64,000 bases of DNA, taken from Octopus vulgaris (lineage: Eukaryota). This document shows, piece by piece, positions 1 to 64,000 of this stretch. A program made the translations under genes and the position numbers. The notes under the pieces are model-generated. The model made no database searches and had not been told where the DNA came from. It saw nothing but the letters and a program-made list of their open reading frames with translations. Location of the stretch: NCBI GenBank assembly GCA_951406725.2, contig OX597816.1, positions 131,502,001 through 131,566,000 of the forward strand, read 5' to 3'. Numbering within the stretch: the first letter of the stretch is position 1; each line of letters opens with the position of its first letter.

Positions 1-1097
1 TGGAAGGATGAAAGGCAAAATTGGCCTTCACAAGAATTAAATAGTCAAGGCTGGCTTTCAGACAAGAACTTTGTGGGAGAGTACAGTCAAGTTACTTAAT
101 CCACAGTATATTACTGATAATATATATTTCATTGATCTCTGAAGAGTGAAAGGTAAAGTTAATCTTAGTTGGATTCTAACACAGAACATGTATGGCTGAA
201 ACTAAATATTCTGTCTATACACAGCCCTCAGATTACCTAGCATGTAATTTAAATTATTGTTATTTATTTTTTAATCATAATTTTTAAGCTTCTAAGAACA
301 AGATTAGAACTTCTGAAAACAAACCAAATACAAAGTTGCTACAGTTGTTTTGGGAGAAGAGAAAAAAAAACAAAAATCAGAAAAAAACAAAAAAATAATA
401 ATCTATCAAAGAAACAAATTTAATTTCTTCCAGTATTTTCTCAGGTTTCTGGTTGTTTCCATTTCTGTACATCTCCTCAATCCTCTTTTTAAACATCACC
501 AAACAATCTTGGCCAGAGTTCAAGTAGAAAACGGAGATGTGGTTTATTTATTGTTTATTTACATATTTTGCTAAACAAACATGCAGAGTGTGTGCTCTTG
601 TTCTTGGCTATAAAATGGTGCTGAGGAAGAGGAGGAGGAGGTAAAAGTTGAAAGAGAGAGAGAGAGAGATGAAGAGAGAGAAAAAAAGGGGAACATTGTT
701 TTGGAAACAACCTCTATGTGTGTCCGTTGCTGAAATATTCTGTTGTACATGGAGAAAATATGTCGTGTCATGAGATATTATATAATTTTAGATACTAGGA
801 ACATGTAGCATGAGATTAGTAGCAATATTAGTAGCAAAATGGTTATAAAACATGTAGAAAAGCAATACAATGCTTGTTCATAAGATAAGATTCATATTAA
901 GGTAAAAATGGTTTATTTTAATAACATACTTTTTATGAATATTTGTTTCTTTCCTTTAATTAAAAATTACTGCACAGAAATCCTTGTACTATTTTAATCT
1001 GTGTTTGTTAGAAATAACTGGTAATCTTTATAGAAAAAACCCCCCATTTTTTAAACTTTTCAAATTTGCCTTTTGCTTATTTGTTTCTTTCGGGATA

Positions 1098-1420
1098 TAT
1101 CAGTCCACTGTTGGATATACATCCCTATTTATGTCTCTTCTCTTCCTGTCCATCATCATCCTAGTCCAAACCAGTTTTGCACCTTCTGGCATTACCTTCA
1201 TGTATTCTTCAGTGTCATCTCACCATCTCCTTTCAGTCTTCTCCTTCTAAGTCCCTATCATGGAATCCATTCAGTGGTTCTTTTCATCCATCTATTGCCT
1301 TCTGTTCTTGCAAAATGATATGCCTACCTTCATTTGGTTCTTGCTATTTCTTCAAGTATATCTCTAATACCTGTCATGTTTATCTCCCTACATTTCTTTC
1401 AACATAATATTCAGTGTTCT
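1098..1420 (-). mobile_element. Decayed RTE-like LINE, C-terminal ORF end
   Basis: The minus strand translates to AYHFARTEGNRWMKRTTEWIP**GLRRRR and later GMYIQQWT. This matches the GH.AR..DNRW.K..TEW.P...R.RGRP and ..YVQQW C-terminus of RTE-clade ORFs. Confidence 0.7.
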
Positions 1421-1764
1421 CTTCTGGGTATGACTTCATCTTAGTGTCAGGGTCTAGAGTTGGAAAACCCTAGAGAAGAATGGAGTTATCTCTTAAGAAA
1501 ATGCTACTCCTAGGTCTGTTCTACCCTGGAATAATAGCACATGCTAGGGTTGCAGAGTAAATTGCATTACTAAATTGCCTTGGCCCAACATAGGTGCCCA
1601 GATTTCGTGGCATTGATTCAGTGGTATACCATACAGAAGATCGTGTAGCAACTGTCACAAATATTTGATGACAACTGCTGAAAGTTCTACAACAATATCA
1701 TAACCCTTTTACATACATAATCTACCATAAGGTCCAGTTCTTGTTGTAATGTAATGGTATATGT

Positions 1765-2119
1765 GTCTCAATGACCCTGAGAACTATGCCAGTAGAGGTA
1801 GGGTTTCCCATGCTGGACAAGTCAAAGGATAGAGGTCAGACTAATAATGACCATAAGAGGTAAAAATTGGTTTATGCAGGACCAACATCTCTAGCTGAGA
1901 AAAAGCAAAGTTACAGATGCAACGATGACAGTTTAAGCTAACAAGACTTGGAAAAGGTAAAAAACTTTCCCCAGGGAAACATATGATGCATTTCAGCAAA
2001 ATCCAAAAGGAAAAGCATGGATCCAACTGGAAAGAAGTAGAAAAGACAAACCCGAATCGAGAAAAGTGTAGAAAAGTCACTGATGGTCTCTATTTCACAG
2101 GAAGAGCCTAAGTAAGTAA
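1765..2119 (+). mobile_element. Bipartite RTE-derived non-autonomous element (5' UTR-like part joined to 3' end)
   Basis: atgaccctgagaactatgcc...tcccatgctggacaagtcaaagg resembles RTE 5' regions. It is followed within about 200 bp by an RTE-like 3' end finishing in a taagtaagtaa tail. A related copy lies at about 61940-62190. Confidence 0.5.
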
Positions 2120-2133
2120 AATCTTAAATATTT

Positions 2134-2691
2134 TGCAATGTTATTGCCAGTTTAAATATGCTTGTGGCACATTCAAACTCTTAAGCAGGCCATTCGCTGT
2201 GCTTTGTCACAGAGAAAATTTCTTGCTGTAGACAAATGGTGTAAATACACCTAAATCAACTCACAGCACCACCTATCCAGACTGTGAGATGCAAGCAGTT
2301 CAGAGTAGTTATCTCCTCTTCAGCCACAGAAACTAGAGCGGGGTGCTGCATTTATACACATCATTGCTCAGCACTCCCACCTCGTAATTTTTTTACGGTG
2401 AGCTGCCAATTAGTACTACCAACCATTGTACAATGACTGGAATAGCATAAGAGAGACAATCTCTCTTATCAGTTCACAGTGCACCCATCTGGTTTCTTTG
2501 ACTGAAGTGGAGATAACCACTCTGAAATGCTTGCATCTAACAGTCTGGATAGGTGGTACTGTGAGCTGATTTAGTCATATTTACACCATTTGCTTGCAGT
2601 AAGAAATTTTCTCCATGACAAAGTACAATGAATGGCTTGCTTATGAGTTCAAATGTGCTACTGGCATATTTGAACTGGCAATAACATTGCA
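2134..2691. repeat. Long inverted repeat (about 210-bp arms, about 130-bp spacer), foldback/MITE-like
   Basis: tgcaatgttattgccag (2134) is the reverse complement of ctggcaataacattgca (ending 2691). The arms align throughout, e.g. ccacctatccagactg vs cagtctggataggtgg. Confidence 0.85.
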
Positions 2692-2756
2692 TTTATACAC
2701 ATCATTGCTTAGCACTCCCATCCATAACTTACATACTCTGTATATAGCTTTAATAG

Positions 2757-3470
2757 TTTTGTGGTAAGAAGCTTACTTCCTAACCACTTGGTTCTGGGTT
2801 CAGTCCCATTGCATGACACCTTGGGCAAGTGTCTTCTACTATGGCCTCAGGCCGACTAACTTTCAAACAATTGAAGATAGCTGAATATGTTACCTGTCCT
2901 ATGACATGAATGTGTGTGTATGTGTGTGTGTGTGTGTTTGTGTTTGCATTTGTCTCCCTCACTGCTTGACAACCAGTGTTGGTTTGTTTATGTCCCTGTA
3001 CATAACAGTTCAGCAAAAGAAACTGATGGAATAAGTAAAAGGTAAAGACCCCCTTCAGCCATGAATGACCATGGAATTGCACCTAGAAAGTTCCCCTCCA
3101 AGGTACAAGCCTGGTCAAGGTTGTTTATGGAAAACCAGCATTTGTCCTGGCATGCCAGCTTCCCCTCTCCACTCCACCGATGTTATCCAAGGGAAAGGCA
3201 AAGGCTGATACAACTTGGCACCAATGATGTCACAACTCATTTCTACAGCTGAGTGAACTGGAGCAACATGAAATAAAGTGTCTTGCTCATAAACACAACA
3301 CACAGCCCTGTCCGGGAATTGAACTCACTATCACATGATTGTGAGCCCAATGCTCTAATCACTGAGCCATGTACCTTCACAAGTACCAGACTTAAAAATA
3401 AGTACTGGAGTCAATTTGTGCTCCAGTATGGCTGCAATCTAAAGACTGAAACAAAAAAAGGCCAAAAGAG
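2757..3470 (+). mobile_element. tRNA-derived SINE family A, interrupted by a nested SINE
   Basis: Head gtggtaagaagcttacttcc...gggttcagtccc (A/B box-like) and CORE-like ccttgggcaagtgtc. The 3' part resumes at 3381 and matches the copy at 31048-31455. Confidence 0.8.
3038..3380 (-). mobile_element. tRNA-derived SINE family D nested in family A
   Basis: The reverse strand reads tggctcagtgattagagc...gagttcaattcccgg (A and B boxes) and ends in a tttacctttt tail. It is flanked by a 5-bp duplication aagta (3033-3037 and 3381-3385). Confidence 0.8.
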
Positions 3471-3903
3471 ATTTGATGAAAAAAAAAAATACCCTTATCA
3501 TACCTTCACAAGGGTATACCTACAATTACAAACATATATCAGAGAATCTTCTTCAATGGTAAATTGTCAGACATCACAAAATGGATGTCACATAAAAAGA
3601 GTACCAACATAATCATGAGCAGATGTACAAGAAAAGATGGCTGCCACTGCTACCACCATCACCACCACCACCACCACCATCATCATTTCATGCCCACTTT
3701 TCCATGCTTACATGAATCAGATTTTCTACAGTTGGATGCCCTTCCTGTCACCAACCTTCATCTGTTTGCAAGCAAAGTAAATATTTCCGCATGGCTAAAA
3801 CATGATTTTCATGGAACATTGGAAACAAGCAACATTACTTGTATGATGGTATTGCACATTTATGACCATCACATAATGTCATGCACAGACAAACAGACAG
3901 ACA

Positions 3904-3956
<53 letters not shown>

Positions 3957-5192
3957 CACACACACACACACATACACACACAGATGGAAGTAACGATACT
4001 GTGCTCATTGCTGTGATGATTTTGGCCAATCAACTTGAAAAACTTGTAAAGAATTCTTTTGGAAAGAAAATATCAATCAAAGAAATAAAGCAAAACAAAA
4101 CAAAATCCATTAAATGTAAAGAGGTTTAAAGATAGAAGTAGCAAGAATTTGAGATTTGGGTACAACAGAAGTATTAACCAGTGGAATAGGAGCAATGGGA
4201 GCGATAAAAATAGCGAAAAATGATAAAAGAAGCAATTTACCAAGGTACTGTAAAAAATAATTATTATCCTGAGAAGCAACTCATATCCTTAGAAATATTA
4301 TATATCTGTAGGAAAATAACTTGGTAAGCATCATGTTGCTTTGTACACACATACACATACACAAGAGTGTACAGAGGCACACACAGAGAGGCACATGCAG
4401 AAAAACACATAATTACATAGCTATATGTTATGGAAACTTAGCCAATGCCCATGATTGATCATAGCAATCTTGTATGGAATGAAAAAAGAACACACTAATA
4501 CACATATACAAATAATTAGTTAGACACAGACACACAAATACACACACACACACACACACGCACACTGGAAGGTAATAATGGAAGTGTTATTGTACTTGGG
4601 TTGATTTCATCTTTCATCTGCAGAATATTTATAAAATATGTACTATGGATATACTAGATTTCTACCAATCAGTTTTGATAGTTAAATACAAATATGTATT
4701 TATACAGACATACACATGTGTAAATATGCAAGTACGCAGACATTCATTTACACATATACTCCTACGTGCATGCACACAATTAAAAACTCCTGGTAGATAT
4801 CAATAAATCACTCAGTATTAAAAGAATTTGGTTATAAATGTTCAGCAGTCAGATGCCAGTGAATGTAAGTAGAATACCTATCCCAGGTAAATCCTCACGC
4901 ATGAAGGGTAAATCCAAATATCCTTTTGCAGAATAGGTACAGAAAAAATTATATCTTTATTATAGATCTCACCCTATAAAGCACTTCATTTCATGGTGCT
5001 TTGCAATCATTTTGTCATCTGACATGTGGCACCCGAGGTACCTGTACAGGTAATGTTGATTTGATGGAGGGAGTGAGCTTATGTGTACACAAACATTTGA
5101 TCACTATAAACAAATCAACTGTGTGGTTTTTCGATAAGAAATTGTCAAACCCTCATCTGTTGTCTAATGACGGGAAAGTTCATTATTTTTAT

Positions 5193-5224
<32 letters not shown>

Positions 5225-5753
5225 TACACATACGTATATATATATAGAGAAAATAGTTAAATTGATATTAATATCCTTGAAAATATATGTTAACACAACT
5301 TTATCAAGGTCGTCCAAAATTAGTGAAATTCAAATTGAACATCTGAAAAATTATCAGTTTATAAATGCTAACAAAAGGAACACCTAAAACAAATTCAGCC
5401 TAAGACATTCCTTCATTTAACTAATGGTGATGTAATTGGATAACGTAAATGTCTTATAAAAATAAAATAAACATATTTAAGAAAAATCATTTTGTATTCA
5501 ACTACTGGTGACATCAATAAAAATAATAAAAATACATTTGGGTACATAATATTGACAAGTCACAAAGATGACAAAACATTAATGTCTACCACTCCTGGAA
5601 TCGGACCTAGCATGTGTTATCTCACTTGTCAGTGGCTTCTAGGTGTTTTTACACTTATTGACAATAAAATTTTCTGCATTTATACACAGCCTGCCCATTA
5701 ACTGGCAATATACATGCCTTGTGTATGTGTGTTGTTTATATATATATACACAT

Positions 5754-5754
<1 letters not shown>

Positions 5755-5794
<40 letters not shown>

Positions 5795-6285
5795 TGTTTA
5801 ACATCCATTTTCCATGCCGGCATGGGTTGGACGGCTTAACTGAGGACTGGCAAGCCATGAGGCCTCACCAGGCTCTAATCTGATCTGGCAATGTTTCTGC
5901 AGCTGGATGCCCTGACGCCAACCACTCCAAGAGTGTAATGAGTGCTTTTTATGTGCCACCAGCATGGGAACCAGTCTGGTAACACTGGTATCGGCCATGT
6001 TTGGATGGTGCTTTTTATGTGTTACTGGCACAGGAGCCAGTTGAGGTGGGGGTGGGGGCTGGCATCATCCACTTGTGGATGGTGCTTTTTATGTGTCACC
6101 GGCATGGGGAGTGAGTTAGGCAGCACTGGCAACGACCTACACATGAATGGTGCTTATTGCGTGCCACCAGCATGAGAGCCAGTCAGGTGGAATTGGCATC
6201 GGCCACAATTACAATTTCCATTTGATTGTGATTAGATTTTTGATTTTGATTTTGATTTTACTTGACTCAATAGGTCTCCTCAAGC
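5755..6285 (-). mobile_element. Family C repeat (RTE 3' UTR/tail-derived, (GAT)n tail) with internal ~60-70 bp repeats
   Basis: (cat)n followed by gtttaacatccattttccatgccggcatgggttggacgg. This is the reverse complement of the 3' end of the RTE LINE at 7195-8117. The unit ggatggtgctttttatgtg recurs inside. Confidence 0.8.
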
Positions 6286-6879
6286 ACACTGCTATGTATA
6301 TATATATATATATATATATGAATAACTGACTCTTGCATCAAAGATGACATATAAGTGTTCAGTGAGAAGACGGTGAAAACAATCCACCCAAATAGACAAT
6401 CAACACCACTCATATTACTATCACTACTATTCATCAATGTTTACAATTCATTCACTTCACCTGGCGACTCCTTATGTGAGCCCTCAGGTCACCAAAAGCA
6501 ATTTGGATATGAGCATGAGCATAACTTATAAAAGTCATACCTACTTACCTACCTACATACATACATATATGGCAAGAAGAAAATGGAGGGAATCCAGAGG
6601 TAGTATGTATCAGCCATTAGACATAATATTATGTCTATTTATTTATTTTAAACAGTTCTGTGAATATATATACATGTGTATATACATTTTCTTCTTGCCA
6701 TATAAATTAAGGGTAAAACCACTTGTTACCTTCGCCCATTTATTACGCTCAGTAGTGCAATTGGCACTCAATAACCAACACTGGTGTATTAATAATTGGG
6801 TATTCTACCAGCAGTATATTGGAAAGATATTATCCCTTAGTTGGTTGGATTCACAACCTCCAACTCTCTTTGAATTATA

Positions 6880-7175
6880 TCTTTATATATAAAAGAGAAG
6901 TTGTGTGTCTGTCTCCTACGATTTAGATTCCTAACTACTCCCACATTTTGCGGTGCAGTTTAACCAAAACCGGGTATCTTATAGTCGTCATTCATATCGA
7001 GCCCTTCTGGGTATTAGCACGTGTCTACGATGAGTCTACGATTTAAAAAAAATTTACCATAATTTTTTTTCCATTTTTAATGCATTTTTTTGCTATTTTT
7101 TGGCTATAACTCTCTAAAAATGCTTATATAATTATTTACCTTACAAACCCAAGCAACGCCGGGCTATACTGCTAG
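6880..7175 (+). mobile_element. Non-autonomous Helitron
   Basis: Starts A|TC (tctttatatataaaa) and ends CTAG|T. A subterminal GC-rich hairpin cccaagcaacgccggg lies just before the end. No target duplication. Confidence 0.85.
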
Positions 7176-7194
7176 TATATATATATATATATGG

Positions 7195-8117
7195 CCTGAG
7201 ACTATAGTTGTGAGAATAAGATTAGGCTGGTCAAAGTTCAGAGAGCTCCTACCTCTGCTCTCAGAGTGAAAGGCATATTGTATGATGCCTGTGTGCAAAA
7301 AGCTATGCTACATGGCAGTGAAACATGGGCTGTGACAGCTGAGGACATGTGTAGGCTTGAAAGAAATGAAGCTAGTATGCTTTGCTGGATGTGCAATGTC
7401 AGTGTGCATGTTCGATAGTGTAAGCATCTTGAGAGAAAAGTTGGGCATAAGAGGCATCAGATGTGGTGTGCAAGAGAGATGACTGCACTGGTATGGTCAT
7501 GTGAGGCATATGGATGAGGACAGTTGTGTAAAGAAGTGCCAATCTCTAACTGTGGAGGGAACCTGTAAAAGAGGTAGACGCAGGAAGACATAGGATGAGG
7601 TGGTGAATCATGAGCTTTGAAATTTGGGCCCCCTAGAGGCAATGACTAGTGACCAAGACCTTTGGTGATATGCTGTGCTCGAGAAGACCCATCAAGCCAA
7701 ATGAAATTGAAGTCGTGGCTGATGCTGGTGTCATGTAACTGGTATCTGTGCTGGTGGCATGTAAAAAGCACCTTTTGAGCATTGGGTCTCATGGAGGCAA
7801 AGCGGCTGAGCTCCTTTTGAGTGTTGTGCAATGATTGAGGCCTTTGGCATAATGTTGTGCTTGAGAAGACCATTCAAGCCAAGTAAAATTACGGTTGTGA
7901 CAGATAATAATGTCATGCAAATGGCACCCATGCTGGTGGCATGTAAAAGCACGCATTACATTCTGTTAAGCGGTTGGCATTAGGAAGGACATCCAACCAT
8001 AGAATCCATGCCAAATCAGGCAGGGGTCTGGTGCAGCCTTCTAGCTTGCCAGCTCTGATCAAACTATCCAACCCATGTCAGCATAGACAACAGACGTTAA
8101 ATGATGATGATGATGAT
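7195..8117 (+). mobile_element. 5'-truncated RTE-clade LINE (ORF C-terminus plus 3' UTR, (GAT)n tail)
   Basis: Translates to RLGWSKFRELLPLL..RVKGILYDACVQKAMLHGSETWAVTAEDMCRLERNEASML and LHWYGHV...VEGTCKRGRRRKT, with stops and frameshifts. Ends gacgttaaatgatgatgat. Confidence 0.9.
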
Positions 8118-8184
8118 ATTTTGAAACAAAGAACCTTATCCTGAACTTAAAAGAGAACATTCTAGACACTGGATGTTTTAAACA

Positions 8185-8195
8185 CTAAATCATCA

Positions 8196-8234
<39 letters not shown>

Positions 8235-8311
8235 TCGTCGTCATCGTCTTCACCACCACCACCACCACCACCACCGCCACCACCACCACCGCCACCGCCA
8301 CCACCACCACC

Positions 8312-8376
<65 letters not shown>
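8185..8376. repeat. Compound (CGT)n(CAC)n(CAT)n microsatellite, tail of a minus-strand family C copy (8375-8600)
   Basis: Directly visible in the sequence. Confidence 0.9.
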
Positions 8377-9057
8377 TATTTAGCATCCATTTTTCATGCT
8401 GGTACAGGTTAGACAGTTTGACTGATATTGGTAAGCCAGAGAGCTGCATCAGACTTCAGTCTGTTTTGGCTTGGTTTCTATGCTGGATGCCCTACTTAAT
8501 GCCAACCACGCCATAGAGTGTACTGGGTGTCTTTTGCATGTCACCTACGTGGGTGCTACTTACATGTCTCTGGCATGGGCACCTTTTATGTCACCAAAAA
8601 TGCTTACCATTGCATTCATTATCTTTGTACAGAATTTGAGAAATGTTTGAATGAAGAGGGTTATGGAGTGCCCTAATTTGGAATACACACTCTAGCCCCA
8701 AATGGCTAAGATGTGTATTCCATGCTGTAATCACATTAATTACAATTTGTTTTAATTATCATGTTTTATGGCAGTTTTTCTACTTATTTCTATGCTCTAT
8801 GCAAGTATGTGTTTGTATATGTTTATATATGTAGATATATGTGTATGTGAATGTGTATATATATATATAGATATATATGTATATATATCTATATATATAT
8901 GTACTCACATAATATATATGTGCTCACACATGTATTTGTAAATGTGTCTTTTACACCTGGCAGCTTTGAAAGCCCCAACTAAAAGTTCTGTATTTTTGTA
9001 CCTTTTTAGGCCTTTGTGGTTATTATTATCATTATTTCTATTATTAATACAGCAAGT

Positions 9058-10003
9058 AAGGTGACGAGTTGGCAGAATTGTTAGCATGCTGGATGAAATG
9101 CTTACTGGTATTTCACATATCGCTATGTTTTGAGTTCAAATTCTGCCAGAGTCAACTTTCATCCTTTTGGGATCGATGAAATAAGTACCAGTGAAACACT
9201 GGGGTCAATATAATTGATTAGTCCCCACCTCAAAATTTCAGGCCTTGTGCCTGTTGTAGAAAAGATTATTAATACAGCAAGCTGGAAGAATTGCTAGCAT
9301 GCCAAGCTGTCCTTATTTTCTGAGTTCAAATGCTGTTGAGATCAACCTTGCCTTTCATCCTTTTGGGTTTGATGAAATAAATACCAGTTGCACATGGGGG
9401 GAGAGAGCAGTGCTCTTTTGACCCTGATCTTTTGGCTTTGTGCCAAAATTTAAAATCAATTATTATTATTACTATTATTATTATAATCAGGCAGTAACTG
9501 AGCTCAAATTCTGCTGATGTCGACTTTGGCTCTCATTCTTTCAGGGTTGATAAGTACCAGTTACACACTGGGGTTGATGTAATCAACTTAACCCCCTCCA
9601 CTAAAATTGACAGCCATAAATGGGTTCTCCTGCTTGTGTGCCATGGTGCAGAGTCCTGTTGCCAGACATAGGGTCTTCTAGCAGCTACCCTCTTGACCCA
9701 GGGCAGCATTACCTCCTCTTTCAGGGTTGATAAGTACCAGTTACACACTGGGGTTGATGTAATCAACTTAACCCCCTCCACTACTATAGTAGAAAGGATT
9801 ATTATTAATATTATTAATAATGCAGCAATCTGGCTGAATTCCAGGCAAAATGCTAAGTGGCGTTTCCTCCATCAGATTCCACTGAGGTCGACTTTGCCTT
9901 TCAGCCTTTTGAGCTCAATAAAATAAGTAACAGTTGAACACTTGACTTAGCCCCTCCTCAAACCTGATGATCTTGTGCCGAATTTGAAACCATTGTTATT
10001 ATT
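9058..10003 (+). mobile_element. Head-to-tail array of four SINE family B copies
   Basis: The unit gagttggcagaattgttagcat...tgagttcaaattctgc...gtcaactttgcctttcatcc...aagtaccagt recurs at about 9058, 9275, 9490 and 9820. Each copy ends in a short (ATT)n run. Confidence 0.85.
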
Positions 10004-10004
10004 A

Positions 10005-10745
10005 TACAGGCATGGATGTGCTGTCAGGCTTACCCAAGGTGCACGCAAAGTAACGAAACCCTTCTGCATGCCCTTGTTCAGTGTCCAGGCATTGCTGACT
10101 TGTGGGGTTATGTTGAACAGCTGCTGTCATGTGTGGAACGGATCCATCTGTTAGCTGAGTCTGTAGTGATGATTTCCCTGCCACCCTCCTTCAATCGGGC
10201 AAGCAAAACAGTTTTCCATTGCCTGGTAGCTGTGGTGAAAGAGGTTGTTTGGTGGACAAGGCTGAGAGGCATGATGACAGATACATTCCTCTTTGGTAGA
10301 GCTCTCACTGACTTCTTCAAGTTTCACTTGAAAAAGAAACTGAGAGTGGAGAGGGAAGTGCTGTTCTCGAGTGAGTCTATTGAAAGGTGGATGAAAGTTG
10401 TGAAAACGACAAGAGTGGATGGTACCTCTTTAAGTGCAGACCTGTGAGTCAGAGAGAAGGGATTGAAGAGGGCACTTGCTCTTGGGGTTTCTGGGAAATT
10501 TTGGACAGTAGGGTTCCTCAATTATCCCTAGGGACCTTCCTGTATCAAGAAGGCCACATCTCTATCATCCTCCCCACCATTTCTTTTTAAAACCTTTGTA
10601 TGCTATGCATATATCCCTTTTTTAGTGTATACTATGTATACTTACTTTTTTTTTTTATCATTTCATTGTATGTAAGCCCCCACACTTTATGTCTGTCATT
10701 GTATTGTTCCCCTCATCATTCACCCTTGTGGCAAATAAATGAAAT
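10005..10745 (+). mobile_element. Tx1/L1-group LINE 3' end (zinc-knuckle C-terminus plus 3' UTR)
   Basis: ORF 10016-10447 contains YPRC..SNETLLHALVQCP...LW..V, the CxxC-E-H-C zf-RVT motif of L1/Tx1 ORF2. The 3' end ccttgtggcaaataaatgaa is followed by (ATT)n. Confidence 0.8.
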
Positions 10746-10756
10746 TATTATTATTA

Positions 10757-10812
<56 letters not shown>

Positions 10813-11394
10813 GTTATTCATTTCAGTTTTTTGTTTGTATTCATCATTTGCCATGTCATCATCCAGGCACAGAGGCCAAGTGAAGTTATGACAAGAATGT
10901 TACAGATTATACTTACAAGAAACAAGTAGACAAAATAAAAATAAAGCCTTAAGAAAGTACATGCAATAATAGACAATGTTTGGATCAAGTAATCATGCAG
11001 ACAAAGCTTTATAATGCTGATAAGATCGTTTATATTTCAGGCAGCCTGAACTAGTGTTTTTTTGTTGATTAGTTACAGGTCAGCACTTGATTGGATAAGC
11101 TCTGTGATAAAAAAAAATCCATTTATCTCTTTAGCTTCCAGATTATTCTATAAGTATAACAGTTATTTATCCACATTGTTTTGAACTTATCCTGCATTAT
11201 CTTGTAGCTTTGAGATTTCGATTGTTTGTATATCTTTTTAGACTAACATTGTAGGGATCTGGTCAGTTTGAGCATAAAACAGGAAGAATATTTTGGCTGG
11301 ATATGGCTGGAGTAAATAGTAAAGAGTTATACTATATTTTCACAAATAATGTATCTAGGGTGATATCATTTAGTGTATGTTTTTTTAAAGACAG

Positions 11395-11570
11395 TAAATA
11401 GGTGCTGAAAAGTTTGGGTAAAAAATGAAAATACAAGAGAATCAGTTAATTATGATTTTATTCAATGTATTCATCTCTCAGATTCACACACTTATTGCAA
11501 CAGTCCTTCAGATTTTCTAAGCCTTTTCATGACATCCTTAAAGTCAGGAACTTTTCAACACATGCCTCAT
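11395..11570. mobile_element. Short mariner-type MITE remnant
   Basis: gtgctgaaaagtt at the left end and aacttttcaacac...cctcata at the right end form imperfect inverted termini. Confidence 0.45.
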
Positions 11571-12038
11571 AGTGATCTGAGGGAGACTTAGCTTCTGTTT
11601 CTAGCAGATTTGCTGACCACTTAGATGCTCTATCATTAGCTTATGAGTCACCCTGTAGTTTTCAATTCTCATTTTCTTAATTAATCCAAATGTGCCAGTT
11701 GTTGATGGAATTATTATTACTTTCAGATGTTGTGGTTATGATGTTTTAAGTCATTATCCTTGGCTAATTAGCAAAACTTCATAAAGGATGGTCTGAAGGG
11801 ATGGTCATATTTACTACAACAGCTTGTCCTATCTTTTTTGATTTGCTTTAATCAGACAGCTAGCATACACTATTGGATTGCTAGAATTGTGAGAATATCA
11901 GAAAATATGTCTCCCTGTATTCACTCCAGCTGAGATCAACTTTGTCTTTCAATAAGATTAATAAAATAAAGAACTGGAGTCGATGGTATTGACTAACCAT
12001 TCCCTTCAGATTACTAAAATTGTTCCTAAATTAGAAAC

Positions 12039-12099
<61 letters not shown>

Positions 12100-12104
12100 T
12101 CTAA

Positions 12105-12315
12105 GATGGCAAGCAGGCAGAATCACACATCATACCAGGCAAATTGCTTTACATCATTTTGTCTGTCTTTGTGTTCTGAGTTCAAATTCCACTGAGGTTG
12201 ATGTTGCCTTTTATCCTCTCGGGATTGATAACATAAGCACCAGTTGAGTACTGGGGTCAATGTGATTGACTTATCTCCTCTCTGAAAATTGCTGACCATG
12301 TGCCAAAATTTGAAA
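12105..12315 (+). mobile_element. SINE family B
   Basis: tctgagttcaaattccactgaggttgatgttgccttttatcctctcggg...accagttgagtactggggtcaat. Confidence 0.8.
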
Positions 12316-13746
12316 GCTTTATTATTATTATTTCTCCCCACTTCATCATTATCATACATAGTTTCCTTATTTGAGCAGTTGCCTTTATGGATGGATGTCA
12401 CTCATACACTAACTGCTCAACCAGGAACTGAAAACTGTTTCATGTCAATATGATTAAAAATTTTGGGATTGTCAACCTTGCCTAACAAAAGTTTCAATAT
12501 TTACTTAGACATCTACTTAAAGGTTTCAATTAGTTTGATCTCCAATCATCAGCAATTTTCTTATTTTTAGGTGAGTATATTTTATCAGGCTCGATTTGAA
12601 CTCAGAATCTTTATTCCTGAGCCAAAGTTATTAATGCTCTTAACAAACATGATTATTTCTTAATGTTTCATCAGCTTTATTTTACAGTTTGTTGAGCCAT
12701 GTTAGATGGCTACATTATACGATATAGATTTATCTTTGTTTGATTCTAATTTATGCTGGTTTTTATGAATTATTATTACTTAATCATCAGTGGTTAACAC
12801 TTTAAGTCGATTATGACATCCTTGTGTCAGGTTTTTCAACACACCTAAAATAGAGTCTGCAGTGCTCTTTTACTACAACTTTTTTCACACTTTTCTTTTC
12901 TTAATAATCCAAATGTGCCAGTTGTTGATGGAATTATTTAGATAGAATTATGTCAGAAAGTGCATATCCTCTATGAGCAACTTCATAATGTTTATTGAAA
13001 TGGTCATATTCATTACTAAAATTGTCCTCTTTTTTAAATTTAACAATTATTATTAATCTCCTCTCTGAAAATTGCTGACCATGTGCCAAAATTTGAAAGC
13101 TTTATTATTATTATTTCTCCCCACTTCATCATTATCATACATAGTTTCCTTATTTGAGCAGTTGCCTTTATGGATTGTTGTGGGCATCCCATCCAGCTGG
13201 GGGGAGCACATACGCCACAGCACAAACGCCGGGAAACTGGGCCCATGAGCCTGGCTAGGCTTGAAAGGGGCGCAAAAAAAAAATTACTATAATGATCATT
13301 AAGAAACTAAAAACACTCAAGCTATAACATACATTATTTTTAATAATTCATCATACTGTTTCATCCTAAACTTAAACTAAAAAAATAAGTCCTGGGGGTT
13401 GATTCATTCAACTAAAACTCTTCAAGGTAGTGCCCCAGCATGGCTGCAGTCTAATGACTGAAACAACTAAAAGATAAAAGGCTGTTTTAGGTGTGATGTT
13501 TATGGCAAAATATACATTTTCATCAAGAACATTTATTAATTGAATAACTATGAGTAATGGCTGGAAGAATTTATAACTGAAACCTAAATCTATAAACAGA
13601 AGATATATTGTGTATTCCTGCTGAAGAAGAAAGCACAAACAATTTTCCAGATTTTTGTTTATAATTATTTTAGGAAAGTATATAAATTCCCACACAGCCC
13701 CCTCCCTCTCTCTCTCTCTCTCTCTCTCTTCCCCTCTGTCTGTACG

Positions 13747-13792
<46 letters not shown>

Positions 13793-13889
13793 ATACATAT
13801 AATATACATATTATATATAATGTATATATAATATATATATATATATATGATATAATACATGTATTTATAATATATATATGTATTATATA

Positions 13890-14747
13890 CAGGGTGGGAT
13901 GAGTAAATTGCTGCCATTTTATACTTTAATTTCACATATGTACATTGTTTGTTTTTGATTTTGCTGACTACACAGTAAAGTAGGGTCAGTTGGGCACTGT
14001 CTGTGAGAAAAACAGCACCATCCCATAATTCACTCTGCCAGATTTGGAAACGATATGCTGTACTGTTTGGAATTCACTCCAGAAGCTCCAATACAAACAG
14101 ATGGTGAACACACAGAACAACCGTTGGCTTGCTGTGTCCCCAAAAGATGTACTGAAAGTGATAAAAATCAAACATCCAGTCAACATCATGGTGTTTGGAG
14201 TGATCACTAGTGATGGCAATGTTATGCCTCCATTCATCTTCCTACACAGCCTCAGATTCAACAGAAGCCTACATCAAGTGCCTGGACGAGGTAGTGCTGC
14301 CCTGGGTCAAGAGGGTAGCTGCTAGAAGACCCTATGTCTGGCAACAGGACTCTGCACCATGGCACACAAGCAGGAGAACCCAGTCATGGCTATCAGACAA
14401 TTTCTGCAACCACATCACCCCTGACATCTGGACACCTAACTCCCAAGACTGCAACCCCCTTGATCATTATGAGTGGGGTGCAGTTGAGCAAGAGACCAAC
14501 AAAACTCCTTGTAACACTAAAGATGAACTGATGGCAACGATTATGGCAGTATTCATCAACTTAAACATGAAGACCATCCAGAAGAGTTGCAGGAGGTTCC
14601 AAAGTCATCTGAAGGCCATGGTTGAAGCCAATGGTGATTTTATTGAGTAAATTTATGTAATTTTAGTAAATACATTTGTTAAAATGAGATGTCAGTGCTA
14701 TTTTCATTTTTGTGTAACTTAGATGACAATATATTCACTGCACCCTG
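13890..14747 (+). mobile_element. Internally deleted DD37D (maT-family) Tc1/mariner transposon
   Basis: Termini ta|cagggtg...caccctg|ca. ORF 14210-14650 has WQQDSAP...DCNPLD with exactly 37 residues between the second and third catalytic D. Confidence 0.9.
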
Positions 14748-14849
14748 CATATAATAATATGTATTATATTTATTATATATATTTATATAATAATATATAA
14801 ATATACTTGTGTGTGTATACATGCACACCCACATACACACACACACACA

Positions 14850-15430
14850 GAAGGGATGCTCAGGCTACATTTGACAGTTTGTATAAAAAGAAAAGAAGAC
14901 AACATTCCATCCAAAACTAAAAGTATTTTTGAAAATATTAAATGTCAACTAGATTATGACTGGGAAATAACAATTTACTCAAAGTAGCTGCCCACAGCTT
15001 CCACCACAGCCTCAAGACAGTTCCAGAACCTGATGCATGTGTTCCTCACTGAGTTTCTGGGTGGCTGTTGGAACACGCCCTTGATCTTGGCCACCAGCTT
15101 AGCATTGGCATTGCAGGCAGAGCTGTTGGTGTCTTTTCTCAACTGAGCTGCACACAGCAATCCATAGGATTACAACTGGGGGAATTAGGAGGCCAGAAAT
15201 TAGGGTTGGTGAAGTTGTAGAAATTCTCTGACAACTACTGGCAACGCTTCTGGATGTATGGCAAGGAGCTAAATCCTGCTGCTATACACATGGCCTTCCA
15301 GCAGCAACCCACTCCATCCAGGGCTTGAACCTGTTCAAAGATGTGGGGCAGCATGATGTCATCTTCACTGGAGACACACCCAAAGACGATCACAGTTAGT
15401 GGGACTTTAGTTTCCTCGATGTCCATGTTA
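14850..15430 (-). mobile_element. Fragment of a second DD37D/maT-like transposase
   Basis: Minus-strand pieces VIVFGCVSSEDDIMLPHIF and TCIRFWNCLEAVVEAVGSYFE parallel the element at 13890. Confidence 0.75.
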
Positions 15431-16387
15431 TAGTTTACAGCCTTTACAGGGTTCACACAACATTAAGCAGCAGTCATGATGTCAGCATTTTGATACCCAG
15501 CATGAATCTTTTCCAATATTCAGATGGTTTCCAGTTTTCCATGTCAGCTAAGTTTTTCTCAACTACAGTTTTGATCTGTTTTTGTACTTGGTTTGCAAAT
15601 TTCTTGATGGGAATTTGTGTATTGAAACAAATCTTGTGTCTTGGGAGGTTCATTATACCAATAATAATAATAACACACAATCAGGTTCAATATAACTTCT
15701 CTATAATTAATTAATTAGTTAAATATCTAATCAACTAACTAATTGATTGTTTGTTTAATGTATTGATTAAACAATCAGTTGATTGGTTGTTTGTTAAAGC
15801 CCTTTTGTCACTACTCAGGACCTCATGAATGACATGGTCTCTCCAAGGTCTGTCATGAGTCTTTTTGATTCACTGCATTCTGAGTTCAAATACTGCTGAG
15901 GTCAGCTTTGCTTTTTATCCTTTTGGTGTTGATAAATAAAGTAGCATCCAAAGGGGGTGGATTGGCAGAACTGAAACAACATTGGATTAGGTGTCTTGTG
16001 GTATTTGTACTAGCTCTTTGCGTTCTTAGTTAAGCTTCTGCTAGGGCCTATTTGGAGAGTGGACTTCACTCACCCATTGCCTTTTCTAACATCAACACCT
16101 AGCACTTTGGGCACCTTTTGTAGAGTTCACCCTGTTGCAAGAATTTGGGTCAAAGTTCCAGTTTGAAGATACCTTCTTCCCCACTTCCAACCACTCTTGG
16201 AGGTCCTGTAACAAATCATAAGCACTGCTTCCCCAACTGCCAAAAAATTACCACCAAAACAAAAAAAGATAAAAAAAACCCCAGACATGACCATTGTATG
16301 GAATGGTACTGGCATAGCTTGTAAGAAAGATGTGCCATCAATAGATTATTGTAGTAATTCTACCATGTGGAGAGCTAGAGGAGAAGG

Positions 16388-16455
<68 letters not shown>

Positions 16456-17099
16456 TGTGTGTGTGTGTGTGCTTCCTTTCTACCCATTATAACTCTCACA
16501 GCAATCAAGTAATCATAAGGTTTCTTGACAGAGTCTGGTGTCAGTGATGAGCTCCCTGCCTACCCCAGACAACCACATAATTATTATTGTTGGACCACCA
16601 AACATTATGTTGATATAGAGAAAAGAGAAAGGTTGGGGAAGAAGAATGGGAAGATTGAAGGAAACTGGGAAGCTTTAGGAAAGGATAGGAGGGAGAGGGG
16701 AGGTGGAGGTTAAATTCTATTTTCCAGAATCATCCAAAGGTCACCCAATCTGTTACAATGTAGAAAAGTATGCAAAGGACGAAAATGCTGATTACACAGA
16801 GAATATTAATATCACATTTGGGGAGTTGGTTTAAAGAACATTAAACAATTTATTATCAAATTACTTAAAAGATATTTTCTTATATTTCTCTTTCCTTTCT
16901 TCCTTTTTTCTTAAAAAAAATTCCTTTGCCTTCTTTTTCTTTCTTATTGCAGAACAAACCTTTTAATTCCATTATAAGTCTGGGCAACAATATTGTGATT
17001 ATATATAATGATTATTTTCATCAAATACTTTTCATAAAAATATATCATCAATGTTGCCATCTTTGTCCTTTTTATATCTACATTTCCCATGCTGGAAAT

Positions 17100-17580
17100 G
17101 CTTATTTATTCACATTCTTTTGAATTAATCATTCATTATTTTGTGGCGTGTGATTATTTATTTTTAGAATGACACTGTAGGGTAAGTGTGGGAGGCTGGA
17201 TATGACCAGTTTGGACATAAAATGAACAGAATATTTATTCACATTCTTTGGAATTGATCATTGATTATCTTGTGGCTTGAGATTTTGATGATGTAGTTGT
17301 TTATTTTTAGAATGACATTATAGGGTAAGTATGAAAGGCTGGATATGGTCAGGTTAAACATAAAATGAACAGAATATTTATTCACATTCTTTATTCACGT
17401 ACTTTTGTATTGATCATTCATTATCTTGTGGCTTTGTGACTTCGATGATGTGAATGTTTATTTTTAGAATGACATTGTAGGGTAAGTATGAAGGGCTGGA
17501 TATGGCCAGTTTGAACATAAAATGAACAGAATATTTATTCACATCCTTTTGAATTAATCATTTAAATACCAAAGGGTTAA
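17100..17580. repeat. About 3.5 tandem ~130-bp copies of a piggyBac-like MITE interior, ending at an aagggttaa terminus
   Basis: The unit atttattcacattc...tttttagaatgacattgtagggtaag...acataaaatgaacagaat repeats. The same family is at 24811-25030 and 60629-61276. Confidence 0.75.
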
Positions 17581-19509
17581 ATCTGATCATTTTTTTTCAA
17601 GTCCACAGAGAAATAGTTAAGTTTGCCCTGTTTATATATCTACTGCATAGGTAGCATATATTAAATCATACCTTGATACTGTGTGGACTGAGATCCCCAT
17701 TGACAGGCTGCTGGTGTTAAATAAAGTGTTAACCACTAATGGTATATGCAAATTAGTAGCTGCAGTTCTCTGTTGCTAATGTATTTGTTGAATATATAAA
17801 CAGATTGGTTGATTTTTTTTCTGGGATTGATCAAATTGATGTACACACCGCTGATGAGAACCTAATGAAATTTGAAAGTCAATTAAGGCTGTTCATTTTT
17901 TTTTTTCAGTCTACAGAGAAATAGCTCAAAATTGCCCTATTTATGTATCTACTGCATTAGTTACTTAACATTCCAAATTATAGCCAAATAATCATTCCTT
18001 TAGGTGTGGTCAAAGTAAAAAATCCTTAACTTGCCCATCAAACTGTGACATCCAATCTGCACACCAATTGACTAAAATATCTTGTTGAAAAAAGTGGGAT
18101 GAATGCTAACCAAATTGGCACATTCACCAAACCATGGCATCTAAGCCACATACTGATTGGTCAAAATACAATTAGGACTTAGTTGGTGTGCTCACCAAAC
18201 TGTGACATCTAAGCCACATACTGATTAGTCAAAATACAGTTCATAAGATTCAGCCTGCTGGAGCCCATCAGAAGGTATTTAAAGGACAAATTTAACCATT
18301 TCACTGCAGGTGTCAATTGTGGAACACAACTGTCACTACATAAGCCTCGAAAGTACAAGTTTATTTCAATATTGTAAAATTGTAAAAATTGTAAATAATG
18401 AAATGTGAAAATCAATCTAAGTTGGAATTTCATTGATTAATATATTTAAATATATACACACATATGAATACACACATATGATCAATTCCCCTTCCTGAGG
18501 TACTCCTACATCTTTTATCTTACCCCTCTCCTTACTGGTATTCCCCTTGAACCACATCTCCACCCTTGTTCATCACTCACTATATTCACCTCTTTAGCCA
18601 TCTGTTACTCCCCCTTATCCTTTTATGAAAATATCTACTCTCATTTCCTCCCATGACCCACCGTATGTATCTTCTCTTATGCTCACCTTCTTGTACCTTG
18701 AGCATTTGCTTTAACACTCTATCACTACTTTCCTTTATTTCTTTCAGCCATGTATCTGCTCTACAACAAGACACCTGTGCTTGGCCCTCTATCTTACTTT
18801 AGCCATTTAACATTTGGCATAAAGTCAGCCACCTCTACCTTCCTTCTCAAGTACTCTCCACTTTGTGATGAGAGTTTTTACTTTTTCCCTGTCCTCTTAT
18901 TATCTTGTAAGTTTACACAGCAATCTCACAGATGTTGGTGGCACTAAAAAAGCACCAAATACACTCTGTAAAGTGGCTGGCATTAGGAATGATATCAAAG
19001 CTGTCATTGGAGCTTGACACAGCCTTGCAGCTTGCTAGATCCTGTTAAACTTTCTAACTCATGCCAGCATGGAAAACAGATGTTAAATAATGATGATGAG
19101 GATGAGGAGGATATATATATATGGTGGGTTACTCTAGCACTACACATAACATGTAGCCTGGTACAATCTATTGTATGGTAGAGTTGTCAGCAACTAAACT
19201 GCCAATCCCACCAAGCTTGCTTGGTGAGGAGGGTGACTTTTGGTCATGCTGTGTGACGAAAGACAACACCTGTCAAAGGGCAGAGGAACTCAGGAAAGTC
19301 AATGACCTTCCAATATAGTCAAAGGTAAATGGTCTTCACTAGTAGTGAAGACAATCCATCTAAGAGATGGACTTGCAACTAGCTGACATTATTTTTGCAC
19401 TGAAAAATTATGACATGAAGATGTTATATATTCATCTATGGACAACTGATAATAATGCAATAATAAAAAATTACATACACACACAGACACACACACACAT
19501 ACATATAAT

Positions 19510-19599
<90 letters not shown>

Positions 19600-19604
19600 C
19601 TCCC

Positions 19605-20813
19605 TTAAGTATTTCCCATAGATAATGGCTAGAACTAGAAATATCATTGGTTGGGAATCCAACAGGGGGCGACACTAGACAGATATGGGGTTTTTACACC
19701 TTTTTAGTGTGGTGTTGTCATAACTCTAGTAGTAGGTTTCTTTTACCACAAACCATAGTGTGTAGTTGCGACTGTTACTAAATGTTAACATGATTACAGG
19801 GCTTGGAATAATGAAAGAGCCATTCTTACACTTCACAAAAAATTGAATGTAATCAAGAACAGATACGCGTTCACCAACAATATGCTTCGTGTGAAGCTGT
19901 GCACAAATGGGAAAGTTACATACAGTTTAGCCTTGTCATGCTCTGTGTTGAAGGGAATATAATAGAAAATGTATGAAAGAATTTTGTACCACAATTGGTT
20001 TGCTAGTAGCATAAGATTAATTCATATGCATGTTGTGTAGTATAAAAAGGCTTGCCGTGCATGGTTGCTGCTGGAAGTCATTTCTTTGGCTTAGGCCACG
20101 TAGACAAACTTAGCTTCTCTCCACAATGACAATGTGTCCAGGTCAGAGTTTGGTGAAGAAGAGGACGGAACAAATTTCTTGTTTAATAGATAGCTTCAAA
20201 GACTGCTGACTCCCCCTGGTAACTGAAAAGCTTCCAGAGCCTTCCATGACTCAGCGGTGTTACTGAAAGGGACATAAATCTGCTATTCAGGGAAATTTTC
20301 AAGAATATTCACCAAGGGAGGTCATTGTGGTTGGATCCCCAACTTCCAGCAAACAATAAATAATATAATGACAGAATCTATTTCAATCTATGTCACACCT
20401 ACACCTTTTTACCATAAGAGAGAAATTTTGCCCCATGGTAACTGCAGTGAATTTGCCTTTTAGCAGTTGAAATATGTGACAAACATATTTCAACTAACCT
20501 AAAGTTTACTTATGCCTAAACGCTGCTTGGCATCAGTGGTCTACTGGTGCAAATCAATATTGTTGACTGCATTTTAGTTAAAGCCATGGCTTTCATAAAG
20601 TCTGTCCAGAGTTGCCTCTCTTAGGTATTTCCCATTGATAATGGCTAAAGAGCTAGAAACATTGATGTATGGGAATCTGACAGTGGACAACACTGGACAG
20701 ACATGGTGTTTTTACATCTAAATACTATAAGAAAGAATTTTCCCCCATAGTAACTGCAGTGAATTTGTCTTTTAGCAGTTGAAACATGTCACAAACATAT
20801 TTCAACTATCCTA
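19605..20813. mobile_element. Unclassified ~900-bp element followed by an internally deleted ~190-bp copy
   Basis: 19605-19700 matches 20622-20720, and 20411-20500 matches 20725-20813. A 13-bp subterminal hairpin agttgaaatatgt-gacaa-acatatttcaact is present. Confidence 0.6.
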
Positions 20814-20870
20814 TATATATATATATATATATGTAAGAGACTAAAGTGTATGTATGCCGCTATATATGTA

Positions 20871-21428
20871 TATATAAAAATACAAAATGGAACAAGAATG
20901 CAAAACATCCAGACAGTTAGGTGATACAAAAAGGGACAACAAAACATCCAGATAGACGATACGAAGAAAACAAGGACAGATCATTCAGAGTTTTCTTTCC
21001 TCAGTCGAGTTCCAGATTATCTTTGCAATTTCAGCTGGTTATACTCGAGATTGCTCCAATCTGGCCAGTCCCAAGGAAAAACTAAGCTAAGAGCATTATA
21101 TTCCTTGGAAGAAAGCAGTGAATGTATACGAAAACAAGGGCAGAAAAAAAACGAGTCCTTGCTTTTGTATACATTCACTGCTTTCTTCCAAGGAATCTAA
21201 TGCTCTTAGCTTAGTTTTTCCTTGGGACTGGCCAGATTGGAGCAATCTCGAGTATAACCAGCTGAAATTGCAAAGATAATCTGGAACTCGACTGAAGAAA
21301 GGAAACTCTGAATGACCCGTCCTTGTTTTCTTTGTATCGTCTATCTGGATGTTTTGTTGTCCCTTTTTTGTATCACCTAGCTGTCAGGATGCTTTCTGTT
21401 CTTGTCCCATTTTGTATTTTATAAATAT
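20871..21428. repeat. Near-perfect palindrome (about 265-bp arms, 17-nt spacer) between (TA)n tracts
   Basis: For example cagctggttatactcgagattgctccaatctggccagtcccaaggaaaaactaagctaagagcatt is the exact reverse complement of the right arm. The centre is at 21140-21156. Confidence 0.95.
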
Positions 21429-21600
21429 ATCTATATCTATATATATATATATTACAGATGTTTTGTAATTTATAGCCAAAGAGTGCTGAACAATCAAGAG
21501 AACCAAAATAAGAAAACTTTTGAAATAAAGTTCAAGGAAGCCAAAATCTATGTGTACTGAAGAGTGAATTGTTATATTTTACATAATTATTGTTATCTAA

Positions 21601-21890
21601 TGAAGGTACATGGACTAGTGGTGGTTAGAGTGTTGCACTCCCAATCAAGAGATCATAGTTTCCAATTCTTGGACCAAGCAGTGTATTATGTTTTTGAGTA
21701 AAACACTTCATTTACATTGCTTCTGTTCACTCAGCTGTCAATGACTTCTAGCAATGACTAAGAAATTAACCCTTGGAAGGACCACTGTCCTATTGAGGAG
21801 TTGGGAGTATTGTATTCTCAGGCACTTATATGCCATGGAAACTGGGCTAGATTCTGGCTTTATGATTCTTAGGTCTCTTACCAGGTCTAG
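21601..21890 (+). mobile_element. SINE related to family D (decayed)
   Basis: tgaaggtacatggactagtggtggttagag...aaaacacttcatttacattgcttctgttcactcagctg matches the head of 3038-3380. Another copy is at about 35985-36230. Confidence 0.65.
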
Positions 21891-21932
21891 GTTTATTGTT
21901 ATTTATAGTCATATGAACACATCAATATATTC

Positions 21933-21967
<35 letters not shown>

Positions 21968-22021
21968 CCAGTGTTTATGTTCCAGTAGATCCTTTTTGTT
22001 TTAGTCATCTTTATATTTCAA

Positions 22022-22955
22022 CTAACAGCTAAGCCCGGTTTTACCTGATCTGTTTGGATGATGTGGCTGTGATCGTTTTTGGTTTGGCATAATCTATAAC
22101 AGCGTTTCTCAACCTTATCATTTCGGGTCCCCTGTTTCAATTGGAGCCTCCAGCTGTATGAAAATTTCCTGACCCCGCCCCACTGTCAGAAAACAGCTTT
22201 AGGAGTTGTGAAGAACGAATTTGTACGTAGTCTGTTTCTGAGAGCTATTCTATTGGACCTCTGTGTAATCATTAAAACATTGATTTAATTATGAATATAC
22301 AAAGAAATTATACATTAATTCCTAATTTTGTAAGCAGTTGCATCTGTAAAAATTTTATTTGCAGAGAGCAGAAATTGAAAGATATATGAAATGGACATGT
22401 GAGTGTATTTTTTACGATAGTTGATTTATGGAAAAGATTATGTTAAATTTTTGAAATGCAAATATGTGAATGAAAATTAAGTTCTGACTTCTACATGGTA
22501 GCTAGACCTGGTAGAAATAACAGCCAAATCTCCCTCAAAACACCCTACTGTCTTAATCTGACAATTCTTCCTATTATGTAGTTTGAATGAGAAACTGTAA
22601 CTAAAGATTAAGATTATTAACCCCACAAAGAGGTGAAAGAAGAGTGACAGCATAGCAAAAGTTTTGGCCAACTGTCATCCTGTACTCCTCTTGCTGCTAG
22701 CGAAATGGTATATGTCAGCTGTGTGAGCAACTGGTTGTTTTAATGGCAGAAGAAAGAGGGGAATTCCATTAGAAAGTGTTTTAATCGATTTTTCAGTAAC
22801 TATAGGGGCTAGGAAAAAAATACAAACTGCATTCCAATCTATGCACCCGTCTCCATAATTGTGCTATTTTTCAGGTGAATTCACCAGCCGTTTGGCTGTG
22901 AACCTCAAGACAAGAAAGAGTACAACGATTGCCCATGCCCAATTTATACTATAGA
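22022..22955 (-). mobile_element. Non-autonomous Helitron-like element
   Basis: The minus strand begins TCTATAGTATAAATTGGGCATGG. It ends caggtaaaaccgggcttagctgTTAG|T, a hairpin plus degenerate CTAG similar to the 3' end at 7175. Confidence 0.6.
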
Positions 22956-23889
22956 ATATATTATCACTCTAAGCATGAATTTATTTTCATATTTATTGAG
23001 CTCTCTACTAAAAGGCTTTATGGAAACAAAATATCTCCATTATGCAAGTAAAATATCTACTTCTGCCATTAATCTACACATACATATGCACACACATACA
23101 GACCATACACACACACTCTCTCTTACATGTGCACATGCACATATGCACACATGCACATATGCACACATACATACACACATACATACAAACACACATGTAA
23201 TACCTATGCATACCAACTAACCTTCTCTGAGAGAATATTTTATTGTGTGGGCCAAGCTATTGAACAGTTTAGGCTTTTTGGCATATTAACTATGATGGAT
23301 ATTTAAAAAGTAGTAGTAGAAATAGTAGTAGTGGTGATGGTGGTGGCAATGGCAGTGGTGTGGTGGTGGTGGTGGTAGTGGTGGTGGTGGAGGTAGTGGT
23401 GGTACTGTTATCAAAAAGAATATAAAGTAGTTCAACATATTTCCCCACCTCTCTCACTCACTCTCTCTCACTTCTTTCCTGGGGAATATATAGAATCTTT
23501 GATTAATATTTTCAATAGATTTTCAAAAATGCACACTTTCAGCTGCAATGTTGATAAATGATACATCAATAAGAATAATATTACCCATAATTCATTGTAG
23601 GAACACCACAGAAGACTGTCATCTTAATGTTTTATGTGAGGACATACTAAACTGAGTCCTTTCCACACATTACTTTCTTAAAGCCCAGAGGAATATTTCA
23701 AGCAAATGAAACAATCATTAATTATACAGTATTTCCCATGGTACTATTTACATCTAAGTGAAGTGGTCCATAGGGAATTAATTGTTTTTACATCTACAAT
23801 ATAGCCTGTGATAGTATACACTCTAATAACCCTTTGGTTGGGAGGCCCACTATCCTAACAACTTTGAAAGCTGCAATTCTAAGCACATC

Positions 23890-24230
23890 AAACAAAAAGT
23901 AAATATAGTGTATTGATTGGTGACAAAAAAGTGTATTGATTGGTTACATAAAGTGTATTGATCAGCAACATATTTTGAGTAGCTATATAGTTATAATATA
24001 TTGAGTGTTGATATGAATATATAGTTACATAAACATGATGTATTGATGGTGACATAAATATGTGTAAGGATGGTGACATTAGTATGGTGTAATGATGGTG
24101 ATATAATTAACGTGTATTGACTGTAACTTAAATATGGTGTATTGACGGTGACATAAATTTGGTGCATTCATAGTGAAATAGTGACAAAGCAATGATATTA
24201 TTGATGATAACATAAATAAAACATGATGAA

Positions 24231-24266
<36 letters not shown>

Positions 24267-24385
24267 CATTAATTGTGATATAAATATAGTGTGCTGATGG
24301 TGATATAATTAAAGTGTATTGTTAGTTAATATAAATATGGTGTATTGATGGTGACATAAATATAGTGTATTGTGTATTGATATAA
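23890..24385. repeat. Degenerate ~25-bp minisatellite (aaatatagtgtattgatggtgacat)
   Basis: The motif tgtattga...gtgacata recurs more than ten times. Confidence 0.75.
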
Positions 24386-24810
24386 ATAAAAGAAAGTCTA
24401 TCCTGATAGGATCTGAAATTAGAAGAATGTAGAGGGATGTGACTAAATGTAGCATTTTAAGGTGGTTTTTCACTACCTGGGTCTCTTTATAACCCTTTGA
24501 TGATTTTATCAAAAAACAATTTTTAATCAGAAGGGCTGAAAAATCACTAATCAAAGATTTGCTGAATTTTAACTTATCTTTTGATTGAGCATTTGTTGAA
24601 CTGAGATAGCTGACTGAGAAGAACTAATTAAATGGACCTTTTTAAAAAAAATTAATTAATGTTACATTAACAAGTAAATGGATGCTGAGTTGGTCTGTCT
24701 ATTGAAAGGAAATTTCACAAATTATTGGAATAAACCATTAATCCTCCATTCCATATTCTTTTACTGGGTCCAGTCACTGGACTGCAGCCATACTGGAATA
24801 CTATCTTTAA

Positions 24811-25030
24811 CCCTTTAGTATTTAAACAGGCCATATTAGCCCCAAATATTCTACATGTTTTATGTTCAAACTGGCCAAATATGGCCCCCTCACACAACCC
24901 TACAATATCATTCTAAAAATTAATAGTTACTTCACCAAAATCTCATAGCAACAAAATAATGCAAGATTAATTTAAAACAATGTGAATAAATAATCATTAC
25001 ATTTGCCAGAGTAATCTGAGTGCTAAAAGG
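24811..25030. mobile_element. piggyBac-like MITE with TTAA duplication, inserted in a SINE family A fragment
   Basis: ttaa|ccctttagta...tgctaaaagg|ttaa. The flanks join into a SINE A 3' segment. Confidence 0.75.
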
Positions 25031-25639
25031 TTAAGAGTTTTGATTGATCATATCAACCCTGGTCAATATTTCAGTCTGGTACTTATTTTATTAATCTGTT
25101 TAACCGATTGATTAAATCTTTGCATTGTCAATTTCTTGACATTAAGGGGCCAACAAGACAAGTTGGTATACAATAGGAAACATGAACACAGGCTTAGAAA
25201 GAAATATAATGACATCCATCAACACAGTTTTCATCTGTCATGTCCCATTCACAAGGCATTGGTCAACCTGAAGATGTAGAAGAAACTTGCCCATGGTGCT
25301 GCATAGTGAAATGAAACCCAAAATAACATGGCTGGGAAATGGACTTATTAACCACACATTTATTTAAGCACAAAACATGGTGGTTACAATTTTCATTTTG
25401 AAAAAAAAAATTCTTCTAATTACAATTCCCATAGAGCAATTGCTTCTTGTAGACAAGTGGAATGCAGTTAATCCAGAGGAAATTTAAAAATCTAAAACTG
25501 TGTACAAGTGTTGCTGTGTGGAAAGAAGCTTGCTTCCCAATCACATGGTGTTGGGTTCAGTTCCACTGTGTGGCAACTTGGAAAAATGTCTTGTGAGTTG
25601 ATTTGGTAGATGGAAAGTGAAATATGTACATATACATAA

Positions 25640-25750
<111 letters not shown>

Positions 25751-26114
25751 TATATATATATATATATATGCTCTTCAAAACTCTGCAGTTTTGAAGATCA
25801 GTGGAATAAAAAATGCCTAACTTTGAAAACAGGTAGAGCATGCAACCATAAACTGCTATTTCAATTAAACTCATGTCCAAGCCATGCTAGTATGGTAAAC
25901 AGTCATTAAATGAATGAATGAATGAATACACACACACACACACACACATGCACATAGATATGAAAATATAAATATTTATACATGTCTATATCAAATATAT
26001 ATATAAGTTCATATATGACGTTTAAAAAACTGTTATTGAGTATTTTGCCATGAATTGCAATTCTGTGAAATGATTTAAGGGTTATCTGGTTTAATATACA
26101 TACATATGTATATA

Positions 26115-26835
26115 CAGGGGTTGGGCAAAATAATGGAAACACCTGGCATCATAGCATCATAATTTTGAAATATCTATAAAACCATCAAAAGCTTGTTTAT
26201 TTCTATGTTTTTTGATTTGTTATTAGTGTTGCTTAATATGCTTTGCTAAAATTACTGTTTTTTTTTTTCAGATATCAAAAAAAGGTAATTAAAATTCATT
26301 AAAATGACAGATCTATTGGACTTTCAAAGAGGTCAAATTGTTGGTGCTCGTATGACAGGCACTAGTGTAACAAAAAACAGCCGAAATGTTTGGTCTATCA
26401 AGAATTACTGTCTTGAAAGTAATGATAGCCTTTGAGTAAGAGGGGTAAAAAACCTCCTTATCAAAACAAAACTCTAGAAGAAAACTAAAACTTTCAGATA
26501 GGGGCTTGTTGGACTCTTACACGGATTGTTGGAAAGGATTACAAAAGTACAGCTCCCAAAATTACTGCAGAGCTTAATGACTACTTTGTGAACCCAGTTT
26601 CCACAAAAACTGTTTACCGGGAGCTGCACAAAGCTAGATTTCACGGGGGTGGGGGGCTGCAATCAGAAAACCACTACTTCCAAAAAACAAATGTTGCGAA
26701 GCATTTAGAGTTGAGTAAAACCTACAGAATTGGTCCTAAGAGCAGTGGAAGAATGTTATTTTCTCTTTACCTAACTTCCAACCACCAAGTATATGTGTGA
26801 AGACAGCCAAAAGAAGCATTTGATCCAGACTGCCA
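26115..26835 (+). mobile_element. Tc1-like transposon, 5' half, decayed
   Basis: Left TIR ta|caggggttgggcaaaataatggaaacac. The transposase start MTDLLDFQRGQIVGARMTGTSVTK and VSTKTVYRELHK are present with frameshifts. Confidence 0.8.
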
Positions 26836-26934
26836 TATATATATATATATATATGGCAAATGAAAGGCAGAAGATGGAATATATATATGCATGTATATGG
26901 AATATATATATGGCAAATGAAAGGCAGAAGATGC

Positions 26935-27260
26935 AATAAGCACCATTCATGTGTGGGTCATTGCCAGTATCACCTGACTGGCTCCCCGTGCCAGTGGCAC
27001 ATGAAAAGCACCATCCGAACTTGGTCGATGCCAGCCCCCCCCCTCCCAAACTGGCTCCCATGCCAGTGGTACATAAAAAGCACCCACTACACTCTCGGAG
27101 TGCTTGACATTAGGAAGGGCATCCACCTGTAGAAATATTGCCAGATCAGATCGGAACCTGGTGTGGCCTCCTGGCTTGCCAGTCCCCAGTCAAACCGTCC
27201 AACTCATGCCAGCATGGAAAACGGACGTTAATTGATGATGATGATGATGATGATGATGAT
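26935..27260 (+). mobile_element. Family C repeat
   Basis: Ends ccgtccaactcatgccagcatggaaaacggacgttaattgatgatgatg. Confidence 0.8.
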
Positions 27261-28269
27261 ATATGGAGATTATACCATCTCCGAACCAAAGAGAGTCAGA
27301 AAGAGAATCTGGTCCAATTCACTATTTAACCTAGAAGTTTCAACTAACACAGGCTTAGAACTTCCTGGTGCTAATTTCCCAAGAACCCATCAGTATTATA
27401 ATCCCTCTGTGATTATAATATGTCATCCTGCTCAGATGACATCACTTCTAACATTGCACACTACAGTAGACACAAACATACACCTACACAGCTTCCAGTC
27501 CACATCCCAGCCAGTACCTGCTGAAATCCTACCAAGTGCCCACTAGTAGGGTCCTGCTTCTCAAAGGCTGTAGTCTATTGAGCCATCCTCAAACCATCTA
27601 ATGACATTTACCACTTTCTTTCATTTGTCTATCCAAATCTAGTTTCAAGGCTTTTGTTGGCCTAAAGCAAAAAGTGGAAGACACTTTGCCTAAGTTTGCA
27701 CACAGTGGGACTGAACCCAAGACCACATGGTTGGGAAGCAAGCTTCTTAATCATATACCCATCCTTGCATCTCTAGCCACACCTATGCCTATATGTGACA
27801 GAAATAAATACTGGGGACAATAGGATCAACTAGAACTCCATCCAGTATGGCTGGGATCCAATAATTAAATCCAGTAAAAGAAAAAAAGCAAAAGAACATG
27901 CATTCTTGCAGAGTTTGGTCAGATCATAATTCTTGATTCAAAATGCATTGCTACGTTTTGTCTGATAAGAGTTAATGATGCCCAATCATAAATGATGTTA
28001 ATGATATTATTATGCCAATGACACTTCAATTAAAATTAGTTTCTAATCTATTCATCTGCTCATTTCTGAACACAAGACTCCAAATTGCAAAGTCAGCAAA
28101 TGTAATTTCAGCACTCATTTTATTTTCTTATTTTCTGGGGTTTTTAAAAATTTTTTTTTTTTACTGGAGTAAATTTACGGTGGCGACATACCATGTCAAG
28201 ATTTTTGTATCAGATGTCCTGAAAGTGTTCAAAGAAATGTTCGCTTGCATCTTCTTTTATTTCTTTTTT

Positions 28270-28303
28270 CTACTACCACGACAACAACTGCTACTGTTGC
28301 TGT

Positions 28304-28364
<61 letters not shown>

Positions 28365-28403
28365 ACTACTACTGCTACTACTACTACTGCTACTACTACC
28401 ACC

Positions 28404-28463
<60 letters not shown>

Positions 28464-28575
28464 GCTACTACTTTCTGTACATCCTTTATCCACCCCATCA
28501 CCACCACCACTACTGCCACCGCCACTGTCGCTGCCACCAACCCTCACCACCACCACCACCACCACCACCACCACC

Positions 28576-28635
<60 letters not shown>

Positions 28636-28800
28636 ACTACTACTACTACTTCCTGCATGTCTGCCCCCAACAGCCACTGCCAACATCACCACCGACAGTA
28701 TTACATCCACCACCAACTTCATAGCCCCATCATCAGCATTAGCACCACTATCAACACAACCACAACTACAAAACCCCACCTCTCACAAACCCACTCCACC
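28270..28800. repeat. Large compound trinucleotide repeat (CTA/CTG/CAC)
   Basis: Directly visible. It generates the low-complexity ORFs in all frames. Confidence 0.95.
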
Positions 28801-29092
28801 ACCATGGCCTCTTTGTCTCTTCCTTCTCTTCCTTCCTCTTCCCCCTTTGCTTTTCTCCTATGTGGCCCTCAAAATACTCTAGGAGTATTGTAGGAGAAAA
28901 GCAGAAGATTGATTTCTAAAATGGATTCTATGTCTTATATTTACGAGGCAGAGATATGAGATTGAGTGACATTCATGTCTTTCTCAAGAAACTTAGCAAA
29001 CGGCATGCATGAAATACATGAACAAGTATGTCTATGACTGGAAACTGAAACTGGATCACACAGGCTTAGAAACAGACTATATGTATGTGTAC

Positions 29093-29134
<42 letters not shown>

Positions 29135-29751
29135 ATATATACACACATGTAGATATATATGTATGCTTGCATATAGACATACATACATACATACATACAT
29201 ACATACATGCATAATACATATATACATACATATATATATATATATATAGAACCACCCAGCGAACTTCCACCATGGGTCATTACAATTGCTTAAGGTAAAA
29301 ATGAATTCCTCGCTCTTTCGGAAACATCAATCTTCTGTATTGACCGCTTTCCACCACTTTGATCTGTTTTTTGTATTGAATACGTATCGCCACCGTGGGC
29401 CACTGCATCGAACACTTTGAACATATACTTCAAACTATATATCAACTATACATGAACTATATATCAACTATACATGAACTCTAAGATGTCTGACTCCGTT
29501 GTGTATTATAAATGAATTTCTTGTGTTTGACGGCATGAGCTGTCTTTTTTTATATATAACTTTTTTTGATAAGGTTCATTTCAGGAACTGAAACATGTTA
29601 TAATGTATATATAAAAATTAAAAATTGTATAATACAGCAGCATTTTCGAACTTCATTTTTTACAAATATATATATATATATATATATCCAAAATTCTGAC
29701 TTAATATACAATATCCGAGTGCCACTTCAAACACTCTACACACACACACAT

Positions 29752-30366
29752 TCATCATCATCATCATCGTCGTTTAGCATCCGTTTTCCATGCTAGCATG
29801 GGTTGGACGGTTCTACTGGGGTCTGTGAAGCCAGAAGGCTTCATCAAGCCCAGTCAAATCTGGCAGTGTTTCTACGGCTGGATGCCCTTCCTAACGCCAA
29901 CCACTCCGTGAGTATAGTGGGTGCTTTTTACGTGCCACCCGCACAGGTGCCAGACAGAGCTGGCAAACGGCCACGAACGGATGGTGCTTTTTATGTGCCA
30001 CCGGCACAAGGGCCAGGCGAGGCTGGCAACGGACACGAAACGGGGCGGTGCTGGCAACGGTCGCGAAACGGAAGGTTCTCTTACATGCCACCGGCACTGG
30101 TAACACATCTGCAATTTCCATTGATCGATTTCCATTCTGATCCTCACTTGCCTCAACGGGTCTTCACAAGCAGAGTTTCGACATGCCACCGGCACTGGTA
30201 ACACATCTGCAATTTCCATTGATCGATTTCCATTCTGATCCTCACTTGCCTCAACGGGTCTTCACAAGCAGAGTTTCGACATGCCACCGGCACTGGTAAC
30301 ACATCTGCAATTTCCATTGATCGATTTCCATTCTGATCCTCACTTGCCTCAACGGGTCTTCACAAG
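29752..30366 (-). mobile_element. Young family C copy with three tandem 98-bp repeats
   Basis: CpG-rich copy. acatgccaccggcactggtaacac... starts at 30083, 30181 and 30279, with essentially identical units. Confidence 0.9.
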
Positions 30367-30859
30367 TAGAATTAAAAAATTAAGGTTTAGAAAAGCAGTG
30401 TTAAATGCAGTATCCAAACCTTGTTTCAAGGGAAGTCCCAGGTAGTGTAGCTGTAGAGCATGTTCACCACTTTATGGCTCCCAAGTGTTATCAAGATTAC
30501 TGTGTGTTCGTTGTCATTGGATCCATGTCTGGAATTCCAAGGTGTGCATAGGGTATATTTTAAATGATTGATATAAAAGACGGAGTGTAACTAGAATCTT
30601 TATTAACACAACAATCATTTTGGCTTCATTCTGCATTGTTCTCTAGTGGGTGTGGGACATGTAATAACATTAGATGCAACGCACAGTGCAAAAAAGCCTC
30701 AACAGGTTGAGTAACATGCTTCAAAAGTTAGCAGATTTACATTTCATTTTCGCTCTAAGTTATACACTGGTGGTGAGATACAAGCAGTTTAGATACATTA
30801 GGAAAGAAGCTGAAACGATTGTTGTGCTAATAAAACTTCTAATTACATTGTATCAAGCA

Positions 30860-31015
<156 letters not shown>

Positions 31016-31047
31016 ATATATATATATATATACATATATACATATAT

Positions 31048-31451
31048 ATTACTCTTTTACTCTTTTACTTGTTTCAGTCATTTGACTGCGGCCATGCTGG
31101 AGCACCACCTTTAATCGAGCAACTCGACCCCGGGACTTATTCTTTTGTAAACCCAGCACTTATTCCATTGGTCTCTCCTGCCGAACCGCAAAGTAACGGG
31201 AACATAAACACACCAGCATCGATTGTCAAGCAATGCTAGGGGGACAAACACAGACACACAAACACACACACGCATATATATACATATATACGACGGGCTT
31301 CTTTCAGTTTCCGTCTACCAAATCCACTCACAAGGCTTTGGTCGGCCCGAGGCTATAGTAGGAGACACTTGCCCAAGATGCCACGCAGTGAGACTGAACC
31401 CGGAACCATGTGGTTGGTAAACAATCTACTTACCACACAGCCACTCCTGCG

Positions 31452-31455
<4 letters not shown>
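31048..31455 (-). mobile_element. Full-length, well-preserved SINE family A
   Basis: Reverse strand reads ggcgcaggagtggctgtgtggtaag (A box)...ccgggttcagtctc (B box)...ttgggcaagtgtc, with an (aaagagt)n tail. Embedded in (TA)n. Confidence 0.9.
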
Positions 31456-31502
<47 letters not shown>

Positions 31503-31510
31503 ATATATAT

Positions 31511-31558
<48 letters not shown>

Positions 31559-32192
31559 ATATACACACACATATACATGTACATACATTCATACATATAT
31601 ATATGTATACATATGTATGTATAATTTTATTCTCAAATGCACGATTATGCTAATAATATAGCATGAACAGGATAAACTATTCATATTTTACAGAAGGCCG
31701 GTGACAAATTTTTCTGCAAAATATGAATAGTTTATCTTGTTCATGCTATATTATTAGCATTATCCTGTGTTTGCGACTAAAATTATTTCCTTATCTGTAT
31801 CTTTCATCACATTTCAATGCTTCTAAAGTAAACTTTGTTTATGTTTTATATATATGTATATATATAGATAAAACTTACTTGGAAAAGGATGCGTGGCATT
31901 CAGTCATATAATAATATAAATATATAAATATATGCATATGTACATACATATATGTACATACCTACATAGATATGTATATATACAAGCATATATGGGTACA
32001 GGACATCAAAAAAATGTTGAACACAATGAGAAACGAAAACATAAAAACAAAAGCTTAGAAAATGAACTTTTTTCGGACAACGACAAAACAGAGAAATGAG
32101 ACATGCAACATAGAGAATATTCCCCTTCATCAGTTGTCCCTGTTTCATCTACTCTGCATTTCAAAGGCATATATATATATATCTAACACATA

Positions 32193-33900
32193 CACTACCG
32201 TCAGAAATTAATTAGCACCCTTGATTTGCTCTTCACTCAAGGTATTTGCTGTCACCTAGTGGCCATATCTCGAACTATTGCTTTGTTGCGAGTTCACTGT
32301 TGCGCAGAACGATGATGTAACTTTGTTTGCAGAGTGGTTTGAGAGTCTACAGCCTAATGATGTTGACATAGCAGTGCAACAACTTGGAGTGCGGATGCAG
32401 ACAAATCTTCCTTTGTTTAATAGATATAGGTAGCGCCTCGCAAGGACCGAAATCACACCGTACTAAGTTTTCTCATCGCGTAAGACGTTTTGAACAGCTC
32501 GTAGGTTAATTGATTTGTGTATTTGCAAGATTTTTTTTCCTCACAAATTCTCCTACACTCTGCTTCGTGACGTCGCTTCCAGTTCACAAAACTTTCTGTT
32601 ATACATCAAATAAAGTGAGAAATTCTGCTTTCTTTCTTTTTTGTTTAATGAATAATAACTCATAGCAGTTTTGTTATAGCATAACATTATTCAAATGAAT
32701 AGTTTTAATGAAAATAACTGGTTTTTATCGTTCATTCCTAGATGGGCCCAAGACCTCGCATGACCTTGGAGAGACGGTACGAGGCTCTCTCGTGGCGTGG
32801 GAAGCTGTCGGAGGCTGCAATAGCCAGAAAACTTGGTGTAGCCAGGCGCACAATTCAGTGCTTATTTAAGAAATACGAGGAAACCGGATCAGCAGCTGAC
32901 AAAAAGGGTAGGGGATGGAAGAGGCTGACGCCCCAGCGGGAGGACCGGATGCTGATCCGAAAGTCACTGTACAACCGAAGGGCAACGAGCCGGCAACTGG
33001 CAGAGGAGATGCAAAAGATGACAGGGAAGCAGTTGTCTACAACCACTGTCAAGACCAGATTACTGGAAGCTGGTCTAAAATCCTGTAGGGCTGCCCGTAA
33101 GCTGCTCCTTACAGCCCAAAACCGGAAGAGGCGGCTGCTCTGGGCCCGTGCCCACAAGACATGGACCGTGCAGCAGTGGTGGACAGTGATGTTCACTGAC
33201 GAGTCGCGATTCAGTCTCGTCAGTGACAAGCCTGTCCATGTGCGACGCCGCAAGGGTGAGCGCTTCAACAAAGACTGCATTGCTCCCACCATGAAGCATG
33301 GTGGGGGTGGTCTGATGGTGTGAGGGGCGTTCAGCTACAGTGGTGTTGGGCGGCTCTATGCCGTCGAAGGCAACATCAATGCAGCAAAGTACGTTGAGAT
33401 AGTATGGGATACCTCTTTGGTGGCGAGGAGTACGTGCTCCAGCAGGACAACGCGCCTTCCCACACAGCCAAGCTCACAACCGGTTTCTTCAAGGACCATG
33501 GGGTGACGGTCATGGACTGGCCTGGCCAGTCACCTGACCTGAACCCTATTGAGAACCTCTGGAGTCGATTGGGTAGGGATTTGAATGTGCAGCAATACAG
33601 GAACCGACACGAGCTGTTTGGGGCACTTCTTGCAGCATGGAGGGCCATCCCTGCACAGTACCTGCAGGCACTCATAGACAGCATGCCGACCCGCGTAGCA
33701 GCTGTCATTGCTGCCAAAGGAGGAGCAACAAGATATTGACTAAATTTCATGATTAATAACAATTATGTGGTGTGCTGGGATATGTTTTAATAAATTTTTG
33801 ATTAAAAACGAGTTCGTTTCTTATAATAAGTTAATTAAATTAAGAAAATGTAAGAAAATGTAGAAATTTGAGAAGTGCTAATTAATTTCCGACGCAAGTG
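32193..33900 (+). mobile_element. Near-complete Tc1 transposon (DD34E), 1708 bp
   Basis: TA|cactaccgtcagaaattaattagcac ... gtgctaattaatttccgacgcaagtg|TA gives 26-bp TIRs with 3 mismatches and a TA duplication. Confidence 0.95.
32742..33739 (+). pseudogene. Tc1 transposase, disrupted by one stop (33321-33323) and a frameshift near 33400
   Basis: HTH N-terminus, then VMFTDESRF, KHGGGGLMV*G, LQQDNAPSH and WPGQSPDLNPIEN. There are 34 residues between the second D and the E. Confidence 0.95.
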
Positions 33901-33929
33901 TACACACACACATGCACATATTTAAGGAA

Positions 33930-34454
33930 TATGAGGGGTTTAGTTCATTGATGATCTAAATTAATAGGTATGCTGTGTAATTGCTATAATTGGTCATCCA
34001 CTAGGTTCCAAGTTCACAGCTCAGGCAGGACCTTGGGATCCATAGTAGGCTTCTGAGTCAGTAGGTATATGTTAAAGTAAAAGGAAAGCAAAATCAAGGC
34101 AGGATGAGTATCTCAGTTCATTTAGAATATTTAATTAAAGTAAGGTGAATAAAAAAAAAAAAGTAGAAGTAATTAATGTCTTACAGCTGTTTCTAGGATA
34201 TTCCAGATAATGGGTCAACACCCCCATACACTGAGTATTCCATCATCAGAGACAAGGTGTGTATGCTTGAAAGTTCCAGACAGAGAAATCATAGTATATA
34301 GAAGAATAAAACAGTAGATGGAATACTAGAAGAATAATGATAGAAGAATGAACTGTGAACTTTATTCTTCTACTTCTCCTTTTTTGATTTACCTTAATCT
34401 AATTAAATATTCTAAATGATCTGAGATGCTTGGTTTTGTTTTCCTTTAGCTTTA

Positions 34455-34456
<2 letters not shown>
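33930..34456. mobile_element. Penelope-like pLTR-type module with inverted arms (about 34071-34170 and 34360-34456)
   Basis: atctcagttcatttagaatatttaatt vs aattaaatattctaaatgatctgagat. Its leader is shared with 40545-40620, and it contains a hammerhead motif. Confidence 0.55.
34177..34254 (-). ncRNA. Type I hammerhead ribozyme candidate
   Basis: Minus strand: UGUCU-CUGAUGA-[~49-nt stem II]-GAAA-CAGCUG-UA-AGACA. Stem I is 5 bp and stem III is the palindrome ACAGCUGU. Confidence 0.75.
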
Positions 34457-34495
<39 letters not shown>

Positions 34496-36632
34496 TTTAA
34501 AAGTGTAAAGCTGTAAGAGTGTTTCTTATATTTTATATTATGGAGATGGTTATGGTGTAGGTGGATGGAGGGGAATTGGTGAGATATTGACAAGTTTAGT
34601 TGTTAGAAAAGATTCCTTCATCTTTTCTCGTTTTTCCTCTGACTAGGTAACCAAGTTTCTCCTTTACATCAGCATTCAGTCCACACTGTAACGTGGTTGG
34701 CATCTGGAAGGACATGTAGTTTGGTTTTATGTTAAATCCAATGATTTAACATAAGATGACTGAAATTTCGATGTCACTGTCAATACTATTCTTGTTAAAA
34801 AATATGATGCAGTCCTTGACTCTATAGATCTTTGTCAAACCATTCAACTCATGCCAGCATGGAACATAGGCATTAAATGATGGTGATGATATGGTCAATC
34901 TTACCAATTAGTTTCACACTAGGTATGAAAATGGATGTTAGGTAACAGAACATTTAAGAAATACTGTGTGCTTGTTAGAACTGACAATTAAAATCAAAAT
35001 CAGAAAACACTCAATTTAGCATCAAATGGGATATACTCTCACATGCACAATGCCAATTTTGTATGAATGAATCCTACCACATTCTAACATTCATGGACCA
35101 CATCCTAAACCAAAACTCCAAACTAGTCTCTTCATGCAAGCACAAAATCTTAAAAACACTAAAACACTTTAAACTAATAATCTTTTCTAACACCTAAACT
35201 TATCAATATCTCACCAAATACCCTCCGCCCACCTACACCATAAACCATCTCCATAATATAAGAAACACTCTTACAGCTTTACACTTTTAAACTAAACAAG
35301 TACTCTAGAAATTATCTAAAAGTCTGCTAATCTCCAACTAATATTCCCACAAAAGATGTTCTAATATAACTACACAAACCTATATATACACACATGAAAT
35401 ATATGCAAGCAAACTGAAAGAACTTTTTCTTTTATCTTCTTTATTTTTTAATTATATTTTTGGTCACAGTTTTATACATGAATATATACACACCTTCTAT
35501 GTCAGCCTCACTTTAGCATATATCTAGAACAGAATTTGAAGAAATTTTATAAACAAACACCAAATAATCTCTACCTCCACAAAACAGAGAGGTTAAAATT
35601 CCTATATATTAATCCAATTGCTTATGGAGTAATGAACATCTAGAGAGAAACATATAGACATACAACCTTTACTTAAATATTTTTTTGAACATGAAAGCAG
35701 GAGAAAAACTACTTTCTGTACTAACAGATCCATGATATGCCTCACTAATAACCTCAACTTTACAAATGAAAACAAGAAATGCTCTGAATAACCACAACAT
35801 GTAAAGAAATGACAAGCCTAAACTTAAAACCTACTTAAATTCTTTTGTGAAAAAAAAAGTTGACACACCCAATTACTAAGAGCTTAAATACTGGACTTTG
35901 TATGCTTGACCTTCATTGTCAAAGCAAAAGGAGTAAATACAATAATATCAAAAGTGTGTCTCTGTGTGTGCATTTGTGTTTAGGCAACTGGGTTAGTGCT
36001 TAGGGTGTTGCCCTCATGATCTTTAGATTGAGGCTTTGATTCCTGGAATGAACAATGCATTGTGTTCTTGAGCAAAGCTCTTCATTTCCTATTGTTTCTG
36101 TCCATTCAGATGGCAAATATGAGTCATTCTGCAATGGATTGGCATCCCACTCAGGAAGGGAATGCATATGCACCACAGAATTGAGGAAACTGGGCCCTAT
36201 GATTCTAAGGCTCAGGAAGAACCTTTGATCCTTTTGATATGTAGCATACCTATTTGAGCACTCAGACTACATACCTATTACTTTGATTCACTCTGATAAA
36301 AACCCCTCATATCTTACAATGCCCCAATAGCTGGGATGTCCATGAAACAGCTGTCAGAGACTATTTTTTACTATTTTTCACCATTTGTTATGTAGCTAAA
36401 TTAGATTGAATTATATTGAATTAATTGTCTTCCTTAATTGTTTGCCTTTTCCAACTACTTTAACCTGCACCTACTGATTCAAAGGGAAGCCACCTTGAGC
36501 CATTTTGAACAAGGCAATCACATAACCACAACTTCAACTGCTGTTCAAACTGGAATTTTAGTGATGCACCTACTTGAGCACTCAGGACACATACCTATTA
36601 GTTTGAGTTATCCAGAAGAAAATGCCTCATAT

Positions 36633-36677
<45 letters not shown>

Positions 36678-36682
<5 letters not shown>

Positions 36683-37880
36683 TATTTCAAGCTTTAATTA
36701 ACAGTTCAAACAAATTACATATGATTAGTGTTTATTCATGAAAATATATCCCATCATTAGCTGTTGTCTGTTAACATCATTGTGCAAGGAGCTCAATTCC
36801 ATGCTTATACAAATTGGCCGGTCTAGAGGCAAAAAAATCCCTACACTTGTTTCAATCTCAACCACATTGTTGAATCCCCATCTGTGCAGGAAATTAGCAA
36901 TGGTTTGGAGAAAAGATGGTAATCTGATGGTGCAAGGTCTAGACTGTTGGCAAAGTGAGGCAGTTCTTCCAGCCTCACAAGTTCATCTACTTCATGCTTG
37001 ATCACATTGATAGTATGTGTCATACTATAGGAGTGCATGTCTTTGATTGACCAATGCCAAATTGCAGGCTTTCAATGTAACATATACTCACTGTAGTTGT
37101 TGAGCATAAAGGTTAGCATTTACAGCATGACCATTTGGGACAAGTTCAAAGTGCAACAACTCAAAATTCCATCAAACACATCTTCTGTTCAAACCACCCT
37201 TGTTTGACTCCAGGTGCTGAAGCCAGGCTGGAATGAAGCCAGTGGTTTCTTTTATTAAGATTAGGAAAATAAATCCATTTTCATCTCTAGTTACAATTTG
37301 ACCCCAAAAATGAGCTTATTGAGGATTTGCTAGCAGTTGTTTGCAAATGTTAACATGTCATTGAGCCTGCTCATTGGTCATTGGTCAGTCCATGAGGAGC
37401 TTCTTGATGGTATCTGTTCACAAGGTCAAGCTTTTGGAGATGTTGATTGATGGTGCTTTGTGAGGGACTAAGTTCTATTGACAATGTATGGATTCTTGTG
37501 TTTAACCATTTTGATGAAAGGCCTTATCTTCCATGACAGAAGATCTCCCTGACTTTAGTTTATCTTTGAGGTTGATGTCACTTTCCTTGAAACATCTGAA
37601 CCAGTTTTGTGCCACGCTTTCGTTGACAGATCCTAGGCCTTCAACATCATTCATTTCTTTTGCCATTACTCTGGCACTCAATCTTTTTTTCCACAAGTAG
37701 TGTAAAATGGCTCTAATTGTAATTTTTTTCTCTACTCATTATCGAAGTTGCGAAATAAAGAATAAAGAATTAATGTTTATCTGCTATATATGAAAATAAA
37801 GAACAAACAATTCAACAATAACTAGACAAAATATATCAAATTAACAATGGAAATACAAGTTGCATCAGTGCAAGTCCAGA
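36678..37880 (-). mobile_element. Decayed mariner (DD34D-type) element
   Basis: Minus strand starts ta|caagggtgagtcaaaagttttc. Translated pieces include AQNWFRCFKESDINLKDKLKSGR and SLDLAPSDYHLF. Confidence 0.8.
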
Positions 37881-38709
37881 AAACTTTTGACTCACCCTTG
37901 TATAGAAAACAAAAAAAACGAAAATGTCTTGAGAAATTTATCCTGAATAAAAGTATTTTATTTCTTTTTTATTTTTCAGTTTATTTTACCTTTTATTTAA
38001 GCTTTTTTTAAAAAAAATTAATTGAAACTGGAAACATATCTTGATAAAAGCATGAATGCATTTTTACTTTTATCCATGACAAAGTTCTCAAAGCATTTTC
38101 TTTATCTTTTTAGTAAAAATCTATTCATGCAAAACCTCTTAAACTTTTTTAATATAGTATATATACATCAAAAGAGAAAAAGAGGGATAGAGATAGAGAG
38201 AAAGAGGGGAGAGGGAGAGAGGAGAAAAGGGAAAATAGGTTTACAGATGTCATAGTTGAAAATTTCAGAAGCCATTTCAAAGCATATTAATGATTAAATC
38301 TGATGTATGTAAATATATTCAGATACTTTCAGAATCAAATTGTTGTTTCAAAAGCATGGCATAGAGATAGAGAATGAGGTCATTGGTCATAGTATTAGCT
38401 TAGTGTACCCTTGTTTGTAGTCAACAAAGTTAAAATTTAGTTACAGATGTATTCTGGTCTTAGAATAGGTGCAATGTGTTCCTGCATGCTGTAAGAGCTG
38501 GAAGAGCATCCAGCTGTAAAACATTGGCACAAAAAACAAAACAAAAAAAAAACAAAACATTCAAACCATGACAGCATGGAAAACTGAATGCGAAATGATG
38601 ATGATGAAGAGGATGATGATTATGATGATGTTGATAATGATGATGATAATGATGATGATGATGATGACGATTATTAATTTATATATTATATAATTAATAG
38701 TTCTAGGCA

Positions 38710-38975
38710 GGGCTGGTTTTAAGCTAATTAGACATATTTTATTCAAATTGAGCCCTGCACCAAGAGAGGGCCCCACACACATGCTTAAGCAGAGGCTAGT
38801 ATGATGAACCTCTAGTATCTCGTAATGGCTAATGGTGGAGCCTCAAGCCCTCAATGCTTTTTGTCTGGGACTGGCATACTACATGAAGCATAAAAAATCA
38901 ATTTCCAGCTTTTGTAGAGTAGAGGGCCTCCATTGACAATTCTCTAATTGGGCCCCACACTTCCTGGTGCTGGAT
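38710..38975. mobile_element. Possible hAT-type MITE remnant
   Basis: Begins cagggctggttttaag and has subterminal gggcccc motifs at both ends. The right terminus is degraded. Confidence 0.35.
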
Positions 38976-39090
38976 CTCATTCTAGGAAGATTGGTACGAA
39001 ACCAATACTGAGTCTCTGTGTGTCTTAAACATGAAGCTCAAGTAAGATCTGCATTGGATTATGGCTCACATTTATGAGTTGGTGTTGCAA

Positions 39091-39129
<39 letters not shown>

Positions 39130-39132
<3 letters not shown>

Positions 39133-40525
39133 TCTTTTCTTCTTTTACTGATTTCAGTCATTTGATAGTGGTCATGCTGGAGCTCCACCTTAGAGCGTTT
39201 TAGTCAAAGAAATTGGCCCCAGGACTTATTCTTTGTAAGCCTAGTACTTATCCCATTGGTCTTTTTTGCCAAACTGCTATGTTACAGGAATCTAAACACA
39301 CCAACATCATTGTCAAGCAATGGCTGGGGGACAAACACAGACGCAAAGATACATACACACAAATACATACATACATACATACATACATACATACATACAT
39401 ACATACATACATACATACATACATACATACATGCAGATATAGGATCATCCCATAAATAATGCAGTTTTTTTCAATTGCATGAACTAAAATTCAGAGGTGG
39501 ATGGGATCAACTACCTGCTTCAGCTTGCAAGAAAAGCAGGTAGTAATTTTACCTTCTCCTTATTCTTAGCGCAAGTTTTGAAGAGTGCAGTTTGATTTTA
39601 ACAGTTATTTTTTCAAAGCTATAATGGAAGTGACAAAGGAGCATATTCAGCATATATTGCTTTACCAGTTTAATAAAGGTGACAATGCAATGGAAAATGC
39701 GAGGAATGTTAATGCAGTATATGGGGATCAGACAATAAATGTAAGCCAGTATCAATGGTGGTTCCAGAAATTCTGAGCTGGAAGCTACAGTCTAGATGAT
39801 GAGCTTTGTGCTGGAAGATCTGTAGAGCTTGATGAGGATGTCCTGCAAACCCTGCTGGAACAAAATCCCATTGTAACTGTTGAGAAACTAACAGAGAAGC
39901 TTGGAATCGGTCATTCAATCATTCATCGACACCTGCATGCTATTGGAAAAGTCAGCAAATTGGGTTTCAAGATGAATGGTGTTCTTCCATCAGGATAATG
40001 CTCAGCCACATACAGCAAGGATAACATTCCAAAGGCTGCAGCAGTTTCAATAGGAAGTGATGCACCACCCAACATATTCACCAGACATTGCCCCATTTGA
40101 TTATCATTTATTCTGAGGTCTTCAAAATCATTTAGATGGAAAAAATATGAATTCTGTAGATAAAGTCAGAACAGTACTGGAGGAGTATTTTTCTTCATGG
40201 ACAAGTGAATTTTGGAAGAGGAGCCTTGCAACTCTACCAGATAGATGGAAGAGCATTGAATAAAATGAAGGGGAGTATATTTTAAATTAAAAAAGAACTT
40301 TGTTTATTTTAACTTTGAAAAATAAAAGAAGTATAAAAACACTGCATTATTTATAGAATGACCCAATATATATATATGATGGACTTCTTTCAGTTTTCAT
40401 CCACCAAATCTACTCATAAGGTCAGCCCAAGTAGAAGATACTTGCCCAAGATACCACGCAGTGGAACTGAACTTAGAACCATGTGGTTGGAAAGCAAGCT
40501 TCTTACCACATATTCATAACTGTAC
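39130..40525 (-). mobile_element. SINE family A split by a mariner insertion
   Basis: The 3' half (39130-39360) and 5' half (40367-40525) are colinear with the copy at 31048-31455. Confidence 0.8.
39440..40366 (+). mobile_element. Internally deleted mariner element
   Basis: TIRs taggatcatcccataaataatgcag and ctgcattatttatagaatgacccaa with TA flanks. Translated pieces include MEVTKEHIQHILLYQFNKG, HQDNA and HPTYSPDIAPFDYHLF. Confidence 0.9.
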
Positions 40526-40688
40526 CTATATGCACATACACAAAGTATGGGGGGTTTAGTTCACAGGTGATCTAAACAATTAGGTACGCTAGGTAAGTGC
40601 TGTAACAGTTTACTGGGGCTTCAAGGTTATAGCCGAGACAAGTAGTTACGGAGACATTGTAATTTTTCAATGCAGCAGGTATATAATT

Positions 40689-41244
40689 GTTAAAGAGGAC
40701 AACAAACATTAAGGCAAGGCAAACATCTCAAGTCATCTACAATATTATTATAGGAAGAAATTCAAAATCTTACAGCTGTCTCTGGGATATCCCCGATTAT
40801 GGGATATTCCGTCGTCAGAGACACATTGGGGAAAAGATATGGAAAATGAGAATGGTATATATCAATAAGATGACAACATAGAGGAAGGGAGTAAAAGAAT
40901 AAGAAGATGGAAAGAAAGAAGAAAAAAGAAGCAGAAAGTTCATAGTTCAACTCATGCTTTGGTTTCTATAACTTCGGAAAGTTGAACTATAGACTTTTAT
41001 GCTTCTTTTTTCTTTTCTCTTTCCCTCCCCTTATTCTTTTACTCCCTTCCTCTATGTTGTTAAATGATTGACATCTAACATTCTCATTTTCCATATTTTT
41101 CCCCAATTAGTCTCTGATGACAGAATATCCTATACTTGGGGATGGATATTCCAGAAACAGCTGTAAGATTTTGAATTTCTTCCTATAGTAATATTGTAGA
41201 TGACTCGAGATGTTTGCCTTGCATTAATGTTTGACATCTGTTTA

Positions 41245-41245
<1 letters not shown>
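40689..41245. repeat. Palindrome (about 265-bp arms) with a hammerhead motif in each arm; Penelope-like inverted pLTR
   Basis: gcaaggcaaacatctcaagtcatctacaatattattataggaagaaattcaaaatcttacagctg is the reverse complement of the right arm. The centre is near 40965. Confidence 0.9.
41109..41170 (+). ncRNA. Type I hammerhead ribozyme candidate
   Basis: AGUCU-CUGAUGA-caGAAUAUCC...GGAUAUUCca-GAAA-CAGCUG-UA-AGAUU. The core is intact but the two base positions of stem II are mismatched. Confidence 0.65.
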
Positions 41246-41312
<67 letters not shown>

Positions 41313-41399
41313 ACGCACACACATTAAATTGCAATGAAAAAAGGGCCAACCTGCTGAATGAAAAATAGTCAACCACTAACACATTTCAATCACTAGCTC

Positions 41400-41660
41400 A
41401 TGATCTCACTGTTTTCTCCCTCAGCCCTTTTCTACCACTACTACAAAGTCCTCCACTTATTTCAATACTCTCTTCACACAAATGCACCAAACACACTCAT
41501 TTCTCATTGTCCCATCACTCTTACTGTGTGTCAGCCTCTCAGATCCGGTACCCGACACTTTTACCAGTTTTCTCTCATCAGAAGTGTTTCCTGTGGAATT
41601 CATGTTTTCTTTCTTACAGGCAGTGGCCTACAGATGTTCAAACAGAATATCCACTAGTCT
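41400..41660 (+). mobile_element. CR1/L2-group LINE ORF2 C-terminal remnant
   Basis: SALFYHYY...FKQNI, with ctgtggaattc (LWNS) out of frame. This resembles the LFYRYY...FFPRT..LWNSLP..FK end of CR1/L2-group ORFs. Confidence 0.5.
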
Positions 41661-42219
41661 AAGTGAATCTACAAAGATCATAGAAACTGCCCCTTTTCCT
41701 CTGACACTAATGAGAAAAAAGCAACACAAAGAATTATGTCATTTATGAGGTCAAACATTCTCATATCTGATTTAACTAAATCTTCTTAAGAATTCCAAAT
41801 TTCCAATACCAACTCACAGCACTTTGAATACAAAGTGTATTCATATTACATGTCTGTAAAATACTGATGATTTTTTAATAACAAACAAACAAAAAACAAT
41901 TACAAAAAACAAAAAACAAAAACTATGAAGAACCTAAAATGTGAAAACTGATCTACAATTATGCCAATGGTGATTATAGTATTAAGAAAAATATACAAAG
42001 ACTGATTAATTTACACAAGAAAATTATAACAACTAAGTTTTTAATATATTTTTCTGTGTTTATCATCATCAGAATACACAAGGGAATGATTCTTAAAATC
42101 CAAGTTGAACATATTAATTTCAAATCTAATAAATATTGAAATATTCTCTAGTGTTTTAGAATGCCTCATTGCCATCTTAACTGACCCAGACAACTACTCA
42201 TATACCAGCTTGATACAAT

Positions 42220-42655
42220 TACACACTGACACTACTGGTTAAATATTTTACACCAACACTAGTTAACTAATATTAGTTTCTCACTGTTGTTAGTCAACTA
42301 GTATTTCATAGAGACACTAGTTAACTAGTGTTTAACACTGACACTAATACTTTGTATCGACATTGGTTAACCAGTATTTCAGAGAGATATAAGATAACTA
42401 GTATTTAACACTAACATAAGTCAACTAATATTTCACATTGAACTTTAACTAGTTTCCCACTGTCGTTAATTAACTAGTATTTCAAAGGGACATTAGTTAA
42501 CTAGTGTTTAACACTGGCACTAGTATTTCATATTGACATTAAATAACTAGTAAGTCAGAGGGACACAAGATAACAAGTTTTAGCACTAACATACGTTAAC
42601 TAATATTTCAAACTGACACTAGGTAATTAGTATTTCACAAGGACACTAGTCAATG
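42220..42655. repeat. Degenerate ~20-22 bp minisatellite with palindromic core actagttaactagt
   Basis: Recurrent cactagttaactagtatttca variants. Confidence 0.75.
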
Positions 42656-42989
42656 ATGACAATGACAACAGTAGCAATAAGAACATCATCATCATCAACA
42701 ATAACAACACAAATTGACCAATATATAATGGTGAACCAGAAAGTAATGCAATTTTTATTTGCATTACTTTTTAGCTTATCCCCATATTTTAAAGTACAAG
42801 TCAAAAGTAATACAAATTAAAATTGCATTACTTTCTGACTCATCCATGTCTTTTTCTTTCAAAAATAAACACCACATCTATCTCAGGCAACAGAAAAAAT
42901 TCACCTTGATAACTCCATCATACCATCATAGTAGCCATGGTAGCCATTAAAGCCATTTCCTTCAATGTTCTTAGCTTTATCAGAAATAT

Positions 42990-43205
42990 TCTTTTCTACT
43001 CCAGGTACAAGGCCTGAAATTTTGGGGGAGGGGGCCAGTCGATTAGATCGATCCCAGTACACAACTGGTACTTAATTTATTGACCCTGAAAGGATGAAAG
43101 GCAAAGTTGACCTTGGTGGAATTTGAGCTCAGGACGCTAAGACAGACGAAATACCCCTAAGCATTGTGTCCAGTGTACTAATGTTTCTGCCAGCTCACCG
43201 CCTTG
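42990..43205 (-). mobile_element. SINE family B, full length
   Basis: Reverse complement of the family B unit, from aaggcggtgagctggcagaaac to ccttgtacctggagtagaaaag. Confidence 0.85.
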
Positions 43206-43849
43206 CTTTATCAACACTATTAACGTTTTGGTTGACTTCCCAAGGCATTTATAAAATACTAATTATTTCTAAAGATACAGAAATATATGTGAAAGAAGAA
43301 CTGACATGCTGTTGTTGTTGTTTATTCTCAGGTCAACTTCAAGTAAGCAGACATATGATCAAAAGAGTTCCTTCTGTGACCTTCCCATCTTTTTCACGGG
43401 CAGATGTATCTGGTTCAAACATCATCCAATGAAATTTTACTTTTCTAAGACCATAGTAGGTTATGGTTAGATGGAAATTTTGCTGCTATTTCTCATCTGT
43501 CATGTGCCTGTGTAGAAACTTCCTCATTGTGTTTTCAAAGAAGGTTTATCATATCACGATGAAAACATTAAAATAGAATCCAATAAAGCAATTTAGACTA
43601 GTAAATCTAAACATAAAACGTGTGTGTGTGTATGTATGTGCGTGTGTGTGTGTGCACGCGCATGTGTGTGTATACACATACATAAATACATACATATATA
43701 CAATACATGCAAATATACATATATACATTCACACTAACCACCAAGTGTATCCCTTGACCAAGTTTGTATACATGAAGCTGATAACATCCAAAGACTTGGA
43801 AAGCAGCTCCTTGAGCAGCATTCCTTGCCTGATAACTTTAAATAGATGC

Positions 43850-44545
43850 CCAAAGAAGTTGCATGATTCTACAGCAATGTATTGTCAGATGAAAGGGTGA
43901 GCATATATCAACAGAAGACCATACATGGACATGTTAGTAGAAAGCTTCGAGAAGATTGTAACATTAATCATCAAAGCAGTGGACCAAAAACTAGTGGACC
44001 AAAAACTGGATTGCCACCTCCTACTTTGAAGTGTGTGTGTTTGCAATCCAAGAACAGGAAATATCAACCAGATATCTGATGCACAAAAGGAACAGAGATG
44101 CAGGAAAAGCAGCAAAATGTGACAACCGATGCAGGCTTTGTGGACTTAACACCAAAGATGTCACCCACATCATAAGCAGTTGTCTGATAATCTCATTATG
44201 GTGTTATCTAATGATGAGACATGATGTTGTAGCTAGGACACTGAATAATGAAATCCATCAGAAGGATAACCTCAAGAACAAAAAAATAAGCTAAAGATCA
44301 TCGAAAAAGAAAATATCTATGCTGAACTATTGAAAAATTTGCAGTTACTTTATTCAGATTACAAGTTCAGGTTTATACTTGTAATTACTGGGGCATTGGG
44401 ATATTAACACACTGTCTAAATACCAACCTTGAGAAATTAGGCTTCTCAAAACCTGAAAGGAAAAAGCTGATTTGAAGACTACAGATTTAATCCAACACTG
44501 GGACTGTAAAAACCTGCAAAACTTTACAGAAATTTATCATTTAAG
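43850..44545 (+). mobile_element. Restriction-like-endonuclease non-LTR retrotransposon remnant (R4/Dong-like)
   Basis: AIQEQEI...CRLCG...VTHIISSC...MRHDVV is the CCHC finger plus RHD motif. Downstream FILVITGALG also fits. Many stops. Confidence 0.75.
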
Positions 44546-44846
44546 TATACATGTGCATAGCCAGATATGCAAGTATATGCATGAGAATACATACATAAAA
44601 CAAAACATATAAATCTGCACCTATACATACACATATATAAAAATGTCCTACTGTGGTTGTTGAGATTCCAATGAAGGAGCCTTGGATCTAGGTTAGAAAT
44701 TAGCTTTTTCTCTATTGGCAAGACGTTTTGAAATAAAGCTGAATAATGACATTCTTACATGTGCACGTATGAAATTATCTATGAACTAGCAAAAGCAGAA
44801 ATTCTTTGCAAAAATAGTAAATCTATAAAATAATTAAATGTATGTA

Positions 44847-44893
<47 letters not shown>

Positions 44894-44954
44894 TTATATA
44901 CATATGTTAATATGAATATATGGACATATGCATATCAGTATGTGTGTGTACATA

Positions 44955-45844
44955 CGAGGTCTGATCAATAAGTAACTGGAATGTTGCTGTAGTAACAAAG
45001 CTAAAGCATGTAGAGTGAAGCCGCTTGGCACAGATTGACCTTGGACACTGTTGTGCAGGTGCACTAAGTTTTAATGTTCTAGCTCACCTTCACTGTTTAC
45101 AATAATGCTTGGAAGGACCATATGTAGTGTGTGATCGTTACATTGACCATGACAGAGAAAGTTATCATGGTGACACCTGCTCAGAGGCCTATGCAAAGTT
45201 GCAGAAAGTGTATGGAGAGGAGTGTATGAGCTACACACAAATGTACGAGTAGTTCAGACATTTCCAAGATTGTCAAAAAAGATGTTGATAGTGATGAATG
45301 TTCTGAGAGACCTGCAACCAGCAAAACTGAGTAAAACATCACAGATGTGCATGCAGCTGTGAGAGGAAATCATCGAATCACCATCCGTAAGTTATCAGAA
45401 GATGTGCAGATTAGTTACAGTTCAGTCCATTATCACCGAAGATTTGAGTATGAGACATGTGTCTGCCCCAAGTTTGTGCCAAAACTACTTTCAGCTGACC
45501 AAAAGGACACTTGGGTTTCAGCTGCACATGATCTCCGTTATTGTATTGAGAATGATGAAAACTTCTTGAAAACTTTGTGTAGGCCACTGAGCAGATATCA
45601 CCAAGCTTTTGGCAAAATTTGATGCAGATTCTCTGCTCAACTTTCTCTGTAATGGTCAATGTAATGATCACACACTACACACATTCCTTCCAAGCGCTGC
45701 TGTAAACAGAAGTGTGCTAGAATGTTAAAAGTTAGTGCACATGCACAGAAGAATTGAAGGTCAATCAGTGCCAAGCAGCTTCACTCTGCATGTTTTAGCT
45801 TTGTTACTATGGCAACAGTCCAGATACTTATTGATCAGACCACG
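44955..45844. mobile_element. Mariner-derived MITE with ~240-bp inverted repeats
   Basis: ta|cgaggtctgatcaataagt...acttattgatcagaccacg|ta. Both arms include the transposase start (MTEKVEQRICIKFCQKLG on the minus strand). Confidence 0.9.
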
Positions 45845-47016
45845 TATATGAACAAATATGCATGTTTGTCACCTTCTCATCTATCATATGCCTCTCTTAT
45901 CACTGTACACCCCACCCACACTCTTAATATCATACTATTTCTTGCTAAATGAAAATTAGGGCAGCAGACAAACTGCTTAATGGCATTTGGCATCTCTTGG
46001 CTCTTTACATTCTGAGTTCAAATGCAGCTGTGGTTAACTTTAGGTTTCATTTTTAAGGCAGTAAGCTGGCAGAATGTTTAGCATGTTGAGCAAAATGCTG
46101 CTAAGCATTTTGCCCATCTTTACATTATGGGGTCAGATTCCATTGAGGTTGACTTCGCCTTTCATCCTTTCGGAGTCGATAAAGTAAGAACCAGTTCAGT
46201 ACTGGGTCAATGTATTCAACTTACCTGCTCCTCCAAATTTTCTGGCCTTGTACCAAAATTTGAAACTACTATTATACTGTTTCTTTCCCAACATACTACT
46301 TGTGTAATGACAAGTAGTCCTGGACCTGACCACATTTAACCTCCCCTCCTATAACTAGACATTGCTCTCTGTAACCATTGCACATTATTACTGTTGTCCA
46401 CCATTCTCTTTTACCTTACTTCCTCCTCAATAACACATTACTATCTTCCATTACTCTCTTCATCATTATACCATTCATCCTATCTTTCAATTCAACCTCC
46501 TTACCAACAACCAGCGTATAACTGTCTATCACTGACATTCTTCTATTACTCCTACTATTACCTCTGCTCTTGTTACTCTGTTTCTATCACCTTACTCCCT
46601 CTTATATTATCCTCTCACTCTGGTTTTCTCTCTTTCATCAGTCTCTTCTACTCACCCTCTTACAATAGACAATGTTACACAAAGAAAAATCCTTTATCTT
46701 GCAGAGACTAAACTAAACATGGTATGATAATATAGAGCCCAGACACTATGAAAGTGGTTGATAAATAGAGATATTCTATTCCATTGTTTTGTTGGGGAAA
46801 GCATATTTCTTGTATTGGTGGTACAATAAAACACATGAAGAATTACATTGTGATAACTTGTCTGACAATGACACCATGGTAAAAATGGTATTGATATGAT
46901 CTCACACACACACACGCGCATGCACATACACACACACAAATGCACAAACACACATACATGCACACATATACATATATGTATGAGTGTATGCGTATATATT
47001 TACATGCATATACATG

Positions 47017-47280
47017 CATCTTCTTTTGAACTTGTTCTAAGATATCTTCATTGAAAAGAAACAACCATTTTATATTTATTGCTTTACTACAGAGGATTAA
47101 TATGTAAATATGTGCATGTGTGTTTGTGCATTTGGAGGAGGTGTACATGTATATGTATATTTGCATGAATGTAGGTATGTATATATGTATGTATGTATGT
47201 GTGTATGTATGCAAACACATACATACATAGGTATATATCTACACATACACATAAATACACACATACCTATATACATGCAC

Positions 47281-47321
<41 letters not shown>

Positions 47322-47369
47322 TATATATATATACATACACATATATATGTATGTATATATGTACGTGTG

Positions 47370-47401
<32 letters not shown>

Positions 47402-47514
47402 CGTGTGCATGTGTGTATATATATATATTTATGTATGTATGTATGTATGCATGTATGTGTGTATATGTATGTATATGTATATATATATACACATATATAC
47501 ATACATGTATACAT

Positions 47515-47573
<59 letters not shown>

Positions 47574-47738
47574 ACATATACACACATATACACAGACAAA
47601 GACACACACACACACGTGTAGCCCACCTCCACATACACAATATTTATATATTAATCCTCTGTGGTAAAACAAATATAAAAATCGTTGTTGCTTTTCAATG
47701 AAGACAATATCTCGGAACAAGTTTAAAAGAACGATATG
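47017..47738. repeat. Inverted repeat (about 95-130 bp arms) enclosing a (TA/CA/TG)n block
   Basis: cttttgaacttgttc...cttcattgaaaag...acagaggattaatat vs atattaatcctctgt...cttttcaatgaag...gaacaagtttaaaag. Confidence 0.8.
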
Positions 47739-48029
47739 ACATGGTTACTGGCAAATTTTCAAATTTCTTTGATAAATAAATAGTGCATTATGGGTGCCGA
47801 TAGGTGCATGTCACCAAGTGCATGTGAATAGGTGCAAACGATAAAGATTACAGGAGTTAAAAAATAGTGGGATGCATATGATAGCAAAGAGCTGAGAGAT
47901 TTGAATTATTAAGGAAATTATCAAATTGATTGGGGCAATAATCTCCCATAAATTAATGAAATGTAAAAATAAAACAGGAGGAATGGTTCTGTGTGTATAT
48001 GTGTAGGTTTGTATGAGTGCCTGTTTGTG

Positions 48030-48065
<36 letters not shown>

Positions 48066-48133
48066 CATATATCCCAGCATGTAAGATAGACATTAAAAGA
48101 TCATGATGATTTGATGATTATATATATCTATAT

Positions 48134-48223
<90 letters not shown>

Positions 48224-48265
48224 TTACATACATAAATATATATATATATATATGTATATATATAG

Positions 48266-48308
<43 letters not shown>

Positions 48309-48369
48309 CATGAGTTGATGCCTTCTAGTATCTCAAAATTCAATATATAATCATTTATGATTATAGTAT

Positions 48370-48478
48370 TCTACGCTGAAGAGAAAAGAAGTTTTCGGTA
48401 AGATAGAATTATTTAATATTTAAATATTTAATTCTTATGCTTTCCTAAAAACTTGATTTCGAAACTTACGTCCGTAGA
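48370..48478 (+). ncRNA. Type I hammerhead ribozyme candidate with very long stem II
   Basis: UCUACG-CUGAAGA-GAAA...(78-nt hairpin)...UUUC-GAAA-C-UUAC-G-UC-CGUAGA. Stem I is 6 bp, the G10.1-C11.1 pair is canonical, and the GUC cleavage triplet ends at 48472. Confidence 0.8.
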
Positions 48479-48799
48479 TAACTTAAAATTGTATGATAGA
48501 TTGCCGTCAATTCATTCTCTCTTACCTGTTTGTGTCTGCCTTCCAATTGCTGTTTTTACTGAGATCTCCTTTTTAGTAGAAGAAATAGCTATAACTCTTT
48601 GACTGCTATTTCTAAATTCGGTATGTGGTAAGGCAATTCGTTGCTAAACCCTTTATTGCTTATATATACATACATGTACACATATACACACACATACATA
48701 CATACATACATACACACACACGCACACACATATTTATACTAGAAGTTTTTTTAAGGATGGGTGCTGAAGCCAGGATAAGCATAATGTTTTTATGCAATA

Positions 48800-48884
<85 letters not shown>

Positions 48885-50044
48885 CACGTGTGTTCAGAAG
48901 CAGATTAAAACATTATATTGCTACAATGTTTTGTACCACAAATATTCCATTGCTATTCACATCCTATATAAGGTTCTTCTTGTTGAAGTCAGAAAACTGA
49001 ACATTCATAATAGTCACACAAGGCAAGAATTTAGTGGCTATAGTTAACTGATTAAATTAACCTTAATACTTAATTAGTACTTTATTATATCAGGCCCAGA
49101 AAGATGAAACACAAAGTTGACTTTGGCAAGATTTGAATGCAGAACATAGAGTGTAAGGCATCTTGTCTGACACTATAATGATTTTACCTGTGTAGTGCTT
49201 TGAATTTTGGCATGTGTACATGGTTAGGAAGTTTGCTTTCCAACCACATGGTTCTGGGTTCAATCCTACTGAGTGGCACATTGGGAAAGTGTCTTCTGCT
49301 ATAGTTCTGGGGGTGACCAAAGCATGGATTTGGTAGAAGGAAACTGAAAAAAGCCTATTGTATACCATCTTCATAATATCATCATCATCATCATCATCAT
49401 CATCGTCATCATCATCTTCTAATGTCTGACTTTCATGCTAGCATGGGTTGGACAGTTTGACAGGAGCTGGCAAGCTGGAGGACTGTACCAAGCTTCACCC
49501 TCTCATTTGGCATGGATTTTACAGCCAGATGCCCTTCCTAACCGCTTTACAGAGTGAACTGGTTGCTTCTTCTAATATAATAAATGCAAAAACTAATTTC
49601 TGTGTCAGTGTGTCACACTTAGACCCCTCTCTCACTATTCGTTGACACTTCTACTATTCCTCATGATGGGGTGAGAGTAATAGTAGGCATAGAAATGGTG
49701 GTGGCGAAGACAGAGAGAGAGAGAGAAAGAAAGAAAAAGAGAGGGAGAGAAAGAGGCATAGAAATTTAGGAAGAGTTGATAATGTTTTGTTAAAAGTAGT
49801 AGTGTTGATGGTTCAGTTGGAATAATAATAATAGAAAGAGAAAGAGTGGGTATGTGAGAGAAAGAGAGAGATGATATACAACTATGTTTAACCATGTCTC
49901 TTTGACAGAAATTCCTGTCACTAACATACTGAACACTATCAGTTTTGTAATCTATTTTTTTCTTTCTTTAATAGATATATATCATACAGACACACACATA
50001 AAATACACTTTAACTGAAATAAAGTTTCCTTAAAATTAAACATA

Positions 50045-50867
50045 TCTGATATAATAAATATGAATGTCAGTGTGTCACACTTTTTCAACTTTCATAAATC
50101 CTTTCTACTGGAAGCACAAGGCCTCAAATTTTGGGGAAAGGAATTGAGTCAATTACATCGACTCCAGTATGTAACTGGTACTAATTTTATCGACACTGAA
50201 AAGATGAAAGGTGAAGTCGAACTTGGCAGAATTCAAACTCAAAACTTAGCAGCCGACGAAATACCACTAAGCATTTTGCCCGGTGTTCTAATGTTTTTGC
50301 CAGCTTGCCACCTCAATATAAAAATATATGACATAATAAATGGGAATGTCAGTGTCACACTTTTTCAACTTTACTCCTAGAGGCTGTAGTCCAACAAATA
50401 CCATTTTGGAGTCAGGCTGACTCAGTGAGTAAATTAAAAACATTCCGGGGCGAATCCAGACCCATTATCCTGACAGTTTGGATTCTCAAGTTTTCATTAC
50501 TGTGATTGTTTTTGGCAATTTTTTTTATGTGATTTTTTGCGACAAATTTTTTTGTATGATAACAATTTTTATAATCTAAAGGCTAACTCTGTGAGTAAAT
50601 TAAAAACATTCTAGGCCGAATCTGGACCTGCAATCCTGAAATTTTGGATTCCTATGTTTTCATTACTGCGATTGTTTTGGGAGATTTTTTTTACTTGATT
50701 TTTGCAACAAATATGATCATCATTGGGATATGACTCTGGAGGAAGCAATTGCAACAAATTCTCTAAAACAAGTCAGAGATCTGTTTGCAGAACTTCCCAT
50801 TTGGGGTCAGTTACTTAAAAGCTATATAGTAGCTTAAAAGCCACATGATAGGGCGGCTTTTAAGCTA

Positions 50868-50868
<1 letters not shown>
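50045..50868 (+). mobile_element. Helitron-like element with an internal ~166-bp duplication and a nested SINE B
   Basis: Start A|TCtgatataataaat...gtgtgtcac. End: 13-bp stem tagcttaaaagcc/ggcttttaagcta overlapping CTAG|T. Repeats at 50415 and 50581. Minus-strand SINE B at about 50100-50312. Confidence 0.55.
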
Positions 50869-50930
<62 letters not shown>

Positions 50931-51041
50931 GTAAGGAAGTGTAACCAGCCATATAAACCAAACCAAATCAGACTAGATCCTGGTGCAGCTTCCCAGCTTC
51001 CTGGCTCTGCTCAAACTGTTACACATAAACACAAATATATA

Positions 51042-51918
51042 CAGGGTGCAATGGGTAAATTATCACCATTCTATATTTTTAATTTCACACATTGTTTGTT
51101 TTTGATTTTGTTGACAACAAAGAAAAGTAGGGTCAGTTGAGCACCATCTGTGAGAAAAACAGCACCATGACACAATTCACTCTGCCAGAAATTTGGGAAC
51201 GACATGCACTGCTTGGCATTCACACCAGAAGCTCCAATATGAACATTTCAGAGTGTTTGCATGTCAATTTGAGGACTGTGCAATTTGAGGACATGTACCA
51301 AGAATGATAAAAATCAAACATCCAATCAACATCATGATGTTTGGAGTGATCACTAGTGATAGTGATGTTATGCCTCCATTCATCTTCTCACACGCCTTCA
51401 GATTTTACAGAGGCCTTCATCAAGTGCCTGGAGGAGGTAGTGCTGCCTTGGGTCAAGAGGGTGGCTACTGGAAGGCCCCATGACTAACAACAGGATTCTG
51501 AACCATGTCACACAAGCAGGAGAACCCAGTCATGACTGTCAGACAATTTCTGCGACCACATCACCCTTAACATCTGGTCACCTAACTCCCCACACTGCAA
51601 CCTCTTTGATTATTATGTGTGGGATGCAGTTGAGCAAGAGACCAGCAAAACTCCTTATAACATCAAAGATGAACTGAAGGCAAGAATTATGGCAGCATCC
51701 ATCAACTTAAATAAGGAGACCATCCAGAAGAGTTGTAGGAGATTCCAAAGTCATCTGGAGGCCGTGTTTGAAGCCACTTGCAATTTTTTTGAATAAATTT
51801 ATTCTTTAGTATTTCAAGATATTTTTATTTAATTTTGGTAAATATATCTGTCACAATAAGATGTCAGCGTTATTTTATTTTTGCTTAATTTAGGCAACAG
51901 TTTATTCACCTCACCCTG
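51042..51918 (+). mobile_element. Second DD37D/maT copy, internally deleted
   Basis: ta|cagggtgca...tcaccctg|ta. Colinear with 13890-14747 but with a different internal deletion. Confidence 0.9.
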
Positions 51919-51924
51919 TATATA

Positions 51925-52250
51925 TATTCTTTTATAGGTTTCAGTCATTTAATTATGACCATGCTGGAGCACTGCCTTGAGGGGTTTTAGTTTAACAAAT
52001 TGATACCAGGACTTATTTTTGTAAGCCTGGTACTTATGAGGATGTCAACACACCAACACCAGTTGCCAAAGACACACACATATACACATATATATACGAT
52101 GGGCTTCTTTCAGTTTCTGTCTGCCAAATCCACTCATAAGGCTTTGGTGGGCCTGAGGTGATAGCAGATGCCTTCAGTGCCATAAAGTGGGCCTGAACCT
52201 GAAAGCATGTAGTTGGGAACAAGCTTCTCACCACACAGCCACTCCTATGC
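51925..52250 (-). mobile_element. SINE family A (partially deleted)
   Basis: Matches the copy at 31048-31455. Confidence 0.8.
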
Positions 52251-52272
52251 CTTTATATATAAATATATACCT

Positions 52273-52332
<60 letters not shown>

Positions 52333-52428
52333 AAAATATAAAGCAAAACCTAACCACATTCTATCCCTTCTAAACTAAATCATGTTTAATTAGTCATTCC
52401 CAACATGTTTGATTATCTCCTTGATTAC

Positions 52429-52474
52429 CGCCCGTTGATAAGAGACAATAATCTCGAAACCGCGGTCCGGTGCG
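52429..52474 (+). ncRNA. Type I hammerhead ribozyme candidate, U3-A8 core variant
   Basis: CGCCCG-UUGAUAA-GAGA caauaa UCUC-GAAA-CCGCGG-UC-CGG(U)GCG. All three stems form. Confidence 0.65.
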
Positions 52475-52627
52475 TATCACTTAGGCTTACAAGAAAGGGA
52501 TGGCCTCCCTTTGCAAATACCTTAAGGGCACAGAAATTGTGTCTAAAGCCAGCTGGAGACGATGATCTCCTGGGGCTAAAAAGCTACAGTAACACCCCCC
52601 CTTTGTGGTTAGCCATATTGAGATGGC

Positions 52628-52812
52628 TATTATACTATACATTGATTATCTCCCTTATACACCCACCACCCACTGACTTGGTCACCTAGGTAGTGGAAGC
52701 TATCAACTACTTCTAGTGTTTCTCCCTGGAACGTGGTAGAAGTTGGTCTCTGCACATTTTCAGTGTTTATTGCTCCTGAGCATCTGCCACAGATAAAAAC
52801 TATTTTCCTAGT
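52628..52812 (-). mobile_element. RTE-clade LINE internal fragment
   Basis: FICGRCSG...GETLEVVDSFHYLGD contains the LEVV..F.YLG motif at the end of the RT domain. Confidence 0.75.
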
Positions 52813-52845
<33 letters not shown>

Positions 52846-52885
52846 GTATATCACAAACAGAGGCACACACACACATACACACACA

Positions 52886-52966
<81 letters not shown>

Positions 52967-54699
52967 GCATATATAAATATATAGATATGCATATATGTAT
53001 GCATATGTATATGTATGTATGAGTGTGTTTAAATTTGTGTCTCCTTGTCTTGGCAGCACATGGCTGTTGTAAATGAATGTTTTTCATTTCTAGTGTTCTG
53101 TGGAAACATACTGCCATGGAAACAAGTAGGAATCAGCATATTAGGTCTGTGATCATCATCATTATCATCACCATCATCGTTCCAATGTCTGCTTTTCCAA
53201 TTTTGCATGGGTTGATGGAATTTCTTCTCTTCTTTTATTGAGGCAGATTTTCTGCAGTTAGATATACATATATACATACATGTATGTGTGTGTGTGTGTG
53301 TGTGCAAAAGTGTATGCAAATATTTCTATAATAATGGCCTAACCTACAATCATGAAACCAATATTACCTAATTGCTTGACTAATTACCATGAAAACTTGA
53401 TGCACAATTCACATCCGCAGACATGTAAAGACTTGTACATACATGTACACATACACGTAATTTTGGTTATGTTTTTCACATCTTATATAAGCTACATTCC
53501 TCTTGATATCACACTTCTGTGAAAGTTTATATGCATTTATATGTTATGCTTTTATGATTTGTGTTTCCTTATAATATAAGCCCTTTGAAGATCGTCATTG
53601 TTAACATCATCATCATCATTATGACCACCACCACCACCACTTCCACTCTTGTCATCATCACTGTCATCATTGTTGTCATGATGATCATCATCTTCATCAC
53701 TAGAAAAATTTGACTTAGTGAGCATATAGATAGATGTACAGGAACTCAGCAACCAAATTGACAGAACAGCAAAGAACCGATCAAAAACTTTTATTTGGAT
53801 CTCCCATCATACATATTGTTACTCCCCTTGTTACCCTGTGAATCTATAATGAGGCTACATTAGATAGATACACTACATATTATATGAAGGGTTGTAGCTA
53901 ACTATTACACATGTACAATGTAATGAATATCAGCTGTAAGAAGTGAAACCTGTTTGTAATTATGTACTTTGCAACATTAAATTATGTATTTTTGCAATTA
54001 TGTGTTATAGAATGTTTAATAATGTATATTGAAATGGTTTAAATGTGAAAATGTACTTTGGTATACATAATCTTGAAATGATTTGATTGAAGTAATGTAT
54101 TTTGGATATAATATGATATTTTGGAATATGTTATAATATATTTTGAAATAATTTGATTTTGATGAATTTGTTTTTGAATATGTATTATTGCATTTTTAAA
54201 TGATTTGATTGGCATAATGTACTTTGGAATTAAAGGCAATATAAATGGAATAGAGTATTTCCTTTTTTTTAAAAATATTATTATTTTTCTCTCTAAAGTG
54301 GCAAAATGGATGAATTGTTAGCATGCCAGATAAAATGCTTAGTGACATTTTGTCCACCTATAGGTTCTGAGCTGAACTTCCACCAAGGTGGACTTTGCTT
54401 TTTATCATTGGCTCATCCAATGTTGATTTGTTCAATTATTGTTTTTGGGATCAATAAAACAAATGTGAGTTGAGTATTGGGATCAAAGCAATTGACTGGT
54501 CCCCTTCACCCAAAATTTCAGGATTTGTGCCTATAGTAAAAGGAATTATTTCTCTCTCTCTCTCTTGCTCTGTCTGTCTGCCTGTCTGTCTACCTGTCTG
54601 CCACTCTGTCTACCTGTCTGTCACTGTCTCTGTCTGTCTGTCTCTGTCACTCTGTCTCTCTTTCTCTGTCTCTCCTTTCTCTGTCACTCTCTGTAGTGC

Positions 54700-55550
54700 A
54701 CCAACACATGGCAGCATATGGTTGTGTGCACAGTGAGACCTAGCAGTGACCTTTAAGTGGCAGTGTGTTGAGTGATATAGCTGTTTTCTTCAAAGGTTGT
54801 GAAATTTGTGTTTTTGTGATCACATGTATGCTGTAGTCTGTGATTTTGTCACAAACAGGAACATAGAGGCAACATGAAATTTTGTGTTTAACTTGGCAAG
54901 TCTGCTACAGAGACATTGAGCATGCTTCAGCAAGTTTATGGCAATGAGGCAATGGGTTGTATGCAATGTTTTGAGTGGTACAAGAGCTTCAAAAGGGGAA
55001 GAATGTCCCTGGAAGGCGTTGAGCAATCTCAAAGATCTTCCATGAGCATCACTCCCAGAAATGTGGTATTGTGTATTGAGAATTCATCCCCCAATGCCAA
55101 ATTGTCAACCAATAGTTCTACTGCAACATTTTGAAGCATTTGAGAGAGGACTTTTGACGAAAGTGATTGGATCTGTGGTGCATGAAGAATTGGATTCTTG
55201 ACTGAACTCACTTGTGAGTTTCTCGCCAAAAACAATATGGTATCACTTCTGCACCCACCCAGTTCATCAGATTTAGCACCCGTGGACTTCCATTTCTTCC
55301 CTCAGATGAAAATGCAGCTCAAAGGCCACCGTTTTGACACCATTGTCAAAATCAAGAGCAGATTGCAGAAGGTACCCAACTCGCTTATAGAAAATGACTT
55401 CTAGGTCAAAATCCCAAAGTGGCAGGAATGCTGAGACTGGCATATTGCTGCTCAAGGTGTCTATTCCGAAGGAGATGATGTTAAAACTTAGGTAAATAAG
55501 TTATTTTTTAGTAAGCATAACTAGTTTGGAAACCTTTTGATATCACCTCA
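54700..55550 (+). mobile_element. Decayed mariner element
   Basis: KFCVKLGKSATETLSMLQQVYG...FEWYKSFKRGR and LHPPSSSDLAPVDFHFFPQMK. Right end gaaaccttttgatatcacctc. Confidence 0.8.
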
Positions 55551-55828
55551 TCATCATCATCATCATCATTTAGCGTCCGCTTTCCATGCTAGCATGGGTT
55601 GGACTGTTCAACTGGGGTCTGGGAAGCCAGAAGGCTGCACCAGGCCCAGTCTGATCTGGCAATGTTTCTACGGCTGGATGCCCTTCCTAACACCAACCAC
55701 TCCGTGAGTGTAGTGGGTGCTTTTTACGTGCCACTGGCACAGGTGCCAGACAAGGCTGGCAAACGGCCACGATCGGATGGTGCTTTTTACGTGTCACCGG
55801 CACGGGGGCCAGGTGAGGCTGGCAATGG

Positions 55829-55830
<2 letters not shown>
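55548..55830 (-). mobile_element. Family C repeat
   Basis: Close match to 29752-30030. Further copies at about 3655-3890, 18930-19110, 49380-49565, 62325-62565 and 63020-63350. Confidence 0.85.
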
Positions 55831-55877
<47 letters not shown>

Positions 55878-55918
55878 ATGTATGCATGTATGTATGTATA
55901 TATGTATATATATGTATA

Positions 55919-55962
<44 letters not shown>

Positions 55963-56502
55963 CAATTAATAAAAACAGAGAGAAACAAAAAAAAAACAAA
56001 TGTCGGGATGAAGCACAAGCAATGTATTAGTATGATGCTCAGAGAGAAAAGAGGATAATTGTTTTTACATTTTGAACATAGCTCTTCTTCGGAAACAGGA
56101 AAAACAGGACGGTCGAAAGGGAAAGAAGGAAGAAGGAGTAAAAAAATCACCAACAGACCATGTAAAGTTACATTTCTGAAGTGACTGAAAGTAGAAGGAA
56201 TGAAGAGAAAGTGCCTTCTGGGACAGGTAAGTGTGAAGATGGTCGGTATGTATATGTGTGTGGTAGCATGTGTGTGTGATAGCATGTTTATGTATGGTAG
56301 TGTGTGTGGCAGTAACTGTATGTGTGTGTGCATGTAGTGATAACTGAGTGTGCGTGTGTGGTGTGTGTGTGTGTGATATTAACTGTGTGTGTGTTTGTGT
56401 TGACTATGTGTATCTGTTTGTGTGAGTAAACAGAGTGGGAATGTGTATATGTGTACATATGCGCATGGGTACATGTGTGTGTATCACTGTCTCTCTCTCA
56501 TG

Positions 56503-56551
<49 letters not shown>

Positions 56552-59500
56552 TGTACCTGCTATATTCTTGGATAAAATCAGTTACATTAACTCCAGAGTT
56601 ACATTAGAAGCCTGAAAGATAAAGTAGACCTAGTTGGAAGTAAAATTCAAAATATAAATGGACATAACCAAATACCATAAGAATTTTGGTTGTGATAAGA
56701 TATTGTGGAAAATATTAGAACATCTTACCAATTCTACTTATCAGTTATCTACCATTCACTCACTTATCAATGGTCTCTCTACATAATTGTACAAATCAAC
56801 AAATTAACATTAATACTTTAAATATTCATGAATATCTCTTTCTAAAATACATGCGTTGTTGTATAGAAAGATTGTACTATCATAACAAGCATGAATGAAA
56901 TCCAACTGTATGAACAAGCTAGATTTCAAAGTGATTTTCCCATCATTAACCACCTATACCATGAAACAAATAACTGAGAATTTCCCACAGTATAACAACT
57001 AACTTTGTGTAGCTTTGTGAATAACTAAAAAGTGTTTGACTCTATTGAAACAGCTGCAGTGATGACAGCCATAACAGATTGCGGTCTACAATCAGCATAT
57101 ATTTCATGTCTTAAAATGTATTTACCACCAAATTTCATCTTACATCAGACTACATAGATTTAAAACCAATTTCTGGTGTTGATTCTTTGCTCTCCATCTC
57201 TCTCTTTCTCTTTTGCTCCTTTCCCTCTATGTTGCTCTTCTCCATCTCTGTTGCTCTTCTCCTTCTCTCTTGTACTTCTCCTTCTGCCTTGCTTTTCTCT
57301 CTCTTTCTCATCTGTCTATTTGTCTGTCTATCTGTCTGTTTCCTTTAAGCTGTTAGAGGGTCAGGAAGAACCATTCACAATGCCACCTTTCCTCCAAGAA
57401 GTACAGAAGTGTTGAGCTAGAGATTATCTACCTTTTCTCATCCAGCATGCAACAAAATCTGTTCATGGAACATTATGGGCAAGGACGAGCCAATGTTTCA
57501 TATAGCACAGAATGCTTAATACAAAAAAAGGATGTTATATGAAGGACATTTGGTTCCTATTCCTAATAGTTTGTGCAAACACATAAAGGCTTTCTCATTG
57601 GTTCAGAATAATGCAGTTATTATTATATCTTGAATGCCTTTCATCATAGGTTTGTTGAATCAAGTTTGGAGCTAAAAACAACAATTCTATGTATTTCTAT
57701 GAACTTATTACCAGCAATATTGATATAATCCTTGTTATTTAACAAGACTTGCAGTGGGCTATGCTGGCAAGAATCAGTACAAGAAAAGTAACGAATTAAA
57801 TATCTTAATTTATTCTGAGGTTTTGGGTCAAGTCTTTCTTGGATACATTTTTTGACTTAATTAGAGGATAAGGGTAATGCCTAAAACTTTTTTTTAGATG
57901 TCTGAGAGCAGAACAGGAGAGAGATATGAAGAAGCCACTATTCAAAGGTTACTGCAATAAGACAAAATATCAAAATATGGATTTTTTCTTAGATTAGAAG
58001 CCTGATCCCAGAGCTTGCAGCAGATTGAACTTTGCTAAGAACACTTAAGGGCCATGTGGTGATGTTGAACAGGATGACAGATTAACCCTTTTGATATTAA
58101 CCAGCCTAAGACTGCCTCTGGTTCTATGATTCAAACTTCTTGTTCTAAAATGTTCTAAATTAAAACCTTCCTTTGAAATTTCATGGTACTTGCTTTATCG
58201 ACCCTGAAAGAATGAAAGGCAAAGTCAACCTTGAAAGAATTTGAACTCAGAATGTAAAAATAATGATGATGATGATTTGTACACGAACACTTCCCATTTA
58301 ATTATGGTTCAATTAGCAGAAATCCCATGGAAAAGCTTCTAAATTTGCTTTAATTCCATACTGTACACACAAGCTAAATCTCCTCTTTAACTATTCCTTT
58401 TCATTTCATGAGACTCACTCCTATGCACAAATACATGCCAAGTGAGAAAGCATCTGTGGTCACTTTAAACTGACAAGGCAACCAGTTCCGATAACATTCT
58501 TCCAATTACCCCCAGTACCTCAAGGCTAGTCCCTAACCTTGCCAGCACTTCAATCTCTCTCCTTCTCTCTCTCTCTCTCTCTCTGAATATATTTTGATGT
58601 TTGGAAACCTGCTATAGTGTAGCCTGCTTCTAAGAGGTCTTCCCATATGACCCTGTCACCTATCATCCTTTCACTCTTCTAACATTGATAATGTTTTCTA
58701 TTACATTGAATCTTCCTTTAATGACTATCAGTATGGCTTTTGTTAAGCCAGATCTGTTTTCAAATCTGGTGAAAATATTATTGTTATTCTCAACATCACC
58801 AACACTGAGTGTATCTGACATACAAATTTTCTGGCAAAGTCTTCAACTATGGGCCTCAATCACCTCTCATCTTTTGGATCAGTGTTTCCTTTCAGGCCTT
58901 AGTATTGCTGTGGTGTGTGATAATGAACTCGCACCTTATTAACTCTTATGACACTCAGTGTTAAGCTTTTGTCTCCCAATTCATTGTCTATCCCAGTGTA
59001 GAACTGTTGCTAAATAGTTGGCTGATCACATGTTAGTGCAACTAATATCTGAAGTGGTTATATGACCAGATAAAGGCAGAAGTAATAGAGTACCATTTTA
59101 AATGCCTAAAAAAGTATTTAGTTTCATCTTATGAGTTTAAGTTTTGCTGGGATTGATTTTGCCGTTCATTTCTCAGAGGCTAATAAAAGAACTACTGAGA
59201 AAGGACTAGAATTTATTCAAAGAATTACACCTCTTCTCCTCAAATTTTTGGCCCTGTGTCAATGGGAGAGATTATTAAGTAGATCCTCTTGATACCGTAA
59301 CCTTTTCTTCCAAGTTCATGATTAATATCATTCTTCAATTAGTATAAAATTATTAAAAAATACCCTCTTTTAATGACTGCAATACAAGGGCATACACTAG
59401 ATTCATTTTGTTAAATGTTCCCCCAGGACTTGGATTTCATATATATAGATTGCATATTATTGATCATAATGAATATTTAACATGAAAATAGGCAATTAAT

Positions 59501-59577
59501 GATTTTGTCTATTCAAGGTTTCAAATTGTATTCAGCCGAAGGTTTCTTTAAAAGGTTAATATTCTATTAACAAATAA

Positions 59578-59613
<36 letters not shown>

Positions 59614-60628
59614 CATATGTATATGTATACACACACACACATGTATGTATGTATGTATGTATGTATGTATGTATGTATTTATGTATGTATGTAAAACAGT
59701 GAAAACTGTAAAACTGTTCAACAATTACAAATATACCACCAGTTTATTATACAGTATGAAAGAAAATATAGAATGGCTGATAAATTCACACAAGAAAATT
59801 ACTTATTACAACTAAATTTTTAAAAGTATTTTTGTTTGTTTTTGTGTTATCATCAAAATACAAAAATTATTAATGCTTGATATTGAAGTTGAACATATTA
59901 ATTTCAAATCTTATAAATATTTAATTATTCTCTTCTGATAAGCTATGAACTCACTTTTGTGTGAAATTTCAGGTTAGCAAGAGAGAAACAAAACAGGTTT
60001 TGTTCTGTGTCTAGTTTTAACTAAATTTTGACCTTTATTCCACCCATATCTTCACACTGCATTAAGTTCCAACCATGACTATTTTTTAATGCTTATCATG
60101 GAATTTGAGAAATGAATTTTTGATTTTAATTCAGAAATTATCTAGAAATATGCAAAATTTTATACAACTAATCAAATCATCCAGACGGGTCTTATCCCAA
60201 TGATTAGCAGTTCAATACTTTTATTTAAAAGAAAATAGAAAATTTGAAAGTCATTAAATGATGTAGGTCCTTGAGTGGGTAATGGCAAAAGGCTTAAAAG
60301 AACAGTATGTAGCTTGTTTTTACACCAAAATCCATCTTTCAAATGAAATATTTGAATTGTTGTGTAGATCTTTGAAGTTGAATATGGCTTAAGATTGAAA
60401 TGGTTATAGTGGTGTGGATTACTTCAGTGATAACATGAGATAATTCTTCACCTACTTCAAAATATATGGAAACAGTGTGATACTGTTACACTTCTTGGTA
60501 AATGAAGCAAAAGTTTCAGAACACTGAGGCTGCTATCACTAGGAATGATTTTGACTAAAATATAATGTGTAGCTGTAATGGCTTTCTTGATGGAGTAGTC
60601 AAAAGTTGTATTACTAAGGTGACATTAA

Positions 60629-61276
60629 ACCTTTAGCATTCACATTATTTTGTCAAAAGTAAGGTGACAAGCTGGCAGAAACGTTAGCATGCTGGGCGAA
60701 ATGTGTAGCCGTATATTGTCTGCCATTACGTTCTGAGTTCAAATTCCACCGAGGTCGACTATGCCTTTCATCCTTTCGGGGTCGATAAATTAAGTACCAG
60801 TTACACACTGGGGTTGATGTAATCAACTTGATCCATTTGTCTGTCCTTGTTTGTCCCCTCTGTGTTTAGCCCCTTGTGGGTAGTAAAGAAATAAGAAACA
60901 TTAGCATGCCAGGCGAAATGCTTAGCAGTATTTTTGCTGTCTCTATGTTCTGAGTTCAAATTCCGCCAAGGTTGGCTTTGACTTTCATCCTTTTGGGGTC
61001 GATAAGTTAAGTACCAGTTGCGTACTGGGGTCAATCTAATCGACTGGCACCCTCCCCCAAAATTTCAGGCCTTGTGCCTAGAGTAGAAAAGATTATTTTG
61101 TCAAATATAAATGCATATTTATTCCAATTGTTTTGAATTAATCATGCATTATCTTGTAGCTTTGAGGTTTTAATGAGGTAACTGTTAATTTTTAGAATGA
61201 TATTGTAGTATTGGTGTGAAAGGCCAGATCTGACCAGATATTTTGGTTGGATATGGCTGGTTTGAATGCTAAAGGG
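60629..61276. mobile_element. piggyBac-like TTAA MITE interrupted by a SINE B dimer
   Basis: ttaa|acctttagcattc...gaatgctaaaggg|ttaa. The insertion is flanked by the 14-bp duplication attattttgtcaaa (60644-60657 and 61092-61105). Confidence 0.8.
60658..61091 (+). mobile_element. SINE family B dimer with two different 3' tails
   Basis: Unit 1 ends ccccttgtgggtagtaaagaaata. Unit 2 ends ggccttgtgcctagagtagaaaag. Confidence 0.85.
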
Positions 61277-63589
61277 TTAAGTGGAACCACCAATAATAAG
61301 TAACTAAGGAGACATTTAGGAATCTATTATTTATATTTATGACATACAGACTATTTAAAAAATATATGAAATAAAATCATAGTGGTTTACAAATCTGAGT
61401 AGTGGAAGCAAATTACTGCTACTCCCACTGCTTTGCATATAATGTATAAGATATGTAATAAAATTTATGATGTATAAGTGCCTATATATCAATGATAAGT
61501 AGTTTTGAGAATAGGAGACATTAATCCAACTATGAACCTTATATTATCTATTATGTTAGCAATGAAAAATTGATTACTGTATTCTCTGAGTATCTTCGAG
61601 TGATATAAAAATAAACATACATTCCTTAAATTAAATTAATGTTTACATCAAAAATCTAATTAGAAGTAATTATGCATTGTGGAAAAGTCAACATTACCTC
61701 AGTGACTAATATTATTTTAATCAGTTCAGCTAATATGGGAGATAACTTTAGCCATGTTTCAGACTTATGAGACCTTAAGCAAAACATACACTTCACAATA
61801 TTGCTGAAGTAGTGATGAAAGAATTGCTTCCTCCTTATTGTTACTCAGTGGTTTTAAAAATACATATGGCCATGAAACCAATGTCTTGTAAGTCAATTCA
61901 AGCAAAAGAAAAGGTATACATGTAAAACTGTATGGGTTTGCATAGGGCCAACATCCCTACCTAGAAAACTGTAAAGTTACAGAAGTGTTGATAACAAGTC
62001 AAAACCAACAAAACCTGGAAGAAGAAGGGCTTCCCTCAGGGAAACATGATGCACTGTTGCAAAATCTGAAAGAAAGCTGCAATACTGATTCCCTTTAAGC
62101 AGAATATTGAGGAAGCACTGAAAAAGTAGGGATCCAACAGGAGGGAAGCAGGAAAGACATTCTAGATTCAAGCACAACATAGTGGCAAACATAAGGTTTG
62201 AACTGTTGACATCATGAACAGTTGATCAGTTCAATGATCCATAGTGATTTTAATATATGACACAATAAAATCCAAATTTAAGGAATATAGTCAAAATATG
62301 TTTCTTCTTTCTGCTAGGAGCTTTCATCATCATCATCTTCATCGTTTAACGTCCATTCTCCATGCTAGCATGGGTTGGGTGGTTCGACCGGGATCTGGGA
62401 AGCCAGAAGGCTGCACCAGGCTCCAGTCTGATCTGGCAGTGTTTCTACTGCTGGATGCCCTTCCTAACGCCAACCACTCCATGAGTGTAGTGGGTGCTTT
62501 TTACGTGCCAGGTGAGGCTGGCAATAGCCACGATTGGATTGGTGCTTTTTACGTGTCACTGGCAGAGCTTTCTTTTTATGATATAAATATATAGATAATG
62601 TCAATAGCTGTGTTGAATTCACAAACAAAAGAATGAAAAAAATTTTAATAAAAAAAAATATGGAATAAAATATACAATTCACCATGGTAATGTTAGGTTT
62701 TGTAGTTTGTTAAATATATTCATACAATGGACAACATAATAGACATAAGACTTATTTCTTATGTTAATAAATATATAGAGTCACTTGTCAGAACTTTTTG
62801 TGATTAGGTGTTTTTATCTATCTTATCATATTGTGACCATTTCTCATGAACTGGGCATTTTTAGAGAAAGTGGAAAAGCAATAGCTAGGTGTTGAAACCA
62901 GGGTTTACTAACTCTGCAAGTCAGCAACTACACATGTGTACATGTGGAGGACGATCAAAAGAAAGGAAGATATACGTGCATGTATGCTTATGTTTATTTT
63001 ACTGATGCTCCATAACTATCATCATCATCATCATCATTATCCTCATCATCATCATCTTTTAATGTCCATCTTCCATGCATGCATGGATAGGATGGTTGAC
63101 AGGGGCTAGCCAGGCAGGAAAACTACCCTAGGCTACTGTGTCTGTTTTGGCAGGGATTTTACAGCTGGATGCTCTTCCTAACACCAACCACTCTGCAGAG
63201 TGGACTCAGTCCTTTTTACGTGACACTAGTACTAGTGAGGTTAGTTTTGGCATGACTTTCTCTGTTGGATATCATTCCAAATGCCAACCACGTTACAGTG
63301 TGGACTGGATGCTTTTAATGTGGCATCAGCACTGGCAGAGTAACCAAGTAACTTGCAAGACAAGGAATAATGAGAGGGATAGGGCATTTGAGGAGGGTAA
63401 CTTGTGTCAGAGGATGAAAGGTTAAAGTGTGACAAAGAGACAGAGAGACAGAAGCAGGTGTCTTTCCATAACAGAGGAGGCATTAGAGGAGTTGATCCAG
63501 TATCAAATGACGAAAGGTTAGAGCGTAACAGGGAAATTGAAAGGCAGAAATAGGTGTTTTGCTATAAAGGAGATACATGGTTACCCAGT

Positions 63590-63621
63590 GAAAGAGAGAG
63601 AGAGAAAGAGAGAGAGAGATA

Positions 63622-63685
<64 letters not shown>

Positions 63686-63709
63686 TAGAGGGAGAGGGAG
63701 AGAGAGAAA

Positions 63710-63753
<44 letters not shown>

Positions 63754-63780
63754 AAAAAGAGATAGTGAGTGAGAGAGAGG
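63590..63780. repeat. (GA)n/(GT)n microsatellite
   Basis: Directly visible; one of dozens of microsatellites in the window. Confidence 0.95.
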
Positions 63781-64000
63781 CACGAGAAAGAAGCCAGAAA
63801 CAAGTGTGCTGATGTAAAGGAGACACTTGGTTACCTAGAGGAAAACAAGAGAAGGAGAGTGAGAGTGACCAAAGGGAAACAGAAAGAGAGTAGGAAACAG
63901 TAAAAGTGTAAGAGAGAGCAGAAGAGAGCTGGTGTAGTGCTAGGGTATACTCACAAATAACAAGAATATGAATGTAGAACCTGGTTAGAAAAATAGGGTG

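Follow-up and report, generated by a model that had tools for sequence, protein, structure and literature searches.

A truncated copy of a probable non-LTR retrozyme with a long-stem-II hammerhead motif in a (TA)n microsatellite of Octopus vulgaris

The window, a 64,000-nucleotide (64-kb) stretch of Octopus vulgaris DNA, contains one insertion of 352 bp on the forward strand, lodged in a (TA)n microsatellite (Table 1). The initial annotation had recognised an ORF-less module of ~350 bp in TA repeats, with TA/CA microsatellite on both sides; these properties hold, but the module has its limits at 48311–48662 and proved to be a fragment of a 594-bp unit. The fragment corresponds to unit positions 1–345, forms a single 5'-truncated arm and is 97% identical to a natural unit from another locus (L003). 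Relative to the unit it has an 8-nt duplication within stem II, lacks 1 nt and carries one substitution. It is the only unit-like match within the 64 kb. Its CpG dinucleotides are retained, as had been remarked, with an observed/expected ratio of 1.0 for the module; the ratio for the whole window is 0.25.

Table 1. Features of the insertion and of its flanking microsatellites, in window positions.
Feature	Positions	Strand	Remarks
Left (TA)n target microsatellite	48119..48310	.	
5'-truncated single-arm insertion, unit 1-345	48311..48662	+	97% identity to L003 unit
Type I hammerhead motif (stem I, core, stems II and III)	48370..48478	+	
78-nt stem II: 4-bp basal helix, 2x2 purine-rich internal loop, further helices	48383..48460	+	
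8-nt duplication enlarging the stem II apical loop	48415..48422	+	7 nt in 601-bp subfamily
Stem III, G>T at 48466; family form ACGTACGT is a perfect palindrome	48464..48471	+	
Predicted self-cleavage site, GUC, after C48472	48472..48473	+	Hammerhead consensus position
3' end at site A (unit 345), preceded by ACCCTT motif (as at site B)	48646..48662	+	
Right TA/TACA/CA microsatellite	48663..48732	.	

Elsewhere in the window, two forward-strand frames (32742–33736) have the look of a broken Tc1/mariner transposase, and smaller remnants are present at 14204–14647 and 9536–9871. Further tandem repeats are found at 17234–17549 (period 157 bp), 30083–30370 (98 bp), 42274–42610 (176 bp) and 50414–50712 (166 bp). 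Hammerhead-like patterns at 20635 and 34249 were unconvincing on reading and were rejected.

The insertion carries a complete type I hammerhead motif, as had been proposed, with the CUGANGA, GAAA and NUH elements of the core, three stems and an open stem I. Read from the window letters, TCTACG (48370–48375) pairs with CGTAGA (48473–48478) to form stem I, the core segments are CTGAAGA (48376–48382) and GAAA (48461–48464), and stem III, AC-TTAC-GT, consists of two base pairs and a four-nucleotide loop. Stem II, earlier described as an imperfect hairpin of 78 nt, is indeed such a hairpin, with a predicted energy of −14.0 kcal/mol. The minimum free energy fold of the module contains stems I and II (z = −3.73, with none of 100 shuffles equal); for the ribozyme alone (131 nt) z is −1.75, and 12 of 200 shuffles are equal. 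In every long form a purine-rich internal loop interrupts the arm after about 4 bp. The length of stem II is likely due to an apical extension that the ribozyme tolerates; in such a model the basal 4 bp and the internal loop may occupy the place of loop 2 and keep the contact with stem I.

Conservation of the stems was analysed by aligning 22 distinct sequences: the window copy, one copy of the main subfamily and 20 of the 28 distinct matches to older subfamilies. Pairing is retained in 95.7% of 484 cells (22 pairs in 22 relatives), a value reached by none of 500 shuffles, and slid controls remain at or below 49.6%. Nine of the 22 pairs have changed on both sides, three of them in stem I, three in basal stem II, two in an apical stem II helix and one in the stem III palindrome, so that the genome-wide check of stem covariation advised by the initial annotation came out positive. 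The weak pairs lie in stem II: the first is unpaired in five of the 22 relatives, and one above the internal loop in ten. The hammerhead thus appears conserved beyond chance; because the rows are mutually related and the central part of stem II, which aligned poorly, was omitted, the covariation is taken as support rather than as a probability.

In the family, stem III reads ACGUACGU or ACGCGCGU, each a perfect palindrome. It is palindromic in 21 of the 22 aligned rows, with GUAC and GCGC covarying, in a set whose row-selection pattern favours palindromes; when the loop sequence was left unconstrained, palindromes occurred in 44 of 60 long-stem matches sampled, against ~8% expected by chance. 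Cleavage as a dimer through a palindromic helix III is established (PMC4209133; PMC7229834), and by its sequence the family stem III would be a signature of this mode. The parts of these two papers that treat newt satellite 2, axolotl and Penelope-like element (PLE) minimal hammerheads (min-HHRs) describe a similarly weak palindromic helix III in need of a partner; helix II is 4–8 bp there, in contrast to the multi-helix arm of 52–78 nt here. Variable stems combined with a palindromic stem III have also been noted in PMC3088659, the examined parts of which describe no such arm. The UUAC loop originally reported for stem III is present in the window copy, but is a private change of the palindromic GUAC of the family: the G>T substitution at 48466 is absent from all 76 array units compared, destroys the palindrome and weakens the self-duplex of stem III from −9.8 kcal/mol in the family form to −2.1 kcal/mol. 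With a single ribozyme and a broken stem III palindrome, the window copy is likely inactive and a transpositional dead end.

A search of the 2.8-Gb genome of the same species returned 1,898 candidates. Copies are 95–100% identical (96–100% for nearly all of the 40 scored), and many lie head-to-tail with a period of 594 bp; in a subfamily with a period of 601 bp, 7 nt of stem II are duplicated, and periods across families and subfamilies are 594/601, 583–602 and 559 bp. Two diagnostic words have 240 and 473 exact matches (none for the reversed controls), a core pattern for older subfamilies has 723, and the family is dispersed across many chromosomes. The unit has a GC content of 34% and 11–20 stops in each of its six frames, by which a rolling ORF through the unit (3 × 198) is ruled out. 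An ORF with reverse transcriptase (RT) and GIY-YIG domains is absent from the six frames of the unit, and none of 82 loci inspected runs on into one or has an LTR-like layout. The predicted fold of the circular unit is stable (z = −7.3 against 30 shuffles). At the family level, then, every tandem unit contains a type I hammerhead, lacks coding capacity and has GC below 50%, as in retrozymes, and the element is likely an animal non-LTR retrozyme, a long-armed form of a known class. The earlier idea of a young retrozyme-like element agrees with these ORF-less head-to-tail arrays, with the near-identity of the copies and with the covarying stems. Contigs of four presumed-RNA runs cover the unit, in a form from which strand, ends and circles are unreadable, and any DNA carried over would be expected to contribute a repeat of such high copy number. 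At one locus (L005:2800-3337), a frame adjoining the array resembles, by eye, a Myb/SANT-like domain followed by polyglutamine.

The footprint of insertion was read from 83 loci, 59 of them distinct insertions in the first 100 of the 473 word matches and 24 from ribozyme-spanning queries; a decayed locus lacking an arm (L230) and one spurious match of 59 bp were excluded, and one locus holds two insertions. Among 124 arm ends, 74 fall at site A (unit 336–358) and 46 at site B (unit 444–459), leaving four others, so that 120 of the 124 arms end at one of two alternative internal 3' ends, a tail signature. Almost all arm ends are adjoined by (TA)n. The 5' ends are ragged; of 120 arms, 43 are longer than one unit and 72 cross the cut site. 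Inverted, head-to-head insertions make up 41 of the 83; 37 of these pair an A arm with a B arm and four have one unclassified arm, with no A+A or B+B pair (binomial p = 5e-8 against 0.5). Where there is one arm, it ends at A in 34 cases and at B in eight, a ratio that partly reflects sampling. Older subfamilies keep both sites. An apparent enrichment of 5' ends just past the cut site (10 against 4.1 expected) was dropped as weak, the interval having been chosen post hoc and others being equally high. The ACCCTT motif precedes site A as well as site B; in mixed hammerhead families a strict regular expression for an end motif of this type found one in 56 ends, any looser likeness being post hoc.

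A DNA satellite of the ordinary kind, propagated by recombination and containing a hammerhead by chance or as a relic, would also form tandem arrays, and satellites derived from pseudo-LTRs (pLTRs) are discussed in the 2026 preprint (bioRxiv 10.64898/2026.07.22.740005). This explanation is very improbable: it is at odds with the dispersal over many chromosomes, with the A+B inversions and with the covarying stems, and the polarity of the ends, fixed at the 3' side and ragged at the 5' side, rules it out. In descriptions of PLEs, a "tail" together with an inverted copy is the signature of insertion (PMC8557442), and an anole PLE studied in vitro starts reverse transcription at two internal sites and nicks both strands (PMC11167929). 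The insertions bear a PLE footprint and were likely pasted in by a Penelope-like enzyme. The sections on EN+ PLEs of the Neptune clade in Craig et al. 2021 (PMC8557442) and Frangieh et al. 2024 (PMC11167929) report features also seen here, namely insertion into (TA)n, truncation at the 5' side, an inverted 5' copy, a choice of two 3' ends and a hammerhead upstream of the 3' end; unlike these PLEs, the octopus unit lacks an ORF, and its A–B distance is ~100 nt instead of 30–40.

A GIY-YIG-like fragment at one locus (L136) led to a young family of ~785-amino-acid frames with RT and GIY-YIG domains. The fragment, which has no family in Pfam, is presumably a GIY-YIG domain, as judged by motifs known to us and by the full RT-EN frames reached from it. 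The loci of this helper family are L170–L174 (for example, G000:C1:85474500-85480500). From its CX4CX2C linker, as described in part of PMC8557442, the candidate helper would be a Neptune-type PLE. It has a (TA)n target, a short U3-A8 hammerhead, a (TTC/ATC)-rich 3' UTR and two 3' ends ~36 nt apart (an optional tail). The longer of these ends finishes in TTTCACCCTT, and the identical 10-mer precedes site B of the unit. A Neptune-type PLE is thus a plausible mobilising partner. This 10-nt motif aside, the unit has no homology to the 3' ends of autonomous PLEs in the four lineages inspected, and the hammerheads of the PLE families inspected are short U3-A8 variants. The lack of a homologous autonomous PLE in these four lineages counts against mobilisation in trans by such an element. 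A PLE match at locus L159 was rejected as homology, being a separate insertion past a TA run. PLE reverse transcriptases are relatives of telomerase, and the motif at site A of the window copy (48643–48655) resembles the reverse complement of a telomeric repeat; a link between the two is speculative.

Could the unit instead be the pLTR or 3' end of an autonomous PLE, its copies being 5'-truncated insertions of that element, as the initial annotation had entertained in the form of a solo pLTR? The ends and the target are of PLE type, many Xenopus retrozymes match pLTRs according to the 2026 preprint (bioRxiv 10.64898/2026.07.22.740005), and the scored GIY-YIG candidates were the best 150 of 16,550. 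This reading is nevertheless improbable, given that units join head-to-tail without a break and that none of the 82 loci runs on into a PLE ORF. The linkage to RT/GIY-YIG ORFs sought genome-wide accordingly came out negative, with none contiguous at the same 82 loci, and the PLE fragments beside three copies are set off by TA runs or by hundreds of bases.

Taking these observations together, the window copy is probably a truncated non-LTR retrozyme with a long-stem-II hammerhead, mobilised in trans by a Neptune-type PLE. In the cycle we propose, a tandem array would be transcribed, and adjacent hammerheads would pair by their palindromic stems III and release 594-nt monomers; the failure of eight of nine Xenopus retrozyme dimers to cleave in vitro, given in the same preprint, counts against this step. 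A host ligase would close the monomers into circles. The PLE RT/GIY-YIG protein would then nick (TA)n, and reverse transcription would begin at either of the two internal sites, ~100 nt apart, just 3' of an ACCCUU motif. Where both target strands prime, one would do so at site A and the other at site B, producing inverted arms in which several units are possible.

The nature of the template can be approached through the arrays. Over 76 units in 20 arrays, unit divergence is 0.47% within and 2.3% between arrays. Sixteen insertion-private variants are fixed in all units of their insertion, up to six units, several of them across both arms. Homogeneous arrays with fixed private variants fit the rolling copying of one RNA monomer; a homogeneous source array could be an alternative origin of the uniformity. 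Of the fixed variants, ten are A>G or T>C, with C>T and G>A absent; among the 68 variants that are partly present, these two categories number 18 and 16, respectively (Fisher p = 0.009 and 0.03, with small numbers). The spectrum hints at RNA-stage changes behind the fixed variants. With the same element and the same PLE enzyme, an uncleaved linear multimer could also be the template, no circle being formed and the hammerhead serving as a passenger or in RNA turnover. It would account for the arms that span the cut site (72 of 120) and for the few B arms that halt at site A (L176, L182), as predicted by twin priming on linear RNA; moreover, hammerhead mutants of the anole PLE inserted unimpaired, and unprocessed RNA was its main substrate (PMC11167929, in part). 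We consider a linear template possible but rather unlikely, in view of the fixed private variants extending through multiple units and both arms, and of the core and stems kept among subfamilies that are 72–88% identical, which points to selection on the ribozyme.

Stem II lengths in homologous families form a series of 25–26, 52–57, 60–61, 70 and 77–78 nt, the direction of which is unrooted. The main subfamily has 70 nt; the shortest form belongs to a homologous family with a 559-bp period (L061, L064), ~64% identical. To count hammerheads by stem II length, the genome was scanned with the pattern CTGANGA-N-GAAACNNNNGTC in three spacer classes, which can overlap; the pattern misses core variants. 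Spacers of 5–35 nt gave 4,074 matches (control 329), spacers of 36–66 nt 10,285 (control 473) and spacers of 67–97 nt 3,084 (control 254), so that, net of controls, ~12,600 of 16,400 pattern matches (77%) have long spacers. The two long classes were each sampled at their first 30 loci, tandem and family repeats included; a palindromic loop is present in 19 and 25 (chance ~8%) and a stem I of at least 2 bp in 26 and 26. By this pattern count, a long stem II is the commonest hammerhead form in the Octopus vulgaris genome. The arm had been called atypical, which is correct insofar as it lies outside the published min-HHR descriptor, which admits a stem II of no more than 7 bp and a loop of 10 nt (PMC4209133, supplement file 2), but not for this genome. 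The accompanying suggestion that the long stem hides the hammerhead from standard models was borne out in part. The descriptor is too short, and Rfam reported no hammerhead in the module and its surroundings at E up to 10, the 116 matches returned being microsatellite artefacts; at the gathering score, however, it had no match in eight loci that included short-stem forms. Since short-stem hammerheads are likewise missed, stem length alone is insufficient to explain the Rfam result.

A wider reading, which we put forward tentatively and at somewhat less than even confidence, is that long-armed, dimer-type hammerheads (stem II 36–97 nt), missed by published descriptors, dominate the genome with these ~12,600 matches over background, and that a PLE dimer writes retrozymes into (TA)n, priming both strands on one RNA circle at the two ACCCUU sites, with A>G and U>C changes from the RNA stage becoming fixed on occasion.

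The compared parts of Cervera and de la Peña 2020 (PMC7229834) and of Li, Clavereau and Pollet 2026 (bioRxiv 10.64898/2026.07.22.740005) place the family close to the metazoan non-LTR retrozymes, with which it shares ORF-less, low-GC tandem units that all contain a type I hammerhead, a 6-bp stem I, a 2-bp stem III with a palindromic tetraloop, a stable predicted circular fold and the presence of PLEs in the same genome. Its 594-nt unit is longer than the 170–400 nt of the 2020 retrozymes and lies outside the ~150–450 bp criterion of that year, but falls within the 51–972 range of the 2026 preprint, which widens the unit range and argues for a PLE origin of retrozymes. Stem II, at 52–78 nt, differs from the ~4 bp plus loop of known animal retrozymes; molluscan hammerheads with longer stems may be present in the supplement of PMC7229834. 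A two-site, inverted A+B footprint in a (TA)n target is not described in the examined parts of either source. The literature searched on octopus or cephalopod hammerheads, retrozymes and long-stem-II type I forms, which took in a minority of the subscription papers, describes neither the family nor its architecture, and the main text of a recent octopus repeat annotation, as far as examined, does not contain the words "hammerhead", "ribozyme" or "retrozyme" (PMC13282606).

The class is thus already known, and the family adds the long arm and a direct two-site footprint. Mobilisation of animal retrozymes by PLEs has hitherto been proposed from co-occurrence and from pLTR similarity; here the PLE two-site footprint is displayed directly, with a strict rule of one arm per site that is open to in vitro test with the young Neptune-type protein of the same genome. 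Descriptors with a short stem II may undercount animal hammerheads several-fold in this lineage, and the stem II series, from 25 to 78 nt, offers natural material with which to examine how the tertiary contact is maintained.

Many unrelated hammerhead repeat families are present genome-wide, with the palindromic loops ATAT, AATT, AGCT, CATG, TCGA, GATC and ACGT. Examples (among L065–L139) have periods such as 534 and 353 bp, and several show two end distances. One abundant family (L120, L133–L138) combines a very stable stem II of 85 nt (~−38 kcal/mol) with a weak or bulged stem I.

Follow-up and report, generated by a model that had tools for sequence, protein, structure and literature searches.

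The plus-strand interval 52421-52641 of the window, by which we mean the whole 64-kb stretch of Octopus vulgaris DNA that was analyzed, is probably a solo, truncated copy of a non-coding retroposon of the retrozyme or Penelope pseudo-LTR kind. It carries a complete hammerhead, predicted to cleave, in which the 3-8 pair of the core is U3-A8.

The hammerhead (52421..52482, plus strand) has the canonical type I architecture and was recovered with Rfam, a descriptor, and a covariance model. In the model alignment, the 5′ strand of stem I (52422..52434) comprised distal pairs at 52422-25, a UAC loop at 52426-28, and six proximal base pairs at 52429-34, and its 3′ strand (52468..52479) closed the pairs 52429-34/52468-74, with U52471 bulged, and the distal pairs 52422-25/52476-79. 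The core UUGAUAA (52435..52441) places U3 at 52435 and A8 at 52440 and is followed at 52442..52455 by a 4-bp stem II, GAGA/UCUC (52442-45/52452-55, starting with G10.1-C11.1; pair probabilities 0.85-1.0), capped by the CAAUAA loop 2. The segment 52456..52467 then holds G12-A13-A14 (GAAA being 52456-59), the palindromic stem III (52459-52466), and C17 of the GUC site at 52467. All of the hammerhead core was present (U4, G5, A6, and A9; G12, A13, and A14; A15.1-U16.1; H17), as were three stems with stem I open and the loop 1/loop 2 motifs, and the Watson-Crick 3-8 pair was present at 52435/52440 as U3-A8, not C3-G8. Apart from that pair, the motif conforms to the usual canonical type I hammerhead of animals, and self-cleavage is predicted after C17 (52467), the position given by the hammerhead consensus. 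The initial annotation had described the core, the bulged 6-bp stem I, both other stems, and the GUC site as they are found here, and had overlooked the distal part of stem I, the UAC/U loop, and loop 2, which together make up the tertiary-contact architecture.

A strict descriptor matched the window once, at this motif, and matched none of 500 simulated windows (order-2 Markov, both strands). Our own covariance model, built from 18 metagenome hammerheads that are C3-G8 without exception and whose structure covaries across the set, scored 52421-52481 at 39.8 bits (E 6e-11, the best of 10 matches listed, with E-values that are rough), and all 16 model pairs were standard, with one bulge. The Rfam search at gathering level returned no match across the whole window. 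Under that level, Hammerhead_HH9 (RF02275, clan CL00010) aligned over 77/77 positions, sharing the UUAC loop 1 side and the CAA-AA of loop 2, with 26.6 bits (E 1.5e-4) against a gathering score of 52. Unlike HH9, which is a few-copy conserved ribozyme of amniotes, the motif belongs to a dispersed repeat. Its score under the Rfam gathering level, and folding z-scores that do not mark it out (-1.7 to +0.5, the motif reaching only -1.7), are what a chance look-alike might produce. Such a reading is refuted by the empty simulated windows, by the score under the independent model, and by compensated relatives in the sequencing runs discussed below, and its probability is negligible.

Two 12-bp direct repeats with the same letters, at 52409..52420 and 52642..52653 (plus strand, not extendable), enclose the insert and are likely a target-site duplication. 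The initial annotation had drawn the module as 52330..52625; its first part, 52330-52420, proved to be flank, and the insert proper is a 221-bp non-coding solo insert of 46% GC, made up of the hammerhead with 174 nt behind the cut site. We aligned public contigs from four of 24 listed runs (X1, X2, X9, and X12; three organism labels) to 52340-52800 at 80% likeness. None of the listed runs is registered as RNA, though X12 may be, and the contigs therefore do not bear on expression. In one X1 contig (depth 40.6), the left flank was joined directly to 52642, as at an empty site, although a deletion between the repeats would look alike. Depths in X1 were of the same order in the flanks on the two sides of the insert (1,904 and 2,210), which places the insert inside another, moderately repeated element.

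The insert is short of its family at both ends. Before ~52425 the family continues with other letters, which would extend distal stem I (loose ends, five contigs in X9), and after 52642 it again continues with other letters (loose ends, 39 contigs each in X1 and X2). The family has many copies in several organisms, as judged from contigs of three organism labels, and the ratio of core depth to single-contig depth gives roughly tens to hundreds of copies, summed contig depth not being read as copy number. No second copy of the module lay within the 64-kb window; at the locus no tandem partner was present, and the aligned contigs held no back-joint, though the family extends past both insert ends.

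The window is AT-rich, microsatellite-rich, and full of dispersed repeats, and the make-up of its SINEs and microsatellites looks octopus-like. Another very high-copy repeat, covering 52672-52800 (summed depth to 4 million in X2), starts at 52672, and 52340-52420 together with 52654-52671 look like its lower-copy left part. A Tc1-type transposase fragment is located at 32742-33323 (Pfam HTH_Tnp_Tc3_2 match). Judging by sequence motifs, 51130-51800 appears to be a broken Tc1/mariner-type transposase piece, and 7200-7700 resembles the 3′ end of an RTE-type LINE.

The initial annotation had read the two core changes as covariation rather than decay, with UUGAUAA a candidate for the family consensus. 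The count of core states takes in only contigs that align through the core; contigs diverging inside the ribozyme were clipped, and 623 loose ends stand besides. Of 55 difference rows, the 40 with the best support include none at 52435 or 52440. A8 made up more than 95% of aligned depth in three of the four runs (X1, X2, and X12), in which the A>G tallies (five each) were all assigned to other places, so that G8 lies under 5% of aligned depth there. The unlisted differences comprise one or two T>C places per run and two A>G places in X9, and a minor C3 share is possible. One X12 contig (record 9) kept A8 with a stem III that was two bases shorter yet palindromic. Another X12 contig represents a relative with G8 whose stem II is compensated; it was clipped and is present only as a loose end, and UUGAUAA as the family state therefore applies only to copies that align through the core. 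Taken with this clipped relative, a step up in depth across the cut site (1.7-3.5-fold from the preceding to the following bin) suggests that C3-G8 relatives may be common. Within the aligned depth, stem II was broken at 52452 in 10-14%, and a double change at 52461 and 52464 (matched depth 23-45%) retained the stem III palindrome; these are two CpG transitions, half of whose combinations retain the palindrome, which makes them weak as stem III covariation.

With A8 prevailing in three of the four runs, decay of the 52421 copy alone, that is, a C3-G8 family member hit by two independent transitions, is largely refuted. Moreover, only about 5-7 of the insert's 221 positions depart from the run majority, and two exact complementary changes in this one copy are improbable on that ground. 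Decay does have precedents. A metagenome hammerhead, L081, has both U3-A8 and a broken stem II and belongs to a nine-member cluster that otherwise holds seven C3-G8 and one C3-A8, so decay alone can produce the pair. A decayed hammerhead at 5538-5599, single copy in the window, likewise shows U3-A8, together with four further changes of the G>A type, namely G12>A and, in stem I, three A.C mismatches; because decay may account for its pair too, it was not counted as covariation. We consider such an origin of the 52421 core very improbable. U3-A8 is common to the related copies and to a second repeat family nearby, and these sequences make it likely that the pair at 52421 is an inherited covariation and not damage to a single copy. 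The earlier proposal thus holds in that A8 is inherited and that UUGAUAA is the state of the copies aligning through the core; it is weakened in that decay can yield the same pair and that the G8 relative was clipped out of the count.

A second descriptor returned three intact hammerheads in the window, at 17851 (C3-G8), 20635, and 52435 (both U3-A8), versus one match in 60 simulated windows. The parallel U3-A8 motif (20621-20682, core 20635-41, GUA site) is in a 313-bp partial tandem at 20400..20813 on the plus strand. As the initial annotation held in calling the 52421 module a second, unrelated one, the two have no alignable flank in common; nor did the hammerhead modules elsewhere in the window align with it beyond shuffled controls. 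A weakness of the 20635 hammerhead is that its stem II begins with U-A, not G-C. The repeated parts of 20400-20813 are 87% alike, and the module, whose end is a TA microsatellite, resembles a retrozyme insertion of 1.3 units; directly behind it is a 212-bp inverted repeat (20928-21368, 96% complementary, 17 bases between arms) that is MITE-like or a foldback. A decayed, 80% identical copy of the 20635 hammerhead was found at 19599..19701 (plus strand, core 19619-25), with position 4 changed and U3 and A8 retained. Homologous to the same family (63-67% downstream) is an inverted pair with 215-bp arms at 2134..2691 (2134-2348/2477-2691), each arm of which has a hammerhead remnant with a C3-G8 core (2323-2317 minus, 2502-2508 plus) and a recomposed stem I. 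Among the 20635-family homologues, the switch to C3-G8 was accompanied by paired changes in stem I. The C3-G8 hammerhead at 17851, described as decayed, sits in a ~308-bp partial tandem at 17577-17982, and in both partial tandems (313 and ~308 bp) the repeated part begins immediately after the cut site.

The 3′ body of the 52421 family (52483..52641, plus strand) is very high-copy. Depth at 52596-52611 was 68-239 times core depth, and only about 0.4-1.5% of 3′ depth reached the hammerhead core. A climb of this size is expected from 5′ truncation together with cutting at 52467, but also from a 3′ part shared with a commoner repeat. The segment 52577-52642 is present also in another context, which runs into a Helitron-like end, and the continuation past 52642 matches 7112-7131 with one mismatch in 20 (0.02 expected by chance). 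The latter positions lie in a short element (~6880-7175) whose ends look Helitron-like from their marks, namely a TC start after A, a weak 3′ hairpin, and CTAG followed by T. The 3′ body of the family is thus common to a Helitron-like family or was captured by one. In two X12 contigs, telomere-type TTAGGG repeats adjoin the 3′ body before 52498.

Helitrons have a 5′ TC, a 3′ hairpin and CTRR, and an A|T target, and make no duplication. None of these traits was present in 52421-52641, which has its 12-bp duplication, and an RNA route is therefore favored for the insert. The Helitron link bears on a different history, in which a U3-A8 founder, slow or dead as a ribozyme, was multiplied without cleavage; a non-autonomous Helitron might have carried it along, for instance, or a ribozyme-indifferent reverse transcriptase might have copied it. 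This would account for the 39 contigs each in X1 and X2 that run past 52642 into letters matching the Helitron-like element, and for the small share of 3′ depth that gets to the core; a weakly cleaving ribozyme would also be over-represented among inserts spanning the cut site, and L081 exemplifies U3-A8 by decay. However, the insert lacks Helitron ends and is flanked by a duplication, two unrelated families within 64 kb have the same exact compensatory pair in cores that are otherwise intact, and A8 was maintained across two stem III types, with single mismatched states not seen as family states. On these grounds, we regard multiplication as a passive passenger as unlikely.

To place the core in a wider context, we scanned viral and metagenome contigs with a control pattern free at positions 3 and 8, obtaining at least 131 matches in at least 130 loci (7 viral, at least 123 metagenome); the matches are non-independent, 66 belonging to one cluster. 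The 131 matches listed comprised 111 C3-G8, 9 U3-A8, 7 C3-A8, and 4 U3-G8, and 51 of those listed passed an intactness filter (50 C3-G8, one C3-A8, no U3-A8). None of the 52421 family was among the 7 viral and 123 metagenome loci listed for this core-agnostic pattern, patterns specific to the family had no match in viral_contigs, and a canonical U3-A8 pattern gave 29 matches in genome_contigs, none of them intact. Two metagenome hammerheads (L010 and L130) combine a UUAC loop resembling that of HH9 with palindromic stems III of greater length, a style near that of the 52421 motif.

Among the matches listed, UAC stood beside stem I in 29 of 33 distinct intact C3-G8 controls, as it does at 52421, and 30 of the 33 had a palindromic stem III. 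The initial annotation had taken the palindrome as a sign of cleavage in dimers. Dimer function has been argued for weak stems III (accessible text of Cervera 2014, PMC4209133), and a monomeric coral retrozyme hammerhead is described as cleaving at ~0.8/min (accessible text of PMC7229834); with the palindrome so ordinary and a monomer able to cleave, dimer dependence of the 52421 motif does not follow. Its lowest-energy monomer fold is a non-hammerhead hairpin, and the active monomer fold lies 6.2 kcal/mol above it, a gap that matches the median of the 33 C3-G8 controls (range 2.5-10.9). Placing C3-G8 in the 52421 background widened the gap to 8.7 kcal/mol, which, in a folding model without tertiary contacts, hints that U3-A8 eases a competing helix. 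An additive dimer estimate of -34.5 kcal/mol, versus -31.2 kcal/mol for two misfolded monomers, is too crude to weigh.

That U3-A8 is a tolerated natural variant, as the initial annotation had it, agrees with the accessible text of Perreault 2011 (PMC3088659), in which the C3-G8 pair is exchanged compensatorily, as at 52421, and natural U3-A8 in several hammerheads is stated to be active in vitro. Some 1,300 minimal U3-A8 hammerheads, which an earlier descriptor had missed, are tied to Schistosoma Penelope elements in the accessible part of Cervera 2014 (PMC4209133). The U3-A8 variant is therefore already published, and the 52421 family adds a member of retrozyme/Penelope type; CUGANGA searches do miss the 52421 motif, as had been anticipated. 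A 2007 study by Przybilski and Hammann, cited for in vitro U3-A8 activity, reportedly says in its title that tolerance depends on surrounding elements. Published activity of U3-A8 is for that reason not simply transferable to the 52421 motif.

As far as the accessible texts go, animal non-LTR retrozymes (Cervera & de la Pena 2020, PMC7229834; Li, Clavereau & Pollet 2026) share with the 52421 motif a 6-bp stem I, a 4-bp stem II, a short palindromic stem III, and the loop 1/loop 2 motifs. They are short, non-coding, low-GC (<50%), multi-copy repeats with a canonical type I hammerhead and a target-site duplication of more than 4 bp, which is also what we found at 52421-52641 with its 12-bp repeats; solo copies are described there, and the window's sister modules are ~310-bp partial tandems of the same kind. 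Unlike those retrozymes, the insert has a U3-A8 core, is a sub-monomer solo copy known here from sequence only, and has a 3′ part common to a far more abundant, partly Helitron-linked repeat. By analogy in architecture and duplication, the 52421 hammerhead is predicted to work like a retrozyme hammerhead. In the accessible literature, we found no published account of cephalopod retrozymes or of the 52421 sequence, and an earlier listing of them may exist; what is published includes a count of 235 Rfam loci for hammerheads in the giant squid (PMC6962438) and cephalopod Naiad elements without canonical hammerheads (PMC8557442).

The 52421 family also resembles the Penelope-like Cercyon hammerheads of Schistosoma mansoni, as far as these are described in the accessible text (PMC4209133), in its U3-A8 covariation, its retroelement setting, its escape from standard descriptors, and its mostly single motifs. 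In contrast, theirs are minimal and lie in pseudo-LTRs of coding elements, while the 52421 motif is canonical (stem III, both loops) with no adjoining Penelope ORF. The insert might accordingly be viewed as a pseudo-LTR fragment of an autonomous Penelope-like element, its ribozyme processing the tandem precursor RNA of that element, and not as a non-autonomous retrozyme. In the accessible texts, Penelope pseudo-LTRs bear type I hammerheads, some of them U3-A8 (PMC4209133), retrozymes are argued to descend from such pseudo-LTRs (Li et al. 2026, bioRxiv 10.64898/2026.07.22.740005), and Penelope insertion patterns are shown that the inverted pair 2134-2691 resembles (PMC8557442). However, metazoan Penelope hammerheads are mostly minimal, and the 52421 motif is canonical with both loops. 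Furthermore, Pfam gave no match, and neither RT nor GIY-YIG, in 22 frames from 50928-54473 around the 52421 locus, no match in the 99-codon frame 52390-52689, and no RT or GIY-YIG match in the 16 of 29 long window ORFs that were searched. Altogether, origin as a pseudo-LTR fragment of an autonomous element appears improbable.

For a retroposon of the retrozyme or Penelope pseudo-LTR kind, we infer cleavage, re-ligation, an RNA intermediate, and a Penelope partner. Transcripts of a source copy would cut themselves at the GUC site and could be re-ligated. A Penelope-type reverse transcriptase would then prime downstream of the cut site, at a staggered nick in the DNA, and copy back; since the copy contains both sides of the cut site, its template would have been uncut or re-ligated RNA. 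Copying that halted inside distal stem I would leave a 221-bp insert, bounded by 12-bp duplications, within another repeat. Retroposition is supported by the 12-bp repeats, the empty-site-like contig, the 68-239-fold rise in depth beyond the cut site on its 3′ side, and the partial-tandem form of the sister modules. In the window, the aligned contigs, and the frames around the locus, the family showed neither a tandem array nor a full monomer nor a Penelope ORF. The U3-A8 pair would preserve Watson-Crick pairing between positions 3 and 8 and perhaps also weaken the competing helix. Being a lone copy, 52421-52641 would release no circle and form no dimer in cis, and would at most cut a passing plus-strand transcript.

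Because hammerheads in animal repeats and the U3-A8 pair have both been published, the single 52421 motif is modest news. More worth pursuing is how often U3-A8 turns up locally in canonical families independent of one another, the pair being present in two of the three intact motifs in 64 kb, from unrelated families, versus none of the 51 intact control motifs among the matches listed. U3-A8 could be a selected core that prevails in this animal lineage and that its canonical hammerhead retroelements have adopted repeatedly, a proposal that we advance tentatively and hold to be possible but less than probable. If true, the pair swap would have been selected, for example for weakening the competing helix or for slowing cleavage, which would leave uncut or circular RNA to be copied. 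Descriptor counts that start from CUGANGA, as in the methods of PMC8557442, would undercount this lineage, and, if the proposal is true, such searches would have missed a large share of its active retrozyme fauna. Homologous U3-A8 and C3-G8 families also coexist in one genome and offer a natural pair in which exchange at positions 3 and 8 may be set against cleavage and copy success.
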